DNA of 6,986 bases from a virus (lineage: Duplodnaviria; Heunggongvirae; Uroviricota; Caudoviricetes). This document shows, one piece after another, positions 1-6,986 of this stretch (positions are counted from its first letter, which is position 1; the number at the start of each line of letters is the position of its first letter). The stretch lies in IMG/VR virus record IMGVR_UViG_2690316285_000008, positions 1 to 6,986 of that record. One strand, given 5' to 3'. The position numbers were made by a program, and so were the translations under genes. The notes below the pieces were generated by a model, which was given only the letters and a program-made list of their open reading frames with translations, was not told the origin of the DNA and searched no databases.

Positions 1-437
1 GCCCATACCGGCGGCTTACCATCCGGATACTGGATCTTGTTTGTAAAAACCTCGCTTTCAATAAATTTTTTTCCGTGACAGCAGGGGCACTGTTTTTTGC
101 TCGCCGCGCTACGGGCATAATCTTCAAACGCATACGAAGCCATAATACGCATCACTGCCGGTTTTATTTCTGCCGGGAGTTTTCTTAACGCCGCCACGCG
201 ATCACACCGACTGAGTGCATATTCTGTCAGCAATTCTGTTGCCCGCTCTCTGTCATTCATACTAATGCCCATTTTCCCAAGGAACGCAGAAACCCCCATC
301 TCAGCCCGATTCTGTGTCATGCCCTGCGCGGCCATCACATCAGTGATACTCAGCGCATCTTTCGACGTTGAGGCCGATGCATCAGTCAGGCCGGGGGATT
401 TTGGGGAGTAGTATTTCGGTAAATCTTCCAGTTTCAT
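1..437 (-). CDS. Late-gene antitermination protein Q (lambda Q family), N-terminal ~145 codons; 3' end runs off the window start
   Basis: ATG at 437..435 overlaps the rusA stop (ATGA at 437..434) and the frame stays open to position 1. Translation begins MKLEDLPKYYSPKSPGLTDASASTSKDALSITDVMAAQGMTQNR, which parallels the lambda Q N-terminus as I recall it (MRLESVAKFHSPKSP...DVMAAMGMAQ). A CPCCHG zinc-finger-like motif follows near the window edge. Not in the ORF track because it is truncated. Confidence 0.75.
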   Translation of the reverse strand, partial: MKLEDLPKYYSPKSPGLTDASASTSKDALSITDVMAAQGMTQNRAEMGVSAFLGKMGISMNDRERATELLTEYALSRCDRVAALRKLPAEIKPAVMRIMASYAFEDYARSAASKKQCPCCHGKKFIESEVFTNKIQYPDGKPPVW

Positions 438-814
438 TTTTTGACCTGCTCTTCATGCATTATGGGGTAAATCTTCACCCCCAGACGTCCACCAGATACT
501 GGCTGACCACGAACGATATTGATTTCATCAAACTGCTCATCGTCCATTAGCAACCCCGCATGCGTCAGCGCATCCAGCGGCGCTTTCAGAATATTGTCCA
601 GGTCACGGCGGCGCTTATCCGGTGGTTCTGCAATAATTTTTATTGCCAACCTTCCGGACAGGCTTAATTTCAGCCGCTGCTGGCGAACAATAAGCGCCAC
701 TGCCCGGCGATAACGCTCCCCGGCTTTTGATACAAAATATGTGCTGCCACGACGACGCCAGTAAGTGTTCACCGTCGGCGGGTAAGGTAAAACAAATTCT
801 ATGCGCTCGGTCAT
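434..814 (-). CDS. rusA: RusA Holliday junction resolvase (crossover junction endodeoxyribonuclease)
   Basis: 126-aa ORF with ATG at 814..812. Carries the RusA hallmarks PYPPTVNTYWR and PPDKRRRDLDNILKAPLDAL. Sits immediately 5' of Q, as in lambdoid nin regions. Confidence 0.9.
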   Translation of the reverse strand: MTERIEFVLPYPPTVNTYWRRRGSTYFVSKAGERYRRAVALIVRQQRLKLSLSGRLAIKIIAEPPDKRRRDLDNILKAPLDALTHAGLLMDDEQFDEINIVRGQPVSGGRLGVKIYPIMHEEQVKK

Positions 815-1873
815 TTATGCTTTCCACTTCAGAACACCCGAATTTCTCGCGTGCATTAAAAAACGAATCAGCAACAACAGCTGACTGCCGTGTTTCTCTT
901 CAAAATCTTTTACTCCGGCATGTAGTTCGTTACGGCATTTACGGCATAACGGAATAACAAACAAATCATCAGCCTTTGTTCCCATCCCTCCCAGTCCATG
1001 ACCAATGATGTGATGCGGATCATCTGCCTGATTGCCACACGTCATGCATTTCTGCGTTTTTACCCAGCGCGTGTATACAGGCATCTCTTCCCGTTGTGAT
1101 TTCTGGCGCTGGAGATACTGAGCCGGTGACTCCGGATCAACGGCAATGCTGACCACCGTCTTTTCCTGTGGTGGGTTCTGTTGCTGGTGGACGTGAGGCA
1201 GTAACGCAATATTTTTTGTGCGCTGCTTCAGTATGCTGGTGGCTGTCTGCTCTCCCGGTATGATGTCGCTTTCACTGTACACAGAGCGAATTTTTTCCGC
1301 ACGCAACCCCAGCGAACGACGTAATACCGCTTCCGGTAGCGCGTCCGCCACCTGATTGCGGACCGCCCACCAGGATAATTCAGCCAGAGATAATTCACGC
1401 TCCTGCGTACCGCTTATTGCGTGACCGATGACGTCAATCATCCATGCTGACAGGTTTTGATGAGCAAGTTGCTCGAGTGATTCGGATGTCTGGTCACGCA
1501 GCTGGTTGTCGCAGTGCCAGCACAACACCATTGCGCCGGTACCATAACGGTGAATGACGGTTTCGCTGTGATGATAATCGCCGTGTGGCCACTGGCAGGA
1601 TTTAATATGGCGCAACAGCCAGTCAGACAATGCACCAGCACCACCAGCAGCACGAATCACCCGTGCGTTACTGAAAAACGGCAGCAATGTTTTGTCTTCC
1701 ACCAGCGGCTGGCGAGCGGCAGGAACGACCCCGGACGGCAGATTACGCATGCTTTTTGGTTCCGGCTCCACCAGTATTCTGCCGTTATGGAATGCTGACA
1801 TTGATTCACGGCCTGGCTTAACGATAACCAGACCGAGTTCCGGTACCAGAACAGGTCGAAGTAATACCCGCAC
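815..1873 (-). CDS. YdfU-like (DUF968-type) prophage protein with a C-terminal HNH-like zinc-finger motif
   Basis: 352-aa ORF whose stop TAA (817..815) directly abuts the rusA ATG. C-terminal region has CMTCG...DDPHHIIGHGLGG...VIPLCRKCRNELH (CxxC / HH / CxxC spacing typical of HNH nucleases). The listed start at 1873 is GTG; an in-frame ATG lies at 1801..1799. Size and position match ydfU of Qin. Confidence 0.7.
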   Translation of the reverse strand: MRVLLRPVLVPELGLVIVKPGRESMSAFHNGRILVEPEPKSMRNLPSGVVPAARQPLVEDKTLLPFFSNARVIRAAGGAGALSDWLLRHIKSCQWPHGDYHHSETVIHRYGTGAMVLCWHCDNQLRDQTSESLEQLAHQNLSAWMIDVIGHAISGTQERELSLAELSWWAVRNQVADALPEAVLRRSLGLRAEKIRSVYSESDIIPGEQTATSILKQRTKNIALLPHVHQQQNPPQEKTVVSIAVDPESPAQYLQRQKSQREEMPVYTRWVKTQKCMTCGNQADDPHHIIGHGLGGMGTKADDLFVIPLCRKCRNELHAGVKDFEEKHGSQLLLLIRFLMHARNSGVLKWKA

Positions 1874-1874
1874 A

Positions 1875-2153
1875 TTACCTCCAGATCCGTTGCTGGAATG
1901 TGCGGGACGGACGCGTTGGCCGTTCGGAGTAAGGGAGCCTGACGGAGATTATCCAGTGACGGTAGTCGAGGCTAAGGGCTTTTTTAACCTCGCATCCGCG
2001 CCTGCGGTAACACTGAATGAGCCATTCGGCCTGTTCTTCAGTGCATGGGGGATGCTGGTACCAATCAGATTTAAATGCGTGAGAGCGCCGCCCGTGCCTG
2101 CTGGCAAAGACGGCTGAATTATCAGAATTGTGTAGTCTGGAATTTTGCGCCAT
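1875..2153 (-). CDS. Hypothetical prophage protein (92 aa)
   Basis: ATG at 2153..2151 preceded by GGAG with a 7-nt spacer. Stop TAA (1877..1875) overlaps an ATG at 1875..1873 (TAATG). No recognisable family. Confidence 0.45.
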   Translation of the reverse strand: MAQNSRLHNSDNSAVFASRHGRRSHAFKSDWYQHPPCTEEQAEWLIQCYRRRGCEVKKALSLDYRHWIISVRLPYSERPTRPSRTFQQRIWR

Positions 2154-2219
2154 CGGCTTTCTCCGGTGGCACAGTGTTACTCAACAGGGGTTCAGCCCTG
2201 CGCTGAATTGTAGATGAAT

Positions 2220-2480
2220 TCACTCATCTTCAAAAGCAGAAAAACCAGCCTTAATCCCAGCTTCTTTCAGAGACGGCAACGATGTGACAAATTCATTTGC
2301 ACGCGAAATAAAACCATCCGTCACAAGCCCATCCACAAAATGAATTAACGCAGCTCCACTCTTCCTTTGTTGAGACTGTAAACATTTAATACGGCAGTGG
2401 CTGACAATAGCGCCATTCTCAACGCGCACAGTATAGAGGCCATCTTCACTAAAAATTTCACGTAATTCTTCGATTTTCAT
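2220..2480 (-). CDS. Hypothetical prophage protein (86 aa from the ATG; the track shows 87 aa from an upstream TTG)
   Basis: ATG at 2480..2478 preceded by GGAAGGA with an 8-nt spacer. The track start at 2483 is TTG. Positionally equivalent to rem of Qin, but the sequence is not recognised. Confidence 0.5.
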   Translation of the reverse strand: MKIEELREIFSEDGLYTVRVENGAIVSHCRIKCLQSQQRKSGAALIHFVDGLVTDGFISRANEFVTSLPSLKEAGIKAGFSAFEDE

Positions 2481-2555
2481 CAACAGAATCCTTCCAGATA
2501 AATAGCACTCCCCTGTTCGGGGTCCATCCCTCTTCTCCCTGCGCGCTACTTAAGT

Positions 2556-2592
2556 ATTTTTGATTCTATTCCGGCACCATCTAAAACTTCAA
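2556..2592 (-). promoter_or_regulatory. Candidate sigma70 promoter for the 86-aa gene and downstream operon
   Basis: On the minus strand TTGAAG (2592..2587), 18-nt spacer, TAGAAT (2568..2563), lying between the hok-1 terminator and the 86-aa gene. Motif match only. Confidence 0.25.
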
Positions 2593-2606
2593 ACGCGTTG
2601 AAAATA

Positions 2607-2631
2607 AAAACAAAAACCCGCCGAAGCGGGT
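2607..2631 (-). terminator. Intrinsic terminator at the 3' end of hok-1 mRNA
   Basis: Minus-strand hairpin CCCGC-UUCG-GCGGG (plus 2617..2630) followed by a U5 run (plus-strand A-run 2612..2616). Confidence 0.5.
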
Positions 2632-2700
2632 TAAGTGTGGGTGCATTGAGGATGCCTGACCCATCAGAGGTGGCGAGGGATTTCTCCCCCGCCTGGTCTC

Positions 2701-2856
2701 TTACTCCTCAGGTTCGTAAGCTGTGAAGACAGCGACCTCCGTCTGGCCGGTTCGAATTCGTACCTCGCAGAGGTCTTTCCTCGTTACCAGTGCCGTCACT
2801 ATGACGGTTAAACAGATGACGATCAGGGCGATTAACATCGCCTTTTGCTGCTTCAT
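2701..2856 (-). CDS. hokD: Hok-family type I toxin (51 aa), hok-1
   Basis: Translation MKQQKAMLIALIVICLTVIVTALVTRKDLCEVRIRTGQTEVAVFTAYEPEE from ATG 2856..2854, preceded by AGGAG with a 9-nt spacer. Matches my recollection of HokD/RelF and the Hok fold (TM helix then conserved Cys). It is the C-terminal part of the 70-aa ORF in the track. Confidence 0.85.
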   Translation of the reverse strand: MKQQKAMLIALIVICLTVIVTALVTRKDLCEVRIRTGQTEVAVFTAYEPEE

Positions 2857-2913
2857 AGCCTGCTTCTCCTTGCCTTTCGGCACGTAAGAGGCTAACCTAG
2901 ATTTGCCGTTCAT
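2701..2913 (-). CDS. Mok-like reading frame (70 aa), an in-frame N-terminal extension of hok-1
   Basis: ATG at 2913..2911 with GAGG 8 nt upstream; frame is continuous with hok (MNGKSRLASYVPKGKEKQA-MKQQ...), as I recall for chromosomal mok/hok pairs. Confidence 0.5.
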   Translation of the reverse strand: MNGKSRLASYVPKGKEKQAMKQQKAMLIALIVICLTVIVTALVTRKDLCEVRIRTGQTEVAVFTAYEPEE

Positions 2914-2978
2914 AGATTGAGCCTCAGATTAATGTTAAGCGTCTTGCCGGACGCGTAATGTTAACTGGGGCTTTTCTC
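2904..2978 (+). ncRNA. Candidate Sok antisense RNA for hok-1
   Basis: Plus-strand promoter-like TTGCCT (2870..2875), 17-nt spacer, TAACCT (2893..2898). Long imperfect hairpin with outer stem GCCUCAG (2921..2927) and CUGGGGC (2965..2971), followed by UUUUCUC (2972..2978). Antisense to the mok SD and start. Boundaries are approximate. Confidence 0.4.
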
Positions 2979-3026
2979 TATCTGCCTTTTGGTGTTCATG
3001 CCTGAGACAGATAGCCTCAAGCACCC

Positions 3027-3060
3027 GCTGCAATTCTACTTAACTCTCCTTTTCCCGCAA
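3027..3060 (-). promoter_or_regulatory. Candidate hok-1 mRNA promoter
   Basis: Minus strand TTGCGG (3060..3055), 16-nt spacer, TAGAAT (3038..3033), predicted start near 3026. The predicted 5' end GGUGCUUGAGG (plus 3015..3025) is complementary, with a 1-nt bulge, to a 3' element at plus 2640..2651, like the hok tac/fbi pairing. Confidence 0.4.
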
Positions 3061-3067
3061 ACCGTTT

Positions 3068-3151
3068 TTATCCCCAGCGGCAAATCGAATACACCACCAG
3101 CGCCACCGCCATCGCAATTCCTACCGTTGTTAATGCTTCAGGCCAGGTCAT
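3068..3151 (-). CDS. Small hydrophobic peptide, 27 aa ([27 protein letters not shown]), copy 1
   Basis: ATG at 3151..3149 overlaps the 114-aa gene stop (ATGA). GGAGGA lies 9 nt upstream. A second copy at 4601..4684 differs by 4 synonymous and 1 conservative change. Below the ORF-track length cut-off. Confidence 0.55.
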
Positions 3152-3492
3152 CGTAAAATATCCTCCACGCTTATCAGTCCGTTCCGCTCCAGATAACTCA
3201 TCGCCTTATCCGGTAATTTGCAGTCTGGCTTCGCTTTTCTCAGTTGCCAGGTTAACTGCTTTACCAGCATGGTTAACTCATCGACCAGACGCTGATATCC
3301 CACTGGTTTGTATTCATGCAATTTACCGGCTGGCTCTGCTGCCAGCGATACCAGTGCGATTTCCAGAACAGCAATATCCATCTTATATGTGCGGATGATG
3401 TCATGGTCGATTGTGCCCGGTATGCACAGTCTCTGTGCTTCAATAGTCTCCTCTGCGTGAGCTATTAACTGCTCTCTGGTAAAAGTCGTCAT
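3148..3492 (-). CDS. Hypothetical prophage protein, 114 aa (MTT-start paralog family)
   Basis: ATG at 3492..3490 overlaps the 55-aa gene stop (ATGA) inside a conserved 48-bp junction. N-terminus MTTFTREQL and a VSLAAEP segment are shared with the 55-aa and 221-aa proteins. Confidence 0.65.
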
Positions 3493-3897
3493 GCCGTAGC
3501 CCCTTCTTGATATTTTTCAAACCAGAACACAACCGGCTCTGCTTCCAGCGATGCCAGCGCAATCCGTGCCAGTTCCATTTGTTCACCACGGGTAAGCCCG
3601 TTTTCAAGCGGGTTTTTAATGAACAATTCAATACGTTCTTTGGTAATAGTGGTCATGTGTTACTCCTTAACCCGCAGTGCTTTCAACTGATGAGGGGAAC
3701 AAAATCTTTTCATCAAACCCTGCATTCATATCATGAACAGCAACACACCAATCCATCGACGAACGATTATCAAGAGCCTCCATGATTTCATCCATGCGGC
3801 GTAGGTCATACAGGTAAATGCTTTTATCGCCAATGGTGTAAAAGCCAATTTTTTTCGGTGATGGATGAGGTGTACTGGCAATAGCGGACACTACCAT
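3274..3897. repeat. Direct repeat U, copy 1 (identical to 6363..6986)
   Basis: Visual alignment shows identity over 623 bp at a constant offset of 3089 bp. The left boundary falls inside the 114-aa gene; the right boundary is limited by the window end. Confidence 0.85.
3489..3656 (-). CDS. Hypothetical small protein, 55 aa ([55 protein letters not shown])
   Basis: ATG at 3656..3654 with GGAG 6 nt upstream. Ends with the same 16 residues as the HNH protein because both 3' ends lie in the conserved junction. Not in the ORF track (under 60 aa). Identical copy at 6578..6745. Confidence 0.55.
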
Positions 3898-3936
3898 TTG
3901 TTCTTTTTTTAAGCAGCCATCTGATGAATCGGGCAT
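3667..3936 (-). CDS. Hypothetical prophage protein (89 aa from ATG 3936; 76 aa if ATG 3897 is used)
   Basis: Protein-like translation (...KKIGFYTIGDKSIYLYDLRRMDEIMEALDNRSSMDWCVAVHDMNAGFDEKILFPSS). Neither ATG has a clear SD. The track's 133-aa version starts at a GTG inside the hok-2 3' UTR and is probably over-extended. Confidence 0.45.
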   Translation of the reverse strand: MPDSSDGCLKKEQMVVSAIASTPHPSPKKIGFYTIGDKSIYLYDLRRMDEIMEALDNRSSMDWCVAVHDMNAGFDEKILFPSSVESTAG

Positions 3937-3978
3937 TATCTGAACATAAAACACTATCAATAAGTTGGAGTCATTACC

Positions 3979-4000
3979 AAAAAAACCGCCGAAACGGGTT
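3979..4000 (-). terminator. Weak terminator-like element at the 3' end of hok-2 mRNA
   Basis: Degenerate counterpart of the hok-1 terminator: short stem followed by a U7 run (plus-strand A-run 3979..3985). Confidence 0.3.
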
Positions 4001-4070
4001 AAGTGCGGGTGCGTTGAGGATGCCTGACACATCAAAGGTGGCGGGAGATTACTCTCCCGCCTGGTCACTC

Positions 4071-4226
4071 TTACTCTCTAGATTCGTAGTCTACGAAAAC
4101 AGCGACCTCCGTCTGGCCGATTCGGATTCGTACCTCGCAGAGGTCTTTCCTCGTTACCAGTGCCGTCACTATGACGGTTAAACAGATGACGATCAGGGCG
4201 ATTAACATCGCCTTTTGCTGCTTCAT
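4071..4226 (-). CDS. Hok-family type I toxin paralog (51 aa), hok-2
   Basis: Translation MKQQKAMLIALIVICLTVIVTALVTRKDLCEVRIRIGQTEVAVFVDYESRE from ATG 4226..4224. Identical to hok-1 through residue 34, diverged in the C-terminal tail. Confidence 0.8.
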   Translation of the reverse strand: MKQQKAMLIALIVICLTVIVTALVTRKDLCEVRIRIGQTEVAVFVDYESRE

Positions 4227-4283
4227 AGCCTGCTTCTCCTTGCCTTTCGGCACGTAAGAGGCTAACCTACATTTGTGAGACAT
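4071..4283 (-). CDS. Mok-like reading frame (70 aa), an in-frame extension of hok-2
   Basis: ATG at 4283..4281; N-terminus MSHKCRLASYVPKGKEKQA then hok in frame. Confidence 0.45.
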   Translation of the reverse strand: MSHKCRLASYVPKGKEKQAMKQQKAMLIALIVICLTVIVTALVTRKDLCEVRIRIGQTEVAVFVDYESRE

Positions 4284-4348
4284 AGATTGGGCCTCAGATT
4301 AATGTTAAGCGTCTTGCAGGACGCGTAATGTTAACTGGGGCTTTTCTC
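4274..4348 (+). ncRNA. Candidate Sok antisense RNA for hok-2
   Basis: Same architecture as sok-1, offset by 1370 bp: hairpin GCCUCAG (4291..4297) / CUGGGGC (4335..4341) followed by UUUUCUC (4342..4348). The 5' single-stranded tail differs from sok-1 at several positions. Confidence 0.4.
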
Positions 4349-4564
4349 TGTCTGCCTTACAGTGACATACCCGAGGCAGACAGCCTCAAGCACCCGCAGC
4401 AATCTTACCGACACCGATAAGAAAACGCTATTTTTTATTGCCAGCACCATCTATCCAGGCTAGTTTATCTGCGTCAGAACGGCGCAATGCGCTCGCCTGA
4501 GATACGTTTACTTGCCATGGTAACAACAGGTAACGGCAATTGCTGTTTCTGTTTTGTTTCCTTC

Positions 4565-4595
4565 AAAAACCCCGGACCATCAATCCGGGGTTTTT
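4565..4595. terminator. Bidirectional intrinsic terminator
   Basis: Perfect 6-bp GC stem CCCCGG (4570..4575) / CCGGGG (4585..4590) with a 9-nt loop, flanked by A5 (4565..4569) and T5 (4591..4595). Lies just 3' of the 27-aa gene copy 2. Confidence 0.65.
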
Positions 4596-4600
4596 GTTTG

Positions 4601-4684
4601 TTAACCCCAACGGCAAATCGAATACACCACCAGCGCCACCGCCATCGCAATTCCTACCGTGGTGAATGCCTCAGGCCAGGTCAT
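4601..4684 (-). CDS. Small hydrophobic peptide, 27 aa ([27 protein letters not shown]), copy 2
   Basis: ATG at 4684..4682 overlaps the DUF551-like gene stop (ATGA). AGGAGG lies 7 nt upstream. Followed by the terminator at 4565..4595. Confidence 0.55.
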   Translation of the reverse strand: MTWPEAFTTVGIAMAVALVVYSICRWG

Positions 4685-5046
4685 TGATTCACCTCCTGCG
4701 GTGGTTCCGGTAGCGGCATCCAGTGAGTTGAGCTCTCTACTTCAACGCCGTCTTTGTCCACAAAAGCCATCTTATTCCCGCCACGAGTGGGGCAAAAAAC
4801 CTTATCCCAGGAACCGGGGAATACATTCCCGAGATCATCGAGAAGAATCACATCGCAATATTCAGCAGGAACTGCATCACTACAGCTTATCCAGCCAGCC
4901 GGAGCTACCGGAGAGTTGCCAGCCTTACGCATGGCCATTTCCACGATTTCAACCATATCTCCTGGTGGAATTTTACAAAGTTGCCCAATACATTTCTGCT
5001 GCCTGGCATATTCGAGAATGTGCTCCAGTTTGGTTCGATTAATCAT
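4681..5046 (-). CDS. DUF551-like phage protein (121 aa)
   Basis: ATG at 5046..5044 overlaps the 221-aa gene stop (TAATG); GGGAG lies 7 nt upstream. C-terminal THWMPLPEPP and internal Trp/Gly pattern match my recollection of the DUF551 family. Confidence 0.65.
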   Translation of the reverse strand: MINRTKLEHILEYARQQKCIGQLCKIPPGDMVEIVEMAMRKAGNSPVAPAGWISCSDAVPAEYCDVILLDDLGNVFPGSWDKVFCPTRGGNKMAFVDKDGVEVESSTHWMPLPEPPQEVNQ

Positions 5047-5711
5047 TATTTATCTCCCTTAAGCATGGCAGCGCGGCAGGCGTTCCAGCCATCAACATAA
5101 TCAAACGTATTACTATCGTTTGGCCCGATTTCATCCGGCACTATCGGCTCTGGTTGGATAGTGACGTTGGCAAAGGCAGCACGCAAACCGGTTTTAATTT
5201 CTTCGATTTCATCAGAGCCAAGCGATGAATCTGACAGTGCGTGATGGAATGCGTAAGCCATGTCGTCGTTTACTGCAACCGGCACTGCCGGCGCTGCGTA
5301 AAGCGGTGTTATATCTGCCCGAAAATCACATGCTTTATGCAGTCGTACCCAACACTCAACTTCCGCTTTGTCAAAATATATAGCAGTGAACGTATTAGAT
5401 TCCTGGTCAACTTGAGTAAACGTCACCTTCCACGCTACAGCTACGGCTTTCCATCCATCAGGTTGTCGCATTCGCGGGGCAGCATAAAGCTCATGCATTC
5501 CATCAGGCAGCGAGTGACCCACATACTCACCGAACCCGTCAATACACATGCCCCCATCTTCAACAATGCATTCCGCTACAGGCTCTGCTTCCAGTGATGC
5601 CAGAGCGATAAGCGCCAGTTCACGAATTTCACCGCCGTCTATATCGTCAATATCATCGCGGCCAGAAATGTTAGCCAGCCATTGCAGTCGCTCTTTGGTA
5701 ATAGTGGTCAT
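5046..5711 (-). CDS. Hypothetical prophage protein, 221 aa (MTT-start paralog family)
   Basis: ATG at 5711..5709 overlaps the HNH stop (ATGA) in the conserved junction, with AAGGGG 7 nt upstream. N-terminus MTTITKERL and [12 protein letters not shown] are shared with the 55-aa protein. LYAAP occurs twice internally. Confidence 0.7.
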   Translation of the reverse strand: MTTITKERLQWLANISGRDDIDDIDGGEIRELALIALASLEAEPVAECIVEDGGMCIDGFGEYVGHSLPDGMHELYAAPRMRQPDGWKAVAVAWKVTFTQVDQESNTFTAIYFDKAEVECWVRLHKACDFRADITPLYAAPAVPVAVNDDMAYAFHHALSDSSLGSDEIEEIKTGLRAAFANVTIQPEPIVPDEIGPNDSNTFDYVDGWNACRAAMLKGDK

Positions 5712-6073
5712 GCCGTAGCCCCTTCTTGATATTTTTCAAACCAGAACACAACCGGGTCAGATTTCATTTCAACCAATCCCATACGAACCAGCGCTTTGCC
5801 TTTCCCGGACGCAAGGAATTCACGACGACCATCACTGATAATTCGTCGATAATCTTCCAGGCTACTGCAATGCTTGTGCAGATTGCATGGGTGGCATGCT
5901 GGTACCATGTTGGATATATCGTCACGTTCCTGGTGAAGCATATTTCCATCAAAACGAATGACCGGTTTTACATGGTCTGCATGCCACTTTTCGCCAAGTT
6001 CGCAGCCGCAATAAGCGCAGCGACCACCGAACTTCATGCGCAGTTCTGCACGTTGTTTTTTCGTCAGTGCCAT
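5708..6073 (-). CDS. HNH endonuclease (121 aa)
   Basis: ATG at 6073..6071 with AAGGAAAG 6 nt upstream. Motifs CAYCGC, HADHVKP, N...PACHPCNLHK fit the HNH zinc-finger nuclease pattern. The track's 151-aa version starts at a TTG. Confidence 0.85.
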   Translation of the reverse strand: MALTKKQRAELRMKFGGRCAYCGCELGEKWHADHVKPVIRFDGNMLHQERDDISNMVPACHPCNLHKHCSSLEDYRRIISDGRREFLASGKGKALVRMGLVEMKSDPVVFWFEKYQEGATA

Positions 6074-6074
6074 A

Positions 6075-6293
6075 TCAGCTTTCCTTATACGGATTAATTT
6101 TATTGTGCAGTGTGTTGAATGACGCCCATACCACGTCGTTATACAATTCAATAACTGGCTCAATTATTTTTCCGATTATCCAGACAAAAATTAGCGGGGA
6201 TATCGGTGTCATCAACACGATAAACAGAATGAGAAACAGGAATTCTGTTGTTCTACTCTTTCGCGGATATTTTTTTCTAAATAATGTAACCAT
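6075..6293 (-). CDS. Candidate small membrane protein (72 aa) in an AT-rich segment
   Basis: ATG at 6293..6291; Lys/Arg-rich N-terminus then a hydrophobic stretch FLFLILFIVLMTPISPLIFVWIIGKII. Stop is 1 nt before the HNH start. GC content of 6090..6300 is clearly lower than the surroundings, so chance hydrophobicity is possible. Confidence 0.4.
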   Translation of the reverse strand: MVTLFRKKYPRKSRTTEFLFLILFIVLMTPISPLIFVWIIGKIIEPVIELYNDVVWASFNTLHNKINPYKES

Positions 6294-6296
6294 TCA

Positions 6297-6581
6297 TTAC
6301 CGCCCTTTCGAGCGGTCTCCTGATGATTTGAGGGTGCAGAAATCCCTCCGGTTAAGGATTAATAACTCATCGACCAGACGCTGATATCCCACTGGTTTGT
6401 ATTCATGCAATTTACCGGCTGGCTCTGCTGCCAGCGATACCAGTGCGATTTCCAGAACAGCAATATCCATCTTATATGTGCGGATGATGTCATGGTCGAT
6501 TGTGCCCGGTATGCACAGTCTCTGTGCTTCAATAGTCTCCTCTGCGTGAGCTATTAACTGCTCTCTGGTAAAAGTCGTCAT
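6297..6581 (-). pseudogene. Truncated/chimeric copy of the 114-aa gene
   Basis: First 73 codons are identical to 3148..3492; identity ends at the repeat boundary (6363) and the frame runs 21 more codons into unrelated AT-rich DNA before TAA at 6299..6297. Confidence 0.5.
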
Positions 6582-6745
6582 GCCGTAGCCCCTTCTTGAT
6601 ATTTTTCAAACCAGAACACAACCGGCTCTGCTTCCAGCGATGCCAGCGCAATCCGTGCCAGTTCCATTTGTTCACCACGGGTAAGCCCGTTTTCAAGCGG
6701 GTTTTTAATGAACAATTCAATACGTTCTTTGGTAATAGTGGTCAT
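6578..6745 (-). CDS. Hypothetical small protein, 55 aa, identical second copy
   Basis: Lies in the exact repeat (offset 3089 bp from 3489..3656), with the same RBS and ATGA overlap. Confidence 0.5.
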
Positions 6746-6755
6746 GTGTTACTCC

Positions 6756-6986
6756 TTAACCCGCAGTGCTTTCAACTGATGAGGGGAACAAAATCTTTTC
6801 ATCAAACCCTGCATTCATATCATGAACAGCAACACACCAATCCATCGACGAACGATTATCAAGAGCCTCCATGATTTCATCCATGCGGCGTAGGTCATAC
6901 AGGTAAATGCTTTTATCGCCAATGGTGTAAAAGCCAATTTTTTTCGGTGATGGATGAGGTGTACTGGCAATAGCGGACACTACCAT
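6756..6986 (-). CDS. Second copy of the 89/76-aa hypothetical protein; 5' end may lie beyond the window
   Basis: Identical to 3667..3897. The window ends exactly on the ATG equivalent to 3897, so the equivalent of the 3936 start would be outside the window. Confidence 0.45.
   Translation of the reverse strand: MVVSAIASTPHPSPKKIGFYTIGDKSIYLYDLRRMDEIMEALDNRSSMDWCVAVHDMNAGFDEKILFPSSVESTAG

Follow-up and report, generated by a model that had tools for sequence, protein, structure and literature searches.

Within the window analysed here (IMGVR_UViG_2690316285_000008:1-6986, i.e. a whole stretch of 6,986 nt recorded as viral DNA), what looks like the same prophage module occurs twice in tandem, each copy being made of a conserved unit (U), a variable cargo, a 27-aa ORF and a hok/sok locus. 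The question raised is whether this array represents a cassette-exchange hotspot, as an earlier note had suggested, or whether the two modules were brought together in some other way. The repeats themselves were confirmed by self-BLAST, U, the 27-aa ORF and hok/sok each being present twice, and so was the nin-region setting, the locus lying between the replication genes and the RusA/Q genes of a lambdoid prophage.

The repeated segments are not equally similar. U (3274-3897) is 100 % identical over 624 bp to 6363-6986, the second copy reaching the window's final base, and each copy holds 32 bp of IS600 together with a gene lacking its 5' end. The hok/sok blocks (2612-3034 vs 3980-4403) are 90.4 % identical and the 27-aa ORF blocks (3064-3151 vs 4596-4684) 93.3 % identical. 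What had been taken as one flank formed by the 27-aa ORF and hok corresponds to two separate homology blocks, the gap between the ORF and the sok match being 41 bp in module 1 and 205 bp in module 2. The cargo sizes were as previously given, i.e. 126 bp (3148-3273) and 1678 bp (4685-6362).

Comparison with complete Shigella sonnei chromosomes divides the window into three pieces, each colinear with these chromosomes. Piece 1 (1-3927) is the prophage remnant located at the ompW site (A locus), with 99.87 % identity to S. sonnei CP064376; it carries the Q, RusA, DUF968, Rem, hokD/sok, 27-aa, 114-aa and 55-aa genes, a truncated 87-aa gene and an IS600 end, and breaks off 62 bp inside an IS600 whose full-length form is present in S. 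sonnei. Piece 2 (3928-6362) comes from a second S. sonnei locus, the prophage remnant of the ttcA/Rac site (B locus; 1-7 mismatches over 2435 bp). It begins 52 bp inside an IS1 that is likewise full length in S. sonnei, and comprises the IS1 end, hok/sok, the 27-aa ORF, and the DUF551, 221-aa, HNH and DUF4014 genes. Piece 3 (6363-6986) repeats 624 bp of piece 1 and is 100 % identical to the ompW-site locus of CP064376. In three chromosomes carrying both loci, these are 120-147 kb apart and in the same orientation; they are separate defective prophages, with one module per locus in all S. sonnei chromosomes examined. In those chromosomes IS600 interrupts the A locus and IS1 lies on both sides of the B locus, the full elements occupying the very insertion sites found in the window. 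The source strain differs at a few sites from every reference compared.

Both joints between the pieces are blunt. The first (3927|3928) links IS600 to IS1, and the second (J2, 6362|6363) links the B-locus intergenic spacer (6294-6362) to codon 73 of the 114-aa gene. No microhomology was present at either joint (0 nt at 6362|6363), no restriction site fitting the joints was seen by eye, and no repeat boundary explaining the break at 6362 was found in the B locus among the loci compared; the B-locus match ends exactly at 6362 and the reference sequence goes on. The 82 bp separating the first U copy from the second hok/sok block are no neutral spacer and consist of the IS600 and IS1 ends. The former is the terminal 62 bp of IS600 (3866-3927), from the end beside the 3' end of the transposase gene, and finds 100 % matches among the annotated IS600 ends of about 3,000 E. 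coli genomes (also in locus L007). The latter is the terminal 52 bp of IS1 (3928-3979), adjoins the hok2 terminator and matches the end of an annotated IS1A (locus L006). A further 32 bp of IS600 (6955-6986), identical to 3866-3897, close the window. Each element is represented by one end (62 bp and 52 bp), and not by a transposase gene with both terminal inverted repeats.

The arrangement was searched for in 5,426 complete E. coli genomes, phage and plasmid records, GTDB species representatives, IMG/VR and JGI metagenomes, and neither the whole window nor either joint was matched in any of these sets. None of the 5,426 genomes covered at least 80 % of the window or of either joint, the joint strings had no counterpart in the genome, viral or metagenome collections, and the tandem arrangement was seen in none of the long contigs of relatives examined (roughly 30-37). 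Exact look-up in the gene index gave no record of the joint-spanning ORFs of 94 and 133 aa, nor did the protein collection contain the 94-aa fusion protein. One plasmid match (H166), with a span like that of the query, was rejected as it consists of a single A-type module.

The window is a composite of paralogous segments that a Shigella sonnei-like chromosome carries in two different defective lambdoid prophages. The three-piece structure, the IS fragments, the bluntness of the joints and the lack of this arrangement elsewhere are direct observations, whereas the origin of the join is inferred; we consider it most likely non-biological, a reading to which we give a probability of about one half. 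The join could be a chimeric read or a contig join made at an assembly end, IS1 and IS600 being elements that break assemblies. As in chimeric contigs or reads formed at repeat-bounded contig ends, three colinear pieces from two distant loci are bluntly joined, the breaks sit a short way into IS ends, earlier sequence is repeated in the final piece, and the window terminates 32 bp into IS600. Both IS fragments also have the same shape, i.e. unique flank followed by a few tens of bases of IS end. Ligation or concatenation would account for joins that are blunt and lack microhomology, which favours an artefact; E. coli and Shigella are not known to have a classical end-joining pathway. Against this stands J2: simple contig concatenation fits poorly because this joint lies neither at an IS nor at any repeat boundary found, unlike what is expected of chimeric contig ends. 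Moreover, the distances into the IS ends (62, 52 and 32 bp) fit no single k-mer size, and the few-site differences of the source strain from every reference leave room for a lineage-specific rearrangement. A de Bruijn short-read assembler outputs a joint only if reads span it, i.e. if the joint is real.

A private in vivo rearrangement would be nearly as likely as an artefact and, although short of an even chance, is the most serious alternative. According to this alternative, the arrangement exists in the source strain: a 2.4-kb hok/sok block would have been copied, independently of homology, from the Rac-site remnant into the ompW-site remnant 120-147 kb away, with a 654-bp target duplication (U plus IS600 end), either by a large tandem duplication remodelled by deletion or by template switching during replication. 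An operon-like string with two hok/sok loci would result. The common orientation of the loci suits such a route, as a duplication joint (IS1-IS600) and a deletion joint (114-aa gene-DUF4014 spacer) give exactly the order seen; the sequence is clean, ORFs are intact on either side, and the joints must be present in the reads if the assembly is a short-read one. The genomic background is also favourable, Shigella genomes being rich in IS-associated rearrangement, with IS1 and IS600 expansion driving their decay (PMC7373316). The window shares with this decay its IS600 and IS1 insertion sites, but 62-bp and 52-bp stubs joined internally are not a product of transposition or of homologous recombination between IS copies; IS-mediated events normally act on whole copies or at the precise tips of the element rather than at internal sites. 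Two independent blunt joints without microhomology would in addition be needed within 2.4 kb, the U copies show zero divergence, and none of the collections searched contains the arrangement. If the joints are real, they would document one homology-independent transfer of a gene block between resident prophages, in a host lacking classical end joining, a case of modest interest to the study of prophage evolution. Whether artefact or event, the window is an assembly chimera or a rearrangement scar and not a cassette-exchange site, and neither origin involves an array mechanism.

The cassette-exchange hotspot itself, in which U on one side and the 27-aa ORF with hok on the other would be fixed flanks of an exchangeable accessory or anti-phage cargo, the array displaying two occupancy states, is largely refuted and we hold it to be very improbable. 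Part of the comparison with related prophages went in its favour: these prophages do carry different genes upstream of the 27-aa ORF and hok, and the variable segment keeps its relative position, as in known prophage defence or accessory hotspots. U, on the other hand, is no conserved flank; it belongs to the A-type gene set, is contiguous with the 114-aa gene wherever found and is absent upstream of B-type cargo, where DUF4014 follows a different upstream gene. In ArgO145 the 27-aa ORF is present without hok. Both U copies carry the same IS600 scar and truncated gene, and the two modules are separate loci in complete genomes; the tandem array, two remnants 120-147 kb apart brought together by blunt joints, is no evidence for a hotspot. 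The cargo boundaries had been placed at, or a few bases from, start/stop overlaps; this holds on the 27-aa side, with ATGA at 3148-3151 and 4681-4684, but fails on the U side, where the boundary of the left module (3273|3274) interrupts the 114-aa gene at codon 73/74 and that of the right module (6362|6363) lies 69 bp upstream of the DUF4014 start. Defence cargo was not found either, PADLOC detecting in the window nothing beyond weak generic similarity to HNH; the cargo consists of DUF551, DUF4014, HNH and uncharacterised ORFs. Compared with defence or accessory hotspots, the locus has neither a conserved flank pair nor recognised defence genes, and incidental inspection brought no recombinase, att-like sites or dedicated recombination sites to notice.

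Lambdoid early and nin regions are mosaics exchanged at short conserved gene-boundary sequences (the modular theory). A linker of 66-77 bp, in whose translation a 15-residue stretch is followed by MTT(F/I)T, recurs on the minus strand at 3471-3547, 5690-5766 and 6560-6636 (direct-repeat family D3, 91-100 % identical; 95 % over 66 bp by BLAST). It is common to three gene boundaries, 55aa|114aa, HNH|221aa and HNH|114aa (loci L001, L003 and L028), so that it flanks unrelated genes that occur in alternative combinations in relatives, i.e. 55aa-114aa in the A type, HNH-221aa-DUF551 in the B type and HNH-114aa in ArgO145. This recurrence also counts in favour of a hotspot. Among the 5,426 complete E. 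coli genomes, 1,080 have sok with the 27-aa ORF, 571 the 27-aa ORF with the 114-aa gene, and two the 27-aa ORF with this DUF551 allele. Judged from these sequence comparisons, the variation upstream of the 27-aa ORF and hok, through conserved linkers, is ordinary lambdoid mosaicism, which the window resembles in the ATGA overlaps of its small ORFs, its linkers and the alternative gene sets of its relatives. Mosaicism accounts for variation between prophages, not for the two blunt joints that create the tandem look.

Finally, a simple tandem duplication, for which even similarity and one novel joint are expected, is rejected because identity is uneven (100 % for U vs 90-93 % for the hok and 27-aa blocks) and there are two novel joints, and there is scarcely more to be said for an old duplication, in which an ancestral unit of U, cargo, 27-aa ORF and hok would have doubled, diverged and had the cargo of one copy replaced. 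Although the modules are head to tail and have gene types in common, this reading is refuted because these identities give no single duplication age and a separate chromosomal locus matches piece 2 at 99.9 %; IS fragments at the joint also speak against it.

The composite reading carries a caution for IS-rich genomes such as those of Shigella, in which juxtaposed paralogous prophage remnants may pass for organised cassette arrays. The parts themselves are of kinds already described (hok/sok loci, small DUF551, DUF4014 and HNH ORFs, conserved gene-boundary linkers), and the working ones are probably two ordinary hok/sok type I toxin-antitoxin loci along with small prophage ORFs. In such type I systems, an antisense RNA blocks the translation of a small membrane toxin. 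Locus 1 (2612-3034, minus strand; hokD allele; PF01848, E = 3e-23) comprises hok at 2701-2856, a 70-codon mok-like ORF at 2701-2913, the leader/sok region at 2851-3026 and a terminator at 2615-2632. Locus 2 (3980-4403, minus strand; PF01848, E = 2e-21) comprises hok at 4071-4226, a mok-like ORF, also of 70 codons, at 4071-4283 and the leader/sok region at 4221-4395. Both 51-aa toxin ORFs belong to the Pfam family HOK_GEF; the first product is identical to RefSeq HokD WP_000813254.1 and the second is one residue off WP_000813259.1. The structured leader, with the sok antisense gene and the mok start, was recognised in both copies by Rfam RF01794 (112 bits for locus 1 and 118 bits for locus 2, the gathering score being 59), the two matches covering the full model length on the minus strand (2851-3026 and 4221-4395). 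An antisense Sok RNA would be expected in both, the matches themselves lying on the hok strand. The mok-like ORFs start upstream of hok, to which they are predicted to be coupled, and their equivalents are annotated MokW in phage records. The terminator scan gave a clear site in copy 1 and listed none for copy 2, in which IS1 sequence directly follows a shortened terminator T-run. Other Rfam matches (isrK at the hok1 terminator, STnc30, PsrR1 and others) were below the gathering score and were discarded as chance matches or terminator hairpins. Among prophage counterparts, i.e. hokD of Qin and hokW-sokW, the type I locus of the Sakai prophage Sp5 (PMC8621323), the same 51-aa Hok, mok-like ORF and RF01794 leader are found, and nothing notable distinguishes the loci of the window, except that copy 2 adjoins IS1.

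The assignments of hok, DUF551, HNH and DUF4014 were borne out by Pfam. All remaining genes are on the minus strand. The window start cuts a Q-type antitermination gene, whose 5' part (1-433) is colinear with an annotated antitermination protein gene (loci L001 and L004) and with a PF03589 gene in S. sonnei. It is followed by the genes for a RusA Holliday-junction resolvase (434-814; PF05866, E = 2e-16) and a YdfU-like DUF968 protein (815-1873; PF06147, E = 3e-62), the exact protein being encoded in complete S. sonnei chromosomes, and by a Rem-like 87-aa ORF (2220-2483; phrog_340, with PF27490:Rem on the counterpart gene in loci L009 and L014). The intact 114-aa gene (3148-3492; phrog_660, E = 8e-43) encodes a hypothetical protein in locus L001; its second copy retains the first 73 codons (6363-6581), fused to the spacer as a 94-aa ORF (6297-6581). 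The 55-aa gene (3489-3656; phrog_3323, E = 1e-19) recurs as a 100 % repeat at 6578-6745. Of an 87-aa gene that IS600 has cut short, the 3' 66 codons remain (3667-3865) and are also repeated at 100 % (6756-6954); they match only positions 21-87 of phrog_1714, and the alignment with the intact gene (L001 and L004) breaks at 3865; the apparent 76-aa ORF at 3667-3897 borrows its start codon from the IS600 end. Piece 2 contributes the DUF551 gene (4681-5046, 121 aa; PF04448, E = 3e-19), a 221-aa gene of no assigned function (5046-5711; phrog_60 and phrog_12449) with an exact protein in the S. sonnei B locus, an HNH endonuclease gene (5708-6073, 121 aa from the annotated ATG; PF01844; phrog_2118, E = 4e-57; annotated in locus L003) and the DUF4014 gene (6075-6293, 72 aa; PF13198, E = 1e-25).

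The 27-aa hydrophobic ORF, taken from the ORF list, lies on the minus strand at 3068-3151 and 4601-4684. The copies are four synonymous changes and one non-synonymous change (L7F in copy 2) apart. The ORF had no match in Pfam, NCBIfam or PHROG, and its sequence has an exact match in the protein collection, labelled 'prophage protein'. A cluster look-up that placed the peptide with unrelated DUF551 proteins was set aside as a clustering quirk. This conserved, unannotated, membrane-like ORF represents a small annotation gap rather than a discovery. In the extra spacer between its second copy and sok2 lies a terminator-like hairpin with a 13-bp stem (4564-4596).

The window is a three-piece composite and not an array made by cassette exchange, and its tandem structure is a scar or an artefact. 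All of its genes lie on the minus strand. Self-BLAST returned a 624-bp repeat (U) with 100 % identity between 3274-3897 and 6363-6986, i.e. up to the final base of the window, together with 90.4 % identity between 2612-3034 and 3980-4403 and 93.3 % between 3064-3151 and 4596-4684. Short repeats of 66-77 bp (91-95 %) are found at 3471-3547, 5690-5766 and 6560-6636. The right-hand cargo encodes DUF551, HNH and DUF4014 proteins and a 221-aa protein without known function. Self-BLAST and family searches thus bore out the repeats and cargo sizes described in the earlier note; the observed structure is largely confirmed, and the kinds of element involved are already known.

Each piece was traced to Shigella sonnei. 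Using the exact DUF968 protein, the A locus (a prophage remnant at the ompW site) was found in complete S. sonnei chromosomes, e.g. CP000038.1; window positions 1-3927 are colinear with CP064376 (99.87 %), in which the match runs on into a full-length IS600 adjoining ompW. A search with the exact 221-aa protein revealed another locus in these chromosomes, the B locus, whose neighbours are an integrase fragment and a PF01171 gene; this is the ttcA/Rac position. Positions 3928-6362 are colinear with this locus (1-7 mismatches in 2435 bp); there, the 52 bp of IS1 present in the window are part of a full-length IS1, and the reference sequence runs on beyond 6362. Positions 6363-6986 are the A locus again, at 100 %. 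The S. sonnei chromosomes hold one module per locus, and in three chromosomes with both, the A and B loci share their orientation and are separated by 120-147 kb; none of the contigs examined had A and B modules side by side. The second module also occurs, intact, in E. coli FDAARGOS_944 and VL40 (99.8 %), the match ending exactly at 6362 and at 3979/3980.

Several smaller features were noted along these loci. Of 10 S. sonnei loci compared, 9 carry a 250-bp deletion corresponding to 2143-2392 (5' part of the Rem-like ORF plus the adjoining spacer), a stretch that the window and CP064376 retain. At the 3' end of rusA (450-507), the window differs from every S. sonnei locus by four clustered SNPs that alter three residues, and its RusA is a protein common in E. 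coli; this looks like a small patch of conversion, or else like an allele that is derived in the S. sonnei reference genomes. At 3238, 36 bp away from the 3274 boundary of U, the window departs from all S. sonnei references by a single SNP, which could be chance or could mark the edge of a bubble in the assembly graph. On the ompW side of one S. sonnei A locus (L017, 5227-5721), a paralogous DUF4014 block lies inverted beside IS1; its identity to window 6047-6320 is 88 %, and it suggests an earlier IS-bounded inversion within this prophage remnant.

hok2 is separated from the A-type part of U copy 1 by 114 bp (3866-3979) that consist of two insertion-sequence stubs, the opening 32 bp falling within the 624-bp repeat. 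Positions 3866-3927 are the terminal 62 bp of IS600 (100 %), which also aligned to locus L007 and are annotated as IS600 in about 3,000 genomes; 3928-3979 are the terminal 52 bp of IS1, adjoining the hok2 terminator. Homology of U to intact relatives breaks off at 3865, which makes its last gene an 87-aa gene cut short by IS600, with an apparent start codon within the IS600 sequence. This scar is identical in both U copies. The "76-aa ORF" of S. sonnei assemblies begins inside the IS600 end (3866-3897 and 6955-6986) and is a fusion pseudo-ORF whose opening ~10 codons are IS-derived. Cargo boundaries had been placed at or near start/stop overlaps; on the U side this does not hold, the boundary (3273/3274 and 6362/6363) falling within codon 73/74 of the 114-aa gene and yielding, at U copy 2, a 94-aa fusion ORF.

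The pieces meet at two joints. At J1 (3927/3928), IS600 position 62 meets an internal IS1 position; at J2 (6362/6363), a spacer 69 bp upstream of DUF4014 meets the middle of the 114-aa gene. No microhomology was found at either. Searches of complete E. coli genomes, phage and plasmid records, species-representative genomes, IMG/VR and JGI metagenomes yielded neither joint; the gene index lacked the joint-spanning ORFs, and a collection of 15 billion proteins likewise lacked the 94-aa fusion. We favour a chimeric join as the origin of the composite (probability roughly 0.5), because on each side of J1 the flank runs just a few tens of bases into an IS end, because the window stops 32 bp into IS600, and because both joints are blunt; to our knowledge these bacteria lack classical end joining, which we also counted for a chimeric join. 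A private in-vivo rearrangement, through one duplication joint and one deletion joint or through template switching, is a somewhat less probable alternative: the orientation of the A and B loci is consistent with it, the sequence is clean, a short-read graph assembler can produce such joints only if they are present in the reads, and J2 lies at no repeat that could be found.

The interpretation in the earlier note is supported only loosely, in that this prophage region is mosaic: the genes found upstream of hok and the 27-aa ORF do vary, a mosaicism of the kind well known from lambdoid early/nin regions. Among 5,426 complete E. coli genomes, sok occurs with the 27-aa ORF in 1,080, the 27-aa ORF with the 114-aa gene in 571, and the 27-aa ORF with the window's DUF551 allele in 2. 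The gene orders that occur are 55aa-114aa, HNH-221aa-DUF551, HNH-114aa and a double DUF551, and the boundaries at which they diverge are marked by a common linker, made of the end '...[15 protein letters not shown]' and the next start 'MTT(F/I)T'. PADLOC detected no defence genes.

In hok/sok systems, mok/hok translation is repressed by an antisense RNA, and Hok is a small toxin of the inner membrane. Each ~420-bp repeat is a hok/sok locus: the two match Rfam RF01794 at 112 and 118 bits (gathering score, 59), and Pfam HOK_GEF matches both hok copies. Hok1 has the same sequence as RefSeq HokD WP_000813254.1; Hok2 differs from WP_000813259.1 at one residue. Among the parts of the window, a supported mechanism is limited to these two loci, whose activity here is predicted. 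The homologous hokW-sokW of Sp5 helps lysis upon induction (PMC8621323).

The conserved hydrophobic 27-aa ORF (3068-3151 and 4601-4684) received no family assignment in family-profile searches, and its copies differ by four synonymous and one non-synonymous changes. It is unannotated in the RefSeq loci examined, is named "prophage protein" by some submitters, and has a stop at codon 3 in one S. sonnei genome (L009). In phage ArgO145 (L028, 1866-2926), what follows the 114-aa and 27-aa genes is not hok but another toxin/antitoxin pair, in divergent orientation. Because of this different pair, and because the spacing between the 27-aa ORF and sok in the window is 41 bp in one module versus 205 bp in the other, the ORF and hok do not form one unit. 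As ArgO145 illustrates, the position downstream of the ORF can hold different toxin-antitoxin modules. In module 2, the interval between the ORF and the sok region (4396-4600) has ~164 extra bases, which include a hairpin with a 13-bp stem (4564-4596) resembling a bidirectional terminator.

Follow-up and report, generated by a model that had tools for sequence, protein, structure and literature searches.

Two hok/mok/sok loci of the hokD/hokW subtype lie side by side in a phage-derived sequence, probably through IS-associated joining of two prophage regions

Results

Two hok-type loci on the minus strand

The DNA analysed, hereafter the window, is a stretch of 6,986 nucleotides from a Caudoviricetes record (IMG/VR IMGVR_UViG_2690316285_000008). 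Its minus strand carries two hok/mok/sok loci, copy A (2612-3040) and copy B (3980-4407), which are 90% identical across 426 nt with a start-to-start distance of 1370 bp. Both span the full Rfam model RF01794 (sok/hok-leader, positions 1-157) on the hok-mRNA strand, at 112.4 bits (E 1e-25) for copy A and 118.1 bits (E 3e-27) for copy B, the gathering score being 59; the structured hok mRNA leader is thus present in both. The toxin is represented in each copy by a 51-aa ORF, i.e. a small hydrophobic protein of about 50 aa, and the Pfam profile HOK_GEF (PF01848, cut-off 22 bits) is fully covered, with 81.6 bits for copy A and 76 bits for copy B. In the two copies a mok frame begins upstream of hok, overlaps it and shares its stop codon; translational coupling is predicted. 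Two hok-type loci at these places are far above the level of chance, and the spacing, both family matches and the intact mok and hok ORFs bear out the original prediction of two hok/mok/sok loci 1.37 kb apart. The window also gave Rfam matches far below their gathering scores, driven by terminator hairpins, which were discarded: isrK (25.7 bits, 2611-2692), and STnc30, PsrR1 and others (4494-4602).

Copy A is canonical in every element:

2612..3026, minus strand: predicted full-length hokA mRNA, ~415 nt, from the 5' tac to the terminator (RF01794 match 2851-3026; fold with 5'-3' pairing; 99.8% identity to another locus, L106)
2701..2913, minus strand: mokA ORF, 70 aa (ORF list; HOK_GEF match)
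2701..2856, minus strand: hokA ORF nested in mokA, 51 aa, of a type identical to K-12 HokD (ORF list)
3033..3060, minus strand: candidate hokA promoter, TTGCGG, 16 nt, TAGAAT, 6 nt upstream of the 5' G (homology; under the threshold of the consensus scan)
2639..2651, minus strand: fbi element, pairing with tac at 3015-3026 (fold and homologue alignment)
2615..2632, minus strand: intrinsic hokA terminator, 7-bp stem, UUCG loop and U-tract (fold and scan)

The corresponding features of copy B are:

3980..4395, minus strand: predicted full-length hokB mRNA, ~416 nt (RF01794 match 4221-4395; 92.7% identity to hokW-sokW)
4071..4283, minus strand: mokB ORF, 70 aa (ORF list; Pfam match)
4071..4226, minus strand: hokB ORF nested in mokB, 51 aa (ORF list)
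4402..4407, minus strand: TAAGAT, the sole promoter-like element upstream of hokB, with no -35 (comparison of upstream regions)
4007..4019, minus strand: fbi element, pairing with tac at 4384-4395 (MFE fold)
~3983-4000, minus strand: weak hokB terminator, 4-bp stem (MFE fold)

As many as 18190 collection blocks contain the exact mokA/hokA protein; that of copy B is found in Shigella-type genomes, the exact MokB being recorded in 1411 collection blocks.

Folding of the hok mRNAs and the Sok RNAs

In the MFE folds of both full-length hok RNAs (z-score -7.1 for copy A and -5.9 for copy B), the 5' element GGGUGCUUGAGG pairs over 12 bp with CCUCAA(U/C)GCACCC near the 3' end. This tac/fbi pairing is the consensus and is unchanged across 57 unique homologues; as it is invariant, it is backed by conservation rather than by covariation. 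Compensatory changes are seen at two other pairs, 15-47 (AU/GC) and 342-356 (GC/AU), where copies A and B represent the alternative states. The complementary 5'/3' element pair which had been proposed for each copy is therefore real.

On the opposite strand, both copies display the sequence features of a Sok gene, i.e. a cis-antisense RNA with its own promoter, a free 5' tail, a terminator hairpin and complementarity to the mok initiation region:

2905..2975, plus strand: predicted SokA antisense RNA, 71 nt; promoter TTGCCT (2870-2875), 17 nt, TAACCT (2893-2898) (mapped from annotated 933W sokW)
4275..4345, plus strand: predicted SokB antisense RNA, 71 nt; promoter TTGCCT (4240-4245), 17 nt, TAACCT (4263-4268) (mapped from annotated 933W sokW)

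The antisense RNAs had first been placed at 2904-2978 and 4274-4348, within 1-3 nt of these sokW-mapped limits. Promoter, start and hairpin are identical to those of the annotated 933W sokW, the tail excepted. Folding of the predicted transcripts, which had been suggested as a check, gave the tac/fbi lock in both hok mRNAs, and for SokA (z-score -5.2) and SokB a long hairpin preceded by a free 5' tail and followed by a U-rich stretch.

SokA and SokB differ only at positions 2-6, 16 and 44. The predicted duplexes between the 14-nt Sok 5' tail and its target reach -20 to -21 kcal/mol for the cognate pairs versus -7 to -8 kcal/mol for the non-cognate ones. Across 57 unique prophage loci, variability peaks in the 5-nt block that corresponds to mok codons 2-3, and hence to the Sok 5' tail; this block has at least seven alleles, reassorted against the rest of the locus.

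Promoter and terminator of copy B

A consensus promoter scan reported zero hok or sok promoters in copies A and B, so that our statements on promoters are drawn from homology. On this ground the proposal that both loci have their own promoters holds for both Sok genes and for hokA, whose candidate promoter sequence is also found upstream of 933W hokW and of most homologues, but not for hokB. The -35 (TTGCGG/TTGGCG) and -10 (TAGAAT) conserved in nearly all relatives, among them the functional hokW, were not found upstream of hokB: the homology of copy B to other loci ends inside the TAAGAT hexamer, and the region upstream has been replaced. Because this region is unlike that of nearly all homologues, the existence of a hok promoter proper to copy B is doubtful, and this part of the original prediction is not confirmed.

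Copy B has thus kept its leader, Sok gene, reading frames and fbi, while its promoter region is replaced and its terminator stem weakened. The missing -35 and -10 and the 4-bp stem imply that expression of hokB from its own signals may be low or nil. Taken further, copy A could be the sole working module, copy B being a decaying or transcriptionally dependent relic that still produces Sok. The break of homology within the -10 hexamer fits this idea, as do the terminator stem of 4 bp versus 7 bp in copy A, the IS1 end that adjoins the hokB terminator U-tract (to be read in this case as an IS1 insertion there) and a bidirectional terminator upstream of copy B, which would isolate it. Pedersen & Gerdes (1999), moreover, are reported to have regarded the K-12 loci hokA, hokC and hokE as inactivated by IS elements in their vicinity. 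We nevertheless regard such a relic as rather unlikely: copy B is intact in all its reading frames, in its leader, tac/fbi and Sok gene, and its structure is maintained through compensatory changes; the promoter variant is kept at 99.5-99.96% identity in many Shigella-type genomes, and MokB is widely on record; and 933W hokW, likewise devoid of the canonical terminator sequence, is still functional.

Relationship to known hok loci

The closest described system is hokW-mokW-sokW of the Stx2 phages 933W and Sakai Sp5; copy B aligns with it over 96% of its own length, at 92.7% identity. It has the same architecture as the window copies, the same tac and fbi, and an identical Sok hairpin, Sok length (71 nt) and Sok promoter (TTGCCT-17-TAACCT). 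[quoted passage not shown]

K-12 hokD (relF), in the relBE-hokD operon of Qin, occupies the same position as copy A, upstream of rem-ydfU-Q, and shares with it the same type of 51-aa Hok, the 3' UTR, the fbi element and the terminator. Its homology to the window, however, reaches only ~20 nt beyond the hok ATG on the upstream side, as far as the abutting relE: relBE replaces there the leader, the start of mok, the Sok gene and tac, all of which the window copies keep. As stated in the original prediction, K-12 hokD is thus devoid of mok/sok. The absence of relBE from the window was likewise correctly noted; at the nucleotide level, only ydfU-rem-hokD of K-12 Qin is similar, and none of the tested ORFs matches the RelB or RelE families, so that copies A and B, with their mok/sok leader, are not members of a relBEF operon. 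On the other hand, the intact mok/sok had been presented as notable by comparison with K-12, and this does not stand: intact mok/sok is the norm for hokD/hokW-type loci in lambdoid prophages, K-12 being the truncated exception, and a 92.7% identical homologue was already an established toxin-antitoxin system. The window loci belong to this hokD/hokW subtype of the type I family, common in lambdoid prophages.

The likeness to hok/sok (parB) of plasmid R1 is more remote: the Hok/Gef toxin, the overlapping mok, a Sok lying across the mok start and the 5'/3' fold-back lock are shared, but the R1 system is plasmid-borne and the window loci prophage-borne or chromosomal, and the sequences are divergent. 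HokW itself is 44% identical to R1 Hok (Takada et al., PMC8621323). Chromosomal hok loci tested earlier are cited in bioRxiv 10.1101/2025.08.07.668861 as giving no post-segregational killing.

With two hok within 2 kb on one replicon, the window contains a hok "islet". Of all Hok, 10% lie in islets, and for the chromosomal hok of Escherichia the share is 13.5% (bioRxiv 10.1101/2025.08.07.668861); those described by Escalera-Maurer et al. (bioRxiv 2026) also have two hok of the same cluster less than 2 kb apart on Escherichia/Shigella-type chromosomes. Two modules in one prophage segment had been judged unusual; such pairs are in fact already published, but among phage records two-hok islets are indeed rare (111 places in 110 records).

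The window matches two prophage regions

Between the two copies lie remnants of IS elements, and they delimit segments of different affiliation:

1..3927, minus strand: segment matching a Qin-like, ompW-linked prophage (IS600-X'-hokA-rem-DUF968-RusA-Q) at 99.8% identity, the sole difference being a 250-nt indel at 2143-2392
3274..3897, minus strand: block X', with a truncated phrog_1714 gene, a 55-aa ORF and the 5' part of a 114-aa ORF; 100% identical to 6363-6986
3866..3927, minus strand: final 62 nt of IS600 (nt 1203-1264) with its right inverted repeat (sequence comparison)
3928..3978, minus strand: 51-nt IS1 terminal fragment (nt 1-51, insB-proximal end), 100% identical to IS1A (sequence comparison)
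3928..6362, minus strand: segment with a DUF4014 gene, HNH, a 221-aa ORF, DUF551, a 27-aa ORF, a terminator, hokB and the IS1 end; contiguous in Shigella-type prophages at 99.5-99.96% identity
6363..6986, minus strand: block X, the upstream copy of the repeat, which extends to the window end; the IS600 tail (6955-6986) again precedes it

The IS1 fragment adjoins the hokB U-tract by its outer end, and a full IS1 occupies the same site in several other loci (L008, L009, L089-L098). Window 3928-6362 is 99.5-99.96% identical to loci in which a full IS1 comes after hokB; among the chromosomes bearing them is CP022455, the reference for a Shigella outbreak cluster in an S. sonnei study. The IS600 tail truncates the downstream phrog_1714 gene. 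Segment 1-3927 is syntenic with K-12 Qin, and in GCA_040188945.1 its counterpart, 99.8% identical, reads IS1-462 nt-IS600-X'-hokA-rem-DUF968-RusA-Q. This genome carries the hokB locus as well, in the same orientation but ~124 kb away; the two halves of the window are thus 99.8-99.9% identical to two distant loci of one Shigella-like chromosome. The view of one undisturbed prophage segment must be given up, since the copies are joined via IS1 and IS600 remnants and the halves match different prophage regions. Blocks X and X' form a perfect repeat of 624 bp, which suggests a further tandem duplication.

Discussion

The two hokD/hokW-subtype loci were in all likelihood brought together by the IS-associated joining of two prophage regions, rather than by a local duplication of hok. 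The hok copies are 90% identical, against 100% for the flanking 624-bp block. In the order and number of steps that we infer, hokB with an IS1 at its 3' end would have been joined to an IS600-interrupted, Qin/PPompW-like module carrying hokA, probably beginning with an IS1 x IS1 exchange; a 2.4-kb deletion would have followed, leaving 51 bp of IS1 and 62 bp of IS600, and a tandem duplication of 3089 bp would have come last. Simple transposition at 3927/3928 was rejected, the joint showing neither an element terminus nor microhomology.

Neither the window nor its 3700-4110 stretch found a place with at least 80% coverage in 5426 complete E. coli genomes; the exact junction patterns (3927/3928 and 6362/6363) had no match in GTDB representative genomes, IMG/VR or JGI metagenomes, and the three junction-spanning ORFs no exact match in the gene-position index. 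Since both junctions were found nowhere else in these searches, the physical linkage of the two loci relies on this one sequence. An assembly or scaffolding chimera would account for such unique junctions, the loci being really ~124 kb apart as in the reference genomes; that the two halves correspond, at 99.8% identity or above, to separate loci of a single reference chromosome, that the perfect repeat reaches the window end and that the only other two-hok contig found (L010) has an N gap would agree with it. However, the joints are at internal, non-repeated positions (IS1 nt 51/IS600 nt 1203 for the one, the interior of the 114-aa ORF/an intergenic site for the other) and no sequence is common to both sides at either of them, whereas repeat-collapse misassembly does not yield such joints. 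Besides, Shigella genomes are known for IS-mediated rearrangements. We therefore hold a chimera to be improbable. As for the tandem duplication and later divergence of one hok locus, the origin usually put forward for islets, which are reported to be mostly duplicated in place (bioRxiv 10.1101/2025.08.07.668861), it would suit the common Hok cluster of the copies and the small upstream 27-aa ORF, also duplicated at 93% identity, but we reject it as very improbable: the copies have diverged by a tenth beside an identical block, each is at least 99.8% identical to a distinct locus elsewhere, IS1 and IS600 remnants lie exactly at the joint, the upstream regions differ, and polymorphisms of the C-terminus and 3' UTR group copy A with the K-12 hokD type and copy B with the hokW type.

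By homology with hok/sok of plasmid R1 and with hokW-sokW, each locus is expected to work as follows. A stable hok mRNA of ~415 nt would be produced, kept untranslatable and unreactive to Sok by the pairing of 5' tac with 3' fbi, until the lock is opened by slow trimming at the 3' end. Sok, an unstable RNA of 71 nt read from the other strand over the mok start, would pair with the mok translation-initiation region and stop the translation of mok, hence that of the coupled hok, the duplex being then cleaved. Should Sok synthesis end, by prophage induction or loss or by transcription shut-off, Hok would be made and would depolarise the inner membrane. The neutralisation of Hok toxicity by Sok, demonstrated for the homologue hokW-sokW (PMC8621323), may be extended to copies A and B by analogy.

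The predicted tail:target energies raise the possibility that the two neighbouring modules are functionally insulated from each other, to which we would give somewhat less than an even chance. Cross-talk between hok/sok systems is not covered in the TA cross-interaction review or in the Pas sRNA preprint.

Lambdoid prophages with intact hok/sok loci have been published before, as have hok islets within 2 kb, and both window loci are ordinary, already catalogued prophage loci whose exact proteins occur in thousands of assemblies; in this well-studied family, the importance of the finding beyond annotation is small. The window nonetheless shows the form of the intact ancestor of K-12 hokD. It also provides a concrete route to hok islets, in which two separately evolved loci are fused, with IS1 and IS600 remnants as scars, instead of one locus being duplicated in place. 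Finally, the pair lends itself to a natural test of the role of the hypervariable Sok 5' tail, namely whether it determines antitoxin specificity between near-identical modules that share a cell. If this is true, the Sok tail would be a diversifying determinant of specificity, and co-resident prophages could keep addiction or lysis-timing modules that do not neutralise each other.

Two hok/mok/sok loci in a nin-like region

All genes of the window are on the minus strand, in the nin-like/late-regulatory region of a lambdoid prophage. Along transcription, from high to low coordinates, come a truncated phrog_1714 gene, a 55-aa ORF, a 94-aa ORF and a DUF4014 gene; then an HNH gene, a 221-aa ORF, a DUF551 gene, a 27-aa hydrophobic ORF and hok copy B; then a second phrog_1714 + 55-aa + 114-aa block, a second 27-aa ORF and hok copy A; and last rem, a 92-aa ORF, DUF968/YdfU, RusA and the start of the antiterminator Q gene. 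The two hok copies are 90% identical over 426 nt, with 1370 nt from start to start.

Features of the hok loci and of the sequence between them
2612-3040, minus strand, hok copy A
2905-2975, plus strand, SokA, predicted by mapping sokW of phage 933W onto the window
3866-3927, IS600 fragment, last 62 nt including the inverted repeat
3928-3978, IS1 fragment, the first 51 nt at the insB-proximal end, with 100% identity
3980-4407, minus strand, hok copy B
4275-4345, plus strand, SokB, predicted by mapping sokW of phage 933W onto the window

The original prediction of two real hok/mok/sok loci is borne out by every sequence-level feature tested, namely the Rfam and Pfam matches, the nested frames and the fold-back pairing. 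Rfam RF01794 (“sok antitoxin”) matches copies A and B over the full model, with 112 and 118 bits (E 1e-25 and 3e-27) for a gathering score of 59. It aligns to the hok-mRNA (minus) strand, at 2851-3026 and 4221-4395, and ends at the hok AUG, so that the match marks the hok leader and not the Sok-encoding strand. Each 70-aa mok frame holds a 51-aa hok frame (Pfam HOK_GEF, 82 bits for A and 76 for B). Near the Hok C-terminus both hok frames contain UACG, in which a G comes after the TAC Tyr codon (2716-2719 and 4086-4089, minus strand); UACG motifs have been reported as targets of A-to-I editing by TadA, which recodes Tyr to Cys in hok mRNAs.

Folding the predicted 415-nt RNAs alone, as had been proposed, recovered the 5'/3' pairing in both copies, with z-scores of -7.1 (A) and -5.9 (B): the first 12 nt (GGGUGCUUGAGG) pair with CCUCAA(U/C)GCACCC, about 25 nt ahead of the terminator. 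In an alignment of 57 unique loci of the subtype, drawn from IMG/VR, phage records and genomes, every locus has this pairing without variation. The consensus structure of the alignment contains 114 pairs, very few cells of which are broken, and compensatory double changes occur at pairs 15-47 (AU/GC) and 342-356 (GC/AU), where copies A and B hold alternative states. The conserved pairing and the compensatory changes indicate that both copies were kept under structural constraint. A weak isrK-like Rfam match (2611-2692, minus strand; 25.7 bits, gathering 50) over the hok 3' UTR hairpin and terminator is probably driven by hairpins only.

The record of phage 933W annotates mokW, hokW and a 71-nt sokW, and copy B is 92.7% identical to the hokW locus of 933W and of VT2-Sakai/Sp5. 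The Sok positions mapped from this annotation differ by 1–3 nt from those first proposed. The upstream 60 nt of SokA, SokB and sokW, with TTGCCT, 17 nt and TAACCT, are identical up to 5–6 nt before the start. The three RNAs also share one fold, a long imperfect hairpin in which the 5' tail stays free and the 3' end is rich in U. For the Sp5 hokW-sokW pair, Takada et al. (PMC8621323) demonstrated the toxicity of Hok and its neutralisation by sokW, which needs the -10 element of sokW; the lysogen contained native transcripts of both hokW and sokW, upon induction sokW was lost and HokW appeared, and the pair brought a two-fold gain in phage release. By homology, these data would be the best available guide to the working of the window loci.

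Promoters and terminators

Nearly all relatives share GTTAAGTAGAAT, then 6 nt, then the 5' G, with a correctly spaced -35 of TTGCGG or TTGGCG. Copy A has a candidate hok promoter of this kind (TTGCGG, 16 nt, TAGAAT). In copy B the homology to other loci ends within the -10 hexamer: TAAGAT remains, with unrelated sequence upstream. Both loci had been credited with their own promoters; because of this break, homology supports one for copy A hok and for both sok genes only, and not for copy B hok. The copy B terminator has lost one G, leaving a 4-bp stem versus 7 bp in copy A, and its U-tract adjoins the IS1 end.

The unrelated sequence upstream of copy B holds a structured stretch (4470-4606, plus strand, z -3.9), which closes with a strong hairpin of 13 bp at 4564-4596. 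This bidirectional terminator, with U-runs on either strand, separates the 27-aa ORF from hokB and has no counterpart upstream of copy A. The stretch could in addition be a small plus-strand RNA; a weak TTGCCA-17-TAGTTT is seen near 4438-4466, and the stretch matches no Rfam family at threshold. The 27-aa ORF itself (3068-3151 and 4601-4684, minus strand) is immediately upstream of each hok locus, with 93% DNA identity between copies and no match in the PHROG comparison; it may be a small membrane protein travelling with this hok type.

Relation to hokD of K-12

The order in K-12 Qin is relB-relE-hokD-rem-ydfU-Q, and the window is syntenic from hokA on. Similarity does not begin until about 20 nt ahead of the hok ATG, which agrees with the earlier statement that hokD has no mok/sok region of its own; hokD is therefore a truncated form and copy A the intact form at the same position. 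The intact form is the commoner one: the exact MokA protein occurs in 18190 collection blocks, typically flanked by replication or nin genes and by rem/DUF968/RusA/Q.

Origin of the pair

Both IS fragments follow the hokB terminator and precede a phrog_1714 homologue that is short of about 20 residues at its N-terminus. The two halves of the window match separate places in reference genomes. Positions 3928-6362 have counterparts of 99.5–99.96% identity in IS-rich chromosomes (about 4.8 Mb), in which a complete IS1 follows hokB; one of them, CP022455, served as reference for a Shigella outbreak cluster in an S. sonnei study. Positions 1-3927 match, at 99.8% identity, a prophage region linked to ompW that runs IS1, 462 nt, IS600, X' (the truncated phrog_1714 block), 55 aa, 114 aa, hokA, rem, DUF968, RusA, Q. 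One assembly, GCA_040188945.1, has the two regions in like orientation at a distance of about 124 kb, and its two IS1 copies there are also in direct orientation. In the simplest history there would be three steps: an unequal IS1 x IS1 exchange putting hokB-IS1 beside IS600-X'-hokA, a deletion of 2381 bp (IS1 nt 52 through IS600 nt 1202) making junction 3927|3928, and a further event making junction 6362|6363.

At junction 6362|6363 the first 70-odd codons of the 114-aa ORF (3148-3492) are joined to the intergenic start of the DUF4014-HNH segment. The resulting 94-aa ORF (6297-6581, minus strand), with an unrelated tail read from intergenic sequence, has no record in the exact protein look-up. 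Besides, 3274-3897 and 6363-6986 form a 624-bp repeat, 100% identical, that reaches the window end. Junction and repeat together fit a tandem duplication of a 3089-bp unit (3274-6362), in which case a further hokB copy would lie just past the window end.

Neither junction was found elsewhere, among complete E. coli genomes, GTDB representatives, IMG/VR, JGI metagenomes or in exact ORF look-ups, which would suit a chimeric assembly; but the joints fall at non-repeated internal positions, unlike repeat-collapse artefacts. The IS-scarred rearrangement is the likelier explanation of the adjacency, and a chimera is less likely. An IMG/VR scaffold (L010), which has an N gap, also carries two hok loci with IS600 and the X' block between them.

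The DUF4014-HNH-DUF551-hokB segment (window 3928-6362) lies between same-orientation IS1 copies in L008, L093, L094 and L096, a composite-transposon-like layout carrying a hok/sok module in several Shigella-type genomes. One reference locus (L106), otherwise 99.8% identical, lacks the 250 nt at 2143-2392, between the 92-aa ORF and rem. Otherwise different ORFs share short conserved stretches where genes meet (3471-3547, 5690-5766 and 6560-6636; 3532-3575, 5578-5621 and 6621-6664), with N-termini beginning MTTITKER... and C-termini likewise alike; they look like linker sequences where lambdoid nin-region modules recombine.

How unusual is the pair, and what it may mean

Matches of hokB type occur at 111 places in 110 phage records, so the double locus is rare there, and of about 100 loci fetched, L010 alone had a second hok locus. 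One of the phage loci, 93% identical to copy B, is in PP818812.1 (“Actinobacillus phage vB_Apl-pPE4”), whose label gives Actinobacillus pleuropneumoniae as the host; genes typical of an E. coli lambdoid nin region accompany it, and the host assignment looks doubtful. Paired hok genes are nevertheless already known from published “islets” of 2–6 copies within 2 kb, which account for 10% of Hok genes overall and for 13.5% of those on Escherichia chromosomes in a survey that also found hok to be enriched in prophages (bioRxiv 10.1101/2025.08.07.668861). Unlike an in-place duplication, the pair described here is a fusion of two diverged loci. The loci are present as first described, and the first interpretation is supported in part. 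Both belong to the hok/sok family as ordinary members that had been catalogued before.

SokA and SokB differ at positions 2-6, 16 and 44 only. In the 57-locus alignment, variability over the whole locus peaks in the five columns just past the mok AUG, which are complementary to Sok nt 2-6 (none of 5000 shuffles reached the observed variability for a 5-column window), with at least 7 alleles joined to differing flanks. For the 14-nt Sok tail on its target, the predicted duplex energies are -20 to -22 kcal/mol when the two are cognate and -4 to -9 kcal/mol when they are not, while predicted full-length duplexes remain strong (about -113 kcal/mol or stronger). In the R1 paradigm, the 5' tail of Sok makes the first contact with the target. 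If this rule applies here, neighbouring modules could, hypothetically, be partly insulated from each other.

Follow-up and report, generated by a model that had tools for sequence, protein, structure and literature searches.

A conserved 27-codon gene of Escherichia coli phages forms a mosaic module that is often, but not always, found beside hok/sok

Two open reading frames of only 27 codons lie near the hok/sok loci of the window, by which we mean the whole 6,986-nt stretch of Caudoviricetes DNA analysed here (IMG/VR record IMGVR_UViG_2690316285_000008). Do these frames encode a protein, and does that protein belong with hok/sok? The original prediction was of a small hydrophobic peptide gene present in two copies. 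Both 84-nt frames are present on the minus strand (Table 1), and each has, as claimed, a strong Shine-Dalgarno (SD) sequence and an ATGA overlap with its upstream gene, the two upstream partners being unrelated to each other. The 10-residue end of the copy 1 partner defines a tail class that was found in about 30 loci, and the relationship of DUF551, the copy 2 partner, to Ea22 has been described (PMC10834534). Recounting the 5/84 bases that differ between the copies again gave four synonymous changes and one Leu/Phe replacement (L7F), and all five fall on codon position 3, an outcome with a chance of (1/3)^5 = 0.4%. An independent repeat finder reported 3065–3151 and 4598–4684 as a repeat family of its own (87 nt, 93%), consisting of the ORF plus 3 nt.

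Table 1. Positions of the two ORF copies and of neighbouring features in the window.
Feature	Positions	Strand	Details
ORF copy 1	3068..3151	minus	27 codons, 84 nt, stop TAA; exact peptide in public protein collection
ORF copy 2	4601..4684	minus	27 codons, 84 nt, stop TAA; exact peptide in public protein collection
Copy 1 SD, GGAGGA	3161..3166	minus	9-nt spacer to ATG; within last codons (…VEDILR*) of upstream gene
Copy 2 SD, AGGAGG	4692..4697	minus	7-nt spacer to ATG; within …PQEVNQ* codons of DUF551 gene
Copy 1 upstream partner	3148..3492	minus	114-aa protein without Pfam match; TGA stop overlaps ATG (ATGA)
Copy 2 upstream partner	4681..5046	minus	121-aa DUF551 protein (PF04448, E 3e-19), Ea22-variant C-terminal domain family; ATGA overlap
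hok/sok locus 1 (neighbour, separate repeat family)	2612..3026	minus	mok-hok ORF 2701–2913; sok match 2851–3026; 3′ fold and terminator 2612–2701
hok/sok locus 2 (neighbour)	3980..4395	minus	mok-hok ORF 4071–4283; sok match 4221–4395
Inferred hok promoter, locus 1 (neighbour, not part of gene)	3033..3060	minus	TTGCGG-16 nt-TAGAAT
Bidirectional intrinsic terminator hairpin	4564..4596		13-bp stem, A-run/T-run flanks; fold z = −3.5

We compared the frame across about 200 related loci, retrieved with degenerate DNA patterns and with a natural 40-aa stop-loss variant as query. None of the 53 distinct 27-aa variants contained an internal stop, and 131/132 pattern matches had a stop at codon 28, where the pattern did not demand one. 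Among copies retrieved with DNA anchors spanning only half of the ORF, 121/125 and 144/154 had an intact frame; the exceptions were mostly in frame (deletions of 6, 6, and 12 nt, extensions by stop loss, and a GTG start), as were (GCGATG)n expansions in database variants. Frameshifts or stops within conserved DNA, named earlier as the finding that would speak against a gene, were rare: the 154 DNA-anchored copies included one nonsense copy and one frameshift event (two loci), together with four loci carrying in-frame deletions. These few disrupted frames (loci L180, L185, and L188) fit ordinary prophage decay.

Site entropy at unconstrained codons was 0.41, 0.25, and 0.68 for codon positions 1, 2, and 3, respectively, and pN/pS inside the lambdoid sample was only about 0.45. 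Compared to the lytic rV5-like phage Av-05, pS was 0.60–0.70, dN was 0.09–0.11, and dN/dS was 0.04–0.09, with synonymous sites saturated and with the divergent homologs coming from tblastn, which favours protein-level similarity. Eleven residues were invariant in a 24-variant alignment; across the 53 variants E5, A6, Y21, S22, and W26 were invariant, and the consensus was M-[T/S/N]-W-P-E-A-F-x-x-V-G-x-x-[M/I/L]-A-[V/A]-A-[L/F]-x-x-Y-S-[I/L/V]-[C/F]-R-W-[G/W/R]. A GGAG-type SD with 6–11 nt spacing was present in 39/42 distinct upstream contexts, and 149/159 copies overlapped the preceding gene by ATGA or by 1 nt. The frame has what is expected of a protein-coding sequence, namely conserved start, SD, stop, and length, excess synonymous change, and in-frame indels. 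These results show that the amino-acid sequence of the 27-aa peptide is under purifying selection, which upholds over the wider set of homologs what had been proposed from the two copies, and the frame is therefore a real small gene. Both ORFs are copies of a conserved, uncharacterised protein-coding gene of many E. coli phages. Because the peptide is kept between temperate lambdoid and lytic rV5-like phages at saturated synonymous divergence, the phage appears to need the peptide itself.

The peptide has a GRAVY of about 1.1 and a 19-residue hydrophobic core (residues 6–24), with W3, R25, and W26 conserved. Its summed apparent insertion free energy was about −0.9 to +1.6 kcal/mol, compared to −4.7 for the Hok helix, on a scale with values that are reportedly those of Hessa et al. 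2005. The single membrane helix predicted earlier is plausible, but by this calculation it would be only marginally hydrophobic compared to Hok, and its insertion into the membrane is not assured. Conservation was concentrated at both peptide ends and at G11, A15, and A17, and a conserved helical face of the sort expected for a helix–helix interface was rejected (periodicity near 100 degrees negative, permutation p = 0.71); because the conserved positions do not lie on one face, the pattern lends no positive support to a specific interface of this kind.

Neither copy matched the Hok/Gef profile (PF01848), even at E up to 10, and searches of toxin-family profiles gave no match. PADLOC-DB defence models matched neither the peptide nor its upstream partners, and none of the curated protein families, RNA families, or defence models describes the peptide. 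Rejected candidates were KdpF (TIGR02115; 12.5–14.7 bits where the cutoff is 26.85, with only 12 residues aligned and kdp genes absent nearby), the DUF883_C glycine-zipper region (PF19029; 14.0–14.5 bits against a gathering threshold of 27), and PTR2, a weak match far below threshold. The 57-position profile of PHROG 4612, a family without functional annotation, gave a partial match (E 0.011–0.019, 16–17 bits, profile positions 33–54 only) that is too weak for an assignment.

Across loci, similarity is confined to the ORF, beginning at the ribosome-binding site or the ATG and stopping at the stop codon. Upstream tails fall into at least four classes and downstream sequences into 19, the two sides assorting independently, and the 27-codon gene is therefore a tiny mosaic module of Escherichia/Shigella phages, with stereotyped junction architecture and interchangeable neighbours. 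This module often closes an array of Ea22/DUF551-type early genes. We found the ORF in 95 phage records, including 933W, VT1/VT2-Sakai, BP-4795, Min27, ArgO145, and lytic Vequintavirinae, and in 1404/5426 complete E. coli genomes (about a quarter); phage lambda and the K-12 prophages Rac, Qin, and DLP12 have no homolog. The peptide seemed to cluster with DUF551 proteins, an artefact produced by incomplete gene calls where contigs end; it does not occur within the DUF551 sequences.

Each copy was originally placed just upstream of a hok promoter. This is accurate for copy 1, where 42 nt separate the stop from the beginning of the Rfam sok/hok match (3026), but not for copy 2, which lies ~200 nt upstream of the second match (4395) with the strong bidirectional terminator in between; the same terminator occurs 3′ of the ORF in 15 other loci. 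The locus 1 hok promoter was read off the sequence and placed from the 5′ end of the Rfam match, and we grade it as inferred because a consensus scan gave no call there. The neighbouring 70-aa ORFs themselves match Hok/Gef (E 3e-23 and 2e-21).

If adjacency reflected joint function, the peptide might act as a small membrane toxin or work jointly with hok/sok, for instance as a second killer or a Hok modulator. Its size and hydrophobicity resemble those of type I toxins, hok/sok comes directly after the ORF in 67/159 copies (42%), and the ORF-to-hok junction is kept across different upstream partners, including in 933W. The remaining 58% of copies, however, have no hok directly after them, and their contexts include xis/int, convergent TA pairs, terminators, and those of lytic rV5-like phages. 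In the window, the ORF and hok form two distinct repeat families whose spacing differs between the two loci, and a hok-containing query matched 10,668 E. coli records compared to 1,409 with the ORF as query, which suggests that most hok loci lack the ORF. Nor does the peptide gene look like a type I toxin gene: Rfam, promoter, and fold scans over the ORFs found no antisense or divergent RNA antitoxin, on either strand, and no promoter-like site opposite the ORF; and instead of its own promoter and the translation-blocking leader typical of such toxins, the gene has a strong SD and an overlap that would drive its translation with the operon. With the lack of toxin-family matches and a hydrophobicity far below that of Hok added to this evidence, we consider a toxin or a hok/sok partner unlikely. 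The link between peptide and hok is positional only, adjacency being common but not essential, and the best inference is that the peptide is not a Hok-type toxin and is a membrane-associated early accessory peptide.

Might the 84-nt block instead be conserved as DNA, as a recombination 'linker' at module boundaries that shuffles lambdoid accessory genes and in which the open frame is incidental? The homology block does coincide with a mosaic junction whose flanks assort independently, and in the window it is duplicated between unrelated flanks. A DNA-level signal, however, would not focus change on third codon positions, hold amino acids while synonymous sites saturate as they do against Av-05, favour in-frame indels, or fix the positions of ATG, SD, and stop, and gene-boundary junctions are the expected trace of selection on functional genes. 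We regard a DNA linker as very improbable. A functionless peptide of which only the act of translation matters, by carrying ribosomes to the operon end, modulating a terminator, or affecting read-through into hok, likewise has very little chance of being the answer. It would suit the many contexts in which the ORF is the terminal cistron, and the short distances from the copy 2 stop to the terminator stem (4 nt) and from the copy 1 stop to the inferred hok −35 element (8 nt), but it would not account for the invariant residues, the fixed length, or the amino acids kept across saturated synonymous divergence; downstream elements are also very diverse, with a further gene coming directly after the ORF in about 30 copies.

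That the functional product comes from the opposite strand, as an antisense ORF or as a small RNA, is scarcely credible: in 90/91 variants one antisense frame stays open, its pN/pS being 0.44 (sense 0.47), and phage Stx2 II has a long antisense ORF annotated across the block, but near-equal ratios are expected because the two frames share wobble positions, neither start nor stop is conserved in the antisense frame, whose extent varies in nearly every context, replacements there are less conservative than in the sense frame (mean BLOSUM62 −0.45 compared to +0.26), the opposite strand has no promoter-like site, and all neighbouring genes lie on the sense strand. We dropped pN/pS as a means of choosing the strand and used start/SD/stop conservation and replacement conservativeness instead. 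An RNA element was rejected too, as Rfam had no match over the ORFs on either strand and neither strand folds beyond shuffled sequence.

The explanation that we favour, and that as a whole is probably correct, joins a coding gene that travels as a mosaic module to early coupled translation, a membrane helix, and a role in phage development apart from hok/sok. The gene is usually the last or near-last cistron on the early accessory strand, with Ea22-like, DUF551, and EaA-like genes. Its own strong SD lies embedded in the final codons of the preceding gene, with the start overlapping that gene's stop; this arrangement points to coupled translation whenever the early operon is transcribed, which would be upon infection or prophage induction. 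The product would form one helix, bounded by a Trp at either end, that sits in or on the inner membrane, and its negative N-terminus and positive C-terminus would favour an N-out/C-in orientation. There, it would contact a host or phage membrane protein during phage development rather than cause bulk membrane damage. The peptide would stand outside the hok/sok system, and hok cassettes and terminators would often land just after the ORF because the ORF marks the end of a transcription unit. More speculatively, and in our view less likely than not, the peptides may be a new family of phage single-pass membrane effectors, common to Shiga-toxin lambdoid and lytic rV5-like phages, that are made early and bind a specific host inner-membrane protein, altering cell physiology for the phage (for example, transport, membrane energetics, superinfection, or lysis timing).

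The gene was described at the outset as unannotated. RefSeq/PGAP genomes and all the phage records that we inspected bear this out, but in GenBank both exact peptides appear, on 15 and 79 contigs for the two copies, under the label 'hypothetical/bacteriophage/prophage protein'. A full-text literature search with the peptide string gave no match, and we found no paper describing the peptide, which is also not mentioned in the supplements of either EHEC RIBOseq paper (Sakai and EDL933). Annotation systematically misses small hydrophobic proteins: RefSeq omits this gene from the reference Shiga-toxin phages 933W, VT1-Sakai, and VT2-Sakai, and the one genome-wide EHEC translation survey able to catch the peptide, the Sakai RIBOseq study, left out ORFs below 30 aa. 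If the membrane-effector reading is true, the peptide has gone unnoticed for 25 years in the reference annotations of Stx phages that matter in medicine. At this length it can be synthesised, and one stop codon is all that a knockout takes, making it a tractable candidate for a new phage–host membrane interaction. The gene deserves an entry in annotation models and is a clean example of a gene-sized mosaic module, with a ribosome-binding site that dictates the last residues of any upstream gene.

Among known systems, the Hok/Gef type I toxins, of which the window holds two, are likewise small and prophage-borne with one predicted membrane helix, and they often adjoin the peptide gene. The peptide has no sequence similarity to them, is about half as long, and is much less hydrophobic; its gene has no mok-like leader, long folded mRNA, or recognised antisense RNA, is coupled to an upstream gene, and mostly occurs without hok. 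Lambda Kil, T4 Stp, and the single-gene lysis proteins of ssRNA phages are phage peptides of very small size with a target in the host. No sequence relationship to these was found, and the likeness is one of kind only: size class, phage origin, likely expression in lytic development, and presence in a lytic lineage.

The early accessory genes of the lambdoid exo-xis, ea, and nin regions (ea22, ea8.5, orf60a, orf61, and orf63; PMC7093339, PMC8614690, PMC10834534) share the neighbourhood and strand of the peptide gene and are, like it, highly mosaic. The peptide gene lies directly 3′ of Ea22-variant genes (such as those for DUF551 proteins) and is therefore presumably transcribed early. Unlike the products of those genes, which are soluble and have been studied, the peptide is hydrophobic and absent from lambda, and it goes unmentioned in the exo-xis modelling paper. 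KdpF, AcrZ, CydX, and MgtS are examples of small single-pass inner-membrane proteins. The peptide has no homology to proteins of this type, the KdpF model scoring below its cutoff, and is phage-encoded, and because no membrane-protein gene is its constant neighbour, a partner cannot be named. Like them, however, it has fewer than 50 residues, one predicted hydrophobic helix, interfacial aromatics, and presumed co-transcription in an operon, and has been missed by annotation pipelines; small single-pass E. coli inner-membrane proteins bind larger membrane proteins, as set out in a review (PMC12648545).

We compared the two 84-nt ORFs in the window and found five base differences between them, each at a third codon position, comprising four synonymous changes and one replacement (L7F), and that their similarity runs from ATG to stop between unrelated flanks. 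An independent repeat finder placed the pair (3065–3151 and 4598–4684, 87 nt, 93%) in a family of its own, apart from the hok/sok repeats. The ATG of copy 1 overlaps the TGA of an upstream 114-aa gene with no Pfam match, and that of copy 2 overlaps the TGA of an upstream 121-aa DUF551 gene. The coordinates, SD sequences, ATGA overlaps with unrelated upstream genes, and substitution pattern in the original prediction were thus borne out. Its placement of both copies just upstream of a hok promoter holds for copy 1, which ends 42 nt from the 5′ end of an Rfam sok/hok match, but not for copy 2, which lies about 200 nt from the second match with a terminator between. The frame is indeed unannotated in PGAP/RefSeq genomes and in phage records 933W, VT1-Sakai, ArgO145, Av-05, Stx2 II, and vB_EcoS-666R9, but both exact peptides occur in public protein collections (15 and 79 contigs), where they are named "hypothetical", "bacteriophage", or "prophage" protein.

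Positions of the peptide genes and neighboring features in the window
Feature	Coordinates	Strand	Description
ORF copy 1	3068–3151	minus	84 nt, 27-aa peptide
SD of copy 1		minus	GGAGGA, nine bases 5′ of ATG
ORF copy 2	4601–4684	minus	84 nt, 27-aa peptide
SD of copy 2		minus	AGGAGG, seven bases 5′ of ATG
Strong bidirectional terminator	4564–4596		between copy 2 and hok/sok locus 2
hok/sok locus 1	2612–3026	minus	complete
hok/sok locus 2	3980–4395	minus	complete
isrK-like Rfam match	2611–2692	minus	weak; 25.7 bits, below gathering score 50
Ea22-like block, identical core	3274–3573; 6363–6662		300 nt, duplicated
Ea22-like duplication, full reach	about 3148–3960; 6297–6986
ORF of right-hand 114-aa gene copy	6297–6581		94 aa, different C-terminus
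77-nt junction	3471–3547; 5690–5766; 6560–6636		three occurrences
DUF4014 protein	6075–6293	minus	72 aa, E 1e-25; long hydrophobic stretch; overlaps 5′ part of HNH ORF

The strongest test of coding status was comparison with the lytic Vequintavirinae phage Av-05, for which pS was 0.60–0.70, dS was 1.2–2.0 (near saturation), dN was 0.09–0.11, and dN/dS was 0.04–0.09; the 120 nt on each flank were no more alike than unrelated sequence. A degenerate DNA pattern that fixed only conserved residues and left 42 bases unconstrained recovered 132 copies, none with an internal stop within those bases and 131 with a stop directly after codon 27, although the pattern did not demand one. Site entropy at the unconstrained codons was 0.41, 0.25, and 0.68 for positions 1, 2, and 3, respectively. 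To avoid selecting for intact frames, we also searched with exact DNA anchors confined to one end of the ORF, 5′ or 3′ (about a third to half of its length), and frames were intact in 121 of 125 and 144 of 154 copies. The exceptions comprised three kinds of in-frame deletion (6, 6, and 12 nt), a GTG start codon, two extensions through loss of the stop, a truncation by recombination, a single nonsense codon, and a 1-nt frameshift common to two loci; among database variants there were also (GCGATG)n expansions that keep the frame and, in a few cases, frameshifts at the C-terminal end. Thus, dN/dS against Av-05 is low and nonsense or frameshifted copies are rare, supporting the purifying selection first proposed from the two copies. 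These results show that the ORF is a coding module that is conserved and subject to purifying selection on its amino-acid sequence, and it is very probably a real gene. Some alleles (P0078, P0085, and P0031 among the database peptides) carry in-frame GCGATG hexanucleotide expansions (…GIAMAMAMAMAMAVAL…) or a 15-codon internal duplication, indicating that the mid-helix tolerates lengthening and that the local DNA is slippage-prone.

In the lambdoid sample, pN/pS was about 0.45 for the proposed frame and 0.44 for the antisense frame that shares its wobble positions, which was open in 90 of 91 variants; this ratio is therefore unable to choose the strand. Of 42 distinct upstream contexts, 39 carry a GGAG-type SD at 6–11 nt spacing, and 149 of 159 copies overlap the preceding gene by ATGA or by 1 nt. 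The antisense frame begins and ends at no conserved position and in most cases lacks an ATG. Replacements are also more conservative in the sense frame (mean BLOSUM62 +0.26 versus −0.45 for antisense). Together, these features identify the sense strand as coding. For an RNA element, the block folded no better than shuffled sequence on either strand, no Rfam family matched the 27-codon block, and no promoter-like sites facing it were found.

By tblastn, the frame was present in 95 phage records at 63–96% identity, and a 161-nt query located the ORF in 1404 of 5426 complete E. coli genomes. With one genome per species, the conserved-residue pattern occurred only in E. coli, Shigella flexneri, an Escherichia sp., and two tiny contigs assigned to Xanthomonas pisi (NZ_JPLE01000323.1, 431 bp) and Acinetobacter idrijaensis (JQCU01000559.1, 369 bp), which most likely derive from E. 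coli or phage DNA that contaminated the two assemblies. A large protein search, queried with a naturally occurring 40-aa stop-loss variant, yielded 71 clusters from E. coli, Shigella, E. albertii, and one partial Salmonella entry, none with an informative name or Pfam domain. No homologue was found in phage lambda or the K-12 prophages Rac, Qin, and DLP12, nothing scored above threshold in Pfam, NCBIfam, PHROGs, or PADLOC, and full-text searching found no description of the peptide in the literature. The Sakai RIBOseq survey was limited to ORFs of ≥30 aa and so left this gene out by design; the EDL933 supplements do not list the peptide.

Upstream partners include DUF551 proteins ending …PPQEVNQ, a 114-aa protein ending …ISVEDILR, the 933W L0139 protein ending …NIEQEVNR, and an Av-05 220-aa protein ending …KKKGMNQ. 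Because the SD sits in the last codons of the upstream gene, the module in effect dictates that protein's final residues. In Stx phages, Ea22 variants have been described with several portable C-terminal domains, of which DUF551 is one (PMC10834534), and the peptide gene thus typically closes an Ea22-type early gene array. Downstream sequences of 159 copies fell into 19 classes, including a hok promoter directly after the ORF (67 copies), an ORF on the way to xis/int (19), a hairpin with a convergent toxin–antitoxin pair (15), and the copy-2 terminator (15), with other hairpins or a further gene after the rest. The upstream types combine freely with these downstream classes, and copy 1 itself resembles ArgO145 upstream (0.99) and 933W downstream (0.96). 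In the VT1-Sakai class (L003 from 2588 onward; L010-type loci), an ORF without annotation (MFALIQRGQIYTDRAGYPVV…), preceded by an AAGGAA motif, starts 7 nt past the peptide stop in the 400-nt gap before xis and may be another missed gene. In phage Stx2 II (NC_004914.3; locus L209, 1001–1750, minus strand), the RefSeq 249-aa antisense ORF C38 extends over the 27-codon gene together with the tail of the upstream gene and the mokW start, and is probably a spurious call masking the small gene.

All genes in the window are on the minus strand. Read from right to left, the order begins with Ea22-like modules that share the motif "ALASLEAEP", followed by the DUF4014 and HNH genes, one gene of 221 aa, DUF551, and copy 2; the terminator, hok/sok locus 2, a repeated Ea22-like gene block, the 114-aa gene, and copy 1 follow, and then hok/sok locus 1, two genes without family match, DUF968, and RusA. 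A related RefSeq locus runs into an antitermination protein at one end and replication-type genes at the other, placing the window in the accessory region of a lambdoid prophage, between replication and Q. The arrangement in the window is reproduced by no complete E. coli genome of the collection, and only 1 of 210 loci has two copies; thus, the tandem layout is a particular mosaic rather than a family property. Within the duplicated Ea22-like block lie genes of 76+ and 55 aa together with the part of the 114-aa gene that encodes its N-terminal 73 residues; the right-hand copy of the 114-aa gene switches C-terminus and has no 27-codon ORF after it, indicating a recombination breakpoint inside this gene. 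The 77-nt junction comprises the 3′ end of one gene overlapping the next gene's start (MTT[I/F]T[K/R]E…), and at least four ORFs in the window share an N-terminal 'MTTITKER…ALASLEAEP' module, which points to recurrent recombination at the Ea22-type leader. The DUF4014 protein is a putative second small membrane protein of the same operon.

The adjacency of the ORF to hok is real but incidental. Most ORF copies lack hok, the two are separate repeat families in the window, and a hok-containing query matched 10,668 records compared to 1,409 for the ORF query, so the ORF seems to be missing from most hok loci. Most simply, the ORF closes a transcription unit at whose end hok cassettes, terminators, and other small insertions gather. 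A TTGCGG-16 nt-TAGAAT site starting 8 nt past the copy 1 stop is a plausible hok promoter, although a consensus promoter scan did not flag it. The two hok/sok loci are 1.37 kb apart and 88–93% identical (Rfam sok, 112 and 118 bits; HOK_GEF, E 3e-23 and 2e-21), and two post-segregational killer copies so close in one phage are unusual. The isrK-like match falls on the folded 3′ end of hok mRNA and its terminator and is probably a structural resemblance only.

Family length is fixed at 27 residues. In a 24-variant alignment, M1, W3, P4, E5, A6, G11, A15, Y21, S22, R25, and W26 are invariant and A17 and C24 nearly so; E5, A6, Y21, S22, and W26 are invariant across 53 variants. Conservation thus falls at both ends (WPEAF, YS-x-CRW) and on small mid-peptide residues, and its lack of alpha-helical periodicity (p = 0.71) gives no positive evidence for a single conserved interaction face. 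Residues 6–24 form a hydrophobic core rich in Ala, Val, Gly, and Thr, with a summed central insertion free energy of about −0.9 to +1.6 kcal/mol versus −4.7 for the Hok helix; the scale is reportedly that of Hessa et al. 2005. By the positive-inside rule, Trp at both ends together with a Glu close to the N-terminus and an Arg close to the C-terminus would fit a single-pass helix oriented N-out/C-in. On balance, we favor membrane association of the peptide.

The ORF is placed such that ribosomes ending the upstream early gene can reinitiate on it. The peptide would then be made during infection or induction together with Ea22-type genes, would form a single helix in or on the inner membrane, and might act there on a host or phage protein; action on a specific membrane partner is a tentative proposal that we consider somewhat unlikely. 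The gene also occurs in lytic rV5-like phages, which favors a part in phage development over one in lysogen maintenance. A Hok-like killer would likewise be small, but the marginal hydrophobicity of the peptide and its coupled, unrestrained translation argue against this role. The finding is real and the interpretation in the original prediction is supported. The main interest of the peptide gene lies in its wide occurrence in Shiga-toxin phages, the clear selection on it, and the ease with which it can be tested, and it is a new, uncharacterized member of a familiar kind, the small hydrophobic phage accessory proteins missed by annotation.

Follow-up and report, generated by a model that had tools for sequence, protein, structure and literature searches.

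Shigella chromosomes contain 229-348 copies of insertion sequences (IS), with IS1 and IS600 among the expanded families (PMC7373316). The closest described relatives of the DNA considered here are two lambdoid prophage remnants of Shigella sonnei. The first, at the ompW locus (remnant A), carries Q, RusA, DUF968, rem, hok/sok, a 27-aa ORF and genes of 114 and 55 aa, with an IS600 inserted in an 87-aa gene. The second, at the ttcA locus or Rac position (remnant B), has the block order IS1-107aa-DUF4014-HNH-221aa-DUF551-27aa-hok-IS1. Both are found in the same S. sonnei genomes, approximately 122-125 kb apart and in the same orientation. An IS-free version of the part of remnant B relevant here, block X, is present in E. 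coli FDAARGOS_944 (L001; 99.6% identical), and E. coli prophages carry the undisrupted module DUF4014-87aa-55aa-114aa-hok.

Two kinds of known process bear comparison with the arrangement described here. Lambdoid phages exchange mosaic modules at conserved gene-boundary linkers, as formulated in the models of Hendrix, Juhala and Clark. RecA-independent duplication with short or no homology, and template switching (FoSTeS/MMBIR), are known in bacteria and humans and usually leave a microhomology of 2-10 nt.

The window, i.e. the whole stretch of 6,986 nucleotides that was analysed, shares with the ompW remnant all of the genes listed above and the same IS600 site. The S. sonnei remnant differs from it in lacking an added unit of 3,089 bp, both of the joints that bound the inserted DNA, and an E. 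coli-type patch in rusA. The second copy of a long direct repeat, a feature recorded in a first-pass annotation, is part of this difference.

Composition of the window and its related loci

All genes of the window lie on the minus strand and correspond to the early-right (nin) region of a lambdoid prophage. The window consists of three pieces. Positions 1-3927 represent remnant A of the S. sonnei type, in the order Q <- rusA <- DUF968 <- rem <- hok-1 <- 27aa <- 114aa <- 55aa <- 87aa' and then IS600, and end 63 bp inside that element. This piece is 99.87% identical (five mismatches) to the reference set of 11 Shigella-type loci (L003-L012 and L044), which includes Ss046 (CP000038) and CP104423. 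Positions 3928-6362 begin with the last 51 bp of an IS1 and represent remnant B, with 99.7-99.96% identity (1-7 mismatches) to the ttcA-locus remnant (L013-L022). Positions 6363-6986 return to remnant A at 100% identity (L003:8850-8227) and end 33 bp inside IS600. Read on the plus strand in the coordinates of L003 and L013, the window is therefore composed of A(...8197), B(9784...7350) and A(8850...8227). The coordinates of the features are shown in Table 1.

The added unit comprises 654 bp of remnant A, with its limits at codon 73 of the 114-aa gene and at a point 63 bp into IS600, and 2,435 bp of remnant B, reaching from 51 bp inside IS1 through hok-2/sok, the 27-aa ORF, DUF551, the 221-aa gene and HNH to DUF4014. 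Exact look-up of the DUF968 protein led to S. sonnei chromosomes such as Ss046, and the look-ups of the DUF968, RusA, 221-aa and 55-aa proteins returned only standard contexts. The window belongs to the decayed, insertion-sequence-rich prophages of an S. sonnei-like genome, and the unit itself is no new kind of genetic element.

Table 1. Features of the window with their positions (position 1 is the first nucleotide)
Feature	Position	Strand	Remarks
Q antiterminator gene, partial	left window end, codon 146	minus	
RusA	434-814	minus	
DUF968	815-1873	minus	
rem-like ORFs	between DUF968 and hok-1	minus	
hok-1 region	2612..3034; sok 2851-3026	minus	HOK_GEF in gene tables; sok is Rfam RF01794
27-aa ORF, hok-1 side	3068-3151	minus	
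114-aa phage gene, intact	3148..3492	minus	phrog_660, function unassigned; first 73 codons inside repeat
Repeat copy 1 (U)	3274..3897		5' two-thirds of 114-aa gene, 55-aa gene, 87-aa remnant, 33 bp of IS600
55-aa gene	copy 1 3489..3656; copy 2 6578-6745	minus	phrog_3323/60 N-terminal module
76-aa ORF	3667..3897; copy 2 6756-6986	minus	87-aa gene (phrog_1714) cut by IS600
IS600 terminal 63 bp	3865..3927		outer terminus 3865, internally truncated at J1
IS1 terminal 51 bp	3928..3978	plus	right inverted-repeat end; outer terminus 3978 abuts hok-2 terminator; truncated at J1
Block X	3979..6362	minus	from remnant B
hok-2	4071-4283	minus	Pfam HOK_GEF
sok of hok-2	4221-4395		Rfam RF01794
27-aa ORF, block X	4601-4684	minus	
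DUF551	4681-5046	minus	
221-aa gene	5046-5711	minus	
HNH endonuclease	5708-6073	minus	Pfam, PHROG
DUF4014	6075-6293	minus	
Conserved 70-nt linker	6293-6362		upstream of DUF4014
94-aa fusion ORF across J2	6297..6581	minus	codons 1-73 of 114-aa gene plus 21 linker codons
Repeat copy 2 (U')	6363..6986		left edge is joint J2; ends at window end
IS600 end in copy 2	6954-6986		33 bp, ends at window end

Collinearity of the S. sonnei loci with the window holds for 2393-3927, and for the whole of 1-3927 in L009 (CP064376) and L044 (CP044151). A segment of 250 bp in the rem region (2143-2392), absent from most S. sonnei loci, is present in these two loci and in the window. Two SNPs, at 3238 and 4170, are private to the window; both are synonymous. 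At the 3' end of rusA the window departs from all Shigella-type loci in a cluster of four positions (450, 456, 467 and 507) and there agrees with the common E. coli allele, while the flanks (1-293 and 602-814) are of the Shigella type; the cluster represents either a short patch of 58-308 bp resembling a conversion tract or paralogous paths mixed by the assembler. Remnant A of S. sonnei also contains, adjoining ompW, a second DUF4014 gene with part of its linker in inverted orientation (L003:5228-5504 versus window 6047-6320, 88%) and with an IS1 beside it, which suggests an earlier IS-associated inversion at this copy. The hok/nin-region DNA of record PP818812.1 is 94.7% identical to the E. 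coli/Shigella-type sequence of the window; its label, Actinobacillus pleuropneumoniae phage vB_Apl-pPE4, names a host that is odd for such DNA.

In the home locus at ttcA, block X lies between two direct, full-length copies of IS1. The copy next to hok-2 is inserted directly after the T-run of the hok-2 terminator, at the same nucleotide as in the window, where the IS1 is reduced to a stub of 51 bp joined to the IS600 stub. At its other end the home block continues into a 107/118-aa gene and the second full IS1, whereas the block of the window is cut and joined to the repeat. The IS1 stub is 100% identical to both IS1 copies of L013 and is annotated as IS1A in an E. coli record. The 63-bp IS600 stub matches several IS600 copies at 100% and is annotated as IS600 in E. 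coli records.

Both hok loci contain a HOK_GEF ORF together with an Rfam sok match, as is characteristic of hok/sok type I toxin-antitoxin systems, and both are located outside the repeat. The divergence of roughly 10% between them that had been given at first holds, since the hok-1 region is 90-91% identical to the region of hok-2; the repeat families D2 and D6 between the hok loci are 93% and 88% identical, respectively. A hydrophobic ORF of 27 aa (MTWPEA[L/F]...) is conserved upstream of both, and it begins in an ATGA overlap with the stop codon of the gene before it, which is the 114-aa gene in one case and the unrelated DUF551 in the other. This ORF had no Pfam or PHROG match and is unannotated in the E. 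coli records; in one database protein the 114-aa gene reads through into it.

The proteins of 55, 114 and 221 aa begin with a common module of about 50 aa, MTT[FI]T[KR]E...LASLEAEP (phrog_60/3323/660/5117), and the 55-aa and HNH proteins have a common tail of 14 residues. These shared modules give rise to a linker of 66-77 nt, 91-95% identical, at otherwise unrelated gene boundaries (3471-3547, 5690-5766 and 6560-6636). The 70-nt linker upstream of DUF4014 contains the GC hairpin CCGCCCTTTCGGGCGG and ends in ...GGATTAA in four different prophage contexts, after which the sequences diverge.

The direct repeat and the two joints

Direct comparison at a fixed offset showed the two repeat copies to be identical at all 624 positions on the same strand. 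The perfect identity reported initially is thereby upheld, with a length of 624 bp in place of 623 bp. The copies are spaced 3,089 bp from start to start. This figure, originally given as the length of the flanked segment, is correct for the spacing and for the unit removable by recombination (one repeat copy plus spacer); the true spacer (3898..6362) is only 2,465 bp long. The left edge of the repeat is abrupt: over the 200 nt that precede each copy the identity is 27%, which is the level expected by chance. At the right, identity persists to the last base of the window, which cuts copy 2, and this edge is no true boundary. A perfect match of 624 bp within 7 kb cannot have arisen by chance.

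Both copies are 100% identical to the single copy of U in S. sonnei genomes, and E. coli alleles of U show 1-5 differences over 592 positions. To its left, copy 1 runs on into the remainder of the 114-aa gene, just as U does in the reference genomes. Each of the 11 Shigella-type loci has one U, with an intact IS600 after it (L003:6996-8259, 1,264 bp, with recognisable inverted repeats). IS600 has cut the 87-aa gene after 66 nt, and the ATG and first 11 codons of the resulting 76-aa ORF are IS600 sequence; this follows from the homology of E. coli 131 and L035, which stops at 3865 and 6954, where the reference loci go on into IS600. The last 33 bp of each repeat copy are therefore IS600, the 87-aa gene being interrupted there. 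Past position 6986, after 30 further shared bases, the interior of the reference IS600 reads ...TATTTTTCCCTGAAGG. The IS600 end in the repeat, the IS600 and IS1 stubs between copy 1 and hok-2, the source of the insert in a second remnant and the gene truncated by copy 2 are all absent from the first-pass annotation. Rfam had no match inside the repeat, and the arrangement is absent from the records of the phage database; no function of the repeat itself is evident.

The inserted DNA is bounded by two joints. At J1 (3927/3928) the interior of IS600 is joined to the interior of IS1. At J2 (6362/6363) the upstream end of the linker of block X is joined to codon 73/74 of the 114-aa gene; on the side of remnant B the break lies 24 nt downstream of the stop codon of the 107/118-aa gene. 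The resulting 94-aa ORF is a truncated duplicate of the 114-aa gene. At both joints the maximal matches to the parents abut without overlap, so that the joints are blunt and without microhomology, and neither is located at an IS terminus. The breakpoint on the X side of J2 coincides exactly with the end of the conserved 70-nt linker, which borders different genes in other prophages.

Neither joint was found elsewhere in the collections searched. Exact 30/31-mers across J1 and J2 had zero matches in IMG/VR, the GTDB representatives and the JGI metagenomes, most of which contain little Shigella DNA. BLAST searches of both joints against 5,426 complete E. coli genomes gave no contiguous match, the two E. 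coli records that covered at least 80% of the J2 query being non-collinear two-piece hits. Both joints are absent from all 44 loci fetched. The joint-spanning ORFs (94, 133 and 89 aa) had no exact match in an index of 15 billion proteins, and none of 64 relatives retrieved by homology search with the 94-aa fusion carries its C-terminal tail. The protein index clearly includes Shigella, as thousands of blocks carry the neighbouring proteins, whereas the nucleotide collections searched hold little or none.

Origin of the arrangement

With moderate confidence, the repeat is read as the footprint of a private and very recent duplication-insertion in an S. sonnei-like chromosome. The very recent duplication proposed at the outset agrees with the zero differences between the copies and with the 100% identity of both to the U of S. 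sonnei: the copies are identical and direct, and the relatives have a single copy without the joints. The event would have added the 3,089-bp unit to remnant A beside ompW, along the path A...8850 to B 7350...9784 to A 8197..., i.e. by two jumps between co-oriented loci, and the direct repeat would result from the backward return into A. One of the joints would be of the deletion sense (A8850/B7350) and the other of the duplication sense (B9784/A8197). Such a path could have been produced by switching template twice in the course of one replication or repair event, or by a large tandem duplication (B9784/A8197) that was later trimmed by a deletion (A8850/B7350). The event is deduced from the arrangement of the sequence, which is equally compatible with both routes. 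Against the duplication-insertion stand the absence of microhomology, which is unusual for template switching, the position of both J1 breakpoints just inside IS ends (63 and 51 bp), window ends that resemble those of a short-read contig, the coincidence of the X-side breakpoint of J2 with a linker end, for which this reading does not account, and the small share of Shigella DNA in the collections searched for the joints. Copy 2 carries the IS600 end and so derives from the Shigella allele that IS600 had disrupted. An origin of copy 2 in another phage was rejected, as it is identical to the resident Shigella allele including the IS600 end and the E. coli alleles differ.

An assembly artefact had also been considered at first. 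In the form of repeat collapse or a k-mer misjoin this fails: a de Bruijn or overlap misjoin is unable to create J1 and J2, because the parents share zero bases there. The joints are probably real, and the part of the idea that survives is that the order of the pieces may be a path chosen by the assembler. It is a less likely alternative that both joints exist in the DNA and that the contig order L-U-J1-X-J2-U was such a choice. J1 and J2 together close a loop of 3,089 bp (A 8197-8850 plus B 7350-9784). Whether this loop is inserted in A, inserted in B (X-U'-X), repeated in a longer tandem array or present as a free circle, k-mer content and copy numbers are identical. The window crosses several multi-copy nodes, namely U, of at least 624 bp, and the two IS stubs (63 and 51 bp), both of which lie on the path from U to X. 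Its right end falls exactly 33 nt inside IS600 and its left end in mid-Q, as in a short-read assembly of the k=33 type, the region is found on contigs of 2-10 kb in thousands of public assemblies, and the four rusA SNPs that match a paralogous allele are consistent with path mixing. On the other hand, a plain de Bruijn contig cannot hold the same 624 bp twice, which implies some repeat resolution (read pairs or long reads) behind the path, and the window end also falls on an ORF start (the ATG of the 76-aa ORF), so that it may be the cut of a scan instead of a contig end. If one of the other three arrangements were the true one, hok-2 would not lie between two repeat copies beside ompW in the way shown.

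A chimeric contig, with neither joint present in the genome and the pieces brought together by chimeric reads or by a scaffolder, is very unlikely. The joints are indeed blunt and unique to this sequence, and the breakpoints of J1 just inside two IS ends are typical contig stops. However, two independent joints 2.4 kb apart would hardly yield a consistent insertion-duplication, J2 lies between two single-copy sequences, in which a contig would not be expected to break, and the IS overhangs of 63, 51 and 33 nt do not fit one k-mer size.

The persistence of identity to the last base of the window, and a J2 of the type that such a duplication creates, would also agree with a true head-to-tail tandem duplication of the unit (3274-6362 twice), with the window cut in the second unit; hok-2 and HNH would then recur after 6986. 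This reading is unlikely. It still needs a prior J1 that joined B to A in the duplication sense, it is no simpler than the duplication-insertion, and within the window the two look alike.

An origin driven by homology or by an element, i.e. by gene conversion, module exchange at linkers, an IS1 composite transposon or HNH homing, is extremely improbable. Block X carries an HNH gene and is flanked by the two direct IS1 copies in its home locus, conserved linkers of 66-77 nt occur between the nin-region genes, and the X side of J2 lies at a linker end. Gene conversion, which had been among the first suggestions, fails because there is no homologous recipient tract beside X in the home locus: beyond L013:7350 the sequence adjoining X is no more similar to U than expected by chance. 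The joints lie off the IS termini, and only 51 bp of IS1 are present, without a target duplication. The U side of J2 lies inside a gene and not at a linker, and the insert carries IS stubs, which homing or module exchange would not.

Individual candidates of this kind were examined and rejected. For an IS1 composite transposon there is only one IS1, represented by its last 51 bp, with the outer terminus facing hok-2 and the broken end on IS600, and none at J2. For transposition of IS600 (IS3 family), copy 1 keeps only the terminal 63 bp of the 1,264-bp element. For HNH homing, the ends of the insert are an IS1 stub and a break in the middle of a gene, with no flanking homology. Recombination at the 77-nt linker D3 or at a GGTTAA microhomology does not fit the observed joint sequence. 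Chi-stimulated exchange was likewise dismissed, the nearest Chi sites being at 3094 and 4627 and not at the joints.

A one-step, homology-independent double template switch or break repair, in which the break may have started at the DUF4014-HNH linker, e.g. by the action of the cassette's own HNH nuclease, appears quite unlikely. The breakpoint on the X side of J2 is exactly at a natural mosaic boundary. If true, an HNH-initiated switch would offer a snapshot of lambdoid nin-region modules gaining new neighbours.

Consequences and comparison with known systems

It is well established that RecA-dependent recombination deletes DNA between direct repeats several hundred bp long. With direct repeats of 624-654 bp, such recombination could delete or amplify the unit added by the duplication-insertion. 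Deletion between the copies would most likely restore the standard S. sonnei arrangement, provided that an intact IS600 follows copy 2. The genetic instability predicted early on is thus reasonable, and the predicted product of the 3,089-bp deletion is probably the arrangement of every Shigella-type locus compared. The locus is expected to be unstable, or to appear in the wrong order when IS-rich Shigella genomes are assembled, and the case is relevant mainly for quality control and bookkeeping.

The operon has gained an additional hok/sok and HNH cassette; this cassette and the truncated 94-aa duplicate gene are by-products of the rearrangement, and neither design nor function should be read into the repeat. 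It is the ordinary outcome of a rearrangement in a genome rich in IS. If confirmed, it would represent one blunt-ended duplication-insertion between two prophage remnants, of modest interest for the exchange of cassettes in decaying prophages.

The locus resembles the products of lambdoid module exchange in its mosaic of the nin type, with 87-55-114 and HNH-221-DUF551 as alternatives between DUF4014 and 27aa-hok and with shared linkers. It differs in that the joints do not lie in shared linkers on both sides and that IS debris has been carried along; the rearrangement is secondary, inside one bacterial genome, and not a shuffling of modules between phages. With RecA-independent duplication followed by trimming, and with FoSTeS/MMBIR, it has in common two novel joints and a short direct duplication that encloses foreign DNA, whereas the microhomology that such mechanisms usually leave is absent from both joints here.

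Follow-up and report, generated by a model that had tools for sequence, protein, structure and literature searches.

The 48-nt sequence that recurs at three gene boundaries of the DNA analyzed here appears to be the 3′-terminal part of a small HNH endonuclease gene of prophages and not a free-standing linker. We propose, with a probability of about 0.73, that this gene end has been recycled, i.e., that outside the HNH gene it is a relic left behind by cassette replacement, and that it serves as a passive patch of homology at which prophage modules are joined. The 55-aa ORF that carries the relic most likely originated in a DUF4014-HNH-114 array in which an X-eaA′ segment took the place of the HNH interior, as judged from sequence comparisons of the alternative arrangements found in other prophages.

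The window, that is, the whole stretch of 6,986 nt that was analyzed, belongs to the early (or nin-type) part of a lambdoid prophage of E. coli/Shigella, and all of its genes are on the minus strand. In the order of transcription, it consists of X′, the 55-aa ORF, a 94-aa gene (the truncated form of the 114-aa gene), DUF4014, HNH, the 221-aa gene and the gene for a DUF551 protein, followed by a 27-codon ORF, sok/hok, the remnant of an IS1 end, X′, the 55-aa ORF and the 114-aa gene, and then by another 27-codon ORF, sok/hok, genes for proteins of 87 and 92 aa, DUF968 and RusA. None of the complete E. coli genomes covers more than 72% of the window in one place. The features associated with the three junctions are the following.

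3068..3151, minus strand: 27-codon hydrophobic ORF, the ATG of which overlaps the stop of the 114-aa gene
3148..3492, minus strand: 114-aa gene, an Eaa-like paralogue of the N-terminal module (MTTFTREQL...VSLAAEP), probably coupled to the 55-aa ORF
3471..3488, minus strand: codons 2-7 of the downstream gene (TTFTRE), with equivalents at 5690-5707 and 6560-6577
3489..3536, minus strand: 48-mer copy 1, last 15 codons and stop of the 55-aa ORF, a putative relic of the HNH 3′ end; Shine-Dalgarno (SD) sequence at 3500-3506 and ATGA overlap with the 114-aa gene at 3489-3492
3489..3656, minus strand: 55-aa ORF, a chimera, with codons 1-41 (3534-3656) as a P22 eaA-type N-terminal module and codons 42-55 as the HNH tail
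3667..3897, minus strand: gene X (phrog_1714), 5′-truncated relative to the 87-aa form; second copy at 6756-6986
3274-3897 and 6363-6986: duplication of 624 nt, 100% identical, the second copy of which is cut by the window end
4601-4684, minus strand: copy of the 27-codon ORF, 93% identical, overlapping the stop of the DUF551 gene
5046..5711, minus strand: 221-aa gene, Eaa-like N-terminal module with a different C-terminal part, probably coupled to HNH
5708..5755, minus strand: 48-mer copy 2, last 15 codons and stop of the HNH gene, its native position; SD sequence GAAGGGG at 5719-5725 and ATGA stop/start overlap with the 221-aa gene at 5708-5711
5708..6073, minus strand: HNH endonuclease gene, 121 aa (Pfam PF01844, phrog_2118)
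6075..6293, minus strand: DUF4014 gene, in other prophages the conserved left neighbor of HNH and of the X-eaA′ cassette
6297..6581, minus strand: 94-aa gene, the truncated copy of the 114-aa gene, which diverges at the rearrangement junction 6362/6363
6578..6625, minus strand: 48-mer copy 3, putative relic identical to copy 1, within the 624-nt duplication
6578..6745, minus strand: second, identical copy of the 55-aa ORF

The 55-, 114- and 221-aa proteins and gene X have no family in Pfam or NCBIfam, and their matches are found only in PHROGs, to families of unknown function.

The 48-nt repeat and its contexts

The 48-mer (TCATGCCGTAGCCCCTTCTTGATATTTTTCAAACCAGAACACAACCGG) was found with 0 mismatches at 3489-3536, 5708-5755 and 6578-6625, as a preliminary description of this DNA had reported, while none of 200 dinucleotide shuffles (0/200) contained any match to it. 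Its minus-strand reading is CCGGTTGTGTTCTGGTTTGAAAAATATCAAGAAGGGGCTACGGCATGA, with the codons CCG GTT GTG TTC TGG TTT GAA AAA TAT CAA GAA GGG GCT ACG GCA TGA, which correspond to 15 residues and a stop codon and not to the 16 residues originally counted. The assignment of the 48-mer to the ends of both the 55-aa ORF (3489-3656 and 6578-6745) and the HNH gene (5708-6073) holds, and so does that of a ribosome-binding site and an ATGA start of the next gene to the same 48 nt. As read from the sequence, the SD motif GAAGGGG lies 7 nt before the ATG and inside the upstream ORF, and the stop of that ORF and the start of the next gene overlap as ATGA. The ATGA overlap and the SD arrangement recur in most enterobacterial HNH loci. 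The 48-mer is thus predicted to couple the translation of the next Eaa-like gene, the one with the MTT[IF]T[KR]E start, to that of the ORF that it terminates.

Beyond these elements, the junctions are devoid of recognizable signals in the analyses conducted. In neither context did the junction mRNA fold better than shuffled sequences (z = +0.56 and +1.31), and a scan for promoters and terminators around copy 1 detected no promoter or convincing terminator in the 48-mer, the only item found being a weak 5-bp stem across the upstream edge of the 48-mer that is at chance level. An Rfam scan matched the two sok RNAs and yielded no match at the junctions. Hence, no nucleotide-level constraint on the 48-mer is evident beyond those of coding and the SD sequence.

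The preliminary description counted three copies. All three sites are exact, but they represent only two independent contexts, because copies 1 and 3 sit within one perfect duplication of 624 nt. Copy 2 has only 66 nt in common with the other two copies, and its flanks are unrelated to theirs: of the next 18 nt after the 48-mer, 15 agree between the 114 and 221 contexts, and the repeat that includes them is 66 nt long at 95% identity. At the rearrangement junction 6362/6363, the gene downstream of copy 3 becomes the 94-aa truncated form of the 114-aa gene. This junction is absent from IMG/VR and is contiguous in no complete E. coli genome, and the 94-aa junction protein had no record in protein searches. 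Both the perfect duplication of copies 1 and 3 and a junction found nowhere else in IMG/VR and the complete E. coli genomes are compatible with a simple local duplication, according to which the copies would have come only from the duplication of a segment and would have no wider significance. The 66-nt limit of the homology to copy 2, with its unrelated flanks, and the wide occurrence of the 48-mer elsewhere in both contexts leave that explanation next to no probability; for copy 2 it is refuted by the wide spread, and it holds only between copies 1 and 3. Within the window, both contexts probably share the 48-mer by descent from an HNH gene.

The HNH tail and the 55-codon ORF

The 121-aa HNH protein has hundreds of homologues. 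Its tail encoded by the 48-mer contains the C-terminal motif P-V-V-F-W-F-E-K-Y, which is conserved in the HNH family; the P-V-V-F-W-F-E part is kept in homologues to about 40% identity, among them those of Betaproteobacteria. In an alignment of the window protein with 20 homologues to about 50% identity, including those of Yersinia, Klebsiella, Comamonas and Aquabacterium, the HNH core columns C-x2-C ... H-x-D-H ... N ... C-x2-C-N are conserved, and G99, L100, P107, F110 and E113 are invariant among all 21 sequences. At 80 loci from a one-genome-per-species collection, which comprised Gamma- and Betaproteobacteria and some records labeled Bacteroidota, most HNH homologues retain P[VI][VI]F[WY]FE, to about 40% identity. 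The AlphaFold model of the protein (mean pLDDT of 88.6) is predicted with confidence also in the tail, where residues 101-110 have an average pLDDT of 87 and residues 111-119 form a helix. The model possesses an HNH fold, for which the matches in the PDB are weak and generic (Cas9 HNH, Cap5 and Gme HNH), with no match at E <= 0.001 in the PDB fold search. These results indicate that the tail is a native structural part of the HNH nuclease family. Consequently, the same tail on the 55-aa ORF, residues 31-54 of which match profile positions 252-275 of the HNH family phrog_2118 in PHROGs, requires a historical explanation.

The 55-aa ORF is an eaA′::′HNH chimera. The DNA of its head, together with the ribosome-binding region, has 92% identity with the 5′ end of P22 eaA, and X plus the 55-aa head have a 95% DNA match in Salmonella phage VSe13, in which X follows an Ead/Ea22-like gene and is followed by a full-length eaA (DUF550). 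A three-way DNA alignment places the switch from eaA to HNH at the microhomology GA(G/C)CC(G/T)GT, which encodes E/D-P-V and is located inside both ORFs. To our knowledge, neither this junction nor the chimeric nature of the 55-aa ORF has been described in the literature accessible without subscription, to which our search extended.

The relationship among the 55-, 114- and 221-aa proteins that had been noticed from their common MTT[IF]T[KR]E starts and from the LASLEAEP/VSLAAEP motif is confirmed by alignment, in which M1, T3, E7, A30, I32, A33, L34, S36 and L37 are the invariant columns. Early proteins of the Ea22 and EaA types consist of a conserved N-terminal segment and of C-terminal domains that can be exchanged, DUF550 and DUF551 among them (PMC10834534). 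Similarly, the 55-, 114- and 221-aa proteins combine an N-terminal module (MTT.T.E ... IALxSL.AEP) with unrelated C-terminal parts. The module is of the EaA type, lacks the Ead/Ea22 coiled-coil signature and has no Pfam match. In the protein database, the N-terminal module of the 55-aa ORF is joined to many different C-termini, in proteins named Eaa, DUF550 and DUF551, and C-terminal parts also follow the module in the 114- and 221-aa paralogues. Unlike the Ea22/EaA proteins, the 55-aa ORF is without a C-terminal domain, and its module is followed by merely 14 HNH-derived residues. A parallel is offered by gene 31 of Salmonella phage epsilon34, in the early region of a phage of the P22-like or lambdoid kind, in which the N-terminus of an ea-family gene, eaE, is likewise in frame with the coding sequence of a putative HNH homing endonuclease (PMC2629481). 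The epsilon34 gene retains a whole HNH domain, which belongs to another HNH family, whereas the 55-aa ORF has just the last 14 codons.

The 55-aa ORF and its 61-aa N-module variants are followed by the 114-aa gene in every surveyed occurrence with a readable downstream gene. This constant pairing fits one fusion event and a single lineage. Three N-module variants (P0122, P0230 and P0240) have an identical tail and can be understood most easily as the outcome of one fusion followed by exchanges within the conserved segment. The chimeric ORF is uninterrupted and frequent, accounting for about 60 of the 100 exact occurrences of the 48-mer, and 408 E. coli records match a 77-mer that includes the 48-mer at 99% or more. 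Such an abundance, together with the three variants, could point to selection for the 55-aa product itself, the tail of which might, for instance, mimic or compete with the C-terminus of HNH. We consider a functional small protein of this kind very improbable: an intact frame is to be expected anyway, as translation through it would bring ribosomes to the coupled start codon of the 114-aa gene, the product belongs to no Pfam or NCBIfam family, and recombination after a single fusion is the simplest account of the variants. As regards annotation, the 55-aa "hypothetical protein" that is widespread among E. coli prophages is an eaA′::′HNH chimera.

Alternative cassettes between DUF4014 and the 114-aa gene

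Two architectures dominate the IMG/VR contigs with the exact 48-mer. One is DUF4014-X-55-114-hok, and the other is DUF4014-HNH, followed by 114, 221-DUF551 or others and then by hok. HNH is present or absent at one locus between DUF4014 and the 114-aa gene, which can be written as DUF4014-(HNH or X-55)-114-hok, and the variable slot is bounded on its right by the conserved 27-codon ORF. For instance, a comparison of the loci L003 (X-55-114) and L031 (HNH-114) shows homology across DUF4014 and for about 27 nt into the first ORF, then a divergent stretch of 362 nt in the former and 289 nt in the latter, and then 99.6% identity that sets in 3 nt ahead of the 48-mer and continues across the 114-aa gene. 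In the allele that lacks HNH, the final 48 nt of that gene are still present, together with a different cassette of 362 nt.

At the left side of the slot, the patch TGATATGGCA...GAC(A/G)AAAAA is common to the boundaries of DUF4014 with HNH, of DUF4014 with X and, in VSe13, of Ead with X. As X has its N-terminus (MATLTKKEQAWL) in VSe13 as well, this end is its own, and the left patch is therefore a resemblance between two gene starts and not a remnant of HNH. The alternative that the N-terminus of X (MATLTKKE...) is a 5′ remnant of HNH was ruled out on the same grounds.

Based on these comparisons, we propose that the ancestral array was DUF4014-HNH-114-hok and that an X-eaA segment of the P22-like-phage type was swapped into it, replacing roughly codons 9-106 of HNH. 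The left crossover would have occurred at TGATATGGCA...GAC(A/G)AAAAA near the gene start and the right crossover at GA(G/C)CC(G/T)GT. The product would be the 55-codon eaA′::′HNH chimeric ORF, in which the HNH stop, the SD sequence and the coupled start of the 114-aa gene were kept. That the interior of HNH was lost, and not that an HNH core was gained, we infer solely from the tail being native to HNH. The relic may persist intact because its 48 nt still supply the stop, the SD sequence and the coupled start for the 114-aa gene, which would be a sufficient reason. With both breakpoints mapped to patches of 8-30 nt, the formation of a lambdoid mosaic joint can be followed at this locus in full detail, and the joint is of a type in which a relic would keep the stop, the ribosome-binding site and the coupled start while the gene body is swapped.

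A small HNH gene that lies between other genes and is present or absent at a fixed locus with conserved flanks also resembles the free-standing HNH homing genes of phages. Were the HNH protein such a mobile, free-standing homing endonuclease, the 48-mer and the gene start would be a homology arm or a target, and the identical copies of the 48-mer would reflect homing and co-conversion. The HNH motif (Pfam PF01844), the presence and absence of the gene at a constant position, with DUF4014 on one side and the 114-aa gene on the other, and the occurrence of this widespread family always beside variable genes are in agreement with this idea, as are the ea-gene::HNH fusions known in P22-like phages, such as epsilon34 gene 31 (PMC2629481). 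It is nevertheless improbable. Unlike what is seen with homing HNH genes, the HNH-less allele is not empty; because it keeps the HNH tail and holds another cassette, it points to loss of HNH rather than to a naive target. Moreover, the protein is only 121 aa long and has no recognizable extra DNA-binding domain, and its target site, mobility and cleavage specificity are putative.

An active role could also be imagined in which HNH nicks or cuts the conserved junctions flanking the variable slot, namely the HNH tail with the MTT.TKE gene start and the edge formed by the 27-codon ORF and hok, and thereby stimulates the exchange of Eaa-like cassettes between co-resident prophages. We give this suggestion very little credence; if true, it would make the region a nuclease-driven cassette-shuffling locus.

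Joining at the tail and the linker question

The exact 48-mer was found in 96 IMG/VR contigs and in 11 phage records, including ArgO145 and Stx2a phages. Of the 5,426 complete E. coli genomes, 701 match the 77-mer containing it, in up to three places each. Upstream of the 48-mer are HNH subtype 1, HNH subtype 2 or the 55-/61-aa eaA′ chimeras, and downstream are about six kinds of genes, which include 114, 221, MTTFTNSK.., MITITKERAEIK.. and others. The expectation of the preliminary description that the 48-mer recurs at the boundaries of different genes was borne out, and the sequence is widespread rather than confined to this genome.

The exact 48-mer is one of at least 27 alleles of the tail, which differ at 4-13 of the 48 positions and in which the drift falls at synonymous sites. 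Enterobacterial prophages contain three HNH subtypes, distinguished by the segment that immediately precedes the tail, and several combinations of tail and downstream gene occur with more than one of them. The combination ATV+MSIITTER accompanies subtypes 1 and 2 with a difference of 1 nt, and VSA+MTKFTKER also accompanies subtypes 1 and 2 with a difference of 1 nt. ASA+MTTNHPA is found with subtypes 2 and 3, on tail alleles that are unlike at several positions, and the exact 48-mer is found with subtype 1 and, in locus L005, with subtype 2. In locus pairs with different subtypes, homology sets in at position 0, the first base of the tail, or at -1, with single cases at +9 and -30, although the breakpoints at position 0 are in part simply where alignable sequence begins, as the upstream HNH segment varies by subtype. 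Identity in such pairs is 93-97% on the tail side into the downstream gene vs. about 85% in the 5′ half of HNH. These comparisons indicate that the tail is repeatedly the place where different HNH bodies and different downstream modules appear to have been joined. Joining at such a place is a prediction of the short-conserved-boundary model, in the form in which it is outlined at second hand in PMC3029335. We propose that the tail, conserved for protein reasons, would passively serve as a homology patch, and that general or phage-encoded recombination would repeatedly join HNH bodies to various downstream Eaa-like genes via this patch.

The preliminary description took the 48-mer to be a linker for the shuffling of modules. 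A recurrent mosaic joint it is, but probably not a dedicated element. A dedicated linker, which would be maintained since it promotes homologous recombination between neighboring modules, could account for the gene-boundary position of the 48-mer and its presence in 96 viral contigs with different partners, for the several locus pairs of different HNH subtypes that share the tail and downstream gene from position 0 on, and for the second conserved junction, the 27-codon ORF, that brackets the other side of the variable slot. L005 has only an island of 64 nt in common with the subtype-1 context, both flanks being diverged; this island needs two exchanges or a conversion patch and therefore leans somewhat toward a linker. 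We nonetheless regard a dedicated linker as unlikely, and the 48-mer as a passive patch, for several reasons. First, the 48-mer is the native, family-conserved coding end of HNH, and its conservation is explained by the HNH motif, which is kept well beyond Enterobacterales, together with the SD sequence and the start codon. Second, synonymous positions vary freely, as the at least 27 alleles show. Third, the crossover behind the 55-aa ORF maps to the upstream edge of the 48-mer, inside two ORFs. Fourth, wherever the gene after the 55-aa ORF is readable, it is the 114-aa gene, as in a single lineage. Fifth, no RNA structure, promoter, terminator or Rfam family is associated with the 48-mer. In addition, swaps of downstream genes among HNH arrays could cross anywhere in the approximately 600 nt of shared DUF4014-HNH sequence.

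The shuffling of modules at boundary sequences was reportedly proposed for lambdoid phages, in the form of short conserved sequences at module junctions, by Susskind and Botstein in 1978 and by Clark et al. in 2001, the latter in work on HK620. In the secondary description of lambdoid linkers in PMC3029335, the likeness to the 48-mer is that a short gene-boundary stretch is common to unrelated neighbors and recurs across phages, with exchanges that map at or beside it. Unlike the linkers so described, the 48-mer is the conserved coding end of one family, HNH, plus an SD sequence and a start; it varies synonymously, and in the window it is shared by descent, without a crossover inside it. A so-called linker can therefore be a protein-constrained gene end that is reused by recombination, and this is relevant to the long-standing question of whether phage mosaicism stems from boundary sequences or from illegitimate recombination.

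Relaxed, homeologous recombination by phage recombinases, such as lambda Red (PMC2327257) and Rad52-like recombinases (PMC3945230), is a source of mosaicism. Exchange at short or diverged patches between related prophages and the abrupt start of homology at the tail resemble the products of such recombination, and a pathway of this kind may have operated here; no recombinase gene is found within the window. The junction is a case of ordinary, if unusually clear, lambdoid mosaicism at a gene boundary, and nothing fundamental is changed by it. Finally, ultra-conservation of the 48-mer was considered and rejected, as the identity peak over it is partly forced by the anchoring pattern and many alleles were seen.

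Mosaic structure of the HNH gene

The HNH gene (5708-6073, 121 aa) is itself mosaic, as seen by comparing HNH loci L178-L222 and L097-L176. Its 5' half, which is catalytic, is conserved, with ~85% nucleotide identity between subtypes, and is followed by a ~200-nt stretch for which three unalignable subtypes exist. The conserved tail, consisting of the last 15 codons plus stop, comes directly after this subtype-specific segment. In nearly all cases among the Enterobacterales HNH genes of these loci, the next gene is Eaa-like and is joined via an ATGA overlap.

The 194-aa Shigella sonnei protein P0002 is 100% identical to the window HNH protein across the full HNH length and also contains a DUF4014 domain. 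Because P0002 carries both, a DUF4014-HNH fusion is suggested in some S. sonnei records, resulting either from a frameshift or from another choice of start codon in the annotation.

Similar gene starts across the array

Many genes of the array have similar opening codons, including those starting at 3656, 3492, 5711, 6073 and 6293 of the window and those at loci L223, L177 and L224. The Eaa-like genes begin with MTT[IF]T[KR]E, HNH with MALTKKQ (MTTITKKQ in other prophages), gene X (phrog_1714, 3667-3897) with MATLTKKE and the DUF4014 gene (6075-6293) with M[TV]TLFRKE. Five copies of the ATGACCACTATTACCAAAGA-type start, grouped as repeat family D5, lie in the window. These shared starts look like a recurring gene-start patch, which may serve as additional crossover homology.

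A second gene-boundary junction and the hok/sok loci

A hydrophobic ORF of 27 codons (MTWPEA[LF]...) is present in two copies with 93% nucleotide identity, and two hok/sok loci lie in the same orientation with a spacing of ~1.37 kb.

Repeated features and the IS1 remnant in the window
3068-3151, minus strand, 27-codon hydrophobic ORF
4601-4684, minus strand, 27-codon hydrophobic ORF
2701-3026, same orientation as the next, hok/sok type I toxin-antitoxin locus (Rfam sok and Hok ORF)
4071-4395, hok/sok type I toxin-antitoxin locus (Rfam sok and Hok ORF)
~3927-3978, minus strand, IS1 terminal end remnant of ~50 nt (GGTAATGACTCCAACTTATTGATAGTGTTTTATGTTCAGATAATGCCCGAT)

Both copies of the 27-codon ORF start at an ATGA in which the stop codon of the preceding gene is embedded. 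One copy follows the 114-aa gene and the other follows the DUF551 gene, and these two upstream genes are unrelated. The 27-codon ORF is a second conserved gene-boundary junction, which brackets the variable slot opposite the HNH tail. The two hok/sok loci score 112 and 118 bits with Rfam sok, their Hok ORFs both read MKQQKAMLIALIVICLTVIVTALVTRKDLCEVRIR..., and they fall within a 90% repeat (2612-3034 and 3980-4403).

Possible rearrangements

The segment 3274-3897 is duplicated at 6363-6986 with 100% identity over 624 nt, and the second copy is cut by the window end. At its inner junction (6362/6363), codon 81 of the 114-aa gene is joined to sequence upstream of DUF4014, creating a 94-aa ORF. 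This junction is contiguous in none of the complete E. coli genomes and was not found in IMG/VR, and the 94-aa protein had no recorded match. The junction may have arisen by a rearrangement specific to this strain, or it may be a chimera produced in assembly.

The IS1 end remnant has the second hok/sok locus on one side and the 5'-truncated gene X on the other, and probably marks the rearrangement that took away the normal start of gene X. This same 76-aa form of gene X is also found in several IMG/VR contigs.

Follow-up and report, generated by a model that had tools for sequence, protein, structure and literature searches.

Four tightly coupled genes, encoding a 72-aa membrane protein, an HNH endonuclease, a 221-aa protein (p221) and a DUF551 protein, lie next to toxin-antitoxin loci in the 6,986-nt stretch of Caudoviricetes DNA that we analysed (IMGVR_UViG_2690316285_000008, positions 1 to 6,986; hereafter the window). 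A sequence-only reading of this locus had proposed that the genes are a candidate anti-phage or superinfection-exclusion module, and the question is whether they form such a dedicated system or are a collection of accessory genes of the kind that lambdoid phages carry in their early operons.

Layout of the coupled operon and the surrounding block

The sequence-only reading had placed the four genes in one coupled operon at 4681-6293, and all four open reading frames are present there (Table 1). The operon also has a fifth coupled reading frame, encoding a 27-aa protein (p27), which was absent from that four-gene description. The five genes (DUF4014, HNH, p221, DUF551 and p27) are translationally coupled, with junctions that read TGA-T-ATG, ATGA, TAATG and ATGA in the sequence itself. 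Antisense open reading frames are present on the plus strand across the region, none of them with family support.

Table 1. Features of the window discussed in the text, in order of position.
Feature	Position	Strand	Basis
hok/sok copy A	2701-3026		Rfam RF01794 and Hok ORF
Putative imported mosaic block (leader, DUF4014, HNH, p221, DUF551, p27, terminator, sok/hok copy B)	3976-6362	minus	contiguous blastn match
hok/sok type I toxin-antitoxin locus, copy B	4071-4395	minus	Rfam RF01794 and Hok/Gef-type ORF
Bidirectional intrinsic-terminator hairpin between p27 and sok/hok copy B	4564-4596	both	folding
p27, unannotated hydrophobic ORF of 27 aa whose start overlaps the DUF551 stop (ATGA)	4601-4684	minus	sequence
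DUF551 protein, 121 aa	4681-5046	minus	ORF list; PF04448
p221, string of Ea22/EaA-type modules	5046-5711	minus	ORF list; phrog_60, phrog_12449, phrog_5117, phrog_660
77-nt junction 'linker' (HNH 3' end and start of next gene)	5690-5766	minus	repeat family D3
Zinc-ribbon HNH (His-Me finger) nuclease, 121 aa	5708-6073	minus	ORF list; PF01844, phrog_2118
DUF4014 small membrane protein, 72 aa, AT-rich	6075-6293	minus	ORF list; PF13198, phrog_1832
69-nt leader accompanying the DUF4014 gene	6294-6362	minus	homology with HNH-less loci begins 6362-6365
Truncated 114-aa gene, a chimeric 94-aa ORF cut at junction J1 (6362/6363)	6297-6581	minus	ORF list, blastn
Perfect 624-nt repeat (5' part of p114, p55, phrog_1714 gene)	6363-6986 = 3274-3897	minus	self-blastn 100%

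The cassette had been described as ending at a strong terminator beside toxin-antitoxin loci, and both parts of that description hold. The hairpin that follows p27 has a folding energy of −25.2 kcal/mol (z = −4.06), with 0 of 200 shuffled sequences folding as well, and it sits in a segment of ~165 nt that is missing from copy A. The two sok matches to RF01794 score 118 and 112 bits against a gathering score of 59, and Hok reading frames are present. A second copy of p27 is found at 3068-3151, following the 114-aa gene (p114). Across 99 matches comprising 32 nucleotide alleles, p27 shows 141 synonymous versus 37 nonsynonymous codon differences (pN/pS 0.19), and it occurs in 1,297 of 5,426 complete E. 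coli genomes with no separate annotated feature under the match.

We found that 3976-6362 matches E. coli FDAARGOS_944 (L002, 8377-10763) in a single unbroken blastn alignment of 2,387 nt at 99.6% identity and matches IMG/VR loci L016 and L025 at 99.9%, with identities of 99.6-99.8% to the annotated blocks in E. coli FDAARGOS_944 and VL40. Judged by these alignments, the unit that moved appears to be this ~2.39-kb block, which is wider than the four genes and includes hok/sok copy B and the leader. Here it is spliced inside a 114-aa gene of a second prophage backbone, adjoining the 624-nt perfect repeat, and a second p1714-p55-p114-p27-hok unit comes after it in the window. The block is an insertion relative to this other copy, which bears out the earlier view of the genes as an insert. 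The 'conserved flanks' attributed to that insert are unequal: the upstream flank is indeed conserved, being the 100% identical 624-nt repeat, whereas the downstream flanks are merely 90-93% identical. Junction J1 had no match in complete E. coli genomes, GTDB species representatives or IMG/VR, and no record of the chimeric 94-aa product across it was found in the same searches. The 77-nt linker is repeated at 3471-3547 and 6560-6636 with 91% identity.

Families and conservation of the encoded proteins

The HNH protein matches PF01844 (E = 3e-6, 27.6 bits versus a gathering score of 21.4) and phrog_2118 (E = 4e-57). The catalytic His, the Asn, the distal Asn/His and two CxxC zinc ligand pairs are all present, and five homologues at 48-74% identity (alignment A1) all keep C19, C22, H31, D33, H34, N55, C60, C63 and N64. 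No sequence-specific DNA-binding domain was recognisable in the 121-aa protein by Pfam profile search. The ORF list also holds a 151-aa TTG-start reading of this gene, which is an artefact; the ATG at 6073 gives 121 aa, and the RefSeq annotation agrees. Selection on the gene is strongly purifying, with a pN/pS of 0.07 over 43 alleles, and this could equally mean that the phage benefits from the gene.

The nearest solved structure is that of a phage-type HNH protein, Gmet_0936 (PDB 4H9D, profile E = 1e-3), and this, together with the small size, would suit a terminase-associated enzyme of the HK97 gp74 type that is needed for cos cleavage. Our protein shares with Gmet_0936 and HK97 gp74 a length of ~110-120 aa and a CxxC...H-N-(H/N)...CxxC His-Me finger, but the similarity is weak (E = 1e-3) and confined to the motif, and there are no adjacent terminase genes. 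The gene is an early-region gene far from the packaging genes (L001, L002, L162); the FDAARGOS_944 terminase lies ~8 kb away, past the lysis genes, the copy in Stx phage ArgO145 adjoins int, and prophages with differing late regions carry the same gene. We regard a terminase role as highly improbable.

The 72-aa protein belongs to the DUF4014 family (PF13198, E = 1e-25, 90 bits versus a gathering score of 23.2, positions 1-71 of 72; phrog_1832, E = 1.5e-44) and reaches a Kyte-Doolittle maximum of 2.68 at residues 19-37. Its gene has a pN/pS of 0.21 over 41 alleles and a GC content of 35.6%, versus 48.6% for the window. That this AT-rich 5' gene has a separate ancestry, as had been suggested from its composition, agrees with its homology with HNH-less loci, which runs from 6362 to 6071 and ends precisely at the HNH ATG. 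The leader contains a 7-bp GNRA hairpin just 5' of the DUF4014 start codon; the leader hairpin folds at −25.3 kcal/mol, a stability that is not significant compared to shuffled sequence (z = −1.78). Literature searches on DUF4014 and on the names 'acetyltransferase inhibitor' and 'released from the phage upon host infection' (a PHROG label) turned up no experiment behind either name, and both are treated here as provisional.

The p221 protein consists of an MTTITKER...LEAEPV N-terminal module, three middle modules and a GWNACRAAML tail. It matches no Pfam family at E < 0.1 and does not reach the threshold of PF13935 (Ead_Ea22). In P0035, P0017, P0073, P0117 and P0044, the same modules occur in fusions with a C-terminal DUF551 domain or an N-terminal Ead_Ea22 part. 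Because p221 has C-terminal modules in common with P0044 and other PF13935-bearing proteins but has no PF13935 match of its own, it is related to Ead/Ea22 by mosaicism and not by membership. Its close relatives come from E. coli, Shigella flexneri and Shigella sonnei, and its AlphaFold2 model, made from a 25-sequence alignment, is unusable for fold search because its mean pLDDT of 49 is too poor.

The DUF551 protein matches PF04448 over positions 1-68 of 68 (E = 3e-19, 69.9 bits versus a gathering score of 22) and joins a conserved 45-aa N-terminal helical part to a DUF551 beta domain, in which the rims are conserved and the core occurs in at least six discrete hypervariable types (alignment A4). 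PDB sequence searches with this protein and with p221 gave nothing meaningful. Ea22 has been described as a mosaic protein with a pro-lysogenic role, one Stx variant of which has DUF551 for its C-terminal domain (PMC10834534), and the module content of p221 and the DUF551 protein suggests that together they are a split form of these modular Ea22-like proteins.

Conserved rims around discrete core types could also mean that the p221/DUF551 pair, perhaps with DUF4014 and p27, binds variable host proteins early in infection as a means of counter-defence or host manipulation. The early-operon position of the genes fits this proposal, as do the effects of Ea22 proteins on the lysis-lysogeny choice and of the DUF551-containing YfdS on oxidative-stress tolerance (PMC10834534, PMC4776307). 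However, the variability may be mere cassette recombination, and although the AlphaFold2 model of the DUF551 protein has a pLDDT of 81-88 over residues 50-112, a Foldseek search with it against the PDB returned no significant match (best E = 0.21, Tudor-like barrels). We think such a role quite unlikely.

Distribution of the genes and the defence question

The HNH gene is present in 385 of 5,426 complete E. coli genomes, nearly all matches being at least 95% identical, and it is scattered among 175 phage records that cover over 20 host genera. T1-like, T4-like, Klebsiella, Acinetobacter, Vibrio, Caulobacter and Streptococcus phages carry relatives at 40-77% identity, and a remnant of the HNH 3' end persists in the 55-aa gene (p55) and in roughly 318 E. 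coli genomes. DUF4014 is found in 127 phage records, mostly without HNH.

We then compared gene neighbourhoods across 80 HNH-seeded IMG/VR loci and found that HNH (95-100% aa identity) follows either DUF4014 or one of at least four other genes, always with a stop-1 nt-ATG junction, and is followed by p114, by p221 and DUF551, or by other DUF551 genes. The exact four-gene set occurs in ~14 of these 80 loci, and the modules of 4601-6362 occur in many other combinations; by this measure, the four genes are not a fixed, co-inherited system. The genes are independent modules delimited by conserved junctions, namely stop/start overlaps, the 77-nt linker and the recurring 'MTTxTKE...LEAEPV' module. 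Within the same haplotypes, HNH varies less than the gene next to it (97.8% versus 92.3% nucleotide identity; pS 0.13 versus 0.23), but this apparent uniformity is inflated because the loci were selected by similarity to HNH.

The position of the genes varies as well. Stx phage ArgO145 carries DUF4014, HNH and the 114-aa gene in its early-left operon, HK225 carries HNH and DUF4014 in the nin region, and a P22-like phage carries both in the ea region. These placements indicate that the genes are likely ordinary accessory genes that viable lambdoid and Stx phages carry in their early operons. Homology largely places them as ordinary conserved lambdoid genes, an outcome that the sequence-only reading had named as counting against its proposal, although the replication or recombination role attached to that outcome is not part of what we found. 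HNH and DUF4014 stand side by side, in either gene order, in divergent phages of the lambdoid and P22-like groups, an arrangement that could reflect a functional link that the accessory-gene explanation leaves unaccounted for.

The strong purifying selection on HNH (pN/pS 0.07) raises the alternative that it is a useful, non-selfish DNA-transaction enzyme, making nicks or ends for a Rec module in recombination-dependent replication. HNH nucleases are listed among the nuclease types of lambdoid Rec modules (PMC12315714), and a Pfam search identified genes for RusA and a DUF968/HNHc_6 protein further downstream in this operon. However, the gene lies outside any Rec module here, in ArgO145 and in HK225, and so few E. 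coli genomes carry it while similar prophages are far commoner; PMC12315714 also warns that position cannot assign a role to mobile HNH genes. On balance, this role seems rather unlikely.

For defence or superinfection exclusion, the block would be expressed from the prophage and HNH, perhaps directed or anchored by DUF4014, would destroy incoming phage DNA. Several observations are compatible with this, including the domain-level likeness of the HNH motif to PtuB and retron-type HNH effectors, the adjacency of HNH and DUF4014 in several lambdoid phages, the location of the block in a variable region beside hok/sok and the hypervariable DUF551 core. However, PADLOC returned generic matches to the HNH motif alone, the best being PtuB at 31.6 bits (TIGR02646 21.8 bits versus a cut-off of 52), and unlike Septu PtuB and the retron HNH effectors, the protein is below family cut-offs, half their length and has no PtuA ATPase or retron partner beside it; nor is the partner gene of any other listed PADLOC system present. 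In PADLOC-DB v2, DUF4014, DUF551 and the scanned neighbours gave nothing significant, p221 gave a chance-level match to JetA (E = 0.062, 9.9 bits), and the full-length component matches with adjacent partners that mark a known defence system were not found. We found no link of Ea22-like proteins to defence in the literature.

The arrangement of the genes also argues against defence, as the components are not co-inherited, belong to early lytic operons of viable phages and are translationally coupled to their operon. A scan with a simple consensus found no sigma-70-like site upstream of 6293 on the minus strand, which says little about expression in the lysogen; compared to a moron with its own promoter and terminator, the cassette has the terminator and, in this simple-consensus-only scan, no promoter-like site. 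The proposal of an anti-phage or superinfection-exclusion module thus finds no support here, and we consider it unlikely. Very unlikely, in our view, are a two-component system in which DUF4014 positions or gates HNH against incoming or competing phage DNA, with the DUF551 domain and its hypervariable core as a co-evolving specificity or counter-defence module, and, as a separate idea, an exclusion or toxin-modulating role of p27 beside hok/sok.

Probable origin in the lambdoid accessory gene pool, and related systems

We conclude that 4601-6362 is probably one recombination-shuffled draw from the lambdoid early accessory gene pool, containing a mobile, homing-like HNH gene, and not a dedicated system. 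The same pool would fill both the exo-xis/ea region and the nin-equivalent region of lambdoid phages and prophages, with shuffling presumably by recombination at conserved junctions, and the 2.39-kb block would have recombined into the second prophage backbone. Transcription would reach its genes from the early-right operon once the prophage is induced, and not in the lysogen, with p221 and DUF551 perhaps acting as a split Ea22-like protein on host or phage development and with DUF4014 and p27 as putative small inner-membrane proteins.

Sporadic, apparently mobile HNH genes are described in lambdoid phages (PMC12315714), and it is possible, though we hold this tentatively, that a free-standing mobile His-Me finger HNH introduces nicks or breaks into the DNA of related phages during the lytic cycle, stimulating recombination and, much as in homing, its own spread and that of the neighbouring genes. 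Like the free-standing phage HNH homing endonucleases (T4 MobE, I-HmuI-type), the gene stands alone, is sporadic in unrelated phages, shows presence/absence polymorphism and is more uniform than its flanks. Unlike them, it encodes only 121 aa, has no NUMOD/IENR-type module and is under strong purifying selection; in place of a clean insertion at a conserved, otherwise empty site, the HNH-less loci hold other genes in the slot.

The block is already known, with near-identical genes annotated in public E. coli genomes and an Stx phage and with families in Pfam and PHROGs. It may serve to illustrate the assembly of lambdoid accessory regions, in which genes and even domain parts are swapped like cassettes; conserved stop/start junctions, the 77-nt linker and repeated N-terminal modules would enable this swapping, and the near-invariant HNH moves among contexts. 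By-products of the analysis are a conserved 27-aa membrane reading frame under purifying selection, carried unannotated by about one-fourth of complete E. coli genomes, and the cassette-type hypervariable DUF551 core.

The genes resemble the exo-xis/ea genes (Ea22, EaA, Ead) of lambda, P22 and Stx phages, which are small, non-essential and early and whose proteins share N-terminal modules with swappable C-terminal domains including DUF551 (PMC10834534, PMC7093339), and an identical DUF4014-HNH-114-aa trio is found in the exo-xis/ea region of ArgO145. In contrast to the exo-xis/ea genes, those of our window follow the replication genes on the early-right side, and their Ea22-like architecture is divided between two genes. 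Closest of all are the blocks in FDAARGOS_944 (NZ_CP065613.1; WP_000256997.1, WP_001229296.1, WP_000208061.1 and WP_038341689.1) and VL40, which have the same order of DUF4014, HNH, hypothetical and DUF551 genes, terminator and hok locus and the same place between replication and nin-like genes; the block in our window joins the truncated 114-aa gene at 6362/6363, whereas that of FDAARGOS_944 has a 118-aa gene upstream and DUF1367/DUF1364 downstream.

Gene content and origin of the block

We analysed the minus-strand block at 3976-6362, within which a sequence-only reading had described a four-gene cargo cassette and proposed it as a plausible but unproven anti-phage or superinfection-exclusion module. 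All candidate genes in the window lie on the minus strand. The four named ORFs are real, with the coordinates that reading had assigned, and its anatomy of membrane ORF, HNH nuclease, 221-aa protein (p221), DUF551 protein and terminator is right; its gene count overlooked a fifth gene, the 27-aa ORF p27. Junctions among the four genes, read from the sequence, are TGA-T-ATG, ATGA and TAATG, and the genes are therefore translationally coupled. None of 200 shuffled sequences was as stable as the hairpin 3' of p27. A 151-aa, TTG-start version of the HNH gene overlaps the DUF4014 gene; the ATG at 6073 was preferred, giving the 121-aa RefSeq call. Further downstream, the same operon encodes a DUF968 protein with an HNHc_6-type nuclease motif and a RusA resolvase, and therefore three nuclease-type proteins in all.

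Features of the block and of related segments in the window
Feature	Position	Strand	Evidence or description
DUF968 protein (352 aa, HNHc_6-type motif) and RusA resolvase	434-1873	-	same operon, downstream
p27, 27-aa hydrophobic ORF (MTWPEA[F/L]...)	4601-4684 and 3068-3151	-	unannotated; at 4601-4684, starts in ATGA overlap with DUF551 stop
55-aa ORF (p55)	3489-3656 and 6578-6745	-	chimera: Ea22-type N-terminal module and last 13 HNH residues
77-nt junction, repeat D3	5690-5766, 3471-3547 and 6560-6636
Terminator hairpin	4564-4596		flanking A and U tracts; -25.2 kcal/mol, z = -4.06
DUF551 protein	4681-5046	-	PF04448, E 3e-19
p221 (221 aa)	5046-5711	-	without Pfam family; phrog_60, 12449, 5117, 660
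HNH nuclease	5708-6073	-	PF01844, E 3e-6; phrog_2118, E 4e-57
DUF4014 protein (72 aa)	6075-6293	-	PF13198, E 1e-25; phrog_1832
DUF4014 leader hairpin	6300-6317	-	7 bp, GAAA tetraloop
Direct repeat, 624 nt	6363-6986 and 3274-3897		perfect

Self-comparison showed that the perfect direct repeat flanks the 2.39-kb block, that the two hok/sok regions (2612-3034 versus 3980-4403) are 90% identical, and that the two p27 regions are 93% identical. Rfam places two sok RNAs in the window, and a segment of about 165 nt with the terminator hairpin is an addition to hok/sok copy B (4071-4395) that is missing from copy A (2701-3026). The block itself aligns in a single stretch of 2,387 nt, at 99.6%, with E. 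coli FDAARGOS_944, where the annotated products are DUF4014 family protein, HNH endonuclease, hypothetical protein, DUF551 domain-containing protein and Hok/Gef, flanked by replication genes (YdaU, DnaC-like ATPase, DUF977) and nin-like genes (DUF1367, DUF1364, DUF1133); the block is already known by sequence and annotation. The remainder of the window resembles another type of prophage, exemplified by E. coli strain 131, with the gene order DUF4014-p1714 (the phrog_1714 gene)-p55-p114-hokD-...-DUF968-RusA-antiterminator. The window is therefore a strain-131-like backbone that has taken up an FDAARGOS_944-like block by recombination. The junction at 6362/6363 interrupts one copy of the 114-aa gene (p114) after about codon 73, generating a chimeric 94-aa ORF, and has no second occurrence in complete E. 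coli genomes, GTDB species representatives or IMG/VR; the junction at 3975/3976 is present in six IMG/VR loci.

Distribution of the block genes and the defence proposal

We then located the window's proteins in 158 IMG/VR loci that had been retrieved with HNH or DUF4014 as seed. HNH (95-100% aa identity) lies downstream of DUF4014 in most HNH-carrying loci; elsewhere it is preceded by a 135-151-aa 'MTELTKEQ' protein, a 62-63-aa basic protein, 229-299-aa Ead-like proteins or a 108-aa protein, and in every case its ATG begins one base after the preceding stop codon. On its 3' side are p114, p221 with DUF551, or other DUF551 genes, and about 14 of 80 HNH-seeded loci carry exactly the same four genes as the window. 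DUF4014-seeded loci carry p1714, DUF551-type or p55-type genes next more often than HNH. Where HNH is missing, homology to the window spans 6362-6365 to 6071 and ends exactly at the HNH start codon; with a DUF4014 GC content of 35.6% versus 48.6% for the window, this bears out the separate ancestry suggested for the 5' gene. Among 5,426 complete E. coli genomes, 2,479 match some part of 4600-6400, 385 carry the full HNH gene, and two carry at least 80% of the block.

Stx phage ArgO145 has DUF4014, HNH and a p114-like gene in its early-left operon beside int. The reverse order, HNH then directly DUF4014, occurs in the nin region of HK225 (locus L162, 2501-3093) and the ea region of the P22-like BIS08P22 (locus L164, 2501-3135) and g341c (22323-22957), with 50-62% identity for HNH and 46-51% for DUF4014, so the two families are recurrent neighbours, neither requiring the other. 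DUF4014 occurs without HNH in 933W, VT2-Sakai, epsilon15, ES18 and others (127 DUF4014 records in all). These distributions suggest that the block genes are modules and not a system.

PADLOC returned only HNH-motif matches for HNH (best PtuB, 31.6 bits), a chance-level JetA match for p221 (E 0.062, 9.9 bits), and nothing for DUF4014, DUF551 and neighbours; NCBIfam matches of HNH (IscB, retron-type HNH) fell far below family cut-offs, and no partner genes of PADLOC-listed systems are present. The components are not co-inherited, they are located inside early lytic operons, and the same genes occur in viable phages. A simple sigma-70 consensus scan of the minus strand found no promoter-like site 5' of the block. 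The genes largely turn out to be what the sequence-only reading had itself named as counting against its proposal, ordinary conserved lambdoid genes. Its observation is confirmed and its interpretation partly supported. Its functional proposal gained no support: the results are compatible with a defence phenotype but take away the particular reasons to expect one from the block.

The HNH nuclease

Residues C19, C22, H31, D33, H34, N55, C60, C63 and N64, which comprise catalytic and zinc-binding positions, are invariant in homologues at 48-74% identity, and the closest solved structure is the small phage-type HNH Gmet_0936 (4H9D; profile E 1e-3, match confined to the motif). Relatives at 40-77% identity are dispersed over T1-like (IMM-001), T4-like (JSE, RB49 group), Klebsiella, Acinetobacter, Vibrio, Caulobacter (annotated 'homing endonuclease'), Pseudomonas and Streptococcus phages. 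In JSE (locus L165, 1950-2775) the homologue lies just after DNA ligase gene 30, and the next gene encodes a protein of 114 aa whose N-terminus has transmembrane segments and which BLAST does not relate to DUF4014.

A pN/pS of 0.07 (43 alleles) argues that the HNH gene is maintained by selection. Where the two genes share haplotypes, it varies less than the neighbouring DUF4014 gene (97.8% versus 92.3% nt identity; pS 0.13 versus 0.23), a comparison biased by the choice of loci by HNH similarity; in an independent E. coli genome search nearly all HNH matches were at least 95% identical. The C-terminal 13 residues are conserved in distant homologues and so are native to HNH. They also end the p55 chimera, and about 318 E. 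coli genomes have a 48-51-nt HNH 3' relic alone. Part of the HNH slot has therefore been overwritten on repeated occasions, and the 77-nt junction would be a shared recombination linker. Together these features fit a mobile, homing-like nuclease gene, and HNH genes that are sporadic and seem to be mobile have been noted independently in lambdoid phages (PMC12315714). A homing step is a tentative suggestion that we consider somewhat doubtful, because HNH-less loci yielded no clean empty site and HNH has no recognisable specificity domain.

DUF4014, p27 and the p221/DUF551 pair

Profile searches, which the sequence-only reading had proposed, assigned the 72-aa protein to PF13198 but left the 221-aa protein with phrog matches only. 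Residues 19-37 of the DUF4014 protein are strongly hydrophobic (Kyte-Doolittle mean 2.68). The hairpin just 5' of its start overlaps the likely ribosome-binding site, and the leader folds with no significant gain in stability over shuffled sequence (z = -1.78). Public records (ArgO145, g341c, HK225, PHROG 1832) name the protein 'O-polysaccharide acetyltransferase inhibitor' or 'released from the phage upon host infection'; a literature search found no paper supporting either of these unrelated names.

Copies of p27 are ATGA-coupled to the stop of DUF551 or p114. The ORF occurs in 1,297 of 5,426 complete E. coli genomes, including O157:H7 EDL933, has 32 nucleotide alleles with a pN/pS of 0.19, and matched no NCBIfam or PHROG family. 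It is one of three minor leads, alongside the repeated occurrence of HNH and DUF4014 as neighbours, in either order, and cassette-type DUF551 variability.

Structure prediction, likewise proposed, was done with AF2 for each of the two proteins; it gave a DUF551 domain at pLDDT 81-88, with no significant match in a structural search, and a p221 model of mean pLDDT 49, consistent with small modules on flexible linkers. The DUF551 protein has a conserved N-terminal 45 aa, followed by a beta domain (residues about 50-121, window 4681-4900) in which conserved rims, PVTPDGWISCSxxMP and VTHWMPLPEPPQEV, surround a core of about 45 residues. Across E. coli prophages this core takes at least six discrete forms that are unrelated in sequence. 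The variation is cassette-like, inside a single domain.

Close p221 relatives are found in E. coli, Shigella flexneri and Shigella sonnei, and most of the 3,289 homologues have no more than one or two modules in common with p221. Several proteins (P0035, P0017, P0073, P0117) join p221 modules to a C-terminal DUF551 domain in a single polypeptide; in P0044 the modules are joined instead to an N-terminal Ead_Ea22 part. These fusions suggest that p221 and DUF551 together represent a split, two-gene form of the modular Ea22-like proteins, of which one Stx Ea22 variant has DUF551 as its C-terminal domain; Ea22 favours lysogeny (PMC10834534).
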